64,000 nucleotides of DNA from an uncultured Gammaproteobacteria bacterium (lineage in GTDB: Bacteria > Patescibacteriota > Microgenomatia > Daviesbacterales > UBA10151): the NCBI GenBank assembly GCA_964523905.1, contig CAZFYQ010000002.1, positions 2,177-66,176 on the forward strand, in the 5' to 3' direction. Below the pieces are notes generated by a model. That model was not told the origin of the DNA. It searched no databases and saw only the letters and a program-made list of their open reading frames with translations. The position numbers and the translations under genes were made by a program. Positions 1 through 64,000 of this stretch are shown one piece after another. Position 1 is the stretch's first letter, and the number at the start of each line of letters is the position of its first letter.

Positions 1-1
1 T

Positions 2-574
2 TTCGAAGTAGAGGAGCTTAAAACTTTAAGAAAGCTGGGTAGTAGGCTACAAGGGCATCCGCACAGGAGTGCTTTACCAGGTTTGGAAACTACCTCTGGG
101 CCTTTAGGTTGTGGTTTATCTCAGGCTTCTGGTATGGCTTTGGCTTTGAAATTAAATAATCAGCCAAACTGGGTTTATTGTTTAACTTCTGATGGTGAAC
201 ATAATGAGGGTAATACCTGGGAGGCAGTAATGTTTGCCGCCAAATATAAAATTAACAATTTAACCGTAATTATGGATCGTAATAATATTCAAATTGATGG
301 TAATACTGAGGACATTATGCCTTTAGAAAGTGTGAAGGCTAAGTATGAAGCGTTTAACTGGCACGTTTTAGAAATTAATGGCCATAATTTTGAGGAAATT
401 ATTAATGCTTGTGAGGAAGCTAAGGCAATTGAGAATAAACCAGTGCTAATTTTAGCTCATACCATCCCTGGAAAAGGGGTTAGTTTTATGGAAAATAAAT
501 TTCAGTGGCATGGCAAAGCGCCGAATAAAGAAGAAGCAGAGCAAGCTTTGGAGGAATTAAGAAATGCTAAATGA
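2..574 (+). CDS. Transketolase, N-terminal (TPP-binding) subunit; 5' end lies outside the window
   Basis: The ORF is open from the window start. The motifs GDGEHNEG and NWHV/INGHN and the PIP-like region are typical of the transketolase N-half, and it overlaps the C-terminal subunit ORF as in split tkt genes. Confidence 0.85.
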   Translation, partial: FEVEELKTLRKLGSRLQGHPHRSALPGLETTSGPLGCGLSQASGMALALKLNNQPNWVYCLTSDGEHNEGNTWEAVMFAAKYKINNLTVIMDRNNIQIDGNTEDIMPLESVKAKYEAFNWHVLEINGHNFEEIINACEEAKAIENKPVLILAHTIPGKGVSFMENKFQWHGKAPNKEEAEQALEELRNAK

Positions 575-1553
575 TCAAGCAAAGTTAAATCCAAAATTAT
601 TTGATGAGGATATTGAAAAAATTCCTTCCCGGGATGGATTTGGTCAGGGTTTGGTCATTGCAGCAGAGGAAAATGAAAATGTAGTTGGTCTTTGCGCTGA
701 TTTAACTGAATCCACACGGATGGAGGATTTTAAAAAGCAGTTTCCGGAAAGGTATTTTGAAGTAGGAGTAGCTGAACAAAACTTGGTCACAGTGGCCTCT
801 GGTATGGCTGCGGTTGGTAAAATTCCTTTTACTGCCTCATATGCTACTTTTTCACCGGGCCGCAACTGGGAACAAATTCGCACCACCATTTGTTATAACA
901 ACCAGCCAGTGAAGATTGCCGGCTCTCACGCTGGTTTATCAGTGGGACCAGACGGTGCAACACACCAGGCTTTAGAGGATGTGGCGATGATGAGAGCTTT
1001 GCCAAATATGATTGTAATTGTGCCGGTTGACAGTATTGAGGCTAAAAAAGCCACTATTGCCGCCTCTAAAAATGGTAAACCTACTTATATTCGCTTATCT
1101 AGAGAAAAAATGCCGGTTGTTACCACGGAAAATACTCCTTTTGAAATTGGTAAGGCCTATGAGTTAACAGAAGGTAATGATGTTACTGTGATTGCTTGTG
1201 GGCAAATGGTCTATCAGGCGCTGCAAAGTGCTAAACAGTTAAAAGAGCATAATATTAATGTTCGAGTAATAAATTGTTCCACTATTAAACCAATTGACAA
1301 AGAAACCATTCTAAAAGCCGCCGAGGAAACAGGAGCCATAGTAACAGTGGAAGAGCATCAAATAACCGGTGGCTTAGGTGGAGCAGTGGCAGAATTGATT
1401 TCACAGCAGTTTCCAGTGCCTTTAAAAATTATTGGAGTGGAAGATAGCTTTGGAGAATCCGGCAAGCCGGATGAACTGCATAAAAAATTTGGTTTAACTG
1501 CTGAGAATATTACCAAAGCTGTCACTCATGTTTTAAAAATGAAAGGAAAGTAA
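564..1553 (+). CDS. Transketolase, C-terminal (pyrimidine-binding/C-terminal domain) subunit
   Basis: 329 aa immediately downstream of and overlapping the N-subunit. It carries AEQN and GSHAG..GPDGATHQ motifs characteristic of transketolase/DXS C-halves. Confidence 0.85.
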   Translation: MLNDQAKLNPKLFDEDIEKIPSRDGFGQGLVIAAEENENVVGLCADLTESTRMEDFKKQFPERYFEVGVAEQNLVTVASGMAAVGKIPFTASYATFSPGRNWEQIRTTICYNNQPVKIAGSHAGLSVGPDGATHQALEDVAMMRALPNMIVIVPVDSIEAKKATIAASKNGKPTYIRLSREKMPVVTTENTPFEIGKAYELTEGNDVTVIACGQMVYQALQSAKQLKEHNINVRVINCSTIKPIDKETILKAAEETGAIVTVEEHQITGGLGGAVAELISQQFPVPLKIIGVEDSFGESGKPDELHKKFGLTAENITKAVTHVLKMKGK

Positions 1554-1554
1554 G

Positions 1555-2439
1555 GTGGATTTAAATGTATTTGAGCCGGTTTTTAAAAAACGTCCGGAAA
1601 TTAATCGGGAAATCCTAGAAAAAGATTTAGCAAGATATTATCTTCCTTTTGCCCAGAAATTAATTGATTTAAAAAAGTCCAAAAATAGCAATCAGGGTTT
1701 GATTGTTGGTGTATCTGCTATCCAAGGCGCTGGCAAAACTACCCAGGGGGAAATCATGGAACTTTTAATACAGAATTTGGGATTTTCCTCGGTGTCCTTA
1801 TCAATTGATGATCATTATTTAAGCCATGAGCAGTTAAATGAACTGCGTGAATTTGATCCTAGATATATTAGACGGGGAGTGACTCACGATATTTATTTAG
1901 CAATTGAGAATCTAAAGGCTTTACAAAATATGCAAGATGGTCAAACCGTCAAAGTACCTAGATATGATAAAGGAGCCAATAACGGTGATGGGGATTGGGT
2001 GGGATGGAAAGAAGTTACTAGAAAGCCTGCTTTCATTTTTTATGATGGCTGGATGTTAGGAGCAAAAACAGTGCAGGATGAGTCAATTTTTGAAAGCGGT
2101 TTGCCGGCGCTTGATAGCCCGGAACATATTCAATTTGCTAAAGATATTAATCGGAAATTAACCGAGTATTTACCGCTGTGGGAGCTAATTGATTTTATGA
2201 ATGTATTATATGTGCCAAATTATGAGACTTCTTTAAAGTGGAGGGATCAAGCAGAAGAAGTCTTAAGAACCAAAGGACAAGGAATGAGTAAAGAGCAGAT
2301 TAAAGAATTTGTTTATTACTTTTGGCGCTCAGTGCACCCGGCTATTCAAATTAAAAATTTGGCGCAGGATCCTCAGACTAATCAAGTGGTAGTAATTAAT
2401 GATGATCATAGTATTAAGGAGATAAAAAACCATGTTTGA
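1555..2439 (+). CDS. P-loop kinase, D-glycerate 3-kinase (GLYK)-like family
   Basis: Walker A GVSAIQGAGKTT, an SIDDHYL motif and RYDKGANNGDGDW resemble the plant/cyanobacterial glycerate 3-kinase family. Confidence 0.6.
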   Translation: MDLNVFEPVFKKRPEINREILEKDLARYYLPFAQKLIDLKKSKNSNQGLIVGVSAIQGAGKTTQGEIMELLIQNLGFSSVSLSIDDHYLSHEQLNELREFDPRYIRRGVTHDIYLAIENLKALQNMQDGQTVKVPRYDKGANNGDGDWVGWKEVTRKPAFIFYDGWMLGAKTVQDESIFESGLPALDSPEHIQFAKDINRKLTEYLPLWELIDFMNVLYVPNYETSLKWRDQAEEVLRTKGQGMSKEQIKEFVYYFWRSVHPAIQIKNLAQDPQTNQVVVINDDHSIKEIKNHV

Positions 2440-3415
2440 CCTGATCTCTATTGGGGATGTGACAGTTGATAATTACATTCATGTTAAAGATGCGGAGATT
2501 AAGTGTAATTTAGACAAAACTGACTGCAAACTTTGTTTGGAATATGGGCAAAAAATTCCGGTTGATCATTTCTCTCATCAAATTGGGGGTAATGCGGCTA
2601 ATAATGCAGTCGGCTCCTTACGTTTAAAGTTAAAGTCGGCAATTTATGTTAATGTCGGAGATGATGCCACCGGGCTTCAAATTAAATATCAGCTAAAACA
2701 AGACGGATTAGATATCGGCTATGTGGTGGTAAATAAAGGAATGGAGTCAAATCTCTCTACGGTAATTAGTTTTCAAGGAGAGCGGACAATTTTAGTTTAT
2801 CATCAGCCCTGGAAGTATCAGTTACCGGATTTGGATAAAGCTAAATGGGTTTACTTTACATCAGTTGCACCCTCGGTTGTAGATTCTAATTTAATTCCTG
2901 ATTTAATCAGATATTTAGAAAGTTCTGGCAGTAATTTGTTATACAATCCCGGAACTTTTCAGATTAAAACCGGAGTTAAAAAAAATCCCCGTTTACTATC
3001 TTTAACTAAACTGTTTATTGTTAATCTGGAAGAGGCCAAGCTTTGTTTGGGTTATAAAGAGGAAGAAGATATTCCAGTTAAGCAGCTATTAAAAAAGCTG
3101 GCAGATCTTGGTCCACAAATGGTGATTATTACCGATAGTAGTAACGGTTCATTTGGATTTGACGGAGAAAATTACTATAAACTGGGGGTTTTTCCCTCTA
3201 AAATGATTGAAGTCACCGGAGCCGGAGATGCTTATGCCACCGGAGTATTATCAGGACTGTTCCATGGTAAAGATTTAAAAGAGGCCATGAGATGGGGCGG
3301 GGTTAATAGTGCCTCAGTGATTGAATATATTGGTCCACAAAAAGGACTTTTAACATATTCTAAAATGCAGGAGAGATTAAAAGAGCATACAACTATTTTA
3401 GCCAAGGAATTTTAA
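2432..3415 (+). CDS. PfkB-family carbohydrate kinase (ribokinase-like)
   Basis: C-terminal GAGDAYATG signature of the PfkB family. It overlaps the upstream gene by 8 nt. Confidence 0.8.
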   Translation: MFDLISIGDVTVDNYIHVKDAEIKCNLDKTDCKLCLEYGQKIPVDHFSHQIGGNAANNAVGSLRLKLKSAIYVNVGDDATGLQIKYQLKQDGLDIGYVVVNKGMESNLSTVISFQGERTILVYHQPWKYQLPDLDKAKWVYFTSVAPSVVDSNLIPDLIRYLESSGSNLLYNPGTFQIKTGVKKNPRLLSLTKLFIVNLEEAKLCLGYKEEEDIPVKQLLKKLADLGPQMVIITDSSNGSFGFDGENYYKLGVFPSKMIEVTGAGDAYATGVLSGLFHGKDLKEAMRWGGVNSASVIEYIGPQKGLLTYSKMQERLKEHTTILAKEF

Positions 3416-4995
3416 GTTTTGCTGATGTGACTCAGGGAAAATTTAAAAGTAGCATCGGTTTTCTTATGAGGGTTAAAAATATCTTTTGGATCAAAAATAT
3501 TTTTTACTTGTTTAAATAGCTGATAAACATTTTCTCCGTACACTTTTTCCAAATATGGCCCCCGAATTAAGCCGTCATTGTGCTCAGCTGTTAAAGACCC
3601 TTCAAATTCTAGGACTAAATTAACTACTTTGCCCATTAGTTCCATAATTTTTTCCCTGACCTTATCATTTCTAAAATCTATTAAGGGAATAATATGGAAA
3701 TTTCCCTCCCCAATATGCCCGGCAATGGTATAAAGCATGTATGATTTGTAATTTTCTAAGAGCTTTTTTAATTTGGGTAAAAATACCGGTAGTTTCTCGG
3801 GTCTGACAATAATGTCATCAATAAAAGGAGCTGTTCGCATATCTTTGGAATGAAGTCTTAGCAGATTAAAACTTTCATGACGAACCCGCCAATACTTGTC
3901 CTCAATAGCTTGATCAGTAATTATTTTACTGTGAACATTTAATTGCTTAAGAGCTTCATGGGTTTTCTGACAAAGTTCAGTTACTTCTTGCGGGGAATCT
4001 GCGCTAAACTGGGCCATCAAAACCATGGAGGGTAAAGTACTAGTGAAAATATCTTTAGTGTCAGGTAGAAACTTTATAGCATACTGGATTGTCTCATCAT
4101 CAAAGCACTCAAAAGTTTCTGGTTTAAATTTTAAAACTTCATTTACCACTTGATCTAAATTATCCAAACTGTCTAAATTAATTACCAAAAGGGCAAAATT
4201 AGGTTTTGGCTTAATCAGTTTAAAATTAATTTCAGTGATAATTCCTAAAGTTCCTTGAGAACCGGTGATGAGCTTGGTTAAATCAAAGGTTTGTCCGTCC
4301 CAAACTTCCCATAAAAAGTATCCAGAAGAGTTTTTATGGACCTTGGGTTTGGCTTTTTGGATTAACTGCTGGTTTTCTGAAATCAACTTATAGATGTTTT
4401 TGTAAACCCTACCAAGCAGATTCTCTTGGTTTACTTTTTCCCGCAAAACTTCCGCAGAAACTGGTTCAATTAAATATTCATTGCCATCTGACAGGATAAT
4501 TTTTACTGAGTTAATGTAATTTTTTGTTTGACCATAGGATAAAGTTTTTTCTCCACCAGAGTTGTTGGCAATAATCCCTCCAACAGTGCAGATTTCCCTA
4601 GACGCTGGGTAAGACGGAAATAGCAAGCCTTTTTTTAAAGTTTCTTTTTCAAAATCGCGATAATATACACCAGGTTGAGTAATGGCAAAATCTTTTCCTA
4701 CCTCAATTATCTTATTAAAGTGTTTGGTCATGTCCAGAATAATTGAGTCATTAATGGCTCCCCCGCTCATATCAGTGCCGGCACTGCGGACGGTTAAAGA
4801 AAGTTTTTGATTATTTGAGCTTGATTGAGTAACAAATTTAACCAGGGACTTAATGTCCTCAACATCTTTGGGTGCTACGGCAATTTGTGGTTGGATTTGA
4901 AAAATAGAAGCATCAGTTGAAAATTTGTTTAAAGTTTCTGCATCCTCAGTTACTTCACCTTTGATAATTTTCAGGAGATCGTCTTTAAGGGGCAT
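3412..4995 (-). CDS. FAD-linked oxidase (GlcD / D-lactate dehydrogenase-like)
   Basis: 527 aa with a PCMH-type FAD-binding region (NNSGGEKTLSYG, GSQGTLGIITE). Confidence 0.8.
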   Translation of the reverse strand: MPLKDDLLKIIKGEVTEDAETLNKFSTDASIFQIQPQIAVAPKDVEDIKSLVKFVTQSSSNNQKLSLTVRSAGTDMSGGAINDSIILDMTKHFNKIIEVGKDFAITQPGVYYRDFEKETLKKGLLFPSYPASREICTVGGIIANNSGGEKTLSYGQTKNYINSVKIILSDGNEYLIEPVSAEVLREKVNQENLLGRVYKNIYKLISENQQLIQKAKPKVHKNSSGYFLWEVWDGQTFDLTKLITGSQGTLGIITEINFKLIKPKPNFALLVINLDSLDNLDQVVNEVLKFKPETFECFDDETIQYAIKFLPDTKDIFTSTLPSMVLMAQFSADSPQEVTELCQKTHEALKQLNVHSKIITDQAIEDKYWRVRHESFNLLRLHSKDMRTAPFIDDIIVRPEKLPVFLPKLKKLLENYKSYMLYTIAGHIGEGNFHIIPLIDFRNDKVREKIMELMGKVVNLVLEFEGSLTAEHNDGLIRGPYLEKVYGENVYQLFKQVKNIFDPKDIFNPHKKTDATFKFSLSHISKT

Positions 4996-5027
4996 GAATT
5001 TATTTTAACATATGTTACATTAGTAAT

Positions 5028-5990
5028 ATGGAGCCGAAAATCTTTGACACCATTATTATTGGAGCAGGGCCAGCTGGGATTGCCGCGGCAATTTATGCAG
5101 TGCGGAAGAACTTAAAAGTGTTAATTTTAACCAAAGATATTGGTGGTCAGGCAGCAATATCTGGAGATATTGAAAACTATCCTGGTTTTAGCTTGATTAC
5201 AGGTAGCGATTTAGCCAAGCAGTTCCGTATGGAACTGATAAATTTTGAAAATAATGGGATCTGGTTAAAAGAAGGGGTGGAGGTAACTGATTTATCCGGA
5301 GCTGATCCGGATCTGGTGGTTAAAACCTCAGACAGTAAGGAATATCATAGTAAAACCGTAATTATTGCCTCTGGCAGGATTCCCCGACTGCTGGGAGTGT
5401 CCGGGGAAAAAGAACTTTTGGGAAAAGGAGTAGCTACTTGTGCTACTTGCGACGCACCATTTTATAAAGATAAAGATGTGGCAGTTGTTGGTGGGGGAAA
5501 TTCAGCTTTGGATGCAGCTTTTTCCCTGATGAAAGTAGCTCGGTCAGTAACGATTGTGAATAATACTGATGTTTTAAGAGGTGATGAGATTTTAATGAAA
5601 AATGTTACTACTTCTCCCAAGGTAAAAATCCTTAATAATCATTCTGTTGTACAAATTCTCGGTAATGAGGCTGTGGGAGGGATTAAAATTAAAGATGCAG
5701 CCAGTGGTCAGGAAGAAGTGTTGACAGTCAGCGGAGTGTTTATTGAAATTGGCTTTAGCCCCTCAACCGGTTTTGACAAGATTACCAATAAAAATAAACA
5801 GGGAGAGATTGAAGTGGATGAATACGGTGCTACTTCGGTGCCGGGTATCTATGCTTGTGGCGATGTTAATGATCTATGGGGAGAGCAAATTGTCATTGCT
5901 GCCGGAGAAGGAGCTAAAACCGCCCTTCGTGTTGCTGAACACATCTCCAAAGTCCCCCACAGCGCATCTTCCAATATCCACGAAGGTTAG
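5028..5990 (+). CDS. trxB: Thioredoxin-disulfide reductase
   Basis: GAGPAG FAD motif, a CATC redox-active dithiol, and a second GGGNSALD NAD(P) site. Confidence 0.9.
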   Translation: MEPKIFDTIIIGAGPAGIAAAIYAVRKNLKVLILTKDIGGQAAISGDIENYPGFSLITGSDLAKQFRMELINFENNGIWLKEGVEVTDLSGADPDLVVKTSDSKEYHSKTVIIASGRIPRLLGVSGEKELLGKGVATCATCDAPFYKDKDVAVVGGGNSALDAAFSLMKVARSVTIVNNTDVLRGDEILMKNVTTSPKVKILNNHSVVQILGNEAVGGIKIKDAASGQEEVLTVSGVFIEIGFSPSTGFDKITNKNKQGEIEVDEYGATSVPGIYACGDVNDLWGEQIVIAAGEGAKTALRVAEHISKVPHSASSNIHEG

Positions 5991-6030
5991 CTCTTGCATT
6001 TTTTTGAAACAAATTCTATGATCCAAAAAT

Positions 6031-6912
6031 ATGACAACAATTGAGACTGTTGACTGGGGACTCGAAGAGGTAGGCAGTAAATTTCCCTATGATGAGCCAA
6101 TGCTAAGAACCACTGGTATCAGATTTCTTGGTAATTTTGCTGCGATTAGTAAGGATACGATCCAACCGGTATATGCACAGGATCGATTTACCGGTGAAAG
6201 TGAATTAATAGCTAATCCAAGGAGATGGACCATGACATTTAAGGCTGGTGAGGAATTAACTGCTGGACATTTTGGAGTGGTTAGAGCGGTAGATGTAGTT
6301 AACTCTGCTATAAGAGCTTCACAATTAATGGCTGAGTCAAAAATCTCTGGGTTAGCACGAAGCATTAGCGAAATAAGCGGTGGCTTTAGTTTAAAAAGGT
6401 TAATTAGGACTGGTGAAACAGCCACAGCTGCGGCATTTAAAACAGATAATGCTTTGGTAGAAGTTGGTGATGAACTAGCTGCAGAAGTCAAAGGAATAGA
6501 GCTGGACTTTGTGGAAGATAAACCAGTTAAGGGGCTGACTGTAGTGCAGCGGAATAATTTAAGGATGGAGCTTTTAGAAGGAGCAGCTCATGGTGGAGTT
6601 GGACTGGCTTTATTTGATTTAGAAAGAAGACAAGCTGAGATCAGAGCTGGTGGTGGTAAGGTTCCAGAAAGAACACCGGTTGTTCTCTATGATGGAATTG
6701 AAGGTCCAATTAGGTGGTATAGGGATGTTTTTCCTGGAGAAACTGTAGAATATTTCGTTACAAAAGTGGATCAGCCCAATCGTCAGATCATGCAGGCAGA
6801 CATTGCAGCTATCATAAAAGATGAATTAGTAATGGAAGCAAGAGGCGCAAAATGTAGAGTAAGGACTCTTGAATCTATTCAAAATGCTCACAGATTTGTT
6901 ACTGGTGTATAA
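6031..6912 (+). CDS. Hypothetical protein (293 aa)
   Basis: Long ORF with coding-like composition and no recognised motif. By eye it looks modestly GC-richer than its neighbours (not computed). Confidence 0.55.
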   Translation: MTTIETVDWGLEEVGSKFPYDEPMLRTTGIRFLGNFAAISKDTIQPVYAQDRFTGESELIANPRRWTMTFKAGEELTAGHFGVVRAVDVVNSAIRASQLMAESKISGLARSISEISGGFSLKRLIRTGETATAAAFKTDNALVEVGDELAAEVKGIELDFVEDKPVKGLTVVQRNNLRMELLEGAAHGGVGLALFDLERRQAEIRAGGGKVPERTPVVLYDGIEGPIRWYRDVFPGETVEYFVTKVDQPNRQIMQADIAAIIKDELVMEARGAKCRVRTLESIQNAHRFVTGV

Positions 6913-7630
6913 CTACTCTTGTTCCAGGGTTATCCGGGGTGGCGCGGACTGAGGTTTGGCCATCTGGGACTACTGGTCCGGCCCAGTTATATAAAGCAGT
7001 GGCATCTGCCAAGGGCTCATTAACACAGCCATGGCTCATGGGATGACCAAAGTTATTATGCCAGTAGGCTCCGTGCAAGGCATAGCCTGAATAAAAGAAT
7101 AAATCATCCGGTACATTCGGTAAATTATAATAAGTTCCCAAAGCCTGGTCTCCTCCGGTCATTCTTAATGATTTAACTTTATACCAAATATTAAAAGTAC
7201 CAACAGGAGTGGGGTGCCAAAGCCCGGAAGAAATAGGGAATTGCATGACAATCTTATTACCCTCCCAGGCTGTTAAAGTTTCCGTTTTTAAAGAAACTTC
7301 AATCCATTTTTCGACGCCAGAGGCAGTGGTAGTTCCTAAAACCGTACTGGCATTAGGTGTAGCATCTGCCAGAGCTTGAGAGTTCTGGTACTGATATGAC
7401 AAAGAGGTTTTGGGATAATCAATTACCTGGTTATTAAAAATCGCAATTGAGGCAGAATCATCAAATTTGCCATCTGATTTAGCCACCACAGCCGGATCAC
7501 AACAAGAAGTGGTCGGGTCCCCGGAGATATTTAATTTATAGACAATATCACGACGAATGGTTTGGAAATTAAAAGCCAGGAAAGCAAAAACAGCAACTAA
7601 AATGGCAATTGGCAGCAGGCGGGTTAGCAT
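6899..7630 (-). CDS. L,D-transpeptidase (YkuD domain), membrane-anchored
   Basis: N-terminal transmembrane helix and a YkuD catalytic signature HG..W.N..GHPMSHGCVN. Confidence 0.8.
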   Translation of the reverse strand: MLTRLLPIAILVAVFAFLAFNFQTIRRDIVYKLNISGDPTTSCCDPAVVAKSDGKFDDSASIAIFNNQVIDYPKTSLSYQYQNSQALADATPNASTVLGTTTASGVEKWIEVSLKTETLTAWEGNKIVMQFPISSGLWHPTPVGTFNIWYKVKSLRMTGGDQALGTYYNLPNVPDDLFFYSGYALHGAYWHNNFGHPMSHGCVNEPLADATALYNWAGPVVPDGQTSVRATPDNPGTRVVIHQ

Positions 7631-7667
7631 AAATTATGCTCCCGTCAAAGCACAATATTATTGTGAG

Positions 7668-7806
7668 GTAAATGACGAGGGGCCGTCAAGTAGCAGTTTC
7701 ACACCCTCGTCATTCTGAGGGAGAAGGTCTAAATGACCTTCGAGTTAACCGAAGAATCTCTCACGAATGTGAGTGGAAAGTCTGGTATGATAATTACTCT
7801 CACGAT
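7668..7806. repeat. Palindromic dispersed repeat element, copy A (partial, MITE-like)
   Basis: Carries the gtcattctgag terminal core, an 11-bp inverted repeat aatgacgaggg/ccctcgtcatt, hairpins gaaggtc-taaat-gaccttc and ctcac-gaat-gtgag, and the block cgaag-aatctctc. These are shared with the elements at 58606 and 26352. Confidence 0.6.
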
Positions 7807-8719
7807 GAAAAAATTGTCTGCTTTTACCTTAATTTTCCTGATTGTCTTAGGTTTTGTATTTGTTAAAAATATTTCCGGAAATATTGATAAACCGCTAATT
7901 ACTCCCCTGATTGCTACGGAGCAGGTCTTAGGAATTAATCAGTGGCTGCCGGATCTGCAAACTGCCTCTAACTCTGCCGGACCGGAAATCACTGCCCAGT
8001 CAGCTTTTTTTATTGATTCTAAAACCGGGGAAGTTTTGTATGAAAAAAATCCACACCTTAGATTACCAATTGCCTCATTAGTTAAAGTAATGACGGTATT
8101 AGTGGCTTTGGAACATAAAAGAATTGATGATAGTTTTGTAGTTTCTCAGCATGATGCAGATATGGAGCCGGATAAAATGCAGTTAATTGCCGGGGAAACA
8201 CTAACTCTAAAAGAACTGCTTTACGGAGTTTTTTTAATTTCCGGCAATGACGCAGCAGAGACAATTGCAGAAGGAACTACCGGAAATCGCCAAGAATTCA
8301 TTCAACTGATGAATGATAAAGCTAAACAACTAGGTATGAAGGATACTTTTTATGCTAACCCCACAGGTTTGGATGAAGACAGCGGCAACTCCTATTCAAG
8401 TGCTTATGATTTGTCTTTACTAACCCGTTATTTAATCCGCAATTTTCCGGAAACTGTGGATATATCTTCAACTGAACACATTATTTTACCAATTACCGAG
8501 ACTCATCAAGATTATGATCTGTATTCCGGGATTAATTTATTAACCACATACCCGGGGGTGGTTGGTTTTAAAACAGGTTATACTCCGGAAGCTGGCTTAA
8601 CCCTGATTAACTTAACCCGCAAAAATGGGCATGAAGTAATTGGAGTAATCTTGGGATCATCAGATCGCCGCGATGAAGCTAGAGAGCTGTTGGATTATAG
8701 TTTTAAAAAATTGAATTAA
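7805..8719 (+). CDS. D-alanyl-D-alanine carboxypeptidase (serine-type, PBP5-like)
   Basis: SxxK (ASLVK), SGND and KTG motifs. The start was chosen at the MKKLSAF signal peptide because the ORF-track start at 7733 would lie inside the repeat element. Confidence 0.8.
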   Translation: MKKLSAFTLIFLIVLGFVFVKNISGNIDKPLITPLIATEQVLGINQWLPDLQTASNSAGPEITAQSAFFIDSKTGEVLYEKNPHLRLPIASLVKVMTVLVALEHKRIDDSFVVSQHDADMEPDKMQLIAGETLTLKELLYGVFLISGNDAAETIAEGTTGNRQEFIQLMNDKAKQLGMKDTFYANPTGLDEDSGNSYSSAYDLSLLTRYLIRNFPETVDISSTEHIILPITETHQDYDLYSGINLLTTYPGVVGFKTGYTPEAGLTLINLTRKNGHEVIGVILGSSDRRDEARELLDYSFKKLN

Positions 8720-8724
8720 TTACC

Positions 8725-10872
8725 TTAGACTGTTGCACATTCGTACACTTCTGTTATGGCAGCAGCATATAATCGTTGTAATTCTTCAGGGCTGATAGTT
8801 ATTGCTGGTGGAATTACAGAATAAAGATCAGCGTTATCTTTAAAAGCAATTTTAATTGGATCAGTAATTTCATCTCCTTTTTTGGAAGCTTGAACATAAG
8901 TCCACCATCCTGTTTCTGGTGTTCCACCTCTTCCTTCTTCAGCACGAAGCTGATTAGCTACACGTAGTCCGTATTGTCTTTCAGCATCAGTCATATCTGG
9001 GAATCCTGCTTTTCTAAATAATTGGTCGGCTTTAGTAGAATAACCTTTGAAGATTGGTTTGCCGTCAACCCATTTATAAGGATGCTTAAACCACCGCATA
9101 CCCTCACCTCTATAAAGTGTTTGTTTATGGAGTGTATCAACTTGTTTTTTACCATCTACCAGTTCGTCTTTCAGTTCTCCTTCTTCTGTGCAGAGAACTT
9201 TTTTAAGGTTGGTTAGGATTAATAGTTCTAACCAAATTTGATCCTGTAGACTGGAGAATCTTTTAACATCTCCACCTGGAATAATTTTGTAACCTCGATC
9301 AAGGGTAATATTGTATGTCTGTTTATCAAGAGCTAGGCTAACATGAGTTTCACCTGTTTGTCTGTCAAATTTGAAGGTAGCATTTTGGTAACCCCTCTTC
9401 CTGGTATTAGGATCAAAAGAAATCCGATAACCTCTTTCACCTAAAGATCTTGTATAAATAGTCTGGATTTGTCTCCTTGCTTCCTGGGTTTTTCTAGAAA
9501 TCTCATCAAATTGCTCAGTAGAAATTACTGGCCTATGATACTCAATAATAGATGGTAATCTTCCAAGCTCTTCTTCTGTATGGGTAGGGAATACAGCAAA
9601 TACTATACTTTTACCAGCATCAAAGAAATCAAACAGACCATTTCTTAATACTGCTTCTGATAAAACTCTTTCCATCGGTACATAGAGTTTTCGCATGGGA
9701 TTGCTGGATTGTCCAGTTAATATAGCTTCTTTAACCTCATCAATAATCCAATTTCTTTGTTCTGCTGAATGGACACGTTGTGCCATTACAACCAGAGATA
9801 AATCATCATTAAGCTGAATAGGATGTTGCGTTTGTATTTCATACCCTTCTTCCTGAAGATCAATTATCTTGTTTTCCCATTTAGCCCTAAAAGCGGGATC
9901 CCCAAATTTATCTAAAACTAGTGTTCTGAGTGGTTCATTAGGGTCTCTTATAACATTATGAGGCCAATCATTGACATTGTGGGTAAGTTCATATCTATCT
10001 CTTCTTTCAGCTGTTTCCAAGAAAGTTCCTGCTGAACCAGGTAATTCCTGAACTAAATACCCCTGTTCTGTATAAACCTCAAATAAAGGTTCGGCTCTGG
10101 ATCCTAGTATAGCTCTTTGATTACCCACTAACTCATCTAATAGTCTTGATTGCACAGGAGGTAAATACCCGCCAGCCACAAATAACCGTAACATATTAGA
10201 TTTTGAACGTTCAGTGAGGGTTCCCACATAATCCATGGCAGTTAGTATAGAATGGAATCTTCCTAAATGTTTATCATCTGTAGCAAAAAATCCTGCTGTG
10301 AAATAAATAGCTGTTGGGGATGTTGCTGCAAGCCAGTCTTTTCTAAAACTTAAAATAGAAAAAAGCTCTCTTTGAACAGTTAAGTTTGAGGTATCTACCA
10401 TTGCCCAAGCAGTGTTGTATAAAAGGTCTATCGCATGATTTACTGATCTAGGGCTAGAAAATAAAGCAGCCTCTATTTTTTCAATATCCTGACCTTGTCT
10501 ACTATCCGAACCAGCAATACGAGTCATAGCCAAATTTAATATTTTCCCAGGGCCCCACATATTTAAATCTAAATTTCGGGCTAAAGCATTAGTTGTATTT
10601 CCAATAATAGCCTCTTTTGCCTCATCTGGTCTTAGATCAGTTCTTACAATGCTAACTACTCCTAAATTGTGAAGAAGTGGTCTTAGTGTTAATGGGTTAT
10701 CAAATATTTGCTGCGTAACTGAATCTAAAATTACTTGTTTTTCTGATGGCTGAGCAGTATGAAGCTCTTCCACGACATTAATAGTATCTTCCATTAATAT
10801 TGCTGGTGGTTGCATGGCCTCAAAATCACTAAGTTGGTTTCTGTCAGGTTCTAACATCAGAAAATTATACAC
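8725..10872 (-). CDS. Hypothetical large protein (715 aa), island operon member
   Basis: Long ORF with no recognisable motif, at the distal end of the minus-strand operon with the helicase-methylase fusion. Its composition differs from the flanking core genes. Confidence 0.6.
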   Translation of the reverse strand: MYNFLMLEPDRNQLSDFEAMQPPAILMEDTINVVEELHTAQPSEKQVILDSVTQQIFDNPLTLRPLLHNLGVVSIVRTDLRPDEAKEAIIGNTTNALARNLDLNMWGPGKILNLAMTRIAGSDSRQGQDIEKIEAALFSSPRSVNHAIDLLYNTAWAMVDTSNLTVQRELFSILSFRKDWLAATSPTAIYFTAGFFATDDKHLGRFHSILTAMDYVGTLTERSKSNMLRLFVAGGYLPPVQSRLLDELVGNQRAILGSRAEPLFEVYTEQGYLVQELPGSAGTFLETAERRDRYELTHNVNDWPHNVIRDPNEPLRTLVLDKFGDPAFRAKWENKIIDLQEEGYEIQTQHPIQLNDDLSLVVMAQRVHSAEQRNWIIDEVKEAILTGQSSNPMRKLYVPMERVLSEAVLRNGLFDFFDAGKSIVFAVFPTHTEEELGRLPSIIEYHRPVISTEQFDEISRKTQEARRQIQTIYTRSLGERGYRISFDPNTRKRGYQNATFKFDRQTGETHVSLALDKQTYNITLDRGYKIIPGGDVKRFSSLQDQIWLELLILTNLKKVLCTEEGELKDELVDGKKQVDTLHKQTLYRGEGMRWFKHPYKWVDGKPIFKGYSTKADQLFRKAGFPDMTDAERQYGLRVANQLRAEEGRGGTPETGWWTYVQASKKGDEITDPIKIAFKDNADLYSVIPPAITISPEELQRLYAAAITEVYECATV

Positions 10873-10892
10873 TATGGGACTAGAAGAATCAA

Positions 10893-11489
10893 CTATGAGA
10901 CTTTAGCAGCTGGCGGTTTTAATAATTCTTCGTATAGTCTTTGCAGTTCATTATCGTCATATTTATGTCCAGCAATGGTTAACAAAAATGCTTGTCTTCC
11001 CTGGAATTCAAAAGGAGATAGTTGACCAGTAGCTTTGTGATGTAATTGAGCCAATACTGCAACCTTGCTGGCAGAAACCTCTGCCTCATCTCCGTATAAG
11101 GGATTTCCTTGATGGTCAACACGTCGAAGCGAAGAGATCATAATATTTTCTGGCCCTTGTGTCTTTACAAATGTTAAAATAATTCCCCGGGAGTTATAAC
11201 AAATAATTTCTCCAGCCTCTAACGCGCCAATTTCTCTACCTCTTGACCCTCCAAACCTGCTCATAGTTTCATCAGCAGTAAAAATCACAGCTTCCTGAAT
11301 ATCAAAAGCCTGCATCCCAACGGTAGTTTCTAATCCTAGAATTTTCGCTTGACCATCATGTAGAGTAGGTTTAACTTTTTCTTTAGTTGGAATATGCGTA
11401 TACCAGTGAGCTGCCAAATCAGGGGCTACGAGTTGTCCTGGTCTATCAAAAAACCTTATTCTTTCAGCATTCATTTCTTCAACATTCAT
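10893..11489 (-). CDS. Hypothetical protein (198 aa), translationally coupled to upstream helicase-methylase gene
   Basis: Its start overlaps the stop of the upstream ORF (ATGA, 11486-11489). Confidence 0.55.
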   Translation of the reverse strand: MNVEEMNAERIRFFDRPGQLVAPDLAAHWYTHIPTKEKVKPTLHDGQAKILGLETTVGMQAFDIQEAVIFTADETMSRFGGSRGREIGALEAGEIICYNSRGIILTFVKTQGPENIMISSLRRVDHQGNPLYGDEAEVSASKVAVLAQLHHKATGQLSPFEFQGRQAFLLTIAGHKYDDNELQRLYEELLKPPAAKVS

Positions 11490-14338
11490 ATTTTTCCTTC
11501 CTGTATGTCGATCAGAATACTTCTTAATTCTCCAAACAAATGTGCAGAATTACTCTGTTCGTTTTCATTATTCCAGTACTGTATAGCCTTAAATGATAAC
11601 TCTTCAGCCATTTTCCAATCTAGAGCCCATCTTCGAATAGCCTCCCTAGTTAAACGCCTAAAAGTACCATATTCTTCCACGCCTAGATATTGCAACATTT
11701 TACTAGTTTCAGTAGAAACTTTTTCACCCTTTGCTAAATCTCTTTCTAATTTATCTTCTTTTGGCGTTGAACCAAAATTAACTATTTCCTCATCACCATT
11801 ATCAGGCGATACAATAATAAACTCCCGATGAGGAACAGGTGGGGCAGTAGTTATGATTCCTTCACCAGAACCGTTTTTATTATTGCCTAATATAACATAA
11901 TCTGCATCAGAGTCAAGTGTAAGAGGGATAGAGTCATAACTATTGCCGATTTGTGCGTCTTTAAATTTTTCTAAATTTAAGATCCAACTAATTGGTTCTC
12001 TCTTAAAATCAGTTGCCCAAACTTCTCCTGATGGGATATTTGACGTTGGCCTAAAACCAAAATCTGCTAGGGCTTTAATCCAAGCGTTAAACTGCTCACC
12101 TGTCATATAATTATGAGGAAGAGTAATACTTATTTTTCCACCTAATTTAAGAGTTCGATTTAGTTCTTTAAAAATTCTGGCTCTTTCAGAAAGCAAAACA
12201 CCCGCCTTATCATATCTAGGAGTATTATTGCTCCAGTGAATTACCAGGGAAAGATCCATGATATCAATGCTATTTGCTAAAATAGGCAAGTGAGCGGCTT
12301 CTCCGGTTACATATTGACCTTCTGTACGTTCTCTGGCCTTGGCTACTTGTAAAACTTCCTGCATCATATCTATATTGATGATTTTTTCTCCTAGCATGAT
12401 TTGTAATATACCCGCGCCTGCACCAACACTGGCAATTTTTACATCCCCACCTGTTTCTTCTTTAAATCTGTTAATTACTTGTGAAACCACTCGGGCATTA
12501 TGGCCAGCAAGACTATATTCATCATCTTTGGAATAATAAGTTGCAAAAAAATCTGCATTAGACATACCTTCAAATCCTATTTGTCTTAAAAACTGCCTAT
12601 TTTTTTCATATCCTTGAGCTCTAGTACCAGGAAAGAATTTATTAATCAAATACATTCTAGGGGTCATTGGGTAAAGACTTTGTATAACTACGCCTCGGCT
12701 ATGTGCCTTAACAAAGATTTCTTCCTCTTCTGTCAAGGGAATTCCATCTAAAACCATCTGTGAAATTAATTTCTTATATTCCAAGGCTTGGGCAATACCT
12801 TCATCAATAAAACCATAATGGGTATTGGTTGGTTCATCAGGATGAGTGGCGCGAAGAGTAATGGCTCTTACAGGAATAGTTTGTCCAGTGTTTTCATTAC
12901 GCCCCCAAGTTTGTTTTTTATCGGCATATGTATCTGGCTCATCGATATGAAATTGAATAACTTCCTCAAATTGGGCATTGGCGGCAATTGGAGGAATACT
13001 CAAGTCAATCCCTAACCTACTTGAACGCATTGTTAAAAGACTAATTAAATTTGTTGGATCAAACCTAATAGTACGAATGGCTCTTTCTCTTTCAGAAATC
13101 TCGCCTCTTCTAGGATGAGCGGAAACATTTCCATCAATTCTGGGAATGTTTTCTCCATACCAGGTTCTCAAATAATCATATAGAGAAAAAAAGGCACTAA
13201 GATCGTCTTCAAATACTGTTTCTTCCAAAGGTGAAGTGACTGAACTGGCATAAAAAGCTGAGAAAATTTCAACTTTACTTTTTCCAGCAGTTACTAGCTT
13301 ATCGAGTCTTTTCTTGAGATGAATATACTTACTGGAGTAAAGGCCTTCTTTACCTGTCCAATGCTCCTGTAAGGATCTATCAGGGGATGATTTGACTAAA
13401 GAGTCCATGCCATTGGGAAAGTTGAAAAAAGCCCAAATAGCTAAATTATCGAAACCGATTCTTACTAGGAAATCTTCATCAAAAATTTCAGCAGGGTTTT
13501 GATTTAATTTCCATTGTATAAATTGTTTTGTTGCTTCTGATAAATCTTTTTGAGCATCATCAATAGTATATAAGCCACTAATATTGGTAGATCTTGCTTC
13601 AAGTCCTTTAATTTGATTTTCAATTTTTGCTCTGGTTTTATCATCCATGCTATCTGTTTCTAGTCTACCTTTAAGTTTTGACATCATTTGGGCAACACCA
13701 TCAGGGGAATAGAATTTTCTAATTAACATCGGATCTAATGAAAGTTGCCTTAATATTTGTCTTTTAGTGATACCTTCAGGTAAGTTATCGTGATATACAA
13801 AATCATATAATGCCTTATGAAATAATGTTAACGGAACAGGTTCTACTCTTATGTCAAGTTCTGGCAATTTATCTCTAAGAATTGAATACTTATTCCATCT
13901 AGTTAGAATTCCTCTGCCATGAAGTAAACCGGAAACTAAATATGGATCATTTCTGGCAGCTCTAGTGAAATCACCCTCTTTGGGATAATCATAAGGCAAT
14001 ATAATTCTAACCGGTGAATCTAAGTCTTCTACACCATTTACTACTGCTGTGGCAGTCATAGCAATTCTAGGAGCTTCTTTTGGTAGCATTCGAGAGATAA
14101 AATGCATTAATTTAGTACAAGTAGCATCGTAATTATTTGCTAGATGAGACTCGTCATCTACTAACGAATCTACATCGGCTTTTTTAACTAGTTCACTGAG
14201 TAGTTTAAAAGAACTGTCCTTGATTCCTAAAGTACTTAATAATGAATATCCTATGATTACATACCTGGGTTTATTATCCTTGGGGGTATTTACAAATTTT
14301 TTTAAATCAGCAGTACCGACAATGGTTATAACCTCCAC
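11486..14338 (-). CDS. SNF2-family helicase (motifs Ia-VI) fused to class I SAM-dependent methyltransferase; C-terminal 950-aa portion of a frameshifted gene
   Basis: DESH (motif II) and TATAV (motif III), a helicase-C region (SSRLGIDL, QTWGR..GQ), then a SAM-binding motif VGAGAG. The reading frame continues upstream of the GTG start as ..KKHTLVVCPPGKT.. (SNF2 motif Ia) until it meets the upstream ORF. Confidence 0.75.
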   Translation of the reverse strand: MEVITIVGTADLKKFVNTPKDNKPRYVIIGYSLLSTLGIKDSSFKLLSELVKKADVDSLVDDESHLANNYDATCTKLMHFISRMLPKEAPRIAMTATAVVNGVEDLDSPVRIILPYDYPKEGDFTRAARNDPYLVSGLLHGRGILTRWNKYSILRDKLPELDIRVEPVPLTLFHKALYDFVYHDNLPEGITKRQILRQLSLDPMLIRKFYSPDGVAQMMSKLKGRLETDSMDDKTRAKIENQIKGLEARSTNISGLYTIDDAQKDLSEATKQFIQWKLNQNPAEIFDEDFLVRIGFDNLAIWAFFNFPNGMDSLVKSSPDRSLQEHWTGKEGLYSSKYIHLKKRLDKLVTAGKSKVEIFSAFYASSVTSPLEETVFEDDLSAFFSLYDYLRTWYGENIPRIDGNVSAHPRRGEISERERAIRTIRFDPTNLISLLTMRSSRLGIDLSIPPIAANAQFEEVIQFHIDEPDTYADKKQTWGRNENTGQTIPVRAITLRATHPDEPTNTHYGFIDEGIAQALEYKKLISQMVLDGIPLTEEEEIFVKAHSRGVVIQSLYPMTPRMYLINKFFPGTRAQGYEKNRQFLRQIGFEGMSNADFFATYYSKDDEYSLAGHNARVVSQVINRFKEETGGDVKIASVGAGAGILQIMLGEKIINIDMMQEVLQVAKARERTEGQYVTGEAAHLPILANSIDIMDLSLVIHWSNNTPRYDKAGVLLSERARIFKELNRTLKLGGKISITLPHNYMTGEQFNAWIKALADFGFRPTSNIPSGEVWATDFKREPISWILNLEKFKDAQIGNSYDSIPLTLDSDADYVILGNNKNGSGEGIITTAPPVPHREFIIVSPDNGDEEIVNFGSTPKEDKLERDLAKGEKVSTETSKMLQYLGVEEYGTFRRLTREAIRRWALDWKMAEELSFKAIQYWNNENEQSNSAHLFGELRSILIDIQEGKI

Positions 14339-14406
14339 TGATTCTTCATATGCTTCACGAACCTCGGCTGCCCAGTCGTAGACTGTTTTTCCTGGAGGGC
14401 AAACTA

Positions 14407-15378
14407 CTAGAGTATGTTTTTTGCCCCGGCTTTTTCCATTGCATATATAGCACCTTTTGTTTTCTGGGTTTTTGTATCTCCAATTAACAAATCCGTCATG
14501 CCGATCCCACTAGTTTTATGGGTAAATCTGTAGGCATATTCTTTTTGATGCCTGGAAGGGAAAGGAAAAGAAGCTGTTCTCTCGTCTTCGGGAATATCTT
14601 TTTGAGCTCCGGCAATAATTCTTCTAAAAACTACAGGCACTTCATCTTCTTCAATATTTCTAAAATGCCTTTCCAAATTTTCCACAAATTGCAGCTGAAC
14701 TGGATTTTGAACTTCGGTTTTTAGATGATTAAGATAAGCAAAACATTTATCAACATCTTGATTATAAATTTCCAAAACTGCATCTCTTTCAGCTTGAGTT
14801 AAAATATCTAGTACTAAACCATCTTCAAAAAGTTCTTCTGGTAACTCTGGTAGAGGAAGAAGTTTTGGTCCTTCCGCCTCTCTTTTATAGAATCTTCTGG
14901 GTCCTAAATATTCACCAACTAATCTATATGTTCCGCTGATTAGAGTTTGTTTTGTTTGTTCATCAGCATCTCTGTAACGTCTGATACCGACTATTCTTGC
15001 CATTTGCAATTGAGTTACATACGGGCTTAGCTTTTCTATTAGGTCATCCTCTTGAGTTAGTAGATCTTTGGCCCGCTCATACCTTTGGAACTCGTCCATT
15101 TCCTGCTCTTCTCTTAGCTTATAACCTTTTCCAGTACACCAAATCCTGAATTGATTTAAAGCGTCAGGATTCCCTATAAAGTTGATAATATTAAATACTT
15201 CCTGTGGCCTAACTTCAAAATTTGCGACACTACGACAGGCAGTGAATCCTACTTGTTCTTCAGGTATAAATTCAAACAACTGAGTCATTTTTGCCCTGGT
15301 AATTTCCTGACCATTAGACTCTCGACCAATTGGGGTAGGGTCCTCCCTATAAGATATAATTCTTGGCTGTCTTTCCAT
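14407..15378 (-). CDS. N-terminal 323-aa portion of the SNF2 helicase-methyltransferase gene (ends 3 codons after an A AAA AAC tract)
   Basis: Ends with a degenerate SNF2 motif-I-like segment GIGMTDLLIGDTKTQKT. The downstream ORF continues the helicase in the -1 frame. Confidence 0.65.
   Translation of the reverse strand: MERQPRIISYREDPTPIGRESNGQEITRAKMTQLFEFIPEEQVGFTACRSVANFEVRPQEVFNIINFIGNPDALNQFRIWCTGKGYKLREEQEMDEFQRYERAKDLLTQEDDLIEKLSPYVTQLQMARIVGIRRYRDADEQTKQTLISGTYRLVGEYLGPRRFYKREAEGPKLLPLPELPEELFEDGLVLDILTQAERDAVLEIYNQDVDKCFAYLNHLKTEVQNPVQLQFVENLERHFRNIEEDEVPVVFRRIIAGAQKDIPEDERTASFPFPSRHQKEYAYRFTHKTSGIGMTDLLIGDTKTQKTKGAIYAMEKAGAKNIL
14416..14423 (-). other. A6 homopolymer / A_AAA_AAC heptamer at the junction of the two helicase ORFs (candidate -1 frameshift site or indel)
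   Basis: The minus strand reads gca aaa aac ata ctc tag. Shifting -1 at AAAAAAC joins ..EKAGAK to KHTLVVCPPGKT.. with no intervening stop. Confidence 0.5.
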
Positions 15379-15444
15379 TTTGCAGATTTTACCATAAATA
15401 AGCTTATAGTTTCAATACCTAATGCTATTTTCATAAAATCATAT

Positions 15445-15473
15445 TTGACAGAAATGATAAGCATATGTTACAC
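15445..15473 (+). promoter_or_regulatory. Sigma70-like promoter (TTGACA-17-TTACAC) for divergent island gene
   Basis: A perfect -35 and a plausible -10 lie just upstream of the ATG at 15475/15487. Confidence 0.4.
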
Positions 15474-15474
15474 T

Positions 15475-17529
15475 ATGGGACCGAATATGAGTATTGATAG
15501 ACTTAATGAAGATTTGGCCAGATGGAATCAAAGTATTGATGTTGTTAGTAACAGATCAAAACTTTTTGGTACCGTAGAAGGCCCTGAACAATATAGATAT
15601 GATTTAGCCACATCCCCTGTGGAAAAATTAGGACGCGTTAAAGAGGTTATGCGGGTGAGGACAATAATTTCAGAGGTTAGTCTTCCTAGACTCAGAGAAA
15701 AGGTTGAGGATATTCAAGTTAAAATTGAACATGAAGAGTTTAAAATAAATGTAAGAAATGGGATTATGGCAGAATTTGGCATTGAGGAATTAGAAAGAGC
15801 GCATCAAGCTGGAACATTGACTGATTTTGATTTACAAGTAGTTTCAGATGCAATGGAACAGGAAATAAGAATTCGATCAGGAGAAGCTCCCCCAATAGTG
15901 AATCCCATTTTAGAAAAACCAAAGACAGAACAAGCTCCTAACCCAGCTAGAGTAGATAATGAGAAAATATTTAGCGTCACATTTCCTAATGGAAATACTG
16001 CTGAGGTTACAGATGAAAGAGATTCAAAAATACTAGGAATCCTTTCCCAAGCAATGGATGGTATGCAAAACGGCGCTATAGATATTCCACAGGATGTAAT
16101 TGTCCGGGGAGTTTTTAATAGATTTGAAGTAGGTTTAGCAGAAGACATCAGAGATAGACTCGCAGTACATGCGCAAACAGTCGATTCAGTAGGATATCAA
16201 ATTGACAGAATTGACCGAATGCCTTCAGAGCAGCATGATCGAAGATTAAGACATATCTATAGAGTTCAAGAGAAGAAACCACAATCTCCTACTGAGCGGC
16301 ATCCTTCCCCTGGAGCTAATCCAGCAGAACCAGATAAAGCTGCAAGAAGAAGTGAAGAGGAAACTCTTTCTGAATCGGAGAAAGTATTAAAGGCATTAGA
16401 TCTTTTATTAGCTGATGAAAATATAGAAGCAGCTAGAGTTGTAGATCTAATGACAGAAAGATTAGAGAAAAATTTAGGAGTTGAAGGGGTAAATCTCCTA
16501 AATACAGTAAGTTATTTAATAAAAGAATTAAATGATATTTTTGATTGCTTAAATACAGATAGAATATATCAGCCTCAGCTGGCTCTATGGGAAAGAATTC
16601 GTATTTCGTCTGGACAAAGTGAAGATTTTCTGGCTAAAAAATTCTTTGAGACAAGAGTTAAAAACTGGTATAACAGAATGGTCAATGAAGATGGTAAATC
16701 CGCTTCAGTTACTGCAACAAAAGAAGGGGAGTTATTGATAAAAAGAGCAAGGGTATATGGTGCATTTCCATTTGTTTTAAGTAATGGTGGAACATACATT
16801 GCCAAAGGTGGTGTTGCGAAAAACTTAATGGAAGTATTAATCATGAATGAAGGGCAAGGACTTACTGCAGAAATATTAGGAATGTTAGCGTACGGTGTCG
16901 GTAAAAATGAGGCTGAGAAAAGATATAATACTAAATCTGCACGGTCAGCTGCGAATAATCTTAGACTTGATCCAGAATTAGCAGAAGTTGGCTATGAGGT
17001 TGTATCCATATTGCCCGAGGGTAGACAAAGGAGTCCGGATACTAAATTCATGCTCAGGCCGATTCCAGGTGTAGCACCAGAGGCTCATAAATCAACAAAA
17101 ACTGTTATTCTAGCTGGAGCTCCAGCATTAACAAGTCCTGAGCCTGAAGGTGCAGATGTAGATGTGCCACAACGAAAAGAATCCGCTAATAAAAATCAAT
17201 TAGAGGCGGAGCTAATTCAAGTAATCGCAGAGTTTGATCTTGTAAATCAGCCTGAATTTTTGAATGGTGCGCAAGTTACTAGGGTGGTGCATAATCTAAC
17301 CGCTCAAATGCAACGTAAATTAGTTGATGAAGGTAAATATCTTCAGCCTCACCATACTGAGGGTAAACTTTGGTTTTTTACATCCAAGCAGATAGCTCAG
17401 ATGGTTTTAATCATAGATCGTATGCGAAGTGGAGGAGTTAGAAAAGATTTCCTGAAGGATTTATTTGAAGTTACTGACCGTGCATATAGTAAAGCAGAAA
17501 TAGCCGCCATTATTATGGCAAAATCCTAA
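15475..17529 (+). CDS. Hypothetical acidic protein (~685 aa), divergent from helicase-methylase operon
   Basis: The ORF-track start at 15253 overlaps the opposite-strand gene. The internal ATG at 15475 or 15487 follows the promoter. No motif recognised. Confidence 0.55.
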   Translation: MGPNMSIDRLNEDLARWNQSIDVVSNRSKLFGTVEGPEQYRYDLATSPVEKLGRVKEVMRVRTIISEVSLPRLREKVEDIQVKIEHEEFKINVRNGIMAEFGIEELERAHQAGTLTDFDLQVVSDAMEQEIRIRSGEAPPIVNPILEKPKTEQAPNPARVDNEKIFSVTFPNGNTAEVTDERDSKILGILSQAMDGMQNGAIDIPQDVIVRGVFNRFEVGLAEDIRDRLAVHAQTVDSVGYQIDRIDRMPSEQHDRRLRHIYRVQEKKPQSPTERHPSPGANPAEPDKAARRSEEETLSESEKVLKALDLLLADENIEAARVVDLMTERLEKNLGVEGVNLLNTVSYLIKELNDIFDCLNTDRIYQPQLALWERIRISSGQSEDFLAKKFFETRVKNWYNRMVNEDGKSASVTATKEGELLIKRARVYGAFPFVLSNGGTYIAKGGVAKNLMEVLIMNEGQGLTAEILGMLAYGVGKNEAEKRYNTKSARSAANNLRLDPELAEVGYEVVSILPEGRQRSPDTKFMLRPIPGVAPEAHKSTKTVILAGAPALTSPEPEGADVDVPQRKESANKNQLEAELIQVIAEFDLVNQPEFLNGAQVTRVVHNLTAQMQRKLVDEGKYLQPHHTEGKLWFFTSKQIAQMVLIIDRMRSGGVRKDFLKDLFEVTDRAYSKAEIAAIIMAKS

Positions 17530-17891
17530 AAATATCTTTCCCCGGTTTTGTTGGTAAGTTGGGAAACGACATCAATGCCTTTGGCGAAATCGGATAGCAG
17601 TTTTTTCTTGGCAGCGGTTAAGGAAACTGCCATTCTATTTAATTTTACCCCTTCCGGGTGAGTGGAGGAGACTTTCATTAAGGTAGCTGCCATTTGGTCT
17701 AACTGGTGGACTAAATGATCCAAGGCATTGGAGATGGCCGAAATTTGTCCGGCTTTGTCCAGACTTTGGAAAAAGGAATTTTTAAACAGTCTGCCAACCT
17801 GGCCATATTGAACCAGCTTTTCAAAGCGCTGAGTAGGATTTAACCCTTTTTCCCATTCTTCTAATTTTTCCTCTATTGGATCTAAGTTCAT
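17526..17891 (-). CDS. Hypothetical protein (121 aa)
   Basis: An ORF convergent with the 15475 gene, overlapping it by 4 nt. Confidence 0.45.
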   Translation of the reverse strand: MNLDPIEEKLEEWEKGLNPTQRFEKLVQYGQVGRLFKNSFFQSLDKAGQISAISNALDHLVHQLDQMAATLMKVSSTHPEGVKLNRMAVSLTAAKKKLLSDFAKGIDVVSQLTNKTGERYF

Positions 17892-17982
17892 AAGGGAATT
17901 ATAGCAAAAAAGTGAGGGGGTAATGGGTAAGGAAGCCAGGGTGGTTAGGAGGTAAGGAAGTTAGTATAGTATAGTAGGGAGG

Positions 17983-18378
17983 TTAGGGAGTAGGTCTTTT
18001 GAAAGTAGTCCAGGCCATTGATAGTTTATATAATTGCCTGCCTGTCTGGTCATACATTTTAATTAACTCATTTATTAATTCGACTTCTATCTCATAAATA
18101 TCTTTAATTTGTTCAAGGCTAACAATAGTTTCATTACATTCTCCCATGGCATCATCAATATATTTTTGAAACCCCATTTTTTGATGTCTCTTAGCATAAC
18201 CTTCTGCAATTAGTCTGGGAATAGCTTTACATGATCTACTGGTCTGATCTTTTAAGTCGTATTTTTCAGAATCCGGAAGTTTAGGAATGATTCTTTTCAT
18301 CACCTGGAGCATGCATTGGTATGAATTTTGGTAAACTTGTAAATCTCTAAAGCTGGTAATTGGTTTTTTGTTTTCCAC
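17983..18378 (-). CDS. Four-helix-bundle protein (TIGR02436 family; Avd-like / 23S rRNA IVS protein family)
   Basis: N-terminal ITSFRDLQVYQ...EKYDL.DQ..RS..AIP..IAEGY matches the four-helix-bundle family signature. Confidence 0.7.
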   Translation of the reverse strand: MENKKPITSFRDLQVYQNSYQCMLQVMKRIIPKLPDSEKYDLKDQTSRSCKAIPRLIAEGYAKRHQKMGFQKYIDDAMGECNETIVSLEQIKDIYEIEVELINELIKMYDQTGRQLYKLSMAWTTFKRPTP

Positions 18379-18433
18379 ACCTTACCCCTTTACTCTAAAC
18401 TATACTGGTTTCTTAACCCAATAACCACTAACT

Positions 18434-18462
18434 TTACCATCAGAAAGCTGCAGTAGTATAAT
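18434..18462 (+). promoter_or_regulatory. Sigma70-like promoter (TTACCA-17-TATAAT)
   Basis: Consensus -10 with a 17-nt spacer, upstream of a small ORF that has a strong SD. Confidence 0.5.
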
Positions 18463-18498
18463 AATTTCATGATTCGGAAAGTTAAGGAAGGTTACAGA

Positions 18499-18603
18499 GT
18501 GGTGGCGGAATCCGGGCGGAATATGGGGACTTATCCTACTAAAGAGCAAGCTGAAAAAAGATTAAAACAAATCCAAATGTTTAAGCACATGCGTAAGGGT
18601 TAA
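18499..18603 (+). CDS. Candidate small ORF (34 codons, GTG start) MVAESGRNMGTYPTKEQAEKRLKQIQMFKHMRKG
   Basis: SD AAGGAAGG lies 7 nt upstream of a GTG, with the promoter above it. It falls below the ORF-track size cutoff. Confidence 0.35.
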   Translation: MVAESGRNMGTYPTKEQAEKRLKQIQMFKHMRKG

Positions 18604-18669
18604 GACTACTTGTTATCCTCTTGGCCAGAACTCTTGACTTTCGGGTAAATTATGGGGTAAGGTAAATAT

Positions 18670-19497
18670 ATGGGTAAAAGCAAGAAAATTGTTGTTAAAG
18701 GCATAACAGTTACGGTAATACCTAATCAAACAAATGACTACATTTCCCTAACCGATATGTTAAAAGCCAAAGATGGAGACTTTTTTATCTCTGATTGGCT
18801 AAGAAATAGAAATACTGTAGAGTTTCTTGGTATTTGGGAAAGAGTTAACAATCCAAATTTTAATTACGGCGAATTTGCCATAATTAAAAGTCAGGCCGGA
18901 TTAAATAGCTATAAATTAAGTGTTAAAGAATGGGTAGAAAAAACTAAAGCCATTGGGTTAAGGGCTACCGCTGGTAAATACGGTGGAACATATGCTCATA
19001 AAGATATTGCCTTTGAATTTGGAATGTGGATTAGTCCTGAATTCAAGATTTATTTAATTAAAGAATTCCAAAGATTAAAAGAAGAAGAGAATGAACGATT
19101 GCGACTGGGTTGGGATTTAAAGCGAACTTTGGCGAAAGTTAATTATAAAATTCATACGGATGCAATTAAAGAACATTTAATTCCCAAGAAAATTAATAAA
19201 GAAGCAGAAACAATTATTTATGCCAGTGAGGCAGATGTTTTAAATGTAGCTTTATTCGGAATGACAGCTAAAAACTGGCGTGATGAAAATCCAAAGCAGG
19301 AGGGTAATGTAAGAGATTACGCTTCAATTGAACAGCTGATAGTTTTGACAAATCTAGAAGGAATAAATGCTGAATTTATCAGACAGGGCTTATCACAAGG
19401 TGAAAGACTAATAAAACTTAATGAAATTGCCATTTTCCAAATAAAATCTCTTCTTAATAATCCTACTATGAAAAAGTTAATTCAAAAAAGAAAATAA
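18670..19497 (+). CDS. KilA-N domain protein
   Basis: The N-terminal ~130 aa match the KilA-N domain (YISLTDMLKA, AGKYGGTYAHKDIAFEFGMWISPEF) found in phage and mobile-element proteins. Confidence 0.8.
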   Translation: MGKSKKIVVKGITVTVIPNQTNDYISLTDMLKAKDGDFFISDWLRNRNTVEFLGIWERVNNPNFNYGEFAIIKSQAGLNSYKLSVKEWVEKTKAIGLRATAGKYGGTYAHKDIAFEFGMWISPEFKIYLIKEFQRLKEEENERLRLGWDLKRTLAKVNYKIHTDAIKEHLIPKKINKEAETIIYASEADVLNVALFGMTAKNWRDENPKQEGNVRDYASIEQLIVLTNLEGINAEFIRQGLSQGERLIKLNEIAIFQIKSLLNNPTMKKLIQKRK

Positions 19498-19500
19498 CTC

Positions 19501-19526
19501 ATGTCCACATTGTATTTTCCCAAAAA
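19501..19526 (+). repeat. 26-bp direct repeat copy 1 (atgkccacattgtattttcccaaaaa)
   Basis: 25/26 identical to 20241-20266, and duplicates the first 8 codons of the DUF4258 gene. Confidence 0.8.
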
Positions 19527-19610
19527 CCCACCTAATTCTATTTTTAATTTCAAGCTTTTTTCTTACTTTTTTCTAAATAGATGTTGACAGTTAGTTGATA
19601 AAGTTTAACA

Positions 19611-19868
19611 ATGAAAGTATACTTTGTACCCATGCCAAAAGCTTTAAAAAAATATATTTCTCGAGATAAAGACATTCTGGGTGGAACACCTGTAATTTCT
19701 GGTACCAGAATCCCTATAGAACGAATCTATGAACTTATAAAACAAGGTGAGCCTTTGGAAAAACTGCAAGCTGATTACTCATGGGTAGATAAAAAGAAAA
19801 TTCAATTTGTAATTGCATATTTAATGGAAGCTGGACTTAATGAGTACAAGAAAGTCCAAAAAATATAA
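19611..19868 (+). CDS. DUF433 domain protein (antitoxin-like)
   Basis: ILGGTPVISGTRIPIERI matches the DUF433 core, and it overlaps the downstream DUF5615 gene. Confidence 0.75.
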   Translation: MKVYFVPMPKALKKYISRDKDILGGTPVISGTRIPIERIYELIKQGEPLEKLQADYSWVDKKKIQFVIAYLMEAGLNEYKKVQKI

Positions 19869-20229
19869 GTTGCTCCTTGATGAAGGGCTGCATCTGCCCA
19901 AGTCTTATCCGAAAACAAATCAATATTACGATTTAAAACATATTTCTCAGACTAAATTTAGAGCTAAACCGGATGCGGATATCTACCAATTGGCTGATAA
20001 TGAAAAAAGATTCCCGGTGGTATTTAACACAAAGGATTTCAAGCCCCTTATCTCAAAAAACAGAATGTCAGTCATTGCATTATCAACAAACTTAACAGAT
20101 AAGGAAGCTGATCTTAAAATATCAAAATCCTTAAGAGAATTATCTACTATGCAGGAAAAGGGATGTCTAATATCAATTAGTAAGACAGGAATTACGATCA
20201 AACTTTCTCAAAATACAGTGGAGAATTAA
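19840..20229 (+). CDS. DUF5615 (Mut7-C-like RNase fold) protein, toxin-like partner of DUF433
   Basis: N-terminal KLLLDEGLHLP and a C-terminal NTKDF motif. The DUF433-DUF5615 gene pair is widely conserved. Confidence 0.65.
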   Translation: MSTRKSKKYKLLLDEGLHLPKSYPKTNQYYDLKHISQTKFRAKPDADIYQLADNEKRFPVVFNTKDFKPLISKNRMSVIALSTNLTDKEADLKISKSLRELSTMQEKGCLISISKTGITIKLSQNTVEN

Positions 20230-20240
20230 AGATAACATAT

Positions 20241-20266
20241 ATGGCCACATTGTATTTTCCCAAAAA
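20241..20266 (+). repeat. 26-bp direct repeat copy 2
   Basis: See copy 1 at 19501-19526. Confidence 0.8.
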
Positions 20267-20477
20267 AACTAGAGAGGGGATGGTTAGAAAAGGCATTTCT
20301 GAAAGTGATATTGAAGATGTGTATGCCAGTGGGGAATACCATCAGGCAGGAGATTCGCATATGATGCTTAAAAGATATAAATCCCAAGGATTTGAAATTG
20401 GATTATATTATATTCCGGATGATCGCATTAGTGGCCGTAACGTAGTCATTGCCACTTGGAAAAGAAAAATTACCTAA
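20241..20477 (+). CDS. DUF4258-like small protein (toxin-like)
   Basis: 78 aa with an ..MVRKGISESDIEDV.. / ..VVIATWKR pattern typical of DUF4258. Its first 26 nt are duplicated at 19501. Confidence 0.5.
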   Translation: MATLYFPKKTREGMVRKGISESDIEDVYASGEYHQAGDSHMMLKRYKSQGFEIGLYYIPDDRISGRNVVIATWKRKIT

Positions 20478-20735
20478 TTAGCGATATTTTTTAGGTGTTA
20501 TTTTGAAAGGATTAGAGTACCCTTTTTTGCCAGTGAAGGGGTTTACATTTCCTTTCGTTGAAAAATTATCAAACTTGGTTTTATTTGGTGATGTTTTAAA
20601 ATGCGGTGTAACATAAGTACCTTTTTTTGTTGTATAGCCTCTAACTCTTTGCAAAGCTTGAGCGTTAGAAACTGAAGTTAAAGAAAAAGATAAAACTATC
20701 AAAAAGGCAATTAAATTGAAAATAAGTTTTCTCAC
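20478..20735 (-). CDS. Small secreted basic protein (85 aa, signal peptide)
   Basis: N-terminal hydrophobic signal ending in an AQA motif, followed by a Lys/Gly-rich mature region. Confidence 0.5.
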   Translation of the reverse strand: MRKLIFNLIAFLIVLSFSLTSVSNAQALQRVRGYTTKKGTYVTPHFKTSPNKTKFDNFSTKGNVNPFTGKKGYSNPFKITPKKYR

Positions 20736-20777
20736 AACAGGATTATAGCATGTATAAAATTCTGATATAATTTCGCT

Positions 20778-22379
20778 GTGAACCTAAAAAATATTTTCAA
20801 ATCTTTTAAAACAGTAGAGAATAAAAATAAAGTGGAAAAAATAGTTAATATCCCTAAACCAAAAGTCCCTGAAGCTTTATCAGAAAGTCCGAAAAAACCA
20901 GTTTTGGCTGATACTTTAGCCCAAAATATCACAGGCAAAGGGACTGTTTGGAAGTATCCACCACTCTCTCTTTTATCAGATAAAGTTGGTCCTCCAGCGG
21001 ATAGAGGAGACGTTAGAAAATCTGCTTCCACTATAGAAAAGGCCTTTGATTCATTCGGCATACAAGCCAGAGTAGCTGAAGTAAATGGTGGTCCGTCTGT
21101 AACGCAGTATGCCCTAGAAGTGGCATCGGGAACAAATATAGCCAAACTTATTAATTTCCAACAGGATATTGCTATGGCTTTGGCGTCCAGTACTGGGACT
21201 GTAAGAATAGAAGCTCCAATTCCTGGAAAATCTTTAGTAGGTATTGAAGTTCCAAACAGATCGTTGGAAATTGTAGGATTAAAACAGATTTTAGCATCGG
21301 ATGAAATGAGTAGACATAAATCAAAGCTGGCGGTAGCACTAGGTAGAGATTCTGCTTCTAGACCAATCGTAATGGATATAGATAAAATGCCATATCTTTT
21401 AATTGCTGGTACATCAGGTTCAGGAAAATCAGTATGTATCCATAGCCTAGTTGCATCATTGCTCTTTAGAAATTCACCTGATGAACTAAAGTTAATTCTA
21501 GTTGATCCTTCAAGGGTAGAATTGGGATTATATAACAGTGTCCCCCATCTCCTAACCCCAGTTATTACTGAACCAGAAAAAGCGGTCAGTGCCTTAAAAT
21601 GGATTATGGCAGAAATGGATAGAAGATATAAATTATTTCAAAGCGTTGGAGTGAGAAATATACAAGGATACAGCGATATAAGTGGTTACCAAGCTTTACC
21701 ATACGTTGTAATTTTCATTGATGACCCCGGTCTGCTCATTCAATTTGCCCCAGTTGAAATCGAAGATGCGCTAGTTCGTATAACCCAAATGGGAAGAGCA
21801 GTGGGAATACATTTAGTGATGACTACTCAACGACCCTCGATAGATGTTATATCAGGTTTAATCAAGGCTAAAATTCCAGGAAGAATATCGTTTCTTCTCC
21901 CGAGTATAACCGATTCTATGGTCATTCTTGATCAACCTGGAGCAGAGAAACTATTGGGAAGAGGAGATATGTTATTTTATCCTCCAGATGCATCAAAGCC
22001 GATGAGGATCCAGGGAATTTTTGTACAAGATTCTGAAATAAGTAATTTAACCAAATACTTGAAAGAATTCAGTAGTGTTCCACAATATACTGCGGAAGTA
22101 ACAGAGATGCCGGTAGGGAAGTGGAATCAAAAAGGCGGGGATGGGGGAGACAGAGATCAATTATTTGAAGAAGCAGTTAGAACTATTTGTCAGTATGATC
22201 GGGCTTCAGCATCCTTACTGCAACGAAGACTTAAAGTTGGCTATGCCAGAGCCGCTAGAATTCTAGACGAGTTAGAAGTAGCCGGAATTGTTGGTCCGGG
22301 TGAAGGATCAACACAAAGAGACGTACTTGTGAAGGATTCTGAAGAGTTTCTAAAGGATTTTAGTAATAAATCTAGATAA
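20778..22379 (+). CDS. ftsK: FtsK/SpoIIIE-family DNA translocase (motor + gamma domain; no N-terminal membrane domain in this ORF)
   Basis: Walker A GTSGSGKS, an FtsK alpha/beta region, and a C-terminal winged-helix gamma domain (LLQRRLKVGYARAARILDELE). GTG start. Confidence 0.85.
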   Translation: MNLKNIFKSFKTVENKNKVEKIVNIPKPKVPEALSESPKKPVLADTLAQNITGKGTVWKYPPLSLLSDKVGPPADRGDVRKSASTIEKAFDSFGIQARVAEVNGGPSVTQYALEVASGTNIAKLINFQQDIAMALASSTGTVRIEAPIPGKSLVGIEVPNRSLEIVGLKQILASDEMSRHKSKLAVALGRDSASRPIVMDIDKMPYLLIAGTSGSGKSVCIHSLVASLLFRNSPDELKLILVDPSRVELGLYNSVPHLLTPVITEPEKAVSALKWIMAEMDRRYKLFQSVGVRNIQGYSDISGYQALPYVVIFIDDPGLLIQFAPVEIEDALVRITQMGRAVGIHLVMTTQRPSIDVISGLIKAKIPGRISFLLPSITDSMVILDQPGAEKLLGRGDMLFYPPDASKPMRIQGIFVQDSEISNLTKYLKEFSSVPQYTAEVTEMPVGKWNQKGGDGGDRDQLFEEAVRTICQYDRASASLLQRRLKVGYARAARILDELEVAGIVGPGEGSTQRDVLVKDSEEFLKDFSNKSR

Positions 22380-22408
22380 TCCTTCAAGATGGTTGTATGA
22401 TTAAATGA

Positions 22409-22660
22409 GTGAAAAGATTCTTAATAACTTTGGTTTTAAGTGTTTTGGTATGGCTATCAAGTGGAATTATTCAGCTTCTAGTTCAAAAGGATGTCGTTTC
22501 AGGATTCTTTTCGTTTGGTGGATCGTGTGAAATAACCGGTTATCCTATTGCACTGTGTATTTCCAGTCACGACAATTTAATGTTTATTGTCTTGAGTATA
22601 ATCAATATTGCCTTTTGGTTTTGGCTAATCCATTTTCTTGGAAGACGACTTGTTAAATAA
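22409..22660 (+). CDS. Small membrane protein (83 aa)
   Basis: Two hydrophobic segments. Confidence 0.4.
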   Translation: MKRFLITLVLSVLVWLSSGIIQLLVQKDVVSGFFSFGGSCEITGYPIALCISSHDNLMFIVLSIINIAFWFWLIHFLGRRLVK

Positions 22661-25591
22661 TTGTTTAACTTCTCGAAAAACAAAAGTTCTAATTGGCATC
22701 AGAGTAAATCCTAATAGCAGTAAAGTTAGCATACCAATTCCGCCGGAAACTATTAGTAAACCATTGAAAGTTTGTTTAGAAGTATCTAATTCCTTCATCG
22801 CCAGATTATCCCTAATTTCTTGGTTTACCTGAGCAGGACTTTTAAAAGTCACTCCCAGAACTGCAGGAGTTACTGGGATAAAGCTGTAAAAGGGGTGTGT
22901 TGCCTGGCTCCTGGCAATTACCGGTTCCAGAGGAAAATTGGTGGGAATAACCGTCGGACTCAAAGTTGAAGAAACTGCAGTGGGGGTTGGTGAAGGAGTA
23001 GGAGTGGTAGTTGGATCAGGGGTGTGAGTGGGTGTTGGTGACGGAGTGGGCGCGGCAATATTAAAAGTAATAGTTTGGGGTACTTCCTGGTTACCGGATT
23101 TATCAGTAGACATTACCTGTAGGGTAGTAGTACCAGCAGTAGAAATTGTAAAAGGCGCAACATAAGTCTGCACTGTCACACCATTATCCAAACTGTATTC
23201 AGTTTTTAAAATACCTGATCCGCTATCAGTGCCAGTTAAAGTAACTATAACTAGACCAGTATAAAAACCAGAAGAGTCTTTAGTCCCGGTAATAACAACT
23301 TGGGTTACTGGAGCTGTAAAATCTGTGGCAGTTGTAGCACTGGTGGGTGGAATAGTATTGCCACCCTGGCTTAAGAATGGGGGAGTATCAGAGTTGGTAT
23401 CTAAAGTTAAATCAATCTCGCTATTATCCGGCAAAGGCAGATTTTGATAAGTACTGGTTTGAGAGATTTGATCAGTTTTATAAACTCGTACTTTTAGATT
23501 AGTGGTTTTTTTAGTGGTGGTGGACGTTTTTTTAGTGACTTTAGCTTTAACTTTAACACCTTTTTTAACAAAAGCTTGTTTAGTATTACCAGTACTGCTG
23601 CAAGTGACTCCGGGAATATTTTGTTCCAGCTGACCCTGAGCATTTTGACCACAATGATTGCCAGCATCATCATATAAATCTAAACTGCCATCATCTAAAG
23701 TTAATTGTTGGCCTTCTAAAACAATTTTCTGATCTTTAACCTGAGTTGGCAAAGAATTATCATCATTTAAGATAGATTTAACAGTTAACATGGCGGAGCC
23801 GGAAGCATTAACTAAATCAGTATGTCCTTGTTCCACATAGTAAATCTTGGTAGCTCCTGATAAGTCCTGAGTATCTGTTTTTAAAGACGCGCTATATAAA
23901 GGTACAGTATTATCACCGTTAACATAAATCTCATCGGTTTTAGGCAGTAAATTAATTGGCCAGGTGATCCACCAGGTTTCATCAATCTGGCCTAAGGTCG
24001 GTTGAGCAGTGCCGACTATTTCGTAAATTTTTACTCCGTTAGTTTGACTAGAAGTTGAATCCAAAACATTATGTAACTGCTCACCGAAATTATAGACAGT
24101 CATGTTATAGCCCAGATTCGTTAATAAAGTTTTAGTTTCCGAATAATTTAAAGCGCCGGAAAATTGGTTATTATCAATATCGCGATCATCACGGTATGGA
24201 TAAGGATGGTCGATATCAGAGTTATTGTATAAATCGAAATATTTTGTAGATGGAACCAAAGAAAATTGTGAAGGAAAATTCTGTATGACGTCTTTGACTT
24301 CAGTGCCATTAACACCGATATTGATAATTTTAAAATACCATCTACCCAATGGTTCACCGTAAACAATAGCTTTTATTGCAGAAGGTGCTCCTAAATGTGG
24401 AGTACCTAATTCTATCAATTTGTTAACCTTAGAGGCTTTGGTGGTATCGGTTATGTAGTTTCTGGCAATTAGACCACCCATAGAATGGGTCACCAGGTTA
24501 ACTTTGGTTTGCCCGGAAGCGGTTTTAGCAGATTCTATTAACTGATCCAAAGCTGTTTGGTTACTGCGGACATCTTTCCGCCAGTCATAATTAAATACAA
24601 AGTAATTTGTGCCTTTGGTATAACCCATTTGGGTAAAAAAGTTATCAATATCCCCATATCCAAAAGAAGTTAAATTGCCGGTTAAACCAATGGCCGCGCT
24701 TGATGTCACCCCATCCTGATTCATCCGTAGTACATCAAAATAATCATCATCCCCTAAAGCTGCTGCCTGATCCTGGTTAACCCAAATCTTTTCATTGTTG
24801 GTATAGCCGTGAGAAAAAATGCCGCCATGACCGTTATCCGTAGACCAGATAATATCCTGTGAGGCCTTCATTTCTGAGCCACCAATTCCGGGAATAAATA
24901 TCACTGGTAAGCGCGGTGGCGGCGGGGGAGGCGCATTATTATTTAATACAAAGTAGAGGTCATCTTTGGCTGTGGTAAAAATATTACAGCCGTTATTGCT
25001 GCTGGTTGATCCGTAAACATAAGAGGCAGGAGAGCAGATGCCATTATCAAAAGCGTAACGTACTCCCCCGCCTGTGAAGTAATCAGTACTTGGTTTACCA
25101 GAGTAGGTAGCTGAACCCAGTAGTAGTGCACCGGAGCCGGAATTGCTTTGGTTAGCATTAGATAGCTGGATTAGATAGCGATGTCCGGTAATGAAATTAT
25201 AATTTCGGCAGGAAAAATCAAGAGTGACATCCTCATAACCTGAAGGTAGCCCGGTGGTAGTAAAAGTGAGGCCGTTTAACGGGTCAGATGAGTTGGTAAC
25301 ACAAGCATAAACAAAGGAATTGTTGTTATCTTTATCAAAAATCCGGGAATTTAAAGCCGTAAAATTAAACTGATTAGTGTTAGGCCTGCTGGTAGAAACC
25401 CGGAAGGTAAAGTTTTGTAAAGTACCGGATAAATTATTGCCCAGTTCCTGAATTGATTCCCAGACATTTAAAGAAGAAGAATAGTCAGTGGTTTGTTGAG
25501 CAATGGTGACTGCTTCAACCGGCAAAATGGTAACTGTAAGAATTGTTACCACAAAGATTAGACCCTTAAGTAGAAAGATGGGCAGTTTCAC
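22625..25591 (-). CDS. Secreted/surface alpha/beta-hydrolase (lipase/PGAP1-like GHSMGG motif) with Ig-like domains, Pro/Thr-rich linker and C-terminal TM anchor
   Basis: Signal peptide, LVTHSMGGL (GxSxG), beta-rich repeats, a PTPSPTPT linker and a C-terminal hydrophobic helix. Confidence 0.7.
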   Translation of the reverse strand: MKLPIFLLKGLIFVVTILTVTILPVEAVTIAQQTTDYSSSLNVWESIQELGNNLSGTLQNFTFRVSTSRPNTNQFNFTALNSRIFDKDNNNSFVYACVTNSSDPLNGLTFTTTGLPSGYEDVTLDFSCRNYNFITGHRYLIQLSNANQSNSGSGALLLGSATYSGKPSTDYFTGGGVRYAFDNGICSPASYVYGSTSSNNGCNIFTTAKDDLYFVLNNNAPPPPPPRLPVIFIPGIGGSEMKASQDIIWSTDNGHGGIFSHGYTNNEKIWVNQDQAAALGDDDYFDVLRMNQDGVTSSAAIGLTGNLTSFGYGDIDNFFTQMGYTKGTNYFVFNYDWRKDVRSNQTALDQLIESAKTASGQTKVNLVTHSMGGLIARNYITDTTKASKVNKLIELGTPHLGAPSAIKAIVYGEPLGRWYFKIINIGVNGTEVKDVIQNFPSQFSLVPSTKYFDLYNNSDIDHPYPYRDDRDIDNNQFSGALNYSETKTLLTNLGYNMTVYNFGEQLHNVLDSTSSQTNGVKIYEIVGTAQPTLGQIDETWWITWPINLLPKTDEIYVNGDNTVPLYSASLKTDTQDLSGATKIYYVEQGHTDLVNASGSAMLTVKSILNDDNSLPTQVKDQKIVLEGQQLTLDDGSLDLYDDAGNHCGQNAQGQLEQNIPGVTCSSTGNTKQAFVKKGVKVKAKVTKKTSTTTKKTTNLKVRVYKTDQISQTSTYQNLPLPDNSEIDLTLDTNSDTPPFLSQGGNTIPPTSATTATDFTAPVTQVVITGTKDSSGFYTGLVIVTLTGTDSGSGILKTEYSLDNGVTVQTYVAPFTISTAGTTTLQVMSTDKSGNQEVPQTITFNIAAPTPSPTPTHTPDPTTTPTPSPTPTAVSSTLSPTVIPTNFPLEPVIARSQATHPFYSFIPVTPAVLGVTFKSPAQVNQEIRDNLAMKELDTSKQTFNGLLIVSGGIGMLTLLLLGFTLMPIRTFVFREVKQLFNKSSSKKMD

Positions 25592-25642
25592 TTTAGGCTT
25601 ACATAATTACTGTACCACTTTAGAGGAAAATGTGGTATAAAA

Positions 25643-26353
25643 GTGGGGATGTTTACTAACCAGAAAGTGTTAGCTTTAATTTTAATAGTTTTCCTAATTG
25701 GAGCAGCCGGTTATTTTACAGTTTCCAAGTTTAAAGCAGATGTGTCTGATGCCGGAGTGTCACCAACTCCCACTCCCCCTGCTCTAAGTTTTACCTTTAG
25801 CGCTAATTCCCAAACTCCGGCACCTGGCCAAACCGGACAAGCAGGTCAAACTCAACCTGCTCAATCACTGCCTTTGGAACATAACAAACATTTGGATAAA
25901 TTCCCCGGACTACTAGCCCCGGATGTGTTAGCCAATAAATCCGCCTTAATTCAAACTAAAAAGGGTAATATTTCTTTGCAGATTTATCCAGAGGCCACCA
26001 AAGCTGCTTCTAATTTTTTGCTGCTAGCTGCTAATGGATTTTATGATGGATTAACGTTTCATCGGGTGGAGGATTGGGTGGTACAGGGTGGGGACCCTGA
26101 TGGTACAGGACGCGGTGGGCCAGGATATCAGTTTGAAGATGAGCCGGTGACCAGATCATACACACAAGGGATTGTGGCCATGGCTAATGCCGGACCCAAT
26201 ACCAATGGCTCACAGTTTTTTATTTTGAAAAAAGATTATCCGCTGCCACCTAACTATACTATCTTTGGCAACGTGGTTTCCGGTATGGATGTGGTGTCTC
26301 AAATCGCCGTAGGTGATGTGATGCAAAAGGTGACAATACAAAACCTTAAATAG
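25643..26353 (+). CDS. ppiB: Peptidyl-prolyl cis-trans isomerase, cyclophilin type, membrane-anchored
   Basis: An FHRV...GGDP.GTG.GGPGY...ANAGPNTNGSQFFI cyclophilin core, with an N-terminal TM helix. Confidence 0.85.
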   Translation: MGMFTNQKVLALILIVFLIGAAGYFTVSKFKADVSDAGVSPTPTPPALSFTFSANSQTPAPGQTGQAGQTQPAQSLPLEHNKHLDKFPGLLAPDVLANKSALIQTKKGNISLQIYPEATKAASNFLLLAANGFYDGLTFHRVEDWVVQGGDPDGTGRGGPGYQFEDEPVTRSYTQGIVAMANAGPNTNGSQFFILKKDYPLPPNYTIFGNVVSGMDVVSQIAVGDVMQKVTIQNLK

Positions 26354-26379
26354 ATTCTTACGCTACGCTTCAGAATGAC
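26352..26379. repeat. Palindromic dispersed repeat, copy C (3' arm only: agattctt-acgctacgct-tcagaatgac)
   Basis: Near-identical to the 3' arm of the 58606-58691 element (agattctt-cgcttcgc-tcagaatgac). It starts at the ppiB stop codon. Confidence 0.6.
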
Positions 26380-26445
26380 AGGGGGGTACCACATCTTGTA
26401 TATTGACACTTCATGATATCAACATGTTATGTTAATATAGGTAAT

Positions 26446-26886
26446 GTGAAATGTCCTTTCTGTGCAAGCGATTTAAGCAAAGTAGTTGATAAAAGGTCAG
26501 TAACTGGACGGGGTGAAATCAGAAGACGAAGGCAGTGTCTTAAGTGTGATAAAAGATTTACCACGTATGAGTCTTTGGCTCAACTACAACTGGCGGTGCT
26601 AAAAAAAGACGGCACCAGACAGGCATTTGATGGGGAAAAGATTAGGAGAGGGTTAATTAGGGCTTTGGAAAAACGGCCGGGAATAGAAAAAGTGGGCACT
26701 ATTGTGGATCGGATTGAAGGTAGAATTAGGGCTAGAAGACTTAGTGAAATTGAGTCAGCCACTTTAGGAAAATGGGTGCTGTCAGAGCTGAAAAAATTGG
26801 ATGCGGTGGCATATCTTCGATATGTTAGTGTCTACCGATCTTTTGGAGACTTAAAAGACTTTAGTAAAGAATTAGAAACACTATGA
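26446..26886 (+). CDS. nrdR: Transcriptional repressor NrdR
   Basis: A zinc ribbon KCPFC...CLKC followed by an ATP-cone. GTG start chosen to give the canonical MKCPFC N-terminus; the ORF-track start is 26413. Confidence 0.85.
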   Translation: MKCPFCASDLSKVVDKRSVTGRGEIRRRRQCLKCDKRFTTYESLAQLQLAVLKKDGTRQAFDGEKIRRGLIRALEKRPGIEKVGTIVDRIEGRIRARRLSEIESATLGKWVLSELKKLDAVAYLRYVSVYRSFGDLKDFSKELETL

Positions 26887-29800
26887 AAACAAAATCAAAG
26901 AGTAAATCAATATCACAAATCGTTACAATGCCCAGGGTTAATGGACAAAGAAAAACTAATGGTCATAACGATGAAAGAACTTTTGAAACCAGGTTTACGC
27001 CCCGCTATAAAAAAATGCCAGCTTTGCCTCAGGGTTTACCAGAGCCATCATTTTCTGAATCTTCCAATAAAATTTTAATTGAAAGATATTTGTTAAAAGG
27101 CGGTAATTTGGAAGTGGTAGAAACCGTGGCTGAAAGGTTTTGGCATATAGCCTATGACATTGCCTCCGGTGATATGGATTTTGGTGCCTCTGAAAAAGAT
27201 GTCACAGAACTTGCCAAAGGGTTTTTCTCTGTGATGGTTAATCAACAATTTTTACCTAACTCCCCCACCATCATGAATGCTGGAAAGCAAAATGGTTTGC
27301 AATATTCCGCTTGTTTTGTGTTGCCGGTGGGGGATTCTTTGCCGGAGATTTTTGACTCTGTTAAATATGCTGCTTTAATTCATCAAACCGGTGGCGGAAC
27401 CGGTTTTGCATTTTCCAGGCTTCGCGCAGCCGGTTCTATTGTAAATACCACTGGTGGTGTGGCTTCCGGGCCAGTATCATTCCTGCGGGTGTTTAATGCT
27501 GCTACTGAATCTATTAAACAAGGTGGCACCAGAAGAGGAGCTAATATGGGAATTTTGCGGGTGGATCATCCGGATGTAATGGAATTTATCCGCTGTAAAG
27601 CAGAGCTGGATGATTTAAATAAACCAGTTTATGAAGGAGTGGCACCATTACTTGCCGATGACAGCGCCAGAAGCTATTTTAAGACGCTTTTGTTGGATAA
27701 ACAAATTGCCAACTTTAATATTTCCGTGGCCATTACTGATAAGTTCATGAAAGCTTTGCAAACTGATGGCGATTTTGATTTGATTGCTCCTCATGATGGC
27801 TCAGTAGTGGGACAGTTAAATGCTAAGGCAGTGTTTGATGAGATTATTGAACGGGCTTGGGCAACCGGAGACCCGGGATTGATTTTTATTGACCGCATTA
27901 ATAACTCCCCTGCCAACCCGGTACCATCTTTGGAAACCATTGAATCCACTAATCCTTGTGTTACTGGAGATACTTTAGTTGCAACAGATAATGGATGGCA
28001 ACGTGCAGATAGTATTAAAATAGGTGATAGAATCAGCACTGTATTAGGCAGTGGTGAAGTAGATCAGGTAGAAGTATATGAGGATCGCTCTGTTTTTAAA
28101 GTAAAATTTTCTGATGGTGCAGAAATAAGAGCAACGGCCGCCCACCAATTTCATGCTATTGTTCATGAGCAGAGAACCAAAAATTCAGCCAATAAACAAT
28201 TTTCCCCAATAAAACTCGAGGATTTAAAGGTAGGAGATATGGTGAGGATAGCACCTGCCATTATGCCTGATAATGCTGTTTCTGATCTACCTACGGGATG
28301 GACAGAAAGAGAATATGGTTTTTTTGTCGGAGTGCTTTTAGGGGATGGTTGTATTACTGAAAAAACCTTAACAAGAAATGTAGTAAAGGTAGCAGTAAAC
28401 ACTAATGAAAAGGAATGGACTGAAATCATTAAGAATGTTTTACACAAGGCGGGTTCAAAGGTAGTAAACCTTGATCGTAGCGCTGGTTTTTCTGCTAATT
28501 TAACAGTACAAAATGCCGGGGGTGCAGCAATGTTGGTTAGAAACTCTTTTTTGAAACCTGCCTATTCTTACGAGAAAAGTATACCTTTAGAATACCAGAA
28601 TACTAACAGACAGTTTTTATCAGGACTTTTAGATGGACTTTATTCAACAGACGGAAATGTAAATTTAACCAGTACACATCCTTTTTTAAGATTAAAAACT
28701 ACTAGTAAAAAACTAGCTCAAGATTTACGCAGAATTTTATTATCTTTTGGTATTCATGGAAGAATAGTTACTATTAAAAAGGTTGCTGATAGTCATATAG
28801 GAGATAGAATAATCACCGCGAAACATATTCAATATGAAGTGATAGTTTCTGGATCAAGCATGAAAACTTTTGCTCAACAAATTACTCTTTCTCATCCTGA
28901 TAAACAAAAAAGAATACAGCGGGCTCAGCTGACTTTTGCTTTAACGGGTAACACTTGGTTATCACAAATTACCTCCATTGAACCAGATGGTATAGAAAAA
29001 GTATACGATTTGCATGAACCAGTTTCAGATACCTGGTTAACAGAGGGTGTAGTTAGCCGTGGATGTGGCGAGCAACCATTGGCTCCTTGGGATGCATGTA
29101 ATTTGGGATCAATTAATTTGGGTAAATTTGTCTTGGCTGATGGATCAGATGTAGATTGGGAAGGATTAAAATCAGTCACTCACCAGGCAGTGCACTTTTT
29201 GGATAATGTAGTGCAAACCAATCCGTATACTTTAAAGCCAATTTATGATGAAGTTCACAACAACCGCCGAATTGGTTTAGGGGTAATGGGTTGGGCAGAT
29301 ATGCTGTTTTTACTGCAAATTCCCTATGATTCTGAGGAAGCTTTGGAACTAGGAGAAAAAGTGATGAAATTTATTAATGATGAAGGTCATATGGAATCTG
29401 AAGACCTAGCTAGCAAAAGAGGACCCTTCCCTAACTGGATAAACTCAATTTATGCCCAAAAAGGTCATAAATCCTTTAAAGCCAGACCAGATGGATCCTT
29501 TGCCTTTGAAGGTGGTCGGCCAATTAGAAATTCTACCGTCACTACCATTGCACCAACAGGGACAATTTCGATTATTGGTGATTGTTCATCGGGAATTGAG
29601 CCGGTCTTTGCTTTGGCTTATATTCACCGCGCTAAAAAAGCCGGGGATGAAATGCGATATTTAACTATTGCTAATAAAACCTTTGATCAAATTGCCAAAA
29701 GAGAAGGTTTTTGGTCACCGGATTTAGCTCAAAAAGTAATGGATAATGGATCTGTGTTTGGTTTGGATGATGTGCCTCAAAACTGGCAGAAAGTGTTTAC

Positions 29801-30641
29801 TACTGCCCCGCAAATTTCTCCGGATTATCATGTCAGGATGCAGGCCGCTTTTCAAAGATATACTGATAATGGAGTTTCCAAAACCATTAATTTGCCAAAC
29901 TGGGCCACCCGTGATGATGTTAGAAATGCTTACCTTTCTGCTTGGGATACTGGTTGTAATGGTATTACCATTTATAGAGATGGTAGTAAAACCACTCAGG
30001 TATTAAATGTTTCTTCTACTTTAAAACCAGCTCAAGTGGCTGCTGAGGAAGTGCCAGTCGCTGCCAGGCCAATGATTTTACGGGGTCGCACTTATAAAAT
30101 TACTACCCCGGTGGGAGAAGCATTTATTACTATTAATCGAGATGAAGGGGATCAGCCATTTGAAGTATTTATTACGGTTGGAAAGGGTGGCATGCACACT
30201 ATGGCTGATGCTGAGGCCATGGGAAGACTCGTATCTTTGTCTTTAAGACTTTCTCGCGCCGGAGGAGAAAGTACTGCTAAAGAAATTGCAGGGAAGATTG
30301 CTGAGCAGCTGCGGGGAATTGGTGGATCATCTCATGTTGGATTTGGTAAAAACAGGGTGATGAGTTTGGCCGATGCGATTGCCAAGGTTTTATCAGAGGA
30401 TATGGCGGTGGGTATAAATAATGAAGGTTTAGAGAATACTGAACCAATACCTCTAAATTTAACTATGAGTAATGGTGAGCAGAAGTTAGATACTGGAAAT
30501 TTGAAGTTGGAAGATCAAGCTTCTAGCCTCTCGCTTCCAGTTTCTAGCAATGCTGATCTTTGTCCAGAATGTGGCTCCGCTACTTTCGTAATGGAAGAGG
30601 GCTGTAAGAAATGTCATAGCTGTGGGTACAGTATGTGCTAA
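26883..30641 (+). CDS. nrdJ: Class II (adenosylcobalamin-dependent) ribonucleotide reductase NrdJ, interrupted by an in-frame intein
   Basis: The NPCGEQPL active-site motif is split as ..STNP | intein | CGEQPL.., with a C-terminal CxxC..CxxC zinc ribbon. The ATG overlaps the nrdR stop (ATGA). Confidence 0.9.
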   Translation: MKTKSKSKSISQIVTMPRVNGQRKTNGHNDERTFETRFTPRYKKMPALPQGLPEPSFSESSNKILIERYLLKGGNLEVVETVAERFWHIAYDIASGDMDFGASEKDVTELAKGFFSVMVNQQFLPNSPTIMNAGKQNGLQYSACFVLPVGDSLPEIFDSVKYAALIHQTGGGTGFAFSRLRAAGSIVNTTGGVASGPVSFLRVFNAATESIKQGGTRRGANMGILRVDHPDVMEFIRCKAELDDLNKPVYEGVAPLLADDSARSYFKTLLLDKQIANFNISVAITDKFMKALQTDGDFDLIAPHDGSVVGQLNAKAVFDEIIERAWATGDPGLIFIDRINNSPANPVPSLETIESTNPCVTGDTLVATDNGWQRADSIKIGDRISTVLGSGEVDQVEVYEDRSVFKVKFSDGAEIRATAAHQFHAIVHEQRTKNSANKQFSPIKLEDLKVGDMVRIAPAIMPDNAVSDLPTGWTEREYGFFVGVLLGDGCITEKTLTRNVVKVAVNTNEKEWTEIIKNVLHKAGSKVVNLDRSAGFSANLTVQNAGGAAMLVRNSFLKPAYSYEKSIPLEYQNTNRQFLSGLLDGLYSTDGNVNLTSTHPFLRLKTTSKKLAQDLRRILLSFGIHGRIVTIKKVADSHIGDRIITAKHIQYEVIVSGSSMKTFAQQITLSHPDKQKRIQRAQLTFALTGNTWLSQITSIEPDGIEKVYDLHEPVSDTWLTEGVVSRGCGEQPLAPWDACNLGSINLGKFVLADGSDVDWEGLKSVTHQAVHFLDNVVQTNPYTLKPIYDEVHNNRRIGLGVMGWADMLFLLQIPYDSEEALELGEKVMKFINDEGHMESEDLASKRGPFPNWINSIYAQKGHKSFKARPDGSFAFEGGRPIRNSTVTTIAPTGTISIIGDCSSGIEPVFALAYIHRAKKAGDEMRYLTIANKTFDQIAKREGFWSPDLAQKVMDNGSVFGLDDVPQNWQKVFTTAPQISPDYHVRMQAAFQRYTDNGVSKTINLPNWATRDDVRNAYLSAWDTGCNGITIYRDGSKTTQVLNVSSTLKPAQVAAEEVPVAARPMILRGRTYKITTPVGEAFITINRDEGDQPFEVFITVGKGGMHTMADAEAMGRLVSLSLRLSRAGGESTAKEIAGKIAEQLRGIGGSSHVGFGKNRVMSLADAIAKVLSEDMAVGINNEGLENTEPIPLNLTMSNGEQKLDTGNLKLEDQASSLSLPVSSNADLCPECGSATFVMEEGCKKCHSCGYSMC
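27957..29063 (+). mobile_element. Intein with LAGLIDADG homing-endonuclease domain inside nrdJ (369 aa)
   Basis: Block A CVTGDTLV, block B RATAAHQF, LAGLIDADG blocks YGFFVGVLLGDGCI and FLSGLLDGLYSTDGNV, and block F/G-like KVYDLHEPVSDTWLTEGVVSRG followed by the extein Cys. Confidence 0.85.
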
Positions 30642-30649
30642 CATTTCTT
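30604..30649 (+). other. Hairpin 1 spanning nrdJ last codons and stop (9-bp stem aagaaatgt/acatttctt)
   Basis: Perfect inverted repeat enclosing the codons for HSCGYSMC and the stop. Confidence 0.6.
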
Positions 30650-30662
30650 GCGACCTGCGGTC

Positions 30663-30710
30663 TTAAAAAGTGCCACAGTTGCGGCTACTCAATGTGCTAG
30701 GCACTTTTTG
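30663..30710 (+). terminator. Hairpin 2 (10-bp stem aaaaagtgcc/ggcacttttt + T-run), probable intrinsic terminator; encodes a recoded copy of KKCHSCGYSMC*
   Basis: Perfect 10-bp stem followed by tttttg. The loop and stem read K K C H S C G Y S M C stop in the -1 frame relative to nrdJ. Confidence 0.6.
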
Positions 30711-30775
30711 CGCTAGCTCCACAACTTTACCTTGCTTATTAAAATTATTTGTAATACGATTTAAGAACTTATCAC

Positions 30776-31270
30776 ATGAAACCGGAAAATAATTCTCTTT
30801 GGGAAGGTTTTGAGCATATATTGTTGTTTATTAGCTTAGGTGTAATGGCAACTTCTTTAGGACTGATCCTCCATTTTTTCGTAGATAAATGGTATCCGGG
30901 TACTCCTACAGGAATAGCTTCCTATATAGGATCAGCTCTTCTTTATCAGGCCCCTTTACTTAGAGGATATCTTGCGGGTTTAATAGTTTCCTATCCTTTA
31001 TTTTCTTTCTTTTTCTTAAGAACTGTAAATAGAATAAGGAAGAATCCAGAATTAAAACATTTGCATTCCAGAAAAATTCTAATTTATGCTACTTTGGTTA
31101 TTACATTCTTAATAGTAATTATTAACACTATCTCATTAGTTTATGGTTTTTTAGGCGGCAATGTAACCTACAATTTTGTCCTTCATTTTTTGGTAACAGT
31201 AGGAATTAGCGGGATCATATTTGGTTATTATTTAAATGAAGTCAGAGGGGAGATAGGTACCCATGTATAA
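30776..31270 (+). CDS. Membrane protein (164 aa, 4 predicted TM helices)
   Basis: Hydrophobic helices; no motif recognised. Confidence 0.5.
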   Translation: MKPENNSLWEGFEHILLFISLGVMATSLGLILHFFVDKWYPGTPTGIASYIGSALLYQAPLLRGYLAGLIVSYPLFSFFFLRTVNRIRKNPELKHLHSRKILIYATLVITFLIVIINTISLVYGFLGGNVTYNFVLHFLVTVGISGIIFGYYLNEVRGEIGTHV

Positions 31271-31865
31271 ATACATAGTTTTCATAATTCTACTGGGAGT
31301 ATTGGTTGCTGGAATAAGTTATGAAACTTTGAAAATTACTGGAAATCCTATTTCTCAACAGGCAATAGCATCGGATAACTCAAAATTATTAGACTTTAGT
31401 CTAATACAGTCTGCTGTAGAACATTATTATCAGGATAAAAAGAAATTACCGGATAATTTATCCGTCGTTAAAGATCAACTAACCCTAAAAGATCCTAAAG
31501 TACTACAGGACTATAAGTATGAAATAGCCTCGGATTCTGCCTATAAACTTTGTGCGGAATTTTCAACCGATTCTACAAAGACTCAAAATGATTCATCGGT
31601 TTACTACCTCGCTCCCTTAAAAACTCATAAAAAGGGATTTGATTGTATAACTTATGATTTGCCTGTTTACTTACTCCCCAGTCCTACCTCTCAACCAATT
31701 CCTACTTCAATACCCGCTAATTGCCGAAATTTTGATGGAAACCTAGATGCCTGTGATTCACATGGGATAGCTAGCCTAGTCGGGGGAGGAAATTGTGCTT
31801 ATTATTTATGTTCAAATCAATGTTGGCCAAAAGGTACTCCTAATAGCGTTGCATGTCCGAAATAA
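31263..31865 (+). CDS. Secreted/membrane-anchored cysteine-rich protein (200 aa)
   Basis: N-terminal hydrophobic helix and multiple C-terminal Cys residues. It overlaps the upstream gene by 8 nt. Confidence 0.5.
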   Translation: MYKYIVFIILLGVLVAGISYETLKITGNPISQQAIASDNSKLLDFSLIQSAVEHYYQDKKKLPDNLSVVKDQLTLKDPKVLQDYKYEIASDSAYKLCAEFSTDSTKTQNDSSVYYLAPLKTHKKGFDCITYDLPVYLLPSPTSQPIPTSIPANCRNFDGNLDACDSHGIASLVGGGNCAYYLCSNQCWPKGTPNSVACPK

Positions 31866-31893
31866 GTATTATTTAGGATTCACACTCAAAATA

Positions 31894-32574
31894 TTAATAC
31901 ACTAGAGGTAAGGATTTTAAGAATTCAATCTTTTTTTTAGCCTGTTCGATAAAATCTTTATCATTTTGATCGTGAGTGACTAACTCATTTTTCGCTACTT
32001 CCAAAGTATCCCCTAGTGCAATTGTTATATGTACCCGGTAGTTATCATATTGACCAGAAGGTATTCCACCGTTTTTATAAACTGGCTGTGCGGTGGCGAT
32101 TGCAATAGCAGATATTCCCATTCTATTTTCTGATTGATCAAAAATTTGACCATAAGGATAATAAGGTCCAACGGGAGTTGGATGTAAATTGGCAGCCCGT
32201 ATTTTACCGTTATCTCTGACTATTTTGTAGCTTATTGGTGCACGATCTCCCAAGGCTCTTAGAGGGTTTAGATATCTGCTAGTTCGCAAAAAATGACGTT
32301 CTTCATCTAGATCAGGGATTCTTGAATACAGCATAAGTTCCATTTGAGGAGGCTTTGGTGCCGGTGCAGCCCGAAAAGCCACCACAATCCAATTGGGGTT
32401 GCCTATTCTGTCATGACCCATCCATTCTTCGATATCACTAATTACGTCTTTACTATGATCAGGTAAGCAACTTAACTGGTCTGTCCACCCAGGCTTTGCC
32501 TTATAAGGAGTAACTAGTATTCCTTTTCTAACACCTTCCATTCCAAAATCTGAAGTAAGTTCTCGAGTAAGCAT
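31894..32574 (-). CDS. Hypothetical protein (226 aa)
   Basis: ORF with coding-like composition; I could not recognise a family. Confidence 0.5.
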   Translation of the reverse strand: MLTRELTSDFGMEGVRKGILVTPYKAKPGWTDQLSCLPDHSKDVISDIEEWMGHDRIGNPNWIVVAFRAAPAPKPPQMELMLYSRIPDLDEERHFLRTSRYLNPLRALGDRAPISYKIVRDNGKIRAANLHPTPVGPYYPYGQIFDQSENRMGISAIAIATAQPVYKNGGIPSGQYDNYRVHITIALGDTLEVAKNELVTHDQNDKDFIEQAKKKIEFLKSLPLVY

Positions 32575-32633
32575 ACGAAAATTATATAGGATATTTTGAG
32601 CTTGTCAAATTGCGCTTGTGATAAAATCAGCTC

Positions 32634-33167
32634 ATGGATTTGGAAAAAGGGTTGGTAATTTTATACACTGGGGAGGGAAAGGGGAAAACTACAGCGGCTT
32701 TAGGGATCATTCTTCGTGCAGTTGGCTATAAAAAGAAATGTTTAATGGTGCAGTTTGGTAAAGCCTGGTTTACTGGGGAACTAGCTGGTATTAAAAAACT
32801 GGCACCTGATGTCAAAATTATTCAAGGTGGTAAGGGCTTTATAAATTTACTGGGGGATAAAACACCAATTGCCAAACATAAAAAAGCAGCTCAGGAAGCT
32901 TTTGATATATTATATAAGGAAGTTACCTCAGGCAAATGGGATATTGTAGTGGCTGATGAAATTGTTGGTGCTGTGGCTGGCGGAATGGTAAAAGAAACAG
33001 CAGTTTTAAGCCTTATCTCAGAAAAACCCGCTAAACTGGATCTTGTTTTAACCGGCCACCATGCGACTAAGAAGCTGATTAAGACAGCAGATTTAGTAAC
33101 AGAGATGACTGAGATTAAACATCCATATCAAAAAGGAATTTTAGCAAAACAGGGTATTGACTTTTAG
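32634..33167 (+). CDS. cobO: Cob(I)alamin/corrinoid adenosyltransferase (CobA/CobO/BtuR family)
   Basis: The P-loop YTGEGKGKTTAALG is typical of BtuR/CobO, and the size (177 aa) is right. Confidence 0.8.
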   Translation: MDLEKGLVILYTGEGKGKTTAALGIILRAVGYKKKCLMVQFGKAWFTGELAGIKKLAPDVKIIQGGKGFINLLGDKTPIAKHKKAAQEAFDILYKEVTSGKWDIVVADEIVGAVAGGMVKETAVLSLISEKPAKLDLVLTGHHATKKLIKTADLVTEMTEIKHPYQKGILAKQGIDF

Positions 33168-33205
33168 CACTCAGACTGGTATATTGCTAATTAACGTAAA
33201 AATTT

Positions 33206-35632
33206 ATGGCCGATTTCATTAAACCAACCATACCTTCTTCACCAGTAGCTCTAAAACCTACTATGCCTGTGGGACCACTTCGAGATACAGTTATTTTTCC
33301 AGGAAACTCAGTACCAATTATTTCCGGTCGACCAAAATCCAAAGCTGCAATAGAATTAGCCTGGAATTCTGATAAATTAATTGTTTTTGTCACCCAAAAA
33401 AATTCCCGCATTGAAGACCCCACTGATAAAGACCTCTACAGGGTTGGTACTGTTTGTTTAATCCGTCGGGTGGTTAAAAATCCGGAAGGTGATTATACTT
33501 TGCAGGCTGAAGGTATTTCCCGGGTATTTTTGAAAAACTTTAACCAAGCAGATCCATATTTGGAAGCAGAAATTGAAGAAATCCCCGAACTTTATGAAAG
33601 AAATGAACAAACTGAGGCTTTAATTAGAACTGTCAGAGAACAGGTCAAGCGCTTTTTAGAACTGGGTGGTAATCCTTTCTTTGACCAAAGCAATTTTGCC
33701 AACTGGTCTTTATTTACTTACTCTGATGATCCTAATCAACTGGTCAATTCTGTCACTCAATCAATTGACTTTAAAACCATCGACAAACAACAAATCCTGG
33801 AAATGGTCTCAGCAGTTGATCGTTTGCAACGTTTAACTGAGCTGTTAGCCAAAGAAATCCGCATTATGGAAATTTCCCAGAAAATTTCCTCACAAACTCA
33901 TGAGCGGGTTTCCAAAATGACCAAGGAAGCCATTTTGCGGGAGCAAATGAAAAGCATTGAAGAAGAATTAGGCGGAGCAGATTCTGAACACCAGGAAATC
34001 CATGAATTTGAAGAAAAGATCAAGCGGGCTGGTATGCCTAAAGAAGTATTGGATAAAGCTAAAAAAGAGCTCTCACGCTTGGCCAAGATGTCCACTTACA
34101 ATCCGGAAGCTGGTTATATTAGAAATTATCTGGAATGGTTAACAGATCTTCCCTGGAAACTGGATACTTCCGGTAAAATTGACCTGAAAAAAGCCGAGGA
34201 AATTTTAGATGAAGATCACTATGGTTTAAAAAAGGTCAAAGAAAGAATTGTCGAATATTTAGCAGTGCATAAACTGTCCGGAAAAATGCGCGGACCAATT
34301 CTTTGTTTTGTGGGTCCTCCGGGTGTTGGTAAAACCTCCATTGGTAAATCAATTGCCAGAGCATTGGATAGAAAATTCATCAAAGTTTCTCTGGGAGGAA
34401 TCAGGGATGAGGCAGAAATTAGGGGACACAGGAGAACCTATGTTGGTTCCATGCCAGGACGTATTATCCAAGGGATTAAACAAGCAGAGGCTACCAATCC
34501 GGTGTTTATGTTAGATGAAATTGATAAGATCGGTGCTGATTACCGCGGGGATCCCTCTGCTGCACTTTTGGAAGCCTTGGATCCGGAACAAAATGAAAAC
34601 TTTTCCGATCATTATTTGGAAGTGCCCTATGACCTGTCAAATGTGATGTTTATAACAACTGCCAATATTTTGGATACTATTCCCCCGGCTCTTAGAGACC
34701 GTTTAGAGATTATCCGTTACCCGGGTTATACCGAAGATGAGAAATTCCATATTGCCAAAAATTTCTTAATCCCCAAACAAGTAGAAAATCATGGTCTAAA
34801 AAAAGAGCAGATTGAATTTACAGATGAAGCTATCCGGGCAGTGATTAGAGAATACACCAGAGAAGCTGGAGTCAGAAGCTTGGAAAGAGAGCTGTCAGCC
34901 ATTATGCGAAAAGTGGCTAGAAAAATCGCTGAATCCAGTGCCAAAGTAGAAAAAGCCTTAATTTCACCGGATGATGTGCACAAAGCCCTGGGGCCAATTA
35001 AATTCCTACCGATTTTGGCAGAAAAAGAAGATGAAATTGGTATGACTACTGGGCTATCCGTGACTGAGGCAGGTGGGGAAGTACTATTTATAGAAGTAAC
35101 TTTAATGCCGGGTAAAGGCAGTCTATTACTGACCGGACAACTGGGAGATGTGATGAAAGAATCCGGACAAGCAGCGATGTCATATGTCAGGTCCAATTGG
35201 CAGCATTTGGGTTTGCCGGAAAAGTTTTTCCAAAAAGTGGATGTCCATGTTCATGTTCCGGAAGGTGCTATACCAAAGGATGGTCCATCAGCTGGTATTA
35301 CTTTAACTACTGCCATTGTCTCAGCTTTTACTAAAATTCCGGTAAGACGCGATGTGGCCATGACCGGAGAAGTTACTTTAAGAGGCAGAGTTTTAGAAAT
35401 TGGTGGATTAAAAGAAAAAGTTTTGGCAGCACATAGAGCTGGTGTTAAGACTATTATTGCTCCGGCTGATAATGAAAAAGATTTGGAAGATTTGCCGGAA
35501 TATGTGGTCAAAGATTTAAACTTTGTCTGGGTCAGACACATGGATGAGGTGTTAAACGTTGCATTAATCCGTCCGCCGCATGCCCAAGCTCCAAAACGTG
35601 TCCAAATGCATCCCCAACCGGCTCTAGCATAA
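33206..35632 (+). CDS. lon: ATP-dependent Lon protease
   Basis: Lon N domain, AAA+ Walker [10 protein letters not shown], and a protease domain with catalytic PKDGPSAG. Confidence 0.9.
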
Positions 35633-35696
35633 ATACTTCACCCTTGACGCTTTGGGTCTTCTAGTGTAAATTTGAAGTTACTGCCTCTTATATTTC

Positions 35697-37703
35697 ATGA
35701 ATTTCATTGTAAATAATACTAATTTAATTATCTGGGCCGGAGTGGCGGCCTCGCTTTTGTATGGTCTTTGGCTGATTATCGATATTATGAAACGTCCGGC
35801 CGGGGATGAAAAAATGCAGGAAATTGCCGCTGCTATTCAAGAAGGAGCTGCAGCTTACTTAAAAAGACAATATTCCGTGGTAGCTATCGTGGCCTTGGTC
35901 ATGGCTGTGATTTTATTCTGGGGTTTGGGTAAAAATACCGCCATTGGATTTCTAATTGGAGCAGTGCTGTCTGCTTTGGCCGGCTTTGTGGGAATGAGTG
36001 TGGCTGTTCGCAGTAATGTGCGGGTAGCAGAAGCCGCTAAAAAAGGTTTAGCAGAAGCTTTTTCCCTGGCTTATAAAGGTGGGGCAGTGACTGGATTTAT
36101 TGTGGTTGGCCTGGCACTAGGCTCTGTAATTGGTTTTTATCAATATACTGGCGGAGATTTGAAAGCTTTAGTGGGGCTTGGTTTTGGAGGATCTTTAATT
36201 TCCGTATTCGCCAGACTGGGTGGGGGAATTTTTACCAAAGGCGCTGATGTGGGAGCGGATTTAGTGGGTAAACTGGAAGCAGGAATTCCGGAAGATGATC
36301 CGCGGAATCCAGCTGTAATTGCTGATAATGTGGGAGATAATGTGGGTGATGATGCCGGCATGGCAGCTGATATTTTTGAAACATATGTAGTAACTGCCAT
36401 TGCCGCAATTTTACTTGGGCAACTGCTGTTGCCAGCCTATACCAAAGCCTTACTGTTTCCAGAGGTGTTACTTTCAGCCGGCGTGTTTGCTTCGATTTTA
36501 GGAAGTATTCTAGTTAAAATTTCCGGTAAAAACATCATGGGCGCTTTATACAAAGGTCTTGGCATTGCAGCTGTAGCATCTTTAATTTTGTTTTACCCGG
36601 TAACCCAGGCTTTAATGGGAGATAATGGGCTCTATTCTACTTTAAATCTCTTTCTTTCAGCACTAGTCGGAGTAGTTGTGACTGGGGCCATTTTTTGGAT
36701 TACTGAATACTATACCGGTACCCAGTATAGCCCAGTAGCACACATTGCTGCAGCTTCCAAAACCGGACATGCTACTAATATTATTGCCGGTCTGGCTGTG
36801 TCTATGAAATCAACTTTTTTCCCAGTGCTTTTAATCTCCATGGCTGTGTTAGTTAGTTATTCCTTAGCCGGGTTATATGGAATTGCCATGGCTGCTGTGG
36901 CTATGCTTTCCTTGGCCGCAACAGTGGTGACCATTGATGCTTTTGGACCAATTACTGACAATGCCGGTGGAATTGCTGAGATGGCTAATTTACCGGCTAA
37001 AGTACGGGCAGTGACTGATCCGCTTGATGCAGTGGGAAATACCACTAAAGCAGTTACCAAAGGTTATGCCATTACCTCAGCAGGTCTTGCAGCCTTGGTT
37101 TTGTTTGCTTCATACCAGCAGGAATTTTTAGCTTTGGGTCAGCAATTACAATTTAATTTGGGTGATCCTAAAGTATTAGTAGGACTGCTCTTAGGTGGAT
37201 CCTTACCCTATCTATTTGCCTCTTTTGCTATGGAAGCAGTGGGAAATGCCGGTGCAGCAGTGGTGGAAGAAGTTAGGCGTCAGTTTAGAGAAATTAAAGG
37301 AATTATGGAAGGCACTGCCAAGCCTGATTATGCTCAGTGTGTGGAGATTGTCACCAAAGCCGCTCAAAAAGAAATGTTAGTGCCGGCTATTATTCCGGTT
37401 GCAGCTCCAATTATTGTCGGGCTTTTGCTAGGGCCTGTGGCCTTAGGTGGAATGCTGGTGGGAACAATTGTGACTGGTATTTTTGTAGCAGTTTCCATGA
37501 CTACTGGTGGAGCAGCCTGGGATAATGCTAAAAAGTATATTGAATCCGGAAAATTTGGTGGTAAAGGCTCGGATGCTCACAAAGCTGCCGTGACTGGTGA
37601 CACTGTTGGTGATCCATACAAAGATACCGCTGGCCCTGCTATTAATCCAATGATTAAAGTAGTCAATATTGTGGCGCTTTTATTAGTACCTTTTCTTCAC
37701 TAA
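35697..37703 (+). CDS. hppA: Membrane-bound H+(or Na+)-translocating pyrophosphatase
   Basis: Many TM helices and the [10 protein letters not shown] acidic motif of V-PPases. Confidence 0.9.
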
Positions 37704-37706
37704 ATT

Positions 37707-38135
37707 TTATTGTTGGGTTGGGGTAGGTGGAGGTGTGGGGGAACCGCCAAACAGAGCGTTTTTGACCTCAGTTACTACTTGATCAGGAGTGTATGATGCT
37801 TTAATTAAATAAGCCTGGGCGCCCAGTTCAAATCCTTCTTTAATCACTGCTTCCTGGCCTAAATTGGTCAGTAAAATAGTAATCATTTTGGAATTAGGAT
37901 TTAAGGTTTTAAACTCTCGAAGTAGTTGTAGCCCATTAATTCCCGGCAACATGATATCTAAAAGCAGTAAATCAAAGGTTTCGGCTTTTAACATGGCCAA
38001 CCCGGTTTGACCATCAGCGGCGCTTTTAACCACAAAGCCTTCTTTAGTTAACTGCCTAACATAGAGCTCCCTAATAAAGTCTTCATCCTCAACTAGCAGG
38101 ATTTTTTTAGTGGCATTAATATCTTGTGGTCCCAT
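37707..38135 (-). CDS. Response regulator, single receiver domain (CheY-like)
   Basis: The DEDF...D...K receiver signature; 142 aa with no output domain. Confidence 0.8.
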   Translation of the reverse strand: MGPQDINATKKILLVEDEDFIRELYVRQLTKEGFVVKSAADGQTGLAMLKAETFDLLLLDIMLPGINGLQLLREFKTLNPNSKMITILLTNLGQEAVIKEGFELGAQAYLIKASYTPDQVVTEVKNALFGGSPTPPPTPTQQ

Positions 38136-38162
38136 AACTATATGTACTTTAACTAATTGCGG

Positions 38163-39611
38163 CTAATAATTCAATCCGCCTTCTTGAATTTGTGCTCCCA
38201 CAAACTTATTTCCTTCCAAAGACCCAGAGCTAATGGTGTTAATTGGCAAAGTAAAGTAAAACTTACTACCTTTTCCCTCAATCGATTCCACCCAGATTTT
38301 GCCGTTTAATTTTTCAATAATTGATTTACTAATGTATAACCCCAGTCCTGTTCCTTTACTGGCTTGTTGGGTTTGGTTGGACACCCTAAAAAACTTGGTA
38401 AATAAATGGGGAATGGCATCTTTGGGGATTCCCACCCCGGTATCAGTTACACAAGTAGTGACAGAATCAGCCGTAGACTCAATGGAAAGCTCGACCTTAC
38501 CCCCGGCACCTGTATAGTTAATGGCATTGGCAATTAGATTGGTGACTACCTCAGCAATACGGATGGGATCGGCAATTACCTTTGGTAAGGTGGGCGGTGC
38601 TTTTAAAGTTAAAATAATTTGTTTTTGATTGGCCTGGGCTTTTAAATCCTCAATTGCCTTAGTGGCCAGTGGTAAATAATCCATTACTTGTGGGGAAACT
38701 GACATTTCTTCCCGTTCAATTTTATTAACATTCAACAGATTTTGCACTAAAAATAACAATTGTTTGGCCGAAATCTCTGCTTTATCTGTTAAATCCAGCT
38801 CCTCTTTAGGCAATTTATCTTTATTTTCTTCATTGAAGACTGATAAATAGCCAATGATCGAAGTTAAAGGAGTACGGAGTTCATGAGAGGCCATTGAAAC
38901 AAAATCCAGCTTCATTTTTTCCAGCTCTTCTTCTTTGGACAAGTCATGTAAAATTAAAATACAATCCAAATTGGTTTGGACAGTGGGTTTTACTTTGGAA
39001 GAAACAATATTGACCGGGGTTTGTTTACCCTGGTTACCGGTAAGCTTGACAGCTTTTCGAAAATCCATATCACAATAGGTTTTGGGTAACACCTCATAAC
39101 CATCAATCATCACATGTAGTAGGCTATCAATTCTTTGTCCCAGAAGCTGTGCAGATGTAAAACCAGTAATTTCCTCAGCTGCCCGGTTAGCAAACAAGAT
39201 ATTCTTGTTAAAATCTAAGGTAATAATGCCATCAATTAAAGAAGACAATACTTCTTCAGTTTTGTTTTTTTCCTGGATAGCCCTCTGGGTATCCGTTTCC
39301 ATTTTCTGGAAAGACCCGGCTAATTTATCCGCCATTTGGTTAAAGGAATTAGCCACTTGTTCAAATTCATCTCCGGATCTAATATCTGCCCGTTTGTTAA
39401 AATTACCATTACCTAAATCTTGGGCGCTTTTGATTAAATCCTTAAATGGCTTTAAAAAAATATACATGGCAAAGACAGCAAAAATAGTAGAAAACACTGC
39501 CGCTCCTAAAGCCACTACCAAGCTATGAAATAAATAAATGGAGATTATAGAAGGGCCTAAGATAGCAATTGCGCAGATTATGGATAATTTAATAAGCAGG
39601 GAATTTTTCAT
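38163..39611 (-). CDS. Sensor histidine kinase (TM, HAMP, PAS, HisKA, HATPase_c)
   Basis: H-box SHELRTPL, an N box, and a G-box GTGLGL. Confidence 0.85.
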   Translation of the reverse strand: MKNSLLIKLSIICAIAILGPSIISIYLFHSLVVALGAAVFSTIFAVFAMYIFLKPFKDLIKSAQDLGNGNFNKRADIRSGDEFEQVANSFNQMADKLAGSFQKMETDTQRAIQEKNKTEEVLSSLIDGIITLDFNKNILFANRAAEEITGFTSAQLLGQRIDSLLHVMIDGYEVLPKTYCDMDFRKAVKLTGNQGKQTPVNIVSSKVKPTVQTNLDCILILHDLSKEEELEKMKLDFVSMASHELRTPLTSIIGYLSVFNEENKDKLPKEELDLTDKAEISAKQLLFLVQNLLNVNKIEREEMSVSPQVMDYLPLATKAIEDLKAQANQKQIILTLKAPPTLPKVIADPIRIAEVVTNLIANAINYTGAGGKVELSIESTADSVTTCVTDTGVGIPKDAIPHLFTKFFRVSNQTQQASKGTGLGLYISKSIIEKLNGKIWVESIEGKGSKFYFTLPINTISSGSLEGNKFVGAQIQEGGLNY

Positions 39612-39653
39612 CCAACTTTAAGCGTAACAAAGCCAGGTAGGGTAATCAAGGGC

Positions 39654-40877
39654 TCAAAGCTCGTTTGTTAGCTTTAGTTTATAAAAGTAATAAACAAAAA
39701 GAATCATTGAAGCGTAATAGATGTAAATTCCAATTTGTGATCCACCAATAAAGTCCGGTTGGAAAATCCAGGCTTGAAACCATAACATTGCAGCTCCCAC
39801 AATAATTGTTACTAATTTCCTTTGATAATTAATCAGATCAGGTAAACATAAGACGGCTGCCAGTACCAGTCCGTTGGCGTACCTGCCAATATTGGCATAC
39901 ATTACAAAATCATCTGGGATTAAGCTAAGTAGCAACAGTAGATGAATTCCTAAAATGGCAACTGCCGGAGTTAACCGGTTATTTTTAATCAAAACCATCG
40001 GGATGATTCCGGTAATTAGCGCCGGAAGCATAACCAAAGTCATCGGGTTAGTCCAGGGCCATAAATAAGGAAGAATTGGGGGAAATGATAAGTGAGCTGA
40101 AAGATCGGGAGTGTAATAAATATTTAAGAAGATAAAATACAACAGGAATGGAACAAGGATTATTAAAGTTGCGAATAATCCTCTCTTCCAATATTGATTA
40201 ATTTGTATCTGTTTATCAGCTGATGTTTTAAATATTAAAGAGCCCATAAACACTAAAGAAAATACCGCTGTTAATTCTCGGGTAAAAATAGCCAAGGAAA
40301 ACATCAAGACAGAAATAGCTAGTTTACTGATCTTTTTTGAGTCAAAAAAGAAAACTCCGGCCATGGTTAAAAAATATGCTAGTGATTCATTTAAATCATG
40401 GGCCATTGAGACCCAGACCCCGGGGTAAAAACCATAAATTAAACTATAGTAAGGAGATAAATTAAATCTTTGTAGATATTTACTTAATAAATAAACAGTG
40501 CCGATAATGCTGGCAATGTTAATGATTAACAGGTTATAGGCAATCAAATTTTGCTTGCCAAATGAAAATACCCTGGTCATTAAAGGATAAAACACTCGGG
40601 CCATCCGGTAAGGTGGATCATCAATGTAGGAAAAAGCATGAATAGGATCCAGGGCTAAATAGTAAAAAAATTGCCCGTCATAACCGTAGCCTTTTTGGGC
40701 ATATTTTGACAGATTATTAATCACTGGACTGCTATAACTTTTTTGTACAAAATGGCTACCGATATAGATAAAATCATGAATATCAAAAAAAGGTAGAACG
40801 ATTAATAACCAACAAAGAATTGCAAAACCGGAAATTAAAGCCGGAAATACTGCAGAATATTTTAAGAAAAACTTCAC
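39654..40877 (-). CDS. Polytopic membrane protein (possible GT-C-type glycosyltransferase)
   Basis: About 10 TM helices. The assignment rests on topology only. Confidence 0.5.
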   Translation of the reverse strand: MKFFLKYSAVFPALISGFAILCWLLIVLPFFDIHDFIYIGSHFVQKSYSSPVINNLSKYAQKGYGYDGQFFYYLALDPIHAFSYIDDPPYRMARVFYPLMTRVFSFGKQNLIAYNLLIINIASIIGTVYLLSKYLQRFNLSPYYSLIYGFYPGVWVSMAHDLNESLAYFLTMAGVFFFDSKKISKLAISVLMFSLAIFTRELTAVFSLVFMGSLIFKTSADKQIQINQYWKRGLFATLIILVPFLLYFIFLNIYYTPDLSAHLSFPPILPYLWPWTNPMTLVMLPALITGIIPMVLIKNNRLTPAVAILGIHLLLLLSLIPDDFVMYANIGRYANGLVLAAVLCLPDLINYQRKLVTIIVGAAMLWFQAWIFQPDFIGGSQIGIYIYYASMILFVYYFYKLKLTNEL

Positions 40878-40910
40878 ATCCTTACTATACCAAAATAATA
40901 GTTAATGATA

Positions 40911-41279
40911 TTAAACTTTATCAAGATAATTAAAAAAAGCATTCATGGGTTTCCAGTGACCACCTTCATCTAATTTGCAAATATTAATACCCGTGGCTGT
41001 TAAAAGAAGCTCAGTTCCACCCATAGCTAGATTAATAGCCGTCATCGTTTTTCTTACAACTGAAAACCTATATGCAGGGTAGCTTGATATGGAAAATATT
41101 GCTTCTGCTTCTTTCCATGCAAGAGGAAGGCCCCTAATTATTCCTTTTGTTCTCAGTGGTCTTAATACTGGTTCAGATAGACTGATCTCATCAGCTGTTC
41201 CAGTAGACGTTCTTTGATTTATGTATCTTTCCTGAAGAAAGCCAATGACTTTTCCAGACCAAGGTTGTTGCTCTTTCAT
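40911..41279 (-). CDS. Hypothetical protein (122 aa)
   Basis: ORF only. Confidence 0.4.
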   Translation of the reverse strand: MKEQQPWSGKVIGFLQERYINQRTSTGTADEISLSEPVLRPLRTKGIIRGLPLAWKEAEAIFSISSYPAYRFSVVRKTMTAINLAMGGTELLLTATGINICKLDEGGHWKPMNAFFNYLDKV

Positions 41280-41283
41280 CTTT

Positions 41284-41345
41284 GGTACCGCGTACCGGAT
41301 TTGTTCATCCCGATAGTGATCGGGATGCTTTGCGAAGCAAAGAGC
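41284..41345 (-). repeat. Three consecutive hairpins immediately 3' of tRNA-Glu (ggtac-cgc-gtacc; catcccgat-agtg-atcgggatg; gctttgc-gaa-gcaaagagc)
   Basis: Perfect inverted repeats read directly from the sequence. They may act as terminator or processing structures. Confidence 0.5.
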
Positions 41346-41357
41346 GGTGATTTCAGT

Positions 41358-41428
41358 AGCTCCGACGGGAATCGAACCCGTGTTTCAGCGTTGAGAACGC
41401 CGTGTACTAACCGTTATACGACGGAGCC
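41358..41428 (-). tRNA. tRNA-Glu (anticodon CUC), no encoded CCA
   Basis: Manual cloverleaf: acceptor GGCTCCG/CGGAGCT, D-stem GTAT/GTAC with a GG loop, anticodon stem CGGCG/CGCTG with loop TTCTCAA, and T-arm ACGGG-TTCGATT-CCCGT. Confidence 0.8.
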
Positions 41429-41500
41429 TTTGAGCCTAAATTATAGCATGTTTACTGCTCAATTGACTTACGTATGAATTTAGAATAAAATCTGCGCAAA

Positions 41501-41989
41501 GTGACAAAAATTAAAGTTTCTGTAAGAAATATAAAAAATACCTACCTGACTTCACAGGGTTTATCTGAGGTGAAAACCGAATTTGATTTCCTTAAAAAGG
41601 AAAAAAGAGCGGAAATTGCTGAAAGAATCCGCCAGGCCAGAGAATATGGGGATTTAACTGAAAACTCCGAATATGATAGCGCTATGGAAGATCAATCTTT
41701 AATGGAAAACCGGATTGCTGAACTGGAAGAAATTTTAAAACATGCCAAAGTGATTGTTGGAAAAAACCAGGAGGATTTTGTGATCATTGGTTCCACAGTC
41801 AAAATTGAAATGGATGATGGCATTGATGAATTTACCATTGTTGGTAGGGTAGAGGCAGACCCTTCTAAAAAAAGAATTTCCAACGAATCCCCTCTTGGTT
41901 TGGCACTACTTGGTGCTAAAGAAGGTGAGGAGGTAGAAGTAACTACCCCGATAGTGAGATACAAATGTAAGGTTTTAAATATTAAATAA
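41501..41989 (+). CDS. greA: Transcription elongation factor GreA
   Basis: Coiled-coil N domain with the acidic tip, and a C-terminal FKBP-like domain. Confidence 0.85.
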   Translation: MTKIKVSVRNIKNTYLTSQGLSEVKTEFDFLKKEKRAEIAERIRQAREYGDLTENSEYDSAMEDQSLMENRIAELEEILKHAKVIVGKNQEDFVIIGSTVKIEMDDGIDEFTIVGRVEADPSKKRISNESPLGLALLGAKEGEEVEVTTPIVRYKCKVLNIK

Positions 41990-41990
41990 C

Positions 41991-43286
41991 ATGAAAAAGC
42001 CGCTCATTTTGTTTTATCCTAATCTGCCAAAATTATCAAAAAACGAAATGGAAGTTTTGGATTTACTAATAGATGCTGGTAAATTAATTGTCCCAATTTA
42101 CCTTGAGCAGGAAAAATATGCTGAAAGTCAAATAAACAAAGCTGAACTTGAGAGAGCAGCCAAAAATAATCCTGCCATATTTGATCCGTATACTGTAGTA
42201 GAAAAAATAGAAGGGAAAATAGTCGCAACCCCTTATCATATAAAATATGCCAAACTTCTCAAACCGATTGCAAAAAAATTAATTGAAGCCAGTAAGTTAA
42301 CTACAAATAAAGAATTTGGTAACGCTCTAAAAATACAGGCAGAAGCTCTATTAAATGGCACTTATGATCAGGCAACTATTAATTGGTTAAAAACAAAGCA
42401 ATATATTCTAGATATATCAATACTTCCACTTAAGCCTTCGGATAATAGGATGCCTTTTTCCAAAGCCTCCTATCAGGCATGGGTGGGAGTAGTGGATGTT
42501 GAGGGAACCAAAAGGTTCCATACTTACAAAGATGTCACTCTTAGTTCTATGAGACATGGAGTCCTTCCAGAAAATAGAATTGATAATCCCGAAAAAATAA
42601 AAGGTAAGGTTTTAGATATTGTGATATTGTCTGGATTTATGGCCAGAACCAAATTTGCCGGGGTTCATTTACCAACAGATGTAGCTATTGTTGAAAAATA
42701 CGGATCAGAAATTACACTGTTTAATCAGGCTAATGATTTGAAAGTTAAAGAGCAAATCATCCCTGTATTTGATAAAATCTTCTCACCAGAATTTAAGGAA
42801 GGATTTAGCTTTGAGGATTTAAGAAGAGGTTATTTGCGAGCAGTGGCACTACACGAGCTAGCCCACAGCTATCTATATTACAAGAATGCGTCGCAAAAAT
42901 TACAGGATTTGTTTCCAATCATTGATGAACTTGCTGCAACTGCCTTAGGTTTAAGATTATCAGGCTCCTTACTTTTGATAGATCGGATAACGGAAAAGCA
43001 GTTAGAATCAATGATTGTGGCGTATTTATGCAGAAGTTTCTATTACACTTTAAACGCTAATACCTCTCAGCATCCTTTGCGTAATTATGCTGTTGGTGGA
43101 AATATACTAATCAATTTTATGTTTCAACATGGAGCAATAAAAAAATCAGAGAAATATGTTGTACTGAATTTTATGAAGATATTTGTCTGTCTGCATGATT
43201 TATCTGACATGTTGGAAAAAATATTATCCTCTGAAACAAGAAAAGATGCTGAAAAATTTATTGTAAAATACGGAAAGCTTAACTAA
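41991..43286 (+). CDS. Hypothetical protein with HExxH motif (VALHELAHS), possible metallopeptidase-like
   Basis: 431 aa. The single HELAH motif is the only recognisable feature. Confidence 0.5.
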   Translation: MKKPLILFYPNLPKLSKNEMEVLDLLIDAGKLIVPIYLEQEKYAESQINKAELERAAKNNPAIFDPYTVVEKIEGKIVATPYHIKYAKLLKPIAKKLIEASKLTTNKEFGNALKIQAEALLNGTYDQATINWLKTKQYILDISILPLKPSDNRMPFSKASYQAWVGVVDVEGTKRFHTYKDVTLSSMRHGVLPENRIDNPEKIKGKVLDIVILSGFMARTKFAGVHLPTDVAIVEKYGSEITLFNQANDLKVKEQIIPVFDKIFSPEFKEGFSFEDLRRGYLRAVALHELAHSYLYYKNASQKLQDLFPIIDELAATALGLRLSGSLLLIDRITEKQLESMIVAYLCRSFYYTLNANTSQHPLRNYAVGGNILINFMFQHGAIKKSEKYVVLNFMKIFVCLHDLSDMLEKILSSETRKDAEKFIVKYGKLN

Positions 43287-43315
43287 AATCTAAATAACCG
43301 TAGAAATTGCCCGAA

Positions 43316-43344
43316 TTGCACTTTTATATAGCAGGCTGTATAAT
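43316..43344 (+). promoter_or_regulatory. Strong sigma70-like promoter TTGCAC-17-TATAAT; downstream ATG only ~8 nt after the -10 (leaderless)
   Basis: Read directly from the sequence; no SD fits before the ATG at 43353. Confidence 0.55.
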
Positions 43345-43352
43345 CCGTTGAT

Positions 43353-44162
43353 ATGTCCGTGGATTCTATGGAAAAATTAATTGGAATACGATCAGTCGAT
43401 CATAATGGTTTCAAAGCAGATTTTTTGTGGGGTGATGCAATAATAAACCAAAAAGAACCTTTAAGTGCTCTGATGAGTCATGTAGATGCAGATGTTTTTA
43501 AAAAAGACGTTCCTCAAGCCATTGCAACAGTTGAGCGTAGATTTGCTTTGATAGAGAAATCTGCAGCTCATGCCAATAGCACTAGTATGATTTTATACAG
43601 ATATCCCAGTGATCCAATAGGTGAGATTGCATCGTATCATGCTTATTCCCTTCAGCAGGAACTGGAAGTGGAAACCTCTAAAGGACCACGAATTGTTTTA
43701 CTTGTGGTAGTAAGATCTTTTGGGGTAGATTTTCGAGACCATGGTTTAGGAAGATATGATATTCAGCAAGGCCCAGTTAGACATCCAGCAGCTACAGCGA
43801 TAATGTATAGAACTATCAGTCCTGCTGCAGCTTGGTCTGTATATCAGGCAGATGTAGTAAATCCTCGAGTCCATTTTCCTTGGCAATGGGCATCTTTGTA
43901 CGGGGAGAATGCTGAGGCAGAGTTAGCAGGGGAAATTAAGGATGCAGGTTTTAAAGAATTAAAATCAGTAGGAATAGCAAAGGCAAAACGTCCTCCGGAT
44001 AGCTCTACAGGAGCTGCAATTGCAGATGATAGACCAAATTTGGCATATGAAGTTAAACCTGGACATACAGCTACTGAGGAAATTGGTGGATATATTACTA
44101 CAGTGCTTAAGGCAGTTCCTTCAAGAGGAGATAGGATATATAGTGTTGGTTTGCTTGAATAA
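43353..44162 (+). CDS. Hypothetical protein (269 aa)
   Basis: ORF with no recognised motif. By eye it looks somewhat GC-richer than its neighbours (not computed). Confidence 0.5.
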   Translation: MSVDSMEKLIGIRSVDHNGFKADFLWGDAIINQKEPLSALMSHVDADVFKKDVPQAIATVERRFALIEKSAAHANSTSMILYRYPSDPIGEIASYHAYSLQQELEVETSKGPRIVLLVVVRSFGVDFRDHGLGRYDIQQGPVRHPAATAIMYRTISPAAAWSVYQADVVNPRVHFPWQWASLYGENAEAELAGEIKDAGFKELKSVGIAKAKRPPDSSTGAAIADDRPNLAYEVKPGHTATEEIGGYITTVLKAVPSRGDRIYSVGLLE

Positions 44163-44203
44163 ATCTTCTTTCAAAAAACTTCAGCTTCGAGTATACTTTA
44201 GGC

Positions 44204-45658
44204 ATGCCTTTAGAGAGTTTACAAAAAGAACGCCTTAAAAAGTTAAAAAATATTCAAAGCCTGGGGATTAATCCCTATCCTTCCAAAACTGTCCGCAAAG
44301 AAACTATTGCCGTGGCCCGCAAAATGATGGGTAAAAAGGTTTTTGTGGTGGGAAGAATTAGGTCGCTTCGTCCCCACGGAAAAATTGCTTTTTTAGATAT
44401 TGAAGATGCCACTGGTAAAATCCAGCTATTTTTTAGAGAAGACTTATTAAAAGATAAATTTGAAATTTTGCCAAATCTTGATTTAGGAGATTTTATACAA
44501 GTTTCGGGTGAAATAATTAAAACCCAATCCGGTGAGATTACTGTCAGCGCCTCAGATTTTACCATTTTAAGTAAAAGTCTTCGTCCTTTGCCTTCGTCAT
44601 GGTATGGACTTAAAGACGTTGAAGAAAGATATCGTCACCGCTATATTGATTTACTAATGAATCCAGAAGTTCGTTCGACCTTGGAATACCGTTCCAAAAT
44701 AACTGCCGCCATCCGCAATTTTTTAATTAACAAAAAAGGCTATTTTGAAGTGGAAAATCCGGTGTTACAACCTTTATATGGGGGGACCAGGGCCCGGCCT
44801 TTTAAAACTCATCATAATTCCTTAAGAATGGATTTATATCTTCGCATTTCCAATGAACTATATTTAAAAAGATTAATTGTCGGTGGTTTTGAAAAAGTTT
44901 TTGAAATGGGACACACTTTTCGAAATGAAGGAATGGACAGAAATCATAATCCGGAATTTACAATGCTGGAAACCATGGAAGCATATATTAATTATGAAGG
45001 GAACATGGATTTGATTGAAGAAATGTTTGAATATGTATCCAAGGAAGTTTTTGGAAAAACTAAACTGGAATATCAGGGTATGGTAATTGATTACAAAAGT
45101 CCTTGGCCAAGAATTAAACTAACTGATTTGTTTAAAAAATATACCGGGGTCCATTTTCATGAAATTAATACTTTAGAAAAAGCCACTACTTTAGCTAAAA
45201 GCTTGGGAGTAGAGATTAAAGATTTTATGACAGATGGGGAAATTTTGTTAGAAATTTTTGAGAAAAAATGTACTAGCCAGTTGATTCAACCAACTTTTGT
45301 TTATGATTACCCGGCGGATTTTTACCCTTTGGCTAAAAGAAAAGCCGATGATCCGAAATTTGTGGAAAGTTTTGATATTTATGTTGCCGGAATGGAAATG
45401 GGTACTAATTATACTGAACAAAATGATCCGCAGGAACTACGTTTAGCTTGGCAAAAGGAAAAACAAAAAGCCAAAGATGGTAATCAAGAAGCCCAAAAAA
45501 TTGATGAAGATTTTCTGGAAGCTTTGGAATATGGCATGCCACCAACCTCCGGAATAGGTCCGGGAGTTGATCGTTGGATAATGGTGATGACTAATTCCCC
45601 TGCCATTGCTGATGTGATCCCCTTCCCAATGTTAAAGCCAGAAAAGAAAAGTAAATGA
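44204..45658 (+). CDS. lysS: Lysyl-tRNA synthetase, class II
   Basis: N-terminal OB anticodon-binding domain and class II motifs 1-3 (FRNEG, GGLGIDR-like GIGPGVDR). Confidence 0.9.
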   Translation: MPLESLQKERLKKLKNIQSLGINPYPSKTVRKETIAVARKMMGKKVFVVGRIRSLRPHGKIAFLDIEDATGKIQLFFREDLLKDKFEILPNLDLGDFIQVSGEIIKTQSGEITVSASDFTILSKSLRPLPSSWYGLKDVEERYRHRYIDLLMNPEVRSTLEYRSKITAAIRNFLINKKGYFEVENPVLQPLYGGTRARPFKTHHNSLRMDLYLRISNELYLKRLIVGGFEKVFEMGHTFRNEGMDRNHNPEFTMLETMEAYINYEGNMDLIEEMFEYVSKEVFGKTKLEYQGMVIDYKSPWPRIKLTDLFKKYTGVHFHEINTLEKATTLAKSLGVEIKDFMTDGEILLEIFEKKCTSQLIQPTFVYDYPADFYPLAKRKADDPKFVESFDIYVAGMEMGTNYTEQNDPQELRLAWQKEKQKAKDGNQEAQKIDEDFLEALEYGMPPTSGIGPGVDRWIMVMTNSPAIADVIPFPMLKPEKKSK

Positions 45659-46245
45659 GATTAACGGATTTAAAAAAGATATTAAAAGTTTTCTTAACTT
45701 TGCAGTGGACTAAAGAACTTCCTCGTCAAGGTTTTATTGCCATGGGGTTTAAGAGAAATGAGGCAGATTCGGTGGCGGCTCATTCTTTTTCAACAGCCTT
45801 ACTAGCCTATTTTTTAGCCAAACAATTACAAAAAGAAGGGACTAAAATTGATCCAGACCGGGTCTTAAAAATGGGTTTGGTCCATGATATTGGTGAAACG
45901 ATTGTGGGAGATGTGGGCACTTTTGTTAAAGGGATGGCTGGAGGAGTATTTAAAAATATTGAAGAAGAAGGGGTCAAGGCTTTGGTGGCCGGAATCAATT
46001 CCGAAGAGGAAATTATATCCCTGGTACATGAGTATAATGAAAGAGCTACTATTGAGGCCCGGGTGGTTAAGGCTGCGGATAACCTGGATGCCTTAGCTCA
46101 AGCTAAAGGTGTACCTGGGGCAGCAAGTGCGATAAAATATTTTAAGCAGATGTATCATATTACTAAATTTGATTGGCACAAAACTGCCGTTGATTTAATA
46201 GTAAATGACAAAGTAGAGCCATCCCGGGAATGGCAGAAAGCATAA
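45655..46245 (+). CDS. HD-domain phosphohydrolase
   Basis: H...HD...D pattern (HSFSTA, LVHDIGE). Confidence 0.7.
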   Translation: MRLTDLKKILKVFLTLQWTKELPRQGFIAMGFKRNEADSVAAHSFSTALLAYFLAKQLQKEGTKIDPDRVLKMGLVHDIGETIVGDVGTFVKGMAGGVFKNIEEEGVKALVAGINSEEEIISLVHEYNERATIEARVVKAADNLDALAQAKGVPGAASAIKYFKQMYHITKFDWHKTAVDLIVNDKVEPSREWQKA

Positions 46246-47478
46246 ATGTTAGATATTAATTTTATTAGGCAAAATATTGATAAGGTAAAAAAATCTATTG
46301 ATGCCAGAAAATCTGATGTAGATTTAGAAAAACTTTTAAAACTGGATGATAAGAGAAAAGACTTAATTCAAAAAGTAGATTTACTTCGCGCTAAAAGAAA
46401 CGAAGCAGCAAAGGCCCGTGATATTGAGGTTGGTAAAGCAGTAAAACTTGAATTGGATCTGCTGGAAAAAGAGCTGAGTGATGTAGAAAAAAGTTGGAAT
46501 GAGCTGATGCTACTGGTTCCGAATGTTATCTTGGATGATGTACCAATTGGAGATGCCAGTAATAATAAAGTTATTAAAACAGAAGGAAAAATTCCTAAAT
46601 TTGATTTTAAAATTAAAGACCATTTAGAACTGGGAAAACTGCTAGACATTATTGATTTTGACAGAGGCGTAAAAGTAGGAGGATATAGGAGTTATTATTT
46701 AAAAAATGAAGGTGCCAAATTACACTGGGCTGTTTTAAATTTTGCCCTAGATTATGTTTCCAGAAAAGGGTATGAAGTAGTAGTTCCTCCAGTGATTGAT
46801 CGAAGTTTTGCGCTCCTTGGTGGCGGGCAATTTCCTTGGGGTGAAGAAGATACCTACAAGGTAGGAGATGATGAATATTTAGTAGGCACCGCCGAGATTC
46901 CCTTAATGGCTATGCATGCTGACGAGACTTTTAATATTAAAGATTTGCCAAAAAAATATGTGGCAATGTCTCCTTGTTTTAGAACAGAGATTGGATCATA
47001 TGGTAAAGACACCAAAGGATTATATAGGGTTCATGAATTTTTTAAGGTAGAGCAGGTGATTTTAGCAGAGGCAGATGAAAAAGAGTCTTTAGGATTTTTT
47101 GAAGATTTACTGGATAATGCGGAAGGTATTTTGCAGGAACTTGACCTACCTTATCAAGTTGTTTGTTTATCATCTGTAGACATGGGTAAAAAAGCTGCTT
47201 TAACTTATGATATTGAAACCTGGATGCCAGGAAGAGAAGCTTACGGGGAAACACATTCTAATTCGATGGTACTGGATTTTCAAACTCGCAGATTAAAAAT
47301 TAAATACAAAGATGAAGAGGGGAATGTTAGATATTGTTATGCTTTAAATAACACTGCTATTGCCTCACCCAGAATTCTAATCGCTCTTTTGGAGAATTTT
47401 CAGCAGGCAGATGGATCTGTAAAGATTCCTGAAGTGTTACAAAAATATACCGGCTTTTCCGAGATTAAACCCCAATAA
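46246..47478 (+). CDS. serS: Seryl-tRNA synthetase
   Basis: N-terminal coiled-coil arm and class II core motifs. Confidence 0.9.
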   Translation: MLDINFIRQNIDKVKKSIDARKSDVDLEKLLKLDDKRKDLIQKVDLLRAKRNEAAKARDIEVGKAVKLELDLLEKELSDVEKSWNELMLLVPNVILDDVPIGDASNNKVIKTEGKIPKFDFKIKDHLELGKLLDIIDFDRGVKVGGYRSYYLKNEGAKLHWAVLNFALDYVSRKGYEVVVPPVIDRSFALLGGGQFPWGEEDTYKVGDDEYLVGTAEIPLMAMHADETFNIKDLPKKYVAMSPCFRTEIGSYGKDTKGLYRVHEFFKVEQVILAEADEKESLGFFEDLLDNAEGILQELDLPYQVVCLSSVDMGKKAALTYDIETWMPGREAYGETHSNSMVLDFQTRRLKIKYKDEEGNVRYCYALNNTAIASPRILIALLENFQQADGSVKIPEVLQKYTGFSEIKPQ

Positions 47479-48756
47479 CTAATGACCTGAGGCAGTTGCC
47501 TGTTGCTGGGCTGCTCTTTGTTTTAAGATATCAGCTGCAGAAGATGGGGCAGCAGTATTTCCCTGAATTTGTCCAAAATTAGCAGAACCTGATGCAACTG
47601 GCTGAGGAATTGGGGTTGATGTCGGGATTACCGGAGCAGCTGTTGGCTCAGTGGCCTGAGTGGTTGCCGGAATTGAGGTGGTGGTTTTGGGTGGTTGACC
47701 AATGCCCAAGATAAAGTAAGCTGAAGCTGCTGCTACGATTACTAGCAAACCAATTCCCAGGCCAATTAACCATTTGGGAATAGATTTATGAGCTTCGGTT
47801 GGTACGGTTGGTACTTCAGGATTAGATAGGGGCGTGACTAAAGAGTCATCACCAAAAGCAGCAGGAGATGAGGCGTTACTGTCAGTAGCAGCCGGGGTTT
47901 CGCTTTGGTTAGGAGAAAGTAAATGGGAAAAATCTGTTGGAGCAGTGGGATTAGTGTCAGTATTTACTACTGAATTAGCATCCTGTGTCACCGGAGTATC
48001 CATTGCATAAGGACTGGAGGTTGGTCCGCTGGCAGCAGTTTGATCTATTGATGGAAAAGTGGGTGTAGGTACTGGATTGGCTGGAGGAGTTTGGCTCCAA
48101 GGATTATCTAACGGAGAAGTTGTTGGTGGGGCTGAAACATTATTTAAGGCACTGGTTGGATCAACCGGAGAAGGTGGAGCTGCAGTAGGTTCAGCCGGTG
48201 GCCAGGCAGGTGTAGGAGCCAGGTTACTGACAGGATAATCCATACTAGGAGCGCTTGGTGCAGGAGCTGGTGTTGGTTCAGGCATGGTAGGAGTTGTCAC
48301 TGGTTCTGGTGTAGGGGTTGGCAAAGGTTGCGCAGCAGGGGGCCAGGACGGTGTTGGTGTAGGAAGCGGTGGTAAAACCGGCTCCGGAGTACTAGCTGAG
48401 GGAGCTTGCGGCGTCGACATAGGTGACCAAGGGTTTGAGGCAGTAGCATCTGGCATGTTGGCAGCGGGATTTACTGCCGGAGGCCAACCACTGGGAGCAG
48501 CGCTTGGCCAAGCAGGAGCTGGTTGCGGAGCAGGCATACTTGGTTGGGGCATAGGAGCAGCAAAGCTGGGTTCAGGAGTTGGTGGGGTAAAACTGGGTGG
48601 AGGTGGGTAGCTAGGCGGTGGCGCAAAAGGTGGCGGTGGACTAGCCGGTGGCATATTGCCATTGGGAGAAAGCGGATCTGGTGTCGGTGGAGTGGCTCCA
48701 ACAGGAGAGGCAAAAGGATTAGGATTATTAGGATTTGGATTGTTTGAATTATCCAT
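47479..48756 (-). CDS. Proline/alanine/threonine-rich low-complexity protein with single TM helix near C-terminus
   Basis: PxP repeats throughout, and a hydrophobic helix WLIGLGIGLLVIVAAASAYFIL. Its biased composition is what generates the antisense ORFs in the track. Confidence 0.6.
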   Translation of the reverse strand: MDNSNNPNPNNPNPFASPVGATPPTPDPLSPNGNMPPASPPPPFAPPPSYPPPPSFTPPTPEPSFAAPMPQPSMPAPQPAPAWPSAAPSGWPPAVNPAANMPDATASNPWSPMSTPQAPSASTPEPVLPPLPTPTPSWPPAAQPLPTPTPEPVTTPTMPEPTPAPAPSAPSMDYPVSNLAPTPAWPPAEPTAAPPSPVDPTSALNNVSAPPTTSPLDNPWSQTPPANPVPTPTFPSIDQTAASGPTSSPYAMDTPVTQDANSVVNTDTNPTAPTDFSHLLSPNQSETPAATDSNASSPAAFGDDSLVTPLSNPEVPTVPTEAHKSIPKWLIGLGIGLLVIVAAASAYFILGIGQPPKTTTSIPATTQATEPTAAPVIPTSTPIPQPVASGSANFGQIQGNTAAPSSAADILKQRAAQQQATASGH

Positions 48757-48847
48757 TTGGGCAGTTTTAAAGTCACTGTAAGTGTATTTAAATTTAGATT
48801 TATTGTCAATATTATCTTTTATATCAATCTGTTAAAATATACAGATT

Positions 48848-51589
48848 ATGCTTGGAATATTTGGAAAACTATTAGATTCTAATGAGCGGGAGATTAATAA
48901 GTATAAGCCTCTAATTTCCCAGATTAATGATTTAGAAAAAAAGGTCTCGAAGCTAACTGACACTCAGCTTAAAGGTAAATTTGCCGAGTTTAAAGCAAAG
49001 TTCGAAAAAGGGGAAACGTTGGATTCAATGTTACCGGAAGTATTTGCTTTGGTTAGGGAGGCGGCGGGGAGGACTTTAAAGCTTCGCCATTTTGATGTGC
49101 AGTTAATTGCCTCAATTACTTTGCACCAGGGTAAAATTGCTGAACAACGTACTGGTGAAGGAAAAACCCTTTCCGCTACTCCAGCCTTGTTTTTAAATGC
49201 CATTGCCGGCAAAGGCGTGCATCTGGTAACAGTTAATGATTATCTGGCTCGTCGTGATTGTGGCTGGATGGGTCCGGTGTTTAATGCACTCGGTGCAACT
49301 GTGGCCACCATTATTCATGATCAGGCCTTTATTTTCGATCCCAAACATAAAGATACTTCACATGATGATAAAAGACTGCAGCATCTTCGTCCAGTGTCTC
49401 GTAAAGAAGCTTATGAGGCTGATATCACATATGGCACTAATAACGAATTTGGTTTTGATTATCTTAGAGATAACATGGCTTTTCGGCTGTCAGATCAATC
49501 TCAAAGAGGCCATTTCTTTGCGGTAGTAGATGAGGTGGACTCAATCTTAATTGATGAGGCCCGGACACCTTTGATTATTTCCCAGCCAGCCCAGGAAGCA
49601 ACTGATAAATATTATCAATTTTCCAAAATTATGGATGGATTGTCCCCGGCTGATTATGTGGTGGATGAAAAACTGCGCACTGCTCATTTAACCGAAGGCG
49701 GGATTTTAAAAATTGAAAAACAGCTAGGTGTGGATAATTTGTATGAAAAGGATTTTTCAACGTTACATCATTTGGAAGAGGCTTTAAAAGCCCGGACTTT
49801 GTTTCAAAAAGATAAAGATTATGTGGTTAAAGATGGGGAAGTGATTATTGTTGATGAATTTACCGGCCGGTTAATGATGGGAAGACGTTATTCCGAAGGT
49901 TTGCATCAGGCTATTGAAGCCAAAGAAGGGGTACCAATTCAACAAGAATCCCAAACGCTAGCGACTATTTCTTTTCAAAATTACTTTAGACTGTATCAAA
50001 AATTAGCCGGTATGACTGGGACTGCGGCCACTGAGGCAGAAGAGTTTAATAAAATTTATAAACTGGAAGTAGTGGTGATTCCCACAAATAATCCAATGGT
50101 CAGAGAGGATCATCCGGATTCAATTTATAAAACAGTAGCCGGAAAATATACTGCCGTGGCTAATTTGGTGGCAGAGCTTCATGAAAAAGGTCAGCCGGTT
50201 TTGGTAGGTACCACATCGATTGATAAAAATGAATTCTTGTCAGATCTTTTAAAACGCAAAGGGATTTCCCATGCTTTGTTAAATGCTAAAAATCATGAAA
50301 AAGAAGCGGAAATTATTTCTAAAGCAGGTGAAAAAGGTGCTGTAACTGTAGCCACTAATATGGCTGGTCGGGGTGTTGATATCGTGATGGGTAAAGGTGC
50401 CAAAGAATTGGGAGGTCTGTATGTGATTGGTACTGAGCGTCATGAATCAAGGCGAATTGATAATCAACTTCGAGGTCGGTCCGGCCGTCAGGGAGACCCA
50501 GGAGCTTCTCGGTTTTTTGTATCTTTGGAAGATGATTTAATGCGGATTTTTGGTGGAGAACAAGTGTCTAAGGTGATGGATTTTTTGAAAATGCCGGAAG
50601 ATACCCCGATTGAACATGGTTTGGTTTCCAAAGCTATTGAAGGCGCGCAGAAAAAAGTGGAGGGGCATAATTTTGATATCAGAAAGCACACTGTGGAATA
50701 CGATGATGTGATGAATCAGCAAAGGCAGATTATTTATGAAATCAGGAAAAAAGTTTTGGAAGTAGCAGAAAGTAAAGAGGAATCTTTAAAACAGGAGCTT
50801 TTGGAAAAAATTGAAAGAGAAATTACCAGTTTAGTATTAATTAATACTGAGGAAGAAACCAATGCGGAAAAAATTATTGAAGAATTTACCACTATTGTAC
50901 CTTTAGATGAACATGGCAAAAAAGATATGGCTTCCCAAATTAAAATTTCTCCGGGAACAGAGGCGATCACGAAATTTTTGATTGATTCCAGTTTGAATTT
51001 TTATAATCAAAGAGAGCAGCATGTAGGACCAGAGGTGGCTAGGCAAATGGAAGTATTTGTTTACTTAAACACCATTGATACTTTATGGATTGAACACTTA
51101 GATACTATGGATGATTTGCGGTCTGGTATTGGTCTGCGGGGATATGCCCAGCGTGATCCGTTAATTGAATATAAGCGTGAAGGTTTTGATTTATTTGAAA
51201 AATTAATGGTGGAAGTGGATTATGAAATAGTTCATCGGATTTATAAAATAGCTGAACAAGGTCAGCAGCCAATGATTGCCGCAGATCCAATCAGATTAGA
51301 CCAGGCAGTGGAAGTCCGTCCCAATGTTGATATTAGTCTTGAACAGGAAACTTCTGATCCTAGAGTATCCCACCTCCCAGGTGAAGTTGAAGAAGTTACA
51401 TCAGTCGGACACCTGGGAGGTGAAAGCGGAGAAACCAAAGTGACTATTGAAAGAGGTGGTCAAGTAATAGCCCAAGAAACCTATGGTTCCACTGGTCAAT
51501 TAAATAATGCTCATGGTAAATTAGGCCGCAATGATCCTTGCTGGTGCGGGTCTGGTAAAAAATATAAAAAGTGCCATTATCCTAATTAA
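48848..51589 (+). CDS. secA: Preprotein translocase ATPase SecA
   Basis: DEAD-like motor motifs and a C-terminal zinc-binding CWCGSGKKYKKCH. Confidence 0.95.
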   Translation: MLGIFGKLLDSNEREINKYKPLISQINDLEKKVSKLTDTQLKGKFAEFKAKFEKGETLDSMLPEVFALVREAAGRTLKLRHFDVQLIASITLHQGKIAEQRTGEGKTLSATPALFLNAIAGKGVHLVTVNDYLARRDCGWMGPVFNALGATVATIIHDQAFIFDPKHKDTSHDDKRLQHLRPVSRKEAYEADITYGTNNEFGFDYLRDNMAFRLSDQSQRGHFFAVVDEVDSILIDEARTPLIISQPAQEATDKYYQFSKIMDGLSPADYVVDEKLRTAHLTEGGILKIEKQLGVDNLYEKDFSTLHHLEEALKARTLFQKDKDYVVKDGEVIIVDEFTGRLMMGRRYSEGLHQAIEAKEGVPIQQESQTLATISFQNYFRLYQKLAGMTGTAATEAEEFNKIYKLEVVVIPTNNPMVREDHPDSIYKTVAGKYTAVANLVAELHEKGQPVLVGTTSIDKNEFLSDLLKRKGISHALLNAKNHEKEAEIISKAGEKGAVTVATNMAGRGVDIVMGKGAKELGGLYVIGTERHESRRIDNQLRGRSGRQGDPGASRFFVSLEDDLMRIFGGEQVSKVMDFLKMPEDTPIEHGLVSKAIEGAQKKVEGHNFDIRKHTVEYDDVMNQQRQIIYEIRKKVLEVAESKEESLKQELLEKIEREITSLVLINTEEETNAEKIIEEFTTIVPLDEHGKKDMASQIKISPGTEAITKFLIDSSLNFYNQREQHVGPEVARQMEVFVYLNTIDTLWIEHLDTMDDLRSGIGLRGYAQRDPLIEYKREGFDLFEKLMVEVDYEIVHRIYKIAEQGQQPMIAADPIRLDQAVEVRPNVDISLEQETSDPRVSHLPGEVEEVTSVGHLGGESGETKVTIERGGQVIAQETYGSTGQLNNAHGKLGRNDPCWCGSGKKYKKCHYPN

Positions 51590-51634
51590 TCAGTCAGCTT
51601 GGATATCCGCTTCGACTTCATGTAATATTAATCT

Positions 51635-54600
51635 ATGCCCGAAATAGCAGATGTAGCAGTTCTAGATAAAGTGGCAATAAGTTTAGCCCCGCGTGATAAT
51701 GACCCAGCAAAATTTAATGGTGATATCGCTGATGAATTTTCGCAAACAAATATTGAGCCACTAACTCCTATGAAGGGAGCAATTGTGATTCTGGTAAAAG
51801 AAGGGTTTAATCAACCTCAGATAGAACATAATTTCTACAATGAAATGCAGCAGGAAATGGCCTACTTTTCTCGTACCAGAGATTTAGAAATAGGTAGTGA
51901 AAGAACCAATTTTTTGGAACAAAGAATAATTGATCCTTTAATGCCTACCCTTGAGAGCCAAGGGGTTAGTAGACCAAGGATAGTGATTATGAGAAAAGGA
52001 GAAGAACCAGAGGCTTTTGTGATGCCTGATGGAACAATCTTTTTATCCCAATCTTTAATTAATTCACTAGATACTATCGATGAGATTGGCGGTGTGGTAG
52101 CTCATGAATTAGGCCACTTAATTAATAGAACTTTCAATAAAAAAGTTGAAGCTAACCAAGCTAGTAAAATGGGTGTGGGTTGGTTGCATGAGGCAGCTTC
52201 CGACATGGGGGCACAAGCATTGCTAGAAAGGGCAAATTTAAATTCATATGCCTTTGGTGATGCTATAAAAAAAATTGCAAGAGTTTCAAGAGATATTGAA
52301 CACCAAACTGGTTTAATTAGGGCGGTTGAAGTAAATGCAATGCATAGTGCTATTAACTTTAGTACTAGTAATAAAACACCAGAAAAAATTACCGATCATC
52401 ATCAAAGCCTCTATCATGAATTAACCCCAACTAATTTGGAATTATTGAATGTAGCAATTACCACTGGAAATAAGGAAAGATTTTTAGAGGGAATTGCTAA
52501 ACTTCATCCTAAAGACTTGGAAAAAATCTATAAGACTGGTTATTTCAGACAAAGTCACTTAGATAGATCTTTCATAAACGCTTCACTTGCTGAATTAGTT
52601 TCAAAAAGATTACACACAGCAGGATATAGTGATGCTGAAATAGCTGGTTTTCTAATCTATACAGGAGGACTCCTCTCGAAAGTAAATTTTCCTAATTCGG
52701 AGATGGTTTCCCAATTGGGCGATTTTTTTACCAGGGATGACCGAGACATTGTTCATTATAGAATGTATAGAGAAATATTCCAAAATAGATTCTCTTCTGA
52801 TGAGCCAACAGTTCTTACCTACGTCAATTATTTGAAAAGTCAAATGTTCATTGAAGGAACAGAATACCCAGGTAGGATAATGCCTATAACTGAGGAGGTT
52901 TTGCTAGATACTCTTTATAAAGTTACCCATGTTGAATTACCGGCTGATAAGCGTAGTTATAAACATACTATAGAAAGTGTAGTTAAGGATTGTCTATTTG
53001 TTTACATAAAGCAAAAATATGGTGTGATGCAAGATACCGTTAATATTCCTGTTGCTGAAATTACCCCCTTTTTAGAAAAGGTAAAACAGAAAGATATTCC
53101 AATATTTAATTACTTTAATAAGGAAATAGAAAATCCAGAATTGATTTCTTTATTTAAACAGATTTTACTTCCTCCTGAAGTAAGGTTGAAGGTAGGATTT
53201 CAAGATATTGATGCTTTTTTCGAATTAATTGATGATCCTGAATTTTCTAGAGGAGATTTCGCTAAAAAGTTAACATGGGAAGTGCATCAATTAAATGAGT
53301 ATTTCAACCAAGAAAGCATAACCGATTCTAAAAGAGGTGAATATATTAGTTATATTTTTAACAAAATTGATCAGCTGCAAAATATCAGCGTAGACAGATC
53401 AATACTTGCAACCTTAAGTCCAGATAAAGCGAAAAGCCCTGGAGAACAGGGCAGGGAATATAACGATGCTTTAGTTAGGTTTAACCTTAAAATGATTTAT
53501 GCGGCAAATGTATTTGAAAAAGACGGTGAGGAGTACTACAGGTATCTTAATCAAGCCATGGTCGAATCTAATATTCCCTTTGAAGATTTATCATTTGAGC
53601 AGCTAATTAATATTTCTCAAGGACTACTAGAATCAGAGAGTGACAGATCACCTCACTTTATCAGTTATTTGCAAGAAGGTTCCGGGGGATCCCTTGCATT
53701 TCACCATAAAGCAGAATGGGGGGTTACTGACTTTACCAAATTTTCAGAGTTGCCATTAATTAGAGCAGCCATTAACAAACAAGAGCACTTAAATTTTAGC
53801 AACATAGCAGAATTAAATAACCATGTAATAACTCTTTTAAGAGAAGCTGTAATTGATTCACAAGCAAATACTATTACACTACCATATAAAGGAATGCATT
53901 TCGGATTATATGAAACAAGTATAAAATCCCTTATTTTTGGTAAAGGTATCAGAAAAGAATTTATCAGATTACTGAACCAGGGTGTGCCAGTTGGAGAATA
54001 TGATGAGGTCTATCACTTTTTGTCTCGCCATTTCGCTGATAGTCAGGAAACAAAATCCATTATGAGAGAAATCAGTAAAAGATATTTGCAGTCAGATGCA
54101 TCATTAGAGGAAAAAACAACATATTTACGAGCCAATTTTTCAATGATAGGGCCTGAAGGAATGGTAATGTTGGGAAATCAAATTGATACTATGGCTGATT
54201 ATTTAGCATTTAGAAAAGAAATGGGTGAGCATTTACAAAAATCTTTAAATGGTTCTTTAACAACCTCTCTTATTGCCGCAGCAGATTTTACTACATCTCA
54301 AATACCTGAAAAAGATCAATTATTTAATACATGTTCAGAAGATCCGGAGGAAAGCAAACATGATACAACCAATTTTGCGAACAAATGGTTGCAAACGAAC
54401 TTTAGTTATATGGGGGGCTTTATTGCTTTTGATAATAAAACAAAAACAATAGTAGTTGATGAAAGGGAGAGGGGAGCTTTTAGATCTTTCGCGGATATAA
54501 TTTCCTCATTAAAAGATTTAACTAATATCCAAAGAATAGCAGTGGCTTTAAAAGCTTTAGTAGATCAGGATGGAGCTCTAGCTAATTCCGATAATAAAGA

Positions 54601-56305
54601 AATATTGGCAAAGAGGGTAATTAGTTCCCTAGATGTTAATGATAATTTTATTCACGCTGTTTTAAAAACCGCTATCACCCTTGAGGATCCGGAGCAAGGT
54701 GTTGGATATGAAGATATTATTGCTTTTCCTGTAGCTAGAATGATTGCCCCGCTTTTATTTAATTCCTTAGATGTTAATTCATTAGACTTTTCGGACATAT
54801 CTACCCCCCAACCCAATTGGCATGTAGATAAAAGTAAATTACCAGATGAAGCTGATTTACCTAGAATTTTAACTGCGGATACAAGGGCGCTACTATTTTT
54901 CGGTAGGAGATTTATTGATGATCCTAATTCCTTGTTGGCGAGATTAGCAGGTGAAAGCAACGATGAGTATTATGAATCATTGAGATTGTTAAGAGAAAAT
55001 TTTCCTCAGTTAATTACAACCAAAATTGAGGAAGGATCAGGTTCAGAATTAGCTCCGGCTACCGAGGCGGTTATCAAAGGTATTGAGACAACGGCATTAG
55101 GTATTAGAACCTTACAACTAGCTAGGCAGCTATACGATTTTCCACCTGCGATTGATAGAAGATTATCAAATTTACTTGATGCTAACCCGGGTATAGAAAA
55201 GATTTTACTTTGGGAAAATTTAGTAAAGTTATCAGGAGAAAAGCCAGAAGTAAAAGATTATTTGGAGGGAGTGGTTGAAATAAAACAAAAATTAGGCGGA
55301 GGAAGCTTGTATACGGTTTTTGAAGCCTTAGTTAATGATGGTCAGGGTGGATATAAAAGAACAGTTATAAAATATCTAAATCCTAATGCCATTAGTTTAA
55401 TTAAAAAAGCTTATGCATTAGGTCATGATACTTTGGAACAAGTCAAAGAAGATACAACTTCTCCAGAATTTACTGATCGTGTGAGACAAAGAAGATTTGC
55501 TGATCTGGGTTTACTTTTGCTTGATTTATCACAAGCATGGTGCATTAAGGACATTTCAGACAAAACATTTTTGGAGGATGATAGAAATTTCAGACAGACT
55601 ATTAATGAATTTAATCAAAAACTAGGAAGTAATGTTTTCTTTGCACCTGAAATTGATTTTAATTCCACTGACCTTAAATCAGAATCATTATCCGAAGACC
55701 CAACTCTTAATAAAGTTTTAAATGATGACAGCATAGAACCTGCGATTAAGAAACAAGCAATTGAATATATCACCAGGTTTTATGCTTACCAGATGAGGAA
55801 TCAAGCCATTAAAGATGCCGATGGTAAGAGACACTATTTGCTGCATTCAGATCCTCATCCAGGAAACTTTACTGTAAAAATAGAAGATGGACAGATCATT
55901 CGTATAGGCATTCTGGATCGAAACATGTATCTTAATTTATCAGATGCGCAAATAGCAGCAGTTGCTCCTTTAGTTAAAGAACAAGGCAATTTTGGATTTG
56001 TGGTAACTTTTGTTAATCAAATATTAGAACTTGATAAAGAAAGAAATCCAGACAGGAAAGTAACCCTAATGGAAAAACTTAAATTTGGTAATAAATTTGT
56101 CCGCGAGTTGGCTAGACAATATGGACCGAAAGCTTTAGCAACTGGTGGAGTAGACAGCATGGTGCTTTTACGAAGCTTATTTGAATCATTTATTGCTGAG
56201 GGGTTGGCGATTCCTTTAGAATTGCAGCTGGCCATTAAAAATATTCAAGCAATGAAAGAACTCTCAAAGCGTCATGGTTTTAAATTTGAAGATAGTTTTA
56301 AATAG
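51635..56305 (+). CDS. Giant hypothetical protein (1556 aa) with single HExxH motif (AHELGHL) near N-terminus
   Basis: An uninterrupted 4.7-kb ORF with no other recognisable domain. Confidence 0.6.
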   Translation: MPEIADVAVLDKVAISLAPRDNDPAKFNGDIADEFSQTNIEPLTPMKGAIVILVKEGFNQPQIEHNFYNEMQQEMAYFSRTRDLEIGSERTNFLEQRIIDPLMPTLESQGVSRPRIVIMRKGEEPEAFVMPDGTIFLSQSLINSLDTIDEIGGVVAHELGHLINRTFNKKVEANQASKMGVGWLHEAASDMGAQALLERANLNSYAFGDAIKKIARVSRDIEHQTGLIRAVEVNAMHSAINFSTSNKTPEKITDHHQSLYHELTPTNLELLNVAITTGNKERFLEGIAKLHPKDLEKIYKTGYFRQSHLDRSFINASLAELVSKRLHTAGYSDAEIAGFLIYTGGLLSKVNFPNSEMVSQLGDFFTRDDRDIVHYRMYREIFQNRFSSDEPTVLTYVNYLKSQMFIEGTEYPGRIMPITEEVLLDTLYKVTHVELPADKRSYKHTIESVVKDCLFVYIKQKYGVMQDTVNIPVAEITPFLEKVKQKDIPIFNYFNKEIENPELISLFKQILLPPEVRLKVGFQDIDAFFELIDDPEFSRGDFAKKLTWEVHQLNEYFNQESITDSKRGEYISYIFNKIDQLQNISVDRSILATLSPDKAKSPGEQGREYNDALVRFNLKMIYAANVFEKDGEEYYRYLNQAMVESNIPFEDLSFEQLINISQGLLESESDRSPHFISYLQEGSGGSLAFHHKAEWGVTDFTKFSELPLIRAAINKQEHLNFSNIAELNNHVITLLREAVIDSQANTITLPYKGMHFGLYETSIKSLIFGKGIRKEFIRLLNQGVPVGEYDEVYHFLSRHFADSQETKSIMREISKRYLQSDASLEEKTTYLRANFSMIGPEGMVMLGNQIDTMADYLAFRKEMGEHLQKSLNGSLTTSLIAAADFTTSQIPEKDQLFNTCSEDPEESKHDTTNFANKWLQTNFSYMGGFIAFDNKTKTIVVDERERGAFRSFADIISSLKDLTNIQRIAVALKALVDQDGALANSDNKEILAKRVISSLDVNDNFIHAVLKTAITLEDPEQGVGYEDIIAFPVARMIAPLLFNSLDVNSLDFSDISTPQPNWHVDKSKLPDEADLPRILTADTRALLFFGRRFIDDPNSLLARLAGESNDEYYESLRLLRENFPQLITTKIEEGSGSELAPATEAVIKGIETTALGIRTLQLARQLYDFPPAIDRRLSNLLDANPGIEKILLWENLVKLSGEKPEVKDYLEGVVEIKQKLGGGSLYTVFEALVNDGQGGYKRTVIKYLNPNAISLIKKAYALGHDTLEQVKEDTTSPEFTDRVRQRRFADLGLLLLDLSQAWCIKDISDKTFLEDDRNFRQTINEFNQKLGSNVFFAPEIDFNSTDLKSESLSEDPTLNKVLNDDSIEPAIKKQAIEYITRFYAYQMRNQAIKDADGKRHYLLHSDPHPGNFTVKIEDGQIIRIGILDRNMYLNLSDAQIAAVAPLVKEQGNFGFVVTFVNQILELDKERNPDRKVTLMEKLKFGNKFVRELARQYGPKALATGGVDSMVLLRSLFESFIAEGLAIPLELQLAIKNIQAMKELSKRHGFKFEDSFK

Positions 56306-56307
56306 CA

Positions 56308-57108
56308 ATGGTTAAGTATCAAAGTGAGTTAACTCCAGACTGGGTAAAACTTAAATTACCAAAAAGACCCAAAGATGCGAATAAGGGGACTTTTGGGAAG
56401 GTGTTGGTAATTGCGGGATCCAAAAATTATCCAGGAGCTGCATATCTTGCATGTGCCGGCGCATATCGAGTCGGAGCAGGGCTGGTTAGTCTAATTACTT
56501 CCCCTGAGGTAAAAATAATTGTTTCCCGGATGTTACCGGAACTCACCTTTCTAACAAAACCAGATCCAAATTATGATGTTTTATTATTTGGTCCGGGTTT
56601 AGGAGAAAAAGTAAGTCCCAAATTTATTAACAATTTAACTACTGCTGTAATTGATGGTGATGGTTTGCAGTTTTTTGATAAAAGAAAAAAACCGGCTGTT
56701 TTAACACCACATCCAAAAGAAATGTCTGGCATGACTGGAATTAGTGTTGAAGAAATTCAAAAAAATAGAGAAAAAATAGCTAAAGAATTTGCAAAAAAGT
56801 GGAATAAAGTAGTGGTTATAAAAGGAGCAGAAACTGTGATTGCCTCCCCCAGCGGAGAAGTTAAAGTTTCTCCTTTTGTAAATCCCCTACTTGCTACTGC
56901 CGGAACAGGAGATGTTTTAAGTGGAATTATTGCGGGATTAATTGTCCAGGGATTAAATAATTTTGATGCTGCTTGTGTTGGTGTTTATTTACATGGTCTG
57001 GCTGCGGAAATGTTAAAGAAAAAATTTGGGGATCGGGGAATGCTGGCGTCTGATTTATTAGCGCAGTTGCCAAAAGCTACTGTACATATCCAAACATTGA
57101 ATCAGTGA
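56308..57108 (+). CDS. nnrD: ADP/ATP-dependent NAD(P)H-hydrate dehydratase (YjeF C-terminal domain)
   Basis: GSKNYPGAAYL, GPGLG and GTGDVLSG motifs. Confidence 0.8.
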   Translation: MVKYQSELTPDWVKLKLPKRPKDANKGTFGKVLVIAGSKNYPGAAYLACAGAYRVGAGLVSLITSPEVKIIVSRMLPELTFLTKPDPNYDVLLFGPGLGEKVSPKFINNLTTAVIDGDGLQFFDKRKKPAVLTPHPKEMSGMTGISVEEIQKNREKIAKEFAKKWNKVVVIKGAETVIASPSGEVKVSPFVNPLLATAGTGDVLSGIIAGLIVQGLNNFDAACVGVYLHGLAAEMLKKKFGDRGMLASDLLAQLPKATVHIQTLNQ

Positions 57109-58549
57109 CATTAGTATCCGGGGTCTGACAGCTTTGATCGATTTTATCTTGGCTTGGAATATGGGCTGGAGGGATTAAACCAATGTGGCCGAATTTTTGC
57201 GTCACTTCTTTTTCGGATAATTCATCAGGAATAACAATGTTATAAACTGGCACATTAATTGTGGGATGGACTAAATGTAATTTGGCCAGCCAAAAGAAAT
57301 ATCTAAAGCCAACATTTTCACCAGGAGCAGTTATATAAGAAACTCCAAAACAAGGAAAGCCTTTGGAAGTTGAATCCTGTTTGATATATTCCACTAATCC
57401 TTTTCTTTCCAAATAACCTTTGTGATATAAATTAACTGTCATCATGTATTCGGCATTTTTAACAGCCACTGTAATTAATAGTAGAGCGACAACAATTTTT
57501 ATTAACTGATTTTTCTGACTTAAATACCCCAAAGCCAAACTAACAAAGGCAATTAAGATTACATTAATATTGGAAAAATAATATTCGGAGATTGGAGAAG
57601 AAGTAACAGAGAAAAATATAATCACTCCCAAAATCCATCCATATAGGGGCCATAAATCTTTTACAGAAATAATTTTGCTTTTGATTAATGAAAAAGGGAT
57701 TAGTAAGATTAAAATTACAAAGAAGATATTATTGGTTACTACAAAACTCTGTGGAGCAAATAGTAGAGAGTTAGTGTTTTGAGTGATCATTGAAAGAACA
57801 TGGATAAATTTGGATATCCCGGTTGGTCCCTCATGTGGTGTGGTGAAATTTTGCACTAAAGCAATGCTTTGTTGGAAATGATGTCTAACTTCAAATAAAA
57901 CTAAAGGTAGTGATGGAATAATAAAGGCAATTAACGATAAACTTAATTGTTTGACAGTTGGAATTTTTTTAGAAACCAGCACGGCAATTGGGATTGCAAT
58001 TAATGTCGGAATTAATGCAATATGGACATGCCAGATCAGCCCTACGAGTAAACCAAGTAATGGGAGGACTTGGTAATTTTTCCGGGAAATCATAATGATG
58101 GCGTAAAAATACCAAACAGCCCAAATAGAAGTAGTAACAGTAGGAACAGACCAACGATCGGCGCCAACAGTTGTTAGTAAGACTGCATATAAAAAAACTC
58201 CAATCAATCCGGTTTCTTTGTTAAATAGCTTTGATAGAACCAGATAATAACTAAGAATAGTAAATAGTCCCAAGATAGTTACCGGAATTAAAGCGCCAAC
58301 AGGGTCCATATTGGTCAGTAGAAAAAAGGGGACCAGTGAGTAATAAAATAGCGGGCCAATAAAAATTCCCGGAGCAGAAGTAAGTTGTCCGATTAATCGA
58401 AAATGATGATTAACTACTATATCTTTGACCATCCAGGAATATAAATCTTGATCATGGGCATAGTCATAGCGCTCTACAATCATGTAAGTTCTAAAAAATA
58501 AACCTACTAGTAAAATTAGTCCAAGCAGTATCAGGTGATAGCGGCGCAT
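57077..58549 (-). CDS. Polytopic membrane glycosyltransferase, GT39/GT83 (ArnT/PMT)-like
   Basis: The N-terminal loop carries a D-rich motif (YDYAHDQD) after TM1, followed by many TM helices. It is a paralog of the 62430 gene. Confidence 0.6.
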   Translation of the reverse strand: MRRYHLILLGLILLVGLFFRTYMIVERYDYAHDQDLYSWMVKDIVVNHHFRLIGQLTSAPGIFIGPLFYYSLVPFFLLTNMDPVGALIPVTILGLFTILSYYLVLSKLFNKETGLIGVFLYAVLLTTVGADRWSVPTVTTSIWAVWYFYAIIMISRKNYQVLPLLGLLVGLIWHVHIALIPTLIAIPIAVLVSKKIPTVKQLSLSLIAFIIPSLPLVLFEVRHHFQQSIALVQNFTTPHEGPTGISKFIHVLSMITQNTNSLLFAPQSFVVTNNIFFVILILLIPFSLIKSKIISVKDLWPLYGWILGVIIFFSVTSSPISEYYFSNINVILIAFVSLALGYLSQKNQLIKIVVALLLITVAVKNAEYMMTVNLYHKGYLERKGLVEYIKQDSTSKGFPCFGVSYITAPGENVGFRYFFWLAKLHLVHPTINVPVYNIVIPDELSEKEVTQKFGHIGLIPPAHIPSQDKIDQSCQTPDTNVTDSMFGYVQ

Positions 58550-58605
58550 TTATATTTGATAGTAACAGCTTGAATTTGAATGTGCAAACAGTTCCTGCTA
58601 CTATT

Positions 58606-58691
58606 GTCATCCTGAGGACAAAGTCCGAAGGATCTCTCGCGAATGCGAGACTCAAACAAGTTGAGAGATTCTTCGCTTCGCTCAGAATGAC
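58606..58691. repeat. Palindromic dispersed repeat element, copy B (complete, 86 bp, 11-bp terminal inverted repeats gtcatcctgag/ctcagaatgac)
   Basis: Foldable as an outer 11-bp stem plus an inner 10-bp stem (cgaaggatct/agattcttcg) enclosing two hairpins (ctcgc-gaat-gcgag and ctcaa-acaag-ttgag). Confidence 0.65.
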
Positions 58692-58697
58692 ATAAAG

Positions 58698-59450
58698 ATG
58701 ATTATTATTGCAATCAAGACCAGAAAATTTTTACCGCCAAAAGATAATTTGGAGGATTTACTAAATAGTATTAAATCTATATCAGAGAACTCAGTGGTAG
58801 CAATAACTTCTAAAGTAGTATCGATTACAGAAGGCAGATGCATTCCCACTATGAATATGGCTGAAAAAGATTTGTTGGCAATAAAAGAGGCAGATAAATA
58901 TATTCCAAGAGAGGATTCTCCAAATGGTTTAGTTTTAACGACTATTAAAAATAATCTAATTGTGGCCTCTTCCGGAATTGATGAAAGCAATGCCAATGAT
59001 TTTTTAATTTTATGGCCGGAAGATCCATATGCCTCAGCTAAAAAAATCTGGCAATTATTAAAACAAAAATTTAATCTGAAAAATTTGGGAATTATTATTA
59101 CTGATTCCCGATTAGTGCCACTTCGCCGTGGAGTAGTGGGACTGGCTTTATCATTTTATGGTTTCAAACCCTTAAAAGATTATCGAGGTAAAAAAGATTT
59201 ATTTGGCCGGGAATTTAAAATGGAAACTACTAATTTACCGGATGCCTTGGCAACTGCAGCTGTTTTAGAAATGGGGGAAGGGGATGAAAGTAAGCCTTTG
59301 GCTGTGATTTCTGAATTAACAGATATTGAATTTATTCAGACAGATTACCAACCGGAAACTTTGGATGATACTTTTGAAATTCCAGAAAAAGAAGATATGT
59401 TTTATCCAATTTTTTCAAAGGCTAACTGGAAGAAGGGTGGATCTACTTAA
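58698..59450 (+). CDS. F420-0:gamma-glutamyl ligase (CofE)-like family protein
   Basis: The IIITDSR...GVVGLAL pattern resembles CofE-family proteins. Confidence 0.55.
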   Translation: MIIIAIKTRKFLPPKDNLEDLLNSIKSISENSVVAITSKVVSITEGRCIPTMNMAEKDLLAIKEADKYIPREDSPNGLVLTTIKNNLIVASSGIDESNANDFLILWPEDPYASAKKIWQLLKQKFNLKNLGIIITDSRLVPLRRGVVGLALSFYGFKPLKDYRGKKDLFGREFKMETTNLPDALATAAVLEMGEGDESKPLAVISELTDIEFIQTDYQPETLDDTFEIPEKEDMFYPIFSKANWKKGGST

Positions 59451-59495
59451 GTTTTAAAATTTTAGCTAACGCAGTTGGCCAAATGCTATCGACAC

Positions 59496-60770
59496 CTATC
59501 TAACCAACCACCCGTTAAATATAGTATTGGAGCTTTCTGTTGGACCTTGTTGATAAAATGGGGTCAACTGCTTTGTATCTAAACTAATTGTATAATAAGT
59601 GCCGGTATTTGTAATACCTTTTGTTTTATCAATAGGTATATTCCCTAAGGTTAATACCCCAACAAACAGATATTTACTATCTGGTGACCAGGCAGCAGTA
59701 TTGATGTCATTACCTGTAGGCTCTTCCAGTAAAACATCTGGCTTATTAGTTTTTAAATTGAAAAGATATAATTTTGAGCTATTTGGAGCTTCAACAAAAG
59801 AGAGATAATTATTATCTGTAGAGATACTGAAGTTTTGAGGATTTGTATTATTACCCATATCAAATAATTCTTTCTCAGTTCCGTTACTCAAATTAATCTC
59901 AACAATTTTTTGATTACTCATGGGCACCGAATAACCGTTTATGTTTGAGGAACCAATTGTTTGCTTGATGAGATAACCCTTTGAAAAATCAGATGTTAAT
60001 ACAGAAGGAATGTCCCCATTAGTAGATATTGTTTTTTGTTGACCATTAGATAAATCTATAGTTACTAGTTTTTGAGCAACATTATTCCCATTTTTTTCTG
60101 TGAGAATTCCATATATGATATTTTTATTAGCATCAAAGCCTAAGAGTTTAAATTTTAGGGAGGTTTGGCTTGGTACAGGAATGTTAATTTTTGTCTTAGT
60201 ATTATTACTACCATCCTTATTAACAATGTATAAGCTGTGTTTTGCCGATTTAAGAAAATTGTTAATATCACTGATTCCTAAAACTATATAGATAAATTTT
60301 TGGCTGTTGCTGGACCAAATAAAGTCATCAATTGCATCATAGGTAGTTGCTTGAAAAACTTTCCCTGGTTTTAAAATTTGCTGGCTACTAGATATTTCTA
60401 GATTTTTAGGAAATCCAATCCCTCCAGAAACGCCGCCGGAGAGTTTCGCCACATATTTTCCATCTGGTGAGGGAAGATAACCTACGGTACTGCTGGAACT
60501 AGCTTCTAAGGTAACTTTATTTAATCCTCCTTGTTCAGCCATATAAAAAGAAGGCCTAATAAATTGTCTATCTGAATAAATAATTTCATATTTGGGAGCG
60601 GGGGTTGGTAAAGGTAGGACCTTTGATCCGATTTGGTTAGGTAATACATTTTTATAAAAGATAAACCATCCTCCCAAAATTCCTAATATAATTATGATCC
60701 CCAAAATGATGGCTACTGAAGCAAAACCTTTTTCTTTATTCATTAATTTACTGTAATTGTTGCTGTACAA
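59496..60770 (-). CDS. Membrane-anchored periplasmic beta-propeller protein (TolB/PD40-like repeats)
   Basis: N-terminal TM helix and WSPDSKYL-type PD40 repeat signatures. Confidence 0.55.
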   Translation of the reverse strand: MYSNNYSKLMNKEKGFASVAIILGIIIILGILGGWFIFYKNVLPNQIGSKVLPLPTPAPKYEIIYSDRQFIRPSFYMAEQGGLNKVTLEASSSSTVGYLPSPDGKYVAKLSGGVSGGIGFPKNLEISSSQQILKPGKVFQATTYDAIDDFIWSSNSQKFIYIVLGISDINNFLKSAKHSLYIVNKDGSNNTKTKINIPVPSQTSLKFKLLGFDANKNIIYGILTEKNGNNVAQKLVTIDLSNGQQKTISTNGDIPSVLTSDFSKGYLIKQTIGSSNINGYSVPMSNQKIVEINLSNGTEKELFDMGNNTNPQNFSISTDNNYLSFVEAPNSSKLYLFNLKTNKPDVLLEEPTGNDINTAAWSPDSKYLFVGVLTLGNIPIDKTKGITNTGTYYTISLDTKQLTPFYQQGPTESSNTIFNGWLVR

Positions 60771-61426
60771 ACATCGGATTCCAAGCCAGCATGGGTTTGT
60801 AAATGCATTTTGGCAGTATAATTTCCGCTACTGGAAAAAGTATAGGGGGAGGGATGCTGGCTTGAAGTATCATAAGATGTATCCCAGTTGCCGTCACCAT
60901 TAAAATCCCATTGCACATTAGTTACATAATCGTTACCTCCATAACCGGTGTTATACCAGGAAGCTCCATAGACAAAGTTTACTGATAAAGGTGCAGGGCC
61001 ACTGGAAGGAGTAGTCTGTATTAGACAAACTACCTTAGGAGATGGAGTAGGGGTAGCAGTAGGAGGTGGTATAGGAGTGGAGGTAGGAATTGTAGTGGGA
61101 GCTGCTGTCTGGGGTCTGGTAGTAGGGGTTGGGGATAATTGTTGCGTACTTGTCGTGTTGGTGTTACTACTAGTGGGCTTGGTAGTTGGGGTGGGAGCTT
61201 TTGTTGGAATAATTGTTGTTGATTTAGGTGCAGCTGTTGCTGTCGGAGTTCTTGTGACAGATGTATTTGCATTACTACTAGCTAAGTTGGTATCGCCAGT
61301 GATAGGAGTAGGGTTTTTAGTATTTGATCCAAGTGTGATCCAGGCAATTGCGCTGCCAATAATCAGGAATGACCCGGCAGCCAAAAGTACAAGTATTATT
61401 GGAACAAAACCTTTTTGGGTAGGCAT
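60743..61426 (-). CDS. Membrane-anchored Thr/Pro-rich protein with C-terminal PKD domain
   Basis: TM helix, a TPTPT linker, and the PKD signature WDFNGDG. Confidence 0.65.
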   Translation of the reverse strand: MPTQKGFVPIILVLLAAGSFLIIGSAIAWITLGSNTKNPTPITGDTNLASSNANTSVTRTPTATAAPKSTTIIPTKAPTPTTKPTSSNTNTTSTQQLSPTPTTRPQTAAPTTIPTSTPIPPPTATPTPSPKVVCLIQTTPSSGPAPLSVNFVYGASWYNTGYGGNDYVTNVQWDFNGDGNWDTSYDTSSQHPSPYTFSSSGNYTAKMHLQTHAGLESDVCTATITVN

Positions 61427-61479
61427 TAATTAAATCTTAACACAAATTATTGAAGGGATTTGAAGAACTCTCTAACCGA

Positions 61480-62400
61480 TTAGGTTATAGTCTTTTGAAA
61501 AAAGTTTATGGTTTTTTTAAGGCCTTCTTCTAAATCAACTTCCGGGTTCCAGCCCAGTTCTTGTTTAATTTTGCCGGAGGAGGCAACTAAGGAGGGAACA
61601 TCCCCTTTTCTCTCACCCTTATCATCAATGGGAACTTCATATCCTAGTTCTTTAAATATCAGATGGACCAGGTCAATAACTTTAATACCGGTTTCAGTGC
61701 CAACATTATAAACATGATATCCGGTTAAATTTAAAGGTAAGACATGGGCTTTGGCTAAATCTTCAATATAAATAAAATCCCGGGTCTGCTCCCCCTTCCA
61801 AAACAAGGGGATAGGTTGTTTGTTTAAGGCCGCTTTAATTAAATTAGGAATAGCATGAGTTTCCGGGCTGTGCAATTCTCCTGGGCCATAAGGATTAAAG
61901 TAGCGCAAAATTATTACATCAAATCCATACAGATTATGGTAAAGCTTACAAAATTGCTCCATGTTTACTTTAGTTAAACCATAAGGGTTTTGCTGTTCAC
62001 CTAAAGCGTCATCTTCAGTAATTGGCAATTTGGTAGGGACTCCGTAAACACAGGCACTGGAAGAGAAAATGATTTTTTTAACACCGGTATTTTTCATTCC
62101 CTCCAGTAATTTAACAGTTCCTAAAATATTATTTTCTACAAAGGCCACCGGATTTTTTACTGACTCCCCTACCTCTATTAAAGAGGCCATGTGGATTACT
62201 GCCTCATGTCCTGGTAAAGATTCTTCCAGCTTTTTCTGGTCAAGTAAATCTCCAGAAATAAAAGTGGCCCTTGAGTCAACACTGTCCTGGTGGCCGTTTG
62301 AGAGGTTATCAAAAACCGTGACACTATGTCCGGCATCTAATAATAGTTTAGTAACATGGGAACCGATAAAGCCGGCTCCGCCAGTAACAAAAATCTTCAC
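61480..62400 (-). CDS. galE: NAD-dependent epimerase, UDP-glucose 4-epimerase family
   Basis: GGAGFIGSH Rossmann motif and a YxxxK catalytic pair. Confidence 0.8.
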   Translation of the reverse strand: MKIFVTGGAGFIGSHVTKLLLDAGHSVTVFDNLSNGHQDSVDSRATFISGDLLDQKKLEESLPGHEAVIHMASLIEVGESVKNPVAFVENNILGTVKLLEGMKNTGVKKIIFSSSACVYGVPTKLPITEDDALGEQQNPYGLTKVNMEQFCKLYHNLYGFDVIILRYFNPYGPGELHSPETHAIPNLIKAALNKQPIPLFWKGEQTRDFIYIEDLAKAHVLPLNLTGYHVYNVGTETGIKVIDLVHLIFKELGYEVPIDDKGERKGDVPSLVASSGKIKQELGWNPEVDLEEGLKKTINFFQKTIT

Positions 62401-62429
62401 AATAGAAATTTTAACACAAATACGTTAAA

Positions 62430-63965
62430 TTGAAGACTGTGAAAAACAAACTGATTTTTGGGATTTTAATTATTGGCATTGTATATCGCTTGTTTTTAAC
62501 TGCCAACGGTAATTTCCTATTCAATATGGATAATGCCAGGGATATGTTAGATGTTCGGGAGATGGTGGTCTTACACAAACTAAGACTTACCGGACCAACC
62601 TCGGCTATTACAGGATTATTTAATGGTCCGGCTTGGTATTATTTGTTGGCGGTCCCCTTTTTATTGTCTGGGGGTAGTCCATATGCTGAGATTTTAATGG
62701 AGATAATTCTTTGGGCAATTGGTGGATATTTTTTACTTAAATTAGTTAGCAAATGGGGAAGTTTACTGATTTTACCAATTGGAGGAGTGTGGATTGCTTC
62801 TAATTATATAACCTTAACTAATTTATACGCTTTTAATCCTAACCCGGTAACTTTACTAGCTCCTTTATTTATTTTTCTGTTACTTAAGTTTTTGGAAACA
62901 GGTAAATCATTATATGGAATCTCGGTTTGGTTTTTAGCAGGATTATTTTTTAACTTTGAAATGAATGCCGGAGTGTTTATGCCGGTAATTATTTTAGTCA
63001 GTATTATTCTGTCAAAGAATTTAAAACTTTTGAAACAAAAAACTTTCTGGGCTGGTTTAGCTGCTTTTGTTATTACTTTGTTGCCTCAGATTTTATTTGA
63101 TTTAAAGCATCAATTTCTGATGAGTAAAGCAGTTTTAGTTTTTTTACATGATGGAAATGGCGGAGGAAAATTTAATCCACTTCTTCGAATTCCAACAATT
63201 GCCGGGGATTTTTTTAATACTTTTATTCCAACATTAATGAACCATCAGACCTTGTCAGTAATTCTTTTACTGTTATTTTTGGTGGTCGTTTTAAAAAAGT
63301 GGAGACAGATTTTAGAAAAAGATTTACTAGTATTAATTTCTTTAATTTATATCTTGGTACCCTTTTTAGGTTATTTAATAATTCCGGTCACAGTTAACCC
63401 TTGGCATTTGGGAGGAGAAATGAGTGTTTCTCTAATTCTCTTAGGATATTTACTGGAAGAAATTTGGCATCTAAATTGGAGGGGAAAAATAGTGAGTGTG
63501 GTCCTGGGAATATTTTTAGTAATCTATGCCATCAGTAACGTAGTTCATTTCTTTGTCAGCGATTTTGGAAAACCCAGTGGTGACCCTTCTTTATACAGAA
63601 ATGAAACAGCTGCCATAGATTATGTATATCAAAAGGCTAATGGTAAAAACTTTAAGGTCTATACTTATCTTCCTTCAGTTTATGATTTTCCTTACCAATA
63701 TTTATTTTGGTGGTATGGTAAAAAAACATATGGATATATTCCCGGTGACTATGCTTATTCTCCTAATAAACCTCCGTATGTTGCTAGTCAAAGTCAGTTT
63801 TATGGGTCCCAGACTAATTATTCCGGACTGGTTTTTTTAATTAAAGAACCGGATCATAACTATACCCGCCCTGGTTGGGAAGGCGCTTTTGTAAAATTAC
63901 CTACAATTAGTACCCAAATGGTTGGCCCTATTGAAGTAGAAATCAGAAAAGAACACCCTCAATAG
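62430..63965 (+). CDS. Polytopic membrane glycosyltransferase-like protein, paralog of 57077..58549
   Basis: Shares an N-terminal pattern with the 57077 protein (D-rich loop, then RLxGxxTSAxGxFxGPxxYYxLxVPFxLL). Confidence 0.55.
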   Translation: MKTVKNKLIFGILIIGIVYRLFLTANGNFLFNMDNARDMLDVREMVVLHKLRLTGPTSAITGLFNGPAWYYLLAVPFLLSGGSPYAEILMEIILWAIGGYFLLKLVSKWGSLLILPIGGVWIASNYITLTNLYAFNPNPVTLLAPLFIFLLLKFLETGKSLYGISVWFLAGLFFNFEMNAGVFMPVIILVSIILSKNLKLLKQKTFWAGLAAFVITLLPQILFDLKHQFLMSKAVLVFLHDGNGGGKFNPLLRIPTIAGDFFNTFIPTLMNHQTLSVILLLLFLVVVLKKWRQILEKDLLVLISLIYILVPFLGYLIIPVTVNPWHLGGEMSVSLILLGYLLEEIWHLNWRGKIVSVVLGIFLVIYAISNVVHFFVSDFGKPSGDPSLYRNETAAIDYVYQKANGKNFKVYTYLPSVYDFPYQYLFWWYGKKTYGYIPGDYAYSPNKPPYVASQSQFYGSQTNYSGLVFLIKEPDHNYTRPGWEGAFVKLPTISTQMVGPIEVEIRKEHPQ

Positions 63966-64000
63966 TAATTTTTCTTTGATTATTTTCTAAAGATTCAAAG

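Follow-up and report, generated by a model that had tools for sequence, protein, structure and literature searches.

A LAGLIDADG intein with a C-terminal glycine in a class II ribonucleotide reductase belongs to a family that may splice without cyclization of the last residue

The locus described here lies within a stretch of 64,000 nucleotides that was analysed as a whole (in the following, "the window") and consists of an nrdR gene and an nrdJ precursor gene, whereby the nrdR stop and the nrdJ start overlap by 4 nt (Table 1). Judging from its profile matches, the longer ORF encodes NrdJ, a class II adenosylcobalamin-dependent (vitamin-B12) ribonucleotide reductase (RNR). It contains the Pfam domains Ribonuc_red_lgN, Ribonuc_red_lgC (E 3.6e-124), and TSCPD, with matches to LAGLIDADG_3 and Intein_splicing nested within the frame, and passes the NCBIfam B12-RNR model NF006417 with 973.7 bits at a cut-off of 961; NrdJ_Z and TIGR02504 (664.8 bits) are matched as well. 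The assignment to the class II RNRs is based on the RNR barrel, the NPCGE finger-loop motif, and the equivalog score. A second RNR was not found in ten of the twelve other window ORFs of at least 500 aa. One further long ORF of the window codes for a lipase-like hydrolase.

Table 1. Features of the nrdR-nrdJ locus, with positions counted from the first nucleotide of the window.
Feature	Position	Strand	Basis and remarks
nrdR, transcriptional repressor of RNR genes	26413..26886	+	Pfam Zn_ribbon_NrdR 3.5e-17, ATP-cone 5e-15
nrdJ precursor ORF, 1252 aa, one intein	26883..30641	+	Pfam, NCBIfam matches
N-extein, aa 1-358, C-terminal end ...ETIESTNP	26883..27956	+	translation, alignment to 1xje
Intein, 369 aa, HINT splicing domain split by LAGLIDADG homing-endonuclease domain	27957..29063	+	Pfam, profiles, AF2 model
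Block A, CVTGDTLVATDNG; Cys1 = N-terminal nucleophile	27957..27995	+	Cys1 in 70/70 of the Gly-terminal family; TIGR01445
Glu39, acidic residue specific to the Gly-terminal family	28071..28073	+	family alignment
Block B, IRATAAHQFH, Thr60, His63	28125..28154	+	family: Thr 67/70 (Ser 3), His 70/70
LAGLIDADG motif 1, YGFFVGVLLGDGC	28314..28352	+	Pfam; Foldseek matches I-DmoI, PI-SceI
LAGLIDADG motif 2, FLSGLLDGLYSTDGNV	28614..28661	+	PF14528 over intein residues 221-309, E 4.9e-17
Block F, KVYDLHEPVSDTW	28998..29036	+	F:4 = Asp351 (29007-29009), F:13 = Asp358 (29028-29030)
Block G, LTEGVVSRG	29037..29063	+	Arg368 (29058-29060), Gly369 (29061-29063)
+1 Cys, C-extein residue 1, Cys of the RNR active-site motif NPCGE	29064..29066	+	alignment to 1xje
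C-extein: remaining RNR barrel, TSCPD domain, Cys-rich C-terminal tail	29064..30641	+	Pfam, alignment to 1xje

The intein comprises residues 359-727 of the NrdJ precursor and is located between ESTNP and CGEQ, with the N-terminal junction ESTNP/CVTGDTLV... and the C-terminal junction ...DTWLTEGVVSRG/CGEQ. After its removal in silico, the spliced extein matches NrdJ from T. maritima (1xje; E 6.4e-113) and aligns to it (INSTNPCGEIGLSDYEACNLGSIDV) with no gap across the junction (TNPCGE), and therefore the placement of the junction is exact. The +1 Cys corresponds to the thiyl-radical Cys of class II RNRs. An in-frame insertion at a conserved host site, the removal of which restores the host sequence, identifies the element as an intein. 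The earlier note had proposed a LAGLIDADG intein at NP/CGEQ of NrdJ, which is confirmed by the Pfam domains and the gap-free alignment. Of the span that it had given, 27957-29066, the start holds, whereas the last three positions (29064-29066) are the +1 Cys codon and the intein ends at 29063. The N-terminal nucleophile, the Thr-x-x-His of block B, and the +1 Cys are all in place, and the model TIGR01445 intein_Nterm is passed with 27.8 bits at a cut-off of 24.5; blocks A and B (Cys1, Thr60, and His63) are thus as intact as had been described, and so are both LAGLIDADG blocks. The two motifs, the PF14528 match, and Foldseek matches of the model to I-DmoI and I-Tsp061I point to a LAGLIDADG homing endonuclease.

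The C-terminal end of the intein reads ...SDTWLTEGVVSRG/C, whereby the last two residues, Arg-Gly, are encoded by cgt gga and followed by tgt (Cys). Arg368 thus stands in place of the penultimate His and Gly369 (gga) in place of the terminal Asn, as had been read from the sequence before; what had been missed is that the canonical His at F:13 is replaced as well, namely by Asp358, an invariant Asp that is a signature of the whole family described below. A cyclizable C-terminal residue (Asn, rarely Gln, Asp, or Glu) is absent from the window intein, and the His pair at F:13 and G:6, which is common in inteins but not universal, is represented by Asp358 and Arg368. TIGR01443 intein_Cterm gave no match to the window intein, whereas Asn- and Gln-terminal controls from the same site pass this model. 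In a search of the C-terminal region for alternative junctions, with Asn, Gln, or Asp as the last intein residue and Cys, Ser, or Thr at +1, SD/T (-12/-11) was the sole candidate; it was rejected since the RNR finger loop would then retain 11 extra residues and the spacing of blocks F and G would be broken. With the inferred junction, this spacing equals that of canonical inteins at the site, and the last 21 residues contain neither Asn nor Gln. Together with the gap-free extein alignment, this refutes the suggestions that the junction had been misplaced or that an Asn or Gln is to be found close to the end.

The AlphaFold2 model of the intein (pLDDT 90.8, pTM 0.91) was matched by Foldseek to PI-SceI, TliVMA, PI-PfuI, and PI-PkoII (best E 3.5e-19) and also to gp41-1. 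A phmmer search of PDB sequences with the window intein alone gave no match, and the family profile was required to obtain matches. The model, the Foldseek results, and the family-profile matches to solved mini-inteins argue for a HINT fold. According to DSSP, residues 365-368 and 371-374 of the model form strands, and in the register of this hairpin Asp-12 faces Gly-1. By this register and by analogy, the Asp at F:13 (Asp-12) is predicted to lie directly cross-strand from the terminal Gly in the final beta-hairpin.

The Gly C-terminus is recurrent among inteins at this NrdJ site, where it was found in 74 of the 95 complete sequences, and Gly-terminal inteins were also detected at 80 genome loci (bacterial and archaeal MAGs) and on 26 viral contigs, so that more than 100 independent assemblies carry this end. 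The sequencing error that the earlier note had considered is refuted, and so is a one-off decay, since the terminus is conserved across no fewer than 74 protein clusters, 80 genomes, and 26 viral contigs and since four different Gly codons are used (GGC, GGA, GGG, and GGT). The carriers are CPR bacteria, Chloroflexota, Rokubacteria, DPANN archaea, haloarchaea, and viral contigs, and all that were found are uncultured MAGs or viral contigs; the RNR inteins in cultured phage records were all canonical and distant (25% identity). The NrdJ sequence of the window has no exact match on record, and the loci nearest to it are from Patescibacteria and Daviesbacteria MAGs. Splicing domains within the family share a mean identity of only 41%. 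Gly-1, Asp-12, Gly-6, F:4 Asp, and the +1 Cys are each present in 70/70 members and Trp-10 in 68/70. Position -2 (G:6) is occupied by Arg (49), Gln (15), Val (5), or Leu (1), and all six Arg codons are used for Arg-2, whereas the Asp at F:13 is encoded by GAC (43) or GAT (38). At residue 39, 68 of the 70 Gly-terminal sequences have Glu and one has Asp, but none of the 21 sequences of the other types is acidic at this position, where Asn-, Gln-, or Asp-terminal relatives have Tyr, Phe, or other residues. Fifteen members are mini-inteins of 129-155 aa, such as P0013 from Rokubacteria with 132 aa, which have lost the endonuclease and kept the Gly terminus.

The residues at F:13 and G:7 vary together: Asp occupies F:13 whenever G:7 is Gly (91/91). 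With Asp at G:7, F:13 is Leu or Phe, and with Asn or Gln at G:7 it is mostly His or Asn. This co-variation is phylogenetically confounded, as it falls within a single clade; with the diagnostic columns excluded, the Gly-terminal sequences formed one clade in 161 of 200 NJ bootstraps. The best tree pairs them with the Asp-terminal type, whereby the support of this split is only 66/200. Compared with the inteins of two other loci (L001 and L002), the window intein gave a pN of 0.16 and a pS of 0.72-0.74, and the intein is under strong purifying selection. To the inteins of loci L005-L015 it is about 70% identical, while the 300 aa of flanking extein share only 34-39%; an intein that is more conserved than its host gene indicates homing. 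By these comparisons, it has spread horizontally, and repeatedly so, between divergent NrdJ genes.

Since the intein is located directly before the catalytic Cys of NrdJ, the precursor must splice in order to give an active reductase. That it does so is inferred, on the evolutionary evidence of open frames, purifying selection, and horizontal spread, and so is the chemistry of the last step, whereas anatomy, conservation, co-variation, selection, and mobility are shown by the sequence data. The unusual mechanism that the earlier note had listed among its alternatives is then the best reading of the sequence data, as it is what is left after the misplaced junction and the sequencing error have been refuted, and since impaired splicing is unlikely in view of the purifying selection, the horizontal spread, and the mini-inteins that keep the Gly terminus. 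We consider it moderately probable that the element is a functional mobile intein, the branched intermediate of which is resolved without cyclization of the terminal residue, probably via the Asp at F:13. The N-terminal steps would rely on the canonical class 1 residues, i.e., Cys1, the block B Thr/His, the F:4 Asp, and the +1 Cys. However, the terminal Gly has no side chain to cyclize, and thus the release of the C-extein must use something other than the last residue. The likeliest agent of C-terminal cleavage would be the invariant Asp at F:13, which occupies the position from which the canonical His activates the terminal Asn; in canonical inteins, His F:13 acts on Asn G:7 as well as on the tetrahedral intermediate (PMC4031507). 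The carboxylate of this Asp, possibly assisted by the family-specific Glu39, could attack the Gly carbonyl, and the resulting mixed anhydride would subsequently be hydrolysed. Alternatively, a water molecule activated by this carboxylate could hydrolyse the Gly-Cys(+1) amide in the branched intermediate. In both cases, ligation would be completed by the normal S-to-N shift. What speaks against such a route is that it is chemically demanding for a lone carboxylate to hydrolyse an amide and that there is no obvious oxyanion-hole residue, since position -2 is variable (R/Q/V/L). Whether the Gly-terminal NrdJ inteins constitute a new mechanistic class appears to us evenly balanced. Such a class would dispense with last-residue cyclization, and the carboxylate would have moved from the terminus, where the Asp-terminal relatives have it, to F:13, from where it might act in trans, across the strands, on the Gly-Cys bond via an anhydride or an activated water.

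A thioester route in an equally functional intein is unlikely but is the most probable of the alternatives. Here, an N-to-S acyl shift would take place at Gly-Cys(+1), and the freed alpha-amine of Cys+1 would directly attack the N-extein thioester on Cys1; the remaining Gly thioester of the intein would then be hydrolysed or captured by Cys1 to give a circular intein, with Asp F:13 and Glu39 as acid/base catalysts. Such a route would account for the invariance of both Gly-1 and Cys+1 and for the choice of Gly, which is the least hindered residue and has no obvious chemical merit other than low hindrance and backbone flexibility. Alternative routes are also said to have been proposed by Amitai et al. 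in 2004 for the Asp-terminal RNR intein, because its Ala-terminal mutant still cleaved. However, it is the RNR active site that fixes Cys+1, and the invariance of this residue is therefore uninformative on the intein; moreover, direct aminolysis would have to replace the well-supported trans-thioesterification. Furthermore, the carboxylate at F:13 and the reciprocal pattern of Leu/Asp versus Asp/Gly would be left unexplained.

It is improbable that the last step depends on a factor in trans, e.g., a cofactor, a small-molecule nucleophile, or a protease or ligase of the host, or is regulated in the sense of conditional splicing. The insertion at the redox-active catalytic Cys of an NrdR-regulated enzyme would fit such a control, and conditional splicing has been documented for other inteins. 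On the other hand, the same terminus occurs in bacteria, archaea, and viral contigs, which argues against a lineage-specific factor, a conserved partner gene adjoining nrdJ was not seen within the window, and exact ligation by an external enzyme is without precedent. A dead or impaired intein is improbable as well, in which case nrdJ would be a non-functional relic and the host would use another reductase or scavenge nucleotides. The lack of a cyclizable terminal residue and of a TIGR01443 match would be expected then, and deoxynucleotides could be scavenged by CPR and DPANN organisms, many of which live as symbionts. But the frames are open through exteins and intein in 80/80 genomes and on the 26 viral contigs, the exteins retain all RNR motifs and pass the equivalog cut-off, and nrdR is still coupled upstream. 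Neither the purifying selection, with all four Gly codons in use at the terminal Gly, nor the repeated transfer into divergent NrdJ genes, nor the retention of the splicing blocks by mini-inteins after the loss of the endonuclease would be expected of a relic. An artefact, i.e., a misplaced junction, a frameshift, or a sequencing error that masks a normal His-Asn end, has a negligible probability, as it is favoured solely by the prior expectation of such ends and conflicts with the gap-free restoration of the host motif, the canonical spacing of blocks F and G, the absence of Asn and Gln from the last 21 residues, and the more than 100 independent assemblies.

Inteins are classed as asparagine lyases on the basis of the cleavage by terminal cyclization. 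All three intein classes are regarded as requiring, in their third step, cleavage by the cyclization of a terminal Asn (or Gln, Asp, or Glu; PMC4031507). If the family works with a terminal Gly, there would be a different way of breaking the bond between intein and C-extein, and the old observation of an RNR intein that cleaves with a non-cyclizing terminal residue would be explained. It would also provide mini-inteins of 130 aa that form no succinimide and have a C-terminal step set by a separate, mutable residue, which would make them attractive as controllable cleavage and ligation tools. A description of a Gly-terminal intein or of a "class 4" intein was not found in the literature searched. 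Intein surveys probably under-count the family, because the C-terminus model TIGR01443 misses its members; for the same reason, these are annotated as "hypothetical protein" or "LAGLIDADG endonuclease".

Among the known systems, those closest to the Gly-terminal clade in the best tree are the Asp-terminal inteins (31% identity versus 24% to the Asn type). They share the insertion site in NrdJ (TNP/C.../CGEQ) as well as Trp-10, Thr-8, and Ser-3, both types are without the His residues at F:13 and G:6, and both are missed by TIGR01443. Whereas the Asp-terminal inteins have an end that is cyclizable in principle and Leu or Phe at F:13, the Gly-terminal ones combine the Gly end with Asp at F:13 and with Glu39; the window intein, with its terminal Gly, is thus not of the Asp-terminal type. 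We take the Asp-terminal inteins at this site to be equivalent to the RIR1 intein of Carboxydothermus hydrogenoformans, the characterised example of an atypical C-terminal Asp (J Biol Chem 2004, 279:3121), although a protein search with an Asp-type query did not retrieve that intein. For this type, Amitai, Dassa, and Pietrokovski reportedly observed in 2004 that C-terminal cleavage was still possible with Ala for the terminal Asp, i.e., that it was not explained by cyclization. Canonical inteins end in His-Asn, or in His-Gln as in the RNR intein of Chilo iridescent virus, and allelic inteins at the same NrdJ site have the corresponding ends ...THSFxANGxVVHN/CGEQ and ...HQ/CGEQ. The canonical class 1 inteins have Cys1, the block B Thr/His, the F:4 Asp, the +1 nucleophile, the HINT fold, and the LAGLIDADG insertion in common with the Gly-terminal family, in which, however, the three residues of step 3 are replaced: His by Asp at F:13, His by Arg, Gln, Val, or Leu at G:6, and Asn by Gly at G:7. 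PI-SceI, TliVMA, and PI-PfuI have the same two-domain architecture as the window intein (Foldseek E 3.5e-19 to 1.4e-16, TM about 0.6), but they are only 11-14% identical to it, reside in other host proteins, and carry canonical His-Asn ends. The window intein is also distinct from the bacterial intein-like (BIL) domains, as it is inserted in the NrdJ active site and has a LAGLIDADG domain and a +1 Cys; the BIL structure 2lwy was matched only weakly by the profile (E 0.0046). It does not belong to class 3 either, since it has Cys1 and since F:4 is occupied by Asp in all 70 family members. As C-terminal residues of inteins, only Asn, Gln, Asp, and Glu are listed (PMC4031507). Nevertheless, there are precedents for the loss of a "universal" nucleophile that is compensated by another active-site residue, namely class 2 with Ala1, e.g., Mja KlbA (PMC4031507), and class 3 with Cys at F:4, e.g., the Bethlehem DnaB intein (PMC2807308). 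In classes 2 and 3 the N-terminal steps are altered and the terminal Asn is kept, whereas in the Gly-terminal family the N-terminal residues are kept and it is the C-terminal step that would be altered.

The LAGLIDADG intein that interrupts the NrdJ precursor in the window belongs to a widespread, conserved and mobile family of inteins with an invariant terminal Gly. Its host ORF, the start of which overlaps the end of nrdR by 4 nt, has Pfam matches to the RNR all-alpha domain, the barrel domain (E 3.6e-124) and TSCPD, and scores 973.7 bits with NCBIfam NF006417 (cut-off 961) as well as 664.8 bits with NrdJ_Z. Pfam matches to LAGLIDADG_3 and Intein_splicing are nested in the barrel domain, whereby the N-terminal junction reads ESTNP, then CVTGDTLV, and the C-terminal junction SDTWLTEGVVSRG, then CGEQ. 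Residues 359-727 were excised in silico and the 883-aa product was compared with solved structures. It aligned to NrdJ of T. maritima (1xje, E 6.4e-113) without a gap at the junction, where 1xje has the stretch INSTNPCGEIGLSDYEACNLGSIDV; the extein is continuous without the intein, and the insertion thus lies exactly 5' of the Cys in the NPCGE finger-loop motif. This Cys is the thiyl-radical cysteine of class II RNR, so that the NrdJ precursor cannot be active while unspliced. Furthermore, block F (VYDL) stands at the same distance from the intein end, residue for residue, as in canonical inteins at this site (THSFxANGxVVHN, then C). A misplaced junction, which the earlier note had considered, is excluded by this spacing together with the gap-free alignment. 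The span proposed there, 27957-29066, is right at its start but includes the codon of Cys+1 at its end. The intein is real and correctly delimited.

Intein, host gene and further reading frames of the window
Feature	Position	Strand	Remarks
Large ORF	8725..10872	-	no Pfam match
Large ORF	15253..17529	+	no Pfam match
Lipase-like protein, 988 aa	22625..25591	-	signal-peptide-like start; LCAT/PGAP1-like lipase (alpha/beta hydrolase) matches; C-terminal part Pro/Thr-rich; no relation to the intein
nrdR	26413..26886	+	Zn_ribbon_NrdR and ATP-cone matches
nrdJ precursor, 1252 aa	26883..30641	+	class II, B12-dependent ribonucleotide reductase
Intein, 369 aa	27957..29063	+	NrdJ precursor residues 359-727
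NrdJ C-terminus	30480..30641		Cys-rich tail after TSCPD, zinc-ribbon-like appearance
ORF, 1556 aa	51635..56305	+	sole Pfam match a short M48 peptidase
Large ORF	62430..63965	+	no Pfam match

The N-terminal splicing region passes TIGR01445 with 27.8 bits (cut-off 24.5), and Cys1, Thr60 and His63 of block B and the Asp of block F:4 are all present. The N-terminal blocks and both LAGLIDADG motifs, which have kept their acidic residues, are therefore intact, as had been proposed from the sequence. A profile of the family's splicing domains matches solved inteins, namely gp41-1 (1e-8), DnaB inteins, Mxe GyrA and Ssp DnaB. The AlphaFold2 model, built on a 22-sequence family alignment (pLDDT 90.8, pTM 0.91), has its best structural matches in PI-SceI (3.5e-19), TliVMA, PI-PfuI and PI-PkoII, and its inserted domain matches LAGLIDADG enzymes such as I-DmoI. 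At the C-terminus, the PF14890 match ends three profile positions short of the profile end, and no match to TIGR01443 (intein_Cterm, cut-off 15.6 bits) was obtained for the window intein and two other Gly-terminal members, whereas Asn-terminal (23.8 and 29.5 bits) and Gln-terminal (23.6 bits) controls from the same site pass. Fold, position and N-terminal chemistry thus mark the element as an intein, yet it lacks the defining C-terminal feature.

A search among 1.84 billion representative proteins gave 2416 matches, 77 of them below 1e-30. The complete inteins at this NrdJ site among the retrieved proteins (n=95) were named by their last residue, which is Gly in 74, Asn in nine, Asp in eight and Gln in four. 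Within the Gly type (n=70), Gly-1, Asp-12 and Gly-6 are each present in 70/70 and Trp-10 in 68/70, while position -2 is Arg (49), Gln (15), Val (5) or Leu (1) and position -3 Ser, Gln, Asn or His; the mean identity of the splicing domain is just 41% despite these conserved end positions. In 15 of these 70 the endonuclease is missing, which leaves mini-inteins of 129-155 aa. Natural mini-inteins of 129-167 aa without LAGLIDADG were also seen in Rokubacteria and Chloroflexota (database proteins P0010 and P0012-P0017, genome loci L043-L069), ending in SDTWITEGYVSRG, then C; such forms represent ready-made minimal experimental constructs. The closest database proteins, P0001 and P0002 (590 aa, ending YEVIISG), are labelled partial and stop within the intein, and P0003 begins inside it and ends in a frameshifted-looking tail. 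All three derive from Levybacteria and Blackburnbacteria MAGs, and these interruptions probably come from the assembly or from contig ends rather than from biology.

When one genome was scanned for each species, 85 loci were obtained, 80 of which were taken. All 80 have an open frame from N-extein through intein to C-extein and the Gly terminus, so that the unusual end is not a sequencing error. The genome carriers, all of them metagenome-assembled, comprise Patescibacteria/CPR, Chloroflexota, Rokubacteria, Acidobacteria and Nitrospinota as well as DPANN archaea, haloarchaea, Thermoplasmata and a thaumarchaeon. In addition, 26 putative viral contigs from IMG/VR (L081-L107, up to 340 kb) carry a Gly-type intein in an open NrdJ frame; in cultured phages only distant canonical RNR inteins and no Gly type were found. 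Viruses may be the vehicle that spreads the Gly type over bacteria and archaea. At L039, L070, L075, L078 and P0088 the intein is followed by CAEQ, CSEQ or CFEQ instead of CGEQ, which may be true variants or errors. Some NrdJ proteins (P0032, 2020 aa; P0066, 2116 aa; P0074, 2359 aa; L016; L079) are about twice the normal length with several query-matching stretches, and apparently hold two to four inteins, the one at the catalytic Cys being of the Gly type (in P0066 of the Asp type).

In 81 loci the codon for the terminal Gly is GGC (27), GGA (22), GGG (19) or GGT (13), that for Asp-12 is GAC (43) or GAT (38), and all six Arg codons occur for Arg-2, which indicates that selection acts on the amino acids. 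L001 and L002, the nearest relatives, differ from the window by 0.16 non-synonymous changes per site, whereas synonymous divergence is saturated (0.72-0.74). The intein shares about 70% identity with those of L005-L015, against only 34-39% for 300 aa of flanking extein. An intein identity this far above that of the extein shows that the intein has moved between divergent nrdJ genes, and is a sign of recent horizontal homing. Two extein lineages, with IESTNP or LIATNP before the junction, were seen between the window and the CPR loci L005, L006, L007, L011 and L015. The earlier note had also considered impaired splicing. If the element did not splice, every such insertion into an active-site codon would knock out the enzyme, and mainly for this reason we infer that the Gly-type family is splicing-competent.

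Residues at three positions in inteins of the NrdJ site, by terminal type (F:13, block F position 13 = -12, Asp358 in the window; G:6, penultimate residue)
Type	F:13	G:6	Position 39
Gly	Asp	Arg/Gln/Val/Leu	Glu 68/70, Asp 1/70
Asp	Leu/Phe	Leu/Phe/Tyr	mostly Tyr, acidic never
Asn	His, Asn, Ser or Leu	His 8/9	mostly Phe, acidic never
Gln	His or Asn	His 3/4	Gln, Ile or Leu, acidic never

In a pattern scan of 204 proteins, terminal Gly and F:13 Asp occurred together in 91/91 and never apart, and the pattern was confined to the NrdJ site. A neighbour-joining tree calculated without the diagnostic columns grouped the Gly-type inteins in a single clade (161/200 bootstraps); the best tree sets Gly and Asp types against Asn and Gln types with weak support (66/200).

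The N-terminal half of the splicing pathway looks canonical: an N-S shift at Cys1, assisted by block B, would be followed by trans-thioesterification onto Cys+1, assisted by F:4 Asp. Cyclization of the last residue is impossible as the third step, since Gly lacks a side chain. The His F:13 of canonical inteins acts both on the terminal Asn and on the tetrahedral intermediate (PMC4031507). The last two strands of the model (residues 365-368 and 371-374) are joined by a two-residue turn, and their register (pair sum 739) would set Asp-12 (model residue 364) opposite Gly-1 (model residue 375) across the strands. Leu F:13 with terminal Asp, compared to Asp F:13 with terminal Gly, reads as a carboxylate shifted from the terminal residue to its cross-strand neighbour, with Gly making room. 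The invariant F:13 Asp probably compensates for the terminal Gly. In the route that we favour, F:13 Asp, acting in trans, would cleave the amide between Gly and Cys+1 in the branched intermediate via a mixed anhydride or by activating water, and Glu39 may contribute a second carboxylate. The chief alternative would be an N-to-S acyl shift at this Gly-Cys bond, and the sequence data do not discriminate between these routes.

According to a 2014 mechanism review, the C-terminal residues of inteins are Asn, Gln, Asp and Glu only, and classes 2 and 3 depart from class 1 in N-terminal steps only (PMC4031507); a 2020 review concurs. Neither Gly-terminal inteins nor a fourth intein class nor the motif strings of the family were found in the literature searched, and other literature may differ. 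That the carriers are all uncultured and that the standard C-terminal model misses these inteins would explain why the family has been overlooked so far. The Gly type potentially constitutes a new mechanistic class. In the RNR intein of Carboxydothermus hydrogenoformans, which may, as we presume, be the Asp type of this same NrdJ site, cleavage reportedly persisted with a terminal Ala. This Asp-terminal intein is the closest precedent for the Gly type (Amitai et al. 2004).

What the first reader, a model, noticed from the sequence alone, without database searches (positions are those of the whole stretch)
30604..30710. Last 11 codons of nrdJ are repeated downstream in synonymously recoded form, each copy embedded in its own perfect hairpin
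nrdJ ends aag aaa tgt cat agc tgt ggg tac agt atg tgc taa (KKCHSCGYSMC*). Twenty-three nt later the sequence reads aaa aag tgc cac agt tgc ggc tac tca atg tgc tag, which is the same 11 residues plus stop in the -1 frame. Ten of twelve codons differ, and every difference is synonymous, including an AGT to TCA serine switch. Each copy sits in a hairpin with a perfect stem (aagaaatgt/acatttctt, 9 bp; aaaaagtgcc/ggcacttttt, 10 bp). The stem changes are therefore compensatory for pairing and synonymous for coding at the same time. The second hairpin ends in a T-run and likely terminates the operon. Purely synonymous divergence argues that the second copy is or recently was under protein-level selection. 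It could be an alternative C-terminus reached by frameshifting. It could be a remnant of the 3' end of a displaced nrdJ allele after recombination, for instance intein- or HGT-associated gene conversion. Or it could be a structured RNA element under dual constraint.
Basis: seen in the sequence. Interest (0 to 1): 0.7.

Follow-up and report, generated by a model that had tools for sequence, protein, structure and literature searches.

The report
Recoded nrdJ tail copies with hairpins
The last 11 codons of an essential DNA-precursor gene (nrdJ) in a tiny groundwater bacterium are followed by a second, synonymously rewritten copy; related species carry one to five such extra copies, each in a short hairpin-forming unit, which looks like a small mobile insert that brings its own replacement gene end and pushes the old end downstream.

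Summary
nrdJ ends KKCHSCGYSMC* at 30606-30641 and the same 11 residues plus stop recur at 30665-30700. There are 11 nt differences in 9 of 12 codons (not 10), all synonymous (P<1e-6). Each copy is closed by a perfect 9- or 10-bp hairpin.

It is not a one-off. The organism is a Candidatus Daviesbacteria (CPR) relative. Seven of 65 related species genomes and three metagenome contigs carry 1-5 extra tail copies after nrdJ. Only nrdJ does this among 1220 ORFs scanned.

Every non-terminal copy has a downstream arm that covaries with its own Lys-Lys-Cys codons (P1). A conserved spacer hairpin follows (P2, sometimes P3). Single-copy loci have neither.

Carriers are scattered over the NrdJ tree. Spacers are near-identical between hosts whose synonymous sites are saturated.

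Best reading (about 0.45): an ORF-less insertion module that targets the nrdJ 3' end and carries a recoded rescue tail. Downstream copies are then displaced, untranslated former gene ends. Frameshifting is rejected because copy spacing falls in all three frames. The insertion mechanism and enzyme are unknown. A host-serving 3'-UTR structure remains possible.

The parts
26883..30641 (+). nrdJ, class II (B12-dependent) ribonucleotide reductase, 1252 aa. It carries a LAGLIDADG intein at the NPC|GEQ active-site motif and a C-terminal Cys-rich tail.
   Evidence: ORF list and translation. Pfam Ribonuc_red_lgC 3.6e-124, Ribonuc_red_lgN, TSCPD, LAGLIDADG_3. nrdR lies upstream and cobO downstream.
30606..30641 (+). 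Tail copy 1 (proximal, translated): KKCHSCGYSMC plus TAA. Codon choice is the type seen in most array-bearing loci (AAG AAA TGT CAT AGC TGT GGN TAY AGT ATG TGC TRA).
   Evidence: The codon-usage contrast with 55 single-copy loci starts sharply at codon -1.
30606..30649 (+). Hairpin P1 of unit 1. The 5' strand is AAGAAATGT (30606-30614, Lys-Lys-Cys codons). The 3' strand is ACATTTCTT (30641-30649, last A of the stop plus 8 nt). An inner stem CATA/CTGT with ACAG/TATG extends it.
   Evidence: I11, 9/9. Folds. Covariation across 15 units.
30650..30664 (+). Spacer S (short type B1): GC, then hairpin P2 GACC-TGC-GGTC, then TT. It is unique in the 64-kb window. The identical 15 nt occur in metagenome locus L081.
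   Evidence: 22/23 identity to L081 against 0.69 for the adjacent tails. (single occurrence in the window). (P2 predicted).
30665..30700 (+). Tail copy 2 (not in the nrdJ frame, no start codon): the same 11 residues plus TAG, with 11 synonymous nucleotide differences from copy 1.
   Evidence: (D1).
30665..30709 (+). Hairpin P1 of unit 2. The 5' strand is AAAAAGTGCC (30665-30674). The 3' strand is GGCACTTTTT (30700-30709, G of the stop plus 9 nt).
   Evidence: I5, 10/10..
30710..30712 (+). GCG: the conserved first bases of a spacer (TTGCG(A) follows the arm in 13 of the 15 aligned units, TTTCGA in the other two). Here unrelated sequence follows, so unit 2 looks truncated and no third (bare native) tail is present.
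   Evidence: Comparison with units in L007, L013, L021, L033, L047, L053, L081 and L082. No further tail in the window by regex or nhmmer.

Best explanation
The window holds two copies of a short, ORF-less insertion module specific to the 3' end of nrdJ. A module has three parts:
(i) its own copy of the last 11 codons plus stop;
(ii) an 'arm' just after the stop that is the reverse complement of the first 9-14 nt of that copy, so the tail sits in a hairpin (P1);
(iii) a spacer that begins (T)TGCGA, forms a second hairpin (P2, with an inner P3 in long versions) and ends CTT.

I infer that the module enters at the boundary between the Gly-Cys codons and AAR AAR TGY. The gene then reads into the module's tail and stays intact. 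The tail that was there before is pushed downstream, out of frame and untranslated. Repeated entry and local duplication build arrays.

Under this reading the downstream copy looks purely synonymous for a historical reason. Each copy was, until displaced, the working end of some nrdJ allele. Within some arrays it is also refreshed by short gene conversion. It is not translated now.

In the window, unit 1 (30606-30664) supplies the working tail. Unit 2 (30665-30712) is an older unit that has lost its spacer and the native tail.

Shown: recurrence, anatomy, covariation, patchy distribution, spacer conservation across saturated host divergence, and restriction to nrdJ.

Inferred: insertion as the origin, the direction of displacement, and horizontal spread.

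Unknown: the enzyme and whether the hairpins act in DNA or RNA.
For: Recurrence. Extra tails occur in L007, L013, L021, L033, L047, L053 (five extra) and L062 among 65 Daviesbacteria species genomes, and in L081 and L082/L083 from metagenomes.

Arm and spacer occur only where another tail follows. Single-copy loci have best stems of 3-6 nt, rarely 7, among the 65 Daviesbacteria-like loci, and the last tail of an array normally lacks an arm. Armed tails fold end to end (mean -12.8 against -7.7 kcal/mol).

P1 covariation. 97.3% of cells pair against 90.0% in shuffles (0/500). There are 19 double-change cells against 7.6 (0/500). Slid registers give 41-54%. The arm matches its upstream tail at least as well as the downstream tail in all 15 units that have one, and strictly better in 13.

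P2 and P3 covary, with a conserved loop motif AATCGTTGT.

Patchy distribution. Most carriers have single-copy nearest neighbours in the NrdJ tree (the exception is the L033/L082 sister pair).

Spacer conservation far above host background. Window versus L081 is 22/23, although nrdJ third positions are about 0.3-0.5 identical. A 63-nt block is identical in L013 and L033, whose neighbouring Y1-transposase proteins are only 70.6% identical. Equally distant L021 has a spacer about 70% identical.

Sharp left boundary. Proximal-tail codon usage differs from 55 single-copy loci from codon -1 onward (TGT p=7e-4, AAG p=3e-4, TGT p=1.5e-3). It does not differ at codons -16 to -2.

Displaced copies show the first signs of decay. 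There are 94 synonymous against 3 nonsynonymous codon differences, and the three are all in downstream copies (Y to C in L047; K to N and M to I in L053, though SIC also occurs as a working single-copy tail). One middle tail in L033 is replaced by an unrelated hairpin.

Precedents for a gene end brought in by an insert with the native end left downstream: fungal mitochondrial mORF hybrids (PMC3630166) and e14 in icd/icdC (PMC13626634).
Against: No empty-site versus filled-site pair from closely related strains was found, so insertion is inferred, not seen.

No nuclease, transposase or integrase lies between the tails. None is enriched nearby: a RAYT-like gene is next to nrdJ in 4 of 11 array loci against 23 of 55 others, has its own different hairpin, and is absent from the window.

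Tails flanking the same spacer are not more alike than random tails. For all 10 proximal tails the permutation p is 0.27. Only a post hoc subset of 7 gives p = 0.005. The window's proximal tail resembles L081's distal tail more than L081's proximal tail. So the mobile unit may be the spacer alone, or tails may be rewritten after arrival.

The nearest-neighbour test of which tail is native is inconclusive overall, and it points the other way in L047.

No half-decayed tails exist (bimodal nhmmer scores). That requires fast turnover or some force preserving them.

The proximal-type codon choice could be convergent selection for the hairpin rather than common descent.

Only about 11 loci are available.
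Confidence: 0.45

Rival explanations
1. Host-serving cis element. The hairpins (P1, P2, P3) are an old, selected structure at the 3' end of the nrdJ transcript or locus, for example an mRNA 3'-end stabiliser, a processing site or a protein-binding site. It is inherited vertically and lost many times by recombination between the direct repeats. The tail copies persist because their first codons are one strand of P1.
For: Stems covary and loops are conserved, as in functional structured nucleic acids. Spacer divergence roughly tracks host distance for L047 and L053. L033 keeps a hairpin at the position of a lost middle tail. The sister loci L033 and L082 share the same A+B order. The element is always in the same place and orientation.
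Against: It is absent from about 85% of related species, which is odd for something so tightly conserved. Only the first 9-14 nt of a tail are needed for P1, yet all 36 nt keep coding sense. The spacer is 100% identical between L013 and L033 but about 70% identical in equally distant L021. There is no Rfam match and no canonical terminator. Almost no G.U pairs occur.
Confidence: 0.22
2. Passive scar of allele replacement. Foreign nrdJ DNA recombined into the locus by transformation and homologous or illegitimate recombination, leaving the old 3' end behind. Hairpins and spacers are by-products such as palindromic junctions, with no function and no element.
For: Deep synonymous divergence between the tails of one locus, including AGY/TCN serine switches, needs two allele lineages. 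[Arm-spacer-next tail start] is one long palindrome, and the 3' half of spacer B2 equals the native Gly-Cys codons (AGGCTGT), as expected of fold-back junctions. Identical runs of 18-20 nt between tails within L033 and L082 show recombination acting locally.
Against: Independent scars would not share near-identical spacers with sharp borders in distant hosts. They would not show compensatory changes in three helices, and they would not stack into arrays of distinct spacer subtypes (L053). No co-transferred upstream tract is seen (the up81 column).
Confidence: 0.12
3. Spare-part or decoy array. The downstream tails are kept by selection as recoded templates. If the working tail is cut by a sequence-specific nuclease or hit by an insertion, single-strand annealing between the direct repeats could rebuild an intact, possibly resistant, nrdJ end.
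For: Downstream tails are intact far more often than neutral decay predicts (94:3, no half-decayed copies). Tails within one array differ at nearly every synonymous site. Chimeric tails exist in single-copy relatives (L028, L064, L057).
Against: This needs second-order selection, and no tail-targeting nuclease is known or seen. It does not explain the arms or the conserved spacers. Fast turnover explains the intact state equally well.
Confidence: 0.08
4. Alternative C-terminus reached by -1 frameshifting or other recoding.
For: In the window the second copy lies in the -1 frame, and that frame is open for 29 codons before its stop.
Against: The product would carry the same 11 residues after a junk linker. 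No slippery heptamer is apparent in 30608-30638 (read by eye). Homologous loci have spacings in all three frames.
Confidence: 0.01

Closest known systems
Mobile endonuclease ORFs (mORFs) that create hybrid genes in fungal mitochondria (Allomyces atp6, Paquin et al. 1994; Glomus atp6/atp9/cox2/nad3, PMC3630166)
   Same: An insert near the 3' end of a conserved gene brings a foreign, nucleotide-divergent but protein-identical C-terminal coding segment. That segment becomes the working end. The native C-terminal segment remains just downstream.
   Different: Those inserts carry a homing-endonuclease ORF of 0.4-1 kb that has been shown to drive mobility. Here there is no ORF, only 23-70 nt of hairpins. 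The duplicated segment is only 36 nt, and units stack in tandem.
Integrative elements that rebuild their target gene, e.g. prophage e14 in E. coli icd with the icdC fragment (PMC13626634; Hill et al. 1989)
   Same: The element supplies an alternative 3' end that differs mostly synonymously. The original 3' fragment is left as a downstream pseudogene. Loss of the element recombines the two into a chimera. Chimeric tails in single-copy relatives would be the analogue here.
   Different: In e14 the two copies flank a 15-kb element with an integrase and serve as att sites. Here they are 23-70 nt apart (112 nt in L033, across a degenerate middle unit), with no recombinase and no cargo.
REP/REPIN hairpins with RAYT, and IS200/IS605-derived hairpin elements (PATEs)
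   Same: These are short ORF-less palindromic units, sometimes in clusters, thought to be moved in trans as single-stranded DNA by Y1 HUH transposases. In IS608 the cleavage and target site is read by base pairing with bases next to the hairpin foot (my knowledge). A RAYT-like gene sits next to nrdJ in 27 of the 65 Daviesbacteria-like loci.
   Different: REPs are dispersed in many copies and do not carry gene ends, whereas these units are found only at nrdJ. The local RAYT-like gene has a different cognate hairpin (ACTTCCACC/GGTGGAAGT) and is not associated with arrays.
Palindromic GC clusters and double-hairpin elements of fungal mitochondrial DNA (PMC4478555; Paquin et al. 2000)
   Same: These are small hairpin-forming ORF-less elements with sporadic distribution and merging and shuffling of modules. 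They are exchanged between species via conserved flanks, with co-conversion tracts.
   Different: They are multi-copy and mostly intergenic, and they do not restore a coding end.
Synthetic home-and-rescue gene drives (recalled from memory, not checked here)
   Same: The design logic matches: insert into an essential gene and carry a recoded copy of its 3' portion, so that carriers stay viable and the carried copy differs from the target.
   Different: Those are engineered, with Cas9 and a guide RNA as cargo. No nuclease is identified here.

Membership tests
Programmed -1 ribosomal frameshift site | Slippery heptamer X XXY YYZ upstream of the stop, with a fixed frame relation between the two coding segments | tested here: not met
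   No slippery heptamer is apparent in 30608-30638 (read by eye). Spacings of 59, 62, 75, 96, 99, 100, 101 and 106 nt in homologous loci cover all three frames.
Intrinsic (Rho-independent) terminator | Short GC-rich stem, 3-8 nt loop, followed by an unpaired U-run | tested here: not met
   P1 stems are AT-rich with 22-26 nt loops, and the T-run is itself the 3' strand of the stem. No + strand terminator was called in the window or in L053.
Homing-endonuclease (mORF-type) C-terminal replacement | Duplicated C-terminal coding segment, nucleotide-divergent but protein-conserved, with one copy in frame with the gene | tested here: met
Homing-endonuclease (mORF-type) C-terminal replacement | Endonuclease ORF between the inserted and the native C-terminal segments | tested here: not met
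   The tails are 23-70 nt apart (112 nt in L033, across a degenerate middle unit) with no ORF. No further tail lies within 3 kb downstream in any locus.
Homing-endonuclease (mORF-type) C-terminal replacement | The native segment matches close relatives better than the inserted one | tested here: inconclusive
   Relatives are too distant: background identity is 28.2 +/- 2.6 of 36. L033 and L082 favour a native distal tail, L047 the reverse.
Integrase-mediated integration into a gene 3' end (e14/icd type) | The two copies flank an element that encodes a site-specific recombinase | tested here: not met
   No cargo or recombinase lies between or beside the tails.
REP/REPIN-RAYT or IS200/IS605-derived hairpin element | Multiple dispersed copies in the genome | tested here: not met
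   Spacer B1 is unique in the 64-kb window. Spacer A occurs only after nrdJ in about 0.6 Mb of window plus loci. Whole genomes were not available.
REP/REPIN-RAYT or IS200/IS605-derived hairpin element | Cognate Y1 (HUH) transposase present and flanked by the same hairpins | tested here: not met
   A RAYT-like gene is near nrdJ in 27 loci. It is flanked by a different hairpin, is not enriched in array loci, and is absent from the window.
REP/REPIN-RAYT or IS200/IS605-derived hairpin element | Cleavage or insertion of single-stranded hairpin DNA by the transposase | not testable with these tools
   This needs biochemistry.
Known structured RNA family (Rfam 15) | Match to a covariance model at or near its gathering score | tested here: not met
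   The best hits have E of 0.05 or more and lie far below gathering scores.
Diversity-generating retroelement (VR/TR pair at a gene 3' end) | Differences confined to adenines of the template repeat, with a reverse transcriptase nearby | tested here: not met
   The differences are G/A, A/G, T/C, C/T, G/C and AGT/TCA, all synonymous. No RT is among the neighbours.
CRISPR array | Identical repeats separating variable spacers | tested here: not met
   Here the 36-nt units are the similar but non-identical part, and the intervening sequences differ in type and length.

The most novel reading that the evidence does not exclude
A natural, ORF-less 'home-and-rescue' element. The arm next to the P2 hairpin would act as an internal guide that base-pairs with the Lys-Lys-Cys codons of nrdJ in single-stranded DNA. 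This would resemble the guide/target pairing of IS200/IS605 ends, but over 9-14 nt. A trans-acting enzyme, possibly a Y1/RAYT-like HUH protein, would then insert the module precisely at the most conserved 36 nt of an essential gene. The carried recoded tail keeps the host alive. Arrays would be a stacked fossil record of serial invasions by different module lineages in CPR bacteria.
Probability: 0.15. Interest if true: 0.85.

Novelty: new variant of a known kind. Interest (0 to 1): 0.66.

Why it matters
Ribonucleotide reductase genes are the classic landing site for inteins, introns and homing endonucleases, because their conserved sites make safe, universal targets. This would add a new and much smaller kind of occupant. 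It is a 59-106-nt unit with no gene of its own. It keeps the host gene whole by carrying a rewritten copy of the last 11 codons.

It also gives a clean natural example of one DNA stretch under two constraints at once. Synonymous third positions of three or four codons covary with a non-coding partner strand.

If the units really move, they pose a sharp mechanistic question: what inserts them, and how is a 36-nt target read? They would be a tractable system in the little-understood CPR bacteria. They also affect practice. Tail repeats break or collapse assemblies at nrdJ (three related loci have gaps or contig ends exactly there), and they could mislead gene-end annotation.

Tried and rejected
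- Frameshift or alternative C-terminus: rejected on frames and the lack of a slippery site.
- Assembly artefact: rejected, given 10 independent assemblies and two identical arrays from different metagenomes.
- General property of gene ends in these genomes: rejected, because only nrdJ shows it among 1220 ORFs.
- Known RNA family: none.
- Classical terminator: not called.
- DGR and CRISPR: the patterns do not fit.
- Phage origin: no tail-plus-arm pattern and no spacer B1 in IMG/VR. The two spacer-A 17-mer hits are chance matches inside unrelated coding sequence. Only one distant viral NrdJ was found.
- Link to the intein: rejected. L053 has an array but no intein, and several loci have the intein but no array.
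- RAYT-like neighbour as the mover: no association, and a different cognate hairpin.
- Small ORF ending in the distal tail: I read no in-frame ATG in the spacer, and stops occur in some homologues.
- Finding the window's own strain or close relatives for an empty-site comparison: NrdJ, NrdR and the downstream DUF5671 protein are not on record. The best protein relatives are 73% identical or less. Of two further look-ups, one gave a single-copy locus and the other returned no DNA.
- Which tail is native: the nearest-neighbour comparison is inconclusive.
- Common descent of all proximal tails: not significant (p = 0.27).
Full report
**1. What is in the window**

nrdJ (26883-30641, + strand, 1252 aa) is a class II ribonucleotide reductase. 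It has an N-terminal alpha domain, a barrel domain interrupted by a LAGLIDADG intein, and a TSCPD domain. nrdR lies immediately upstream. A DUF5671 gene, two unassigned ORFs, cobO (corrinoid adenosyltransferase) and lon lie downstream.

The gene ends aag aaa tgt cat agc tgt ggg tac agt atg tgc taa (30606-30641). After 23 nt the sequence reads aaa aag tgc cac agt tgc ggc tac tca atg tgc tag (30665-30700).

The repeat finder reports this 36-nt direct repeat at 72% identity.

All differences are synonymous. In one million simulated sets of 11 random substitutions, none preserved the peptide and the stop.

The 112-nt stretch folds into three hairpins: P1 of unit 1, a small GACC/GGTC hairpin, and P1 of unit 2. 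With DNA parameters the energy is -22.1 kcal/mol against -13.1 +/- 2.4 for shuffles (0 of 200 as good). With RNA parameters the excess is weaker (z = -2.1).

**2. It is recurrent and specific to nrdJ**

The C-terminal 257 aa retrieved 80 loci from species-representative genomes. The best 65 are Candidatus Daviesbacteria or Microgenomates MAGs at 52-72% identity, so the window comes from a CPR bacterium without a close sequenced relative.

Six-frame scans found additional downstream copies of KKC[HY]SCGYSMC* in seven loci. L007, L013, L021, L033, L047 and L062 have one extra copy each. L053 has five extra copies at a spacing of about 100 nt.

A tail-plus-arm DNA pattern found three more loci in JGI metagenomes. 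L081 has exactly the window's 15-nt spacer. L082 and L083 are two samples that carry the same three-tail array. The pattern found none in viral contigs.

Three further loci have assembly gaps or a contig end exactly in the tail (L042, L059, L031). That is what tandem tails would cause.

Among 1220 ORFs in the window and loci, only nrdJ has its C-terminal decapeptide plus stop repeated downstream. None of the 15 non-Daviesbacteria loci has the repeat.

**3. Anatomy of the unit**

Every tail that is followed by another tail has an 'arm' straight after, or overlapping, its stop codon. The arm is the reverse complement of the tail's first 9-14 nt. This is hairpin P1, with the remaining codons and the stop in the loop.

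After the arm comes GC (TC in two units) and a second hairpin, P2. P2 is GACC/GGTC in the window and L081, and GACAGC/GCTGTC in L007, L033 and L082. In L053 it is GAGAAT/ATTCTC, GATAAC/GTTATC or GATATT/AATATC.

In long spacers (about 50 nt after TTGC), P2 encloses a third hairpin, P3, whose loop carries a conserved AATCGTTGT motif. The spacer ends CTT (rarely CTA), and the next tail follows.

Single-copy loci have no such arm; among the 65 Daviesbacteria-like loci their best stems are 3-6 nt, rarely 7. The last tail of an array normally has none either. Tails with arms fold end to end (mean -12.8 kcal/mol). Single or last tails do not (-7.7 and -8.3 kcal/mol).

On an alignment of 15 units, 97.3% of P1 cells are standard pairs against 90.0% after shuffling partners (0/500). 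There are 19 cells with changes on both sides against 7.6 (0/500). Sliding the register gives 41-54%. The covarying positions are the third bases of the Lys, Lys, Cys and His/Tyr codons.

The arm fits its own upstream tail at least as well as the downstream tail in all 15 units that have a downstream tail, and strictly better in 13.

RNAalifold on ten long units recovers P1, P2 and P3. Ten of 22 pairs carry compensatory changes.

G.U pairs are almost absent: 1 of 149 cells in P1. The four non-pairs are all A.C. This is a weak hint that the palindromes are maintained in DNA rather than RNA.

In the window the second tail also has an arm and the first three spacer bases (GCG, 30710-30712). Unrelated sequence follows. 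So unit 2 looks truncated, and a bare native tail is missing.

**4. Evolutionary pattern**

Carriers are scattered over an NJ tree of the NrdJ C-terminal region, and most have single-copy nearest neighbours (the exception is the L033/L082 sister pair).

Host divergence is deep. Third-codon identity in a conserved 125-codon block of nrdJ is about 0.3-0.55 between carriers. A neighbouring gene product is 70.6% identical between L013 and L033.

Against that background the spacers are strikingly conserved, and the conservation has sharp borders. Window versus L081 is 22 of 23, while the flanking tails are 0.69 identical. L013, L033 and L082 share a block of about 63 nt with 0-1 differences, while their flanking tails differ at 5-8 synonymous sites. 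Equally distant L021 carries a spacer only about 70% identical, with compensated stem changes.

Such rate heterogeneity, together with absence from about 85% of species, is hard to reconcile with simple vertical inheritance of a host function. It suggests horizontal spread of at least the spacer.

Codon usage of the proximal (translated) tail in array loci differs from 55 single-copy loci. The difference begins abruptly at the Cys codon before the tail (TGT 9/10 against 17/55, p = 7e-4). It continues through the tail (AAG p = 3e-4; TGT p = 1.5e-3; TGT p = 0.012; AGT p = 0.016). No difference appears at the 15 codons upstream. This marks a left boundary at GGN | TGT AAG. It is compatible with an inserted tail, or with selection for the extended hairpin that these codons form (CATA-CTGT/ACAG-TATG).

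Across all arrays, downstream tails differ from the proximal tail by 94 synonymous and only 3 nonsynonymous codon changes. An nhmmer profile finds no half-decayed tails.

Within L033 and within L082 the proximal and distal tails share identical runs of 18-20 nt. This indicates local gene conversion. The window's two tails share no such runs, so conversion cannot be preserving the window's second copy now.

**5. Interpretation**

Two tails in one locus differ as much as nrdJ alleles of different species do, including AGY/TCN serine switches. One of them must therefore have been a working nrdJ end in another lineage until recently.

The simplest account has the following steps. A short module carrying its own tail, arm and spacer enters at the start of the last 11 codons. 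The gene stays intact because it reads into the module's tail. The resident tail is displaced and, being untranslated, either decays or is soon deleted by recombination between the direct repeats. Serial entries and local tandem duplication build arrays; in L053, units 3 and 4 are near-identical.

This is the logic of mORF-driven C-terminal replacement in fungal mitochondria (PMC3630166) and of e14 in icd/icdC (PMC13626634). Here, however, it happens without any ORF and at a scale of 59-106 nt. The ORF-less hairpin character recalls mitochondrial GC clusters and double-hairpin elements (PMC4478555) and bacterial REP/PATE elements.

Several points remain unexplained.
- Tails flanking identical spacers are not especially alike.
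- The native-versus-foreign test is inconclusive, and it is reversed in L047.
- No enzyme is identified.

A RAYT-like Y1 transposase gene lies convergent to nrdJ in 27 of the 65 Daviesbacteria-like loci. It has its own distinct hairpin (ACTTCCACC/GGTGGAAGT). It is not enriched in array loci and is absent from the window.

I put the insertion-module reading at about 0.45, a host-serving structured 3' element at about 0.22, a passive recombination scar at about 0.12 and a spare-part or decoy function at about 0.08. Frameshifting is effectively excluded.

**6.

Of the three interpretations, frameshifting is rejected. 'Displaced allele remnant' is the nearest to the evidence but understates a recurrent, structured and apparently mobile unit. 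'Dual constraint' is demonstrated for the arm-codon pairing.

**7. Verdict**

This is a real, recurrent and, as far as my literature searches show, undescribed feature of CPR nrdJ genes. It is a new variant of the known 'insert that restores its target's 3' end' theme. Its mechanism is unknown.

Noticed in passing
window ~27984-29060 (intein within nrdJ); also L017, L018, L023, L031, L056: The NrdJ intein at the NPC|GEQ site ends ...SDTW.TEG[IV][IV]SRG|CGEQ instead of the canonical His-Asn|Cys. The same ending is conserved in six species. A second intein family at the same site ends HN|C (L001, L025, L027, L033, L052, L066, L077-79). A conserved intein family without the terminal Asn would be unusual.
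   Followed up: partly
L007 4219-4863, L013 4814-5461, L021 4090-4734, L033 4194-4838 (all - strand) and 23 other loci; L087 3067-3720: A 214-aa RAYT-like Y1 (IS200-type) transposase gene lies convergent to nrdJ and upstream of cobO in 27 of the 65 Daviesbacteria-like loci. Scores are Pfam Y1_Tnp 31-34 bits and NCBIfam REP-associated tyrosine transposase 49.9 bits, below its cutoff of 80. It is conserved at 54-84% identity, as a domesticated single-copy gene would be. It is absent from the 64-kb window.
   Followed up: partly
L013 5503-5525, L021 4062-4082, L007 4186-4219; after the nrdJ stop in L005, L008, L012, L020, L038, L040: A REP-like hairpin, (A)CTTCCACC-5 nt-GGTGGAAG(T), flanks the RAYT-like gene. 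In several species it sits directly between the convergent nrdJ and RAYT stops. It is distinct from the tail-array spacers.
   Followed up: partly
L042 3722-3734; L059 3526-3624; L031 3735 (contig end): Runs of N or a contig end fall exactly inside the nrdJ tail. L042's downstream flank is homologous to that of array-bearing L013. This suggests that arrays break or collapse assemblies and are under-counted.
   Followed up: partly
L021 ~3838-3875, L032 and L049 just after the nrdJ stop; L047 ~3911-3940: Other short palindromic repeats lie right downstream of tails: GTCATTGCGAGGAGCGTAGCGACGAAACAATCT-like and GTCATTCCCGCGAAGGCGGGAATCC. The nrdJ 3' flank seems to be a general landing zone for hairpin elements.
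   Followed up: no
L007 3739-3778; L033 and L082 second spacers: Arm, spacer and the start of the next tail together form one long palindrome (19-nt arms, 84% complementary). The 3' half of spacer B2 (AGGCTGT) equals the native Gly-Cys codons that precede the tail. This hints that short spacers arose by fold-back copying of nrdJ sequence.
   Followed up: no
L033 3794-3823: At the position where sister locus L082 has a middle tail, L033 has an unrelated small hairpin (AAGAACTTGC...GCAAGACCTT) with no coding sense. A hairpin is kept while the tail is lost.
   Followed up: no
L070 ~3658-3715 (Anaerolineae): A single nrdJ tail is enclosed by an 8-bp stem TGCAAAAA/TTTTTGCA, formed by the Cys-Lys-Lys codons and post-stop sequence. 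It is a P1-like hairpin outside the CPR and could be chance.
   Followed up: no
L028, L064, L057, L050 (single-copy loci): These single tails use the codon choices typical of array-proximal tails, or chimeras of them (for example L028 AAGAAATGTCATAGCTGTGGGTATAGTATGTGCTAA), without an arm. They are possible footprints of lost units.
   Followed up: no
L087 78-2775: In the closest protein relative of the window (73% identity) the gene caller splits the nrdJ region into two overlapping ORFs of 479 and 424 aa. This could be a frameshift, an intein remnant or an assembly error.
   Followed up: no
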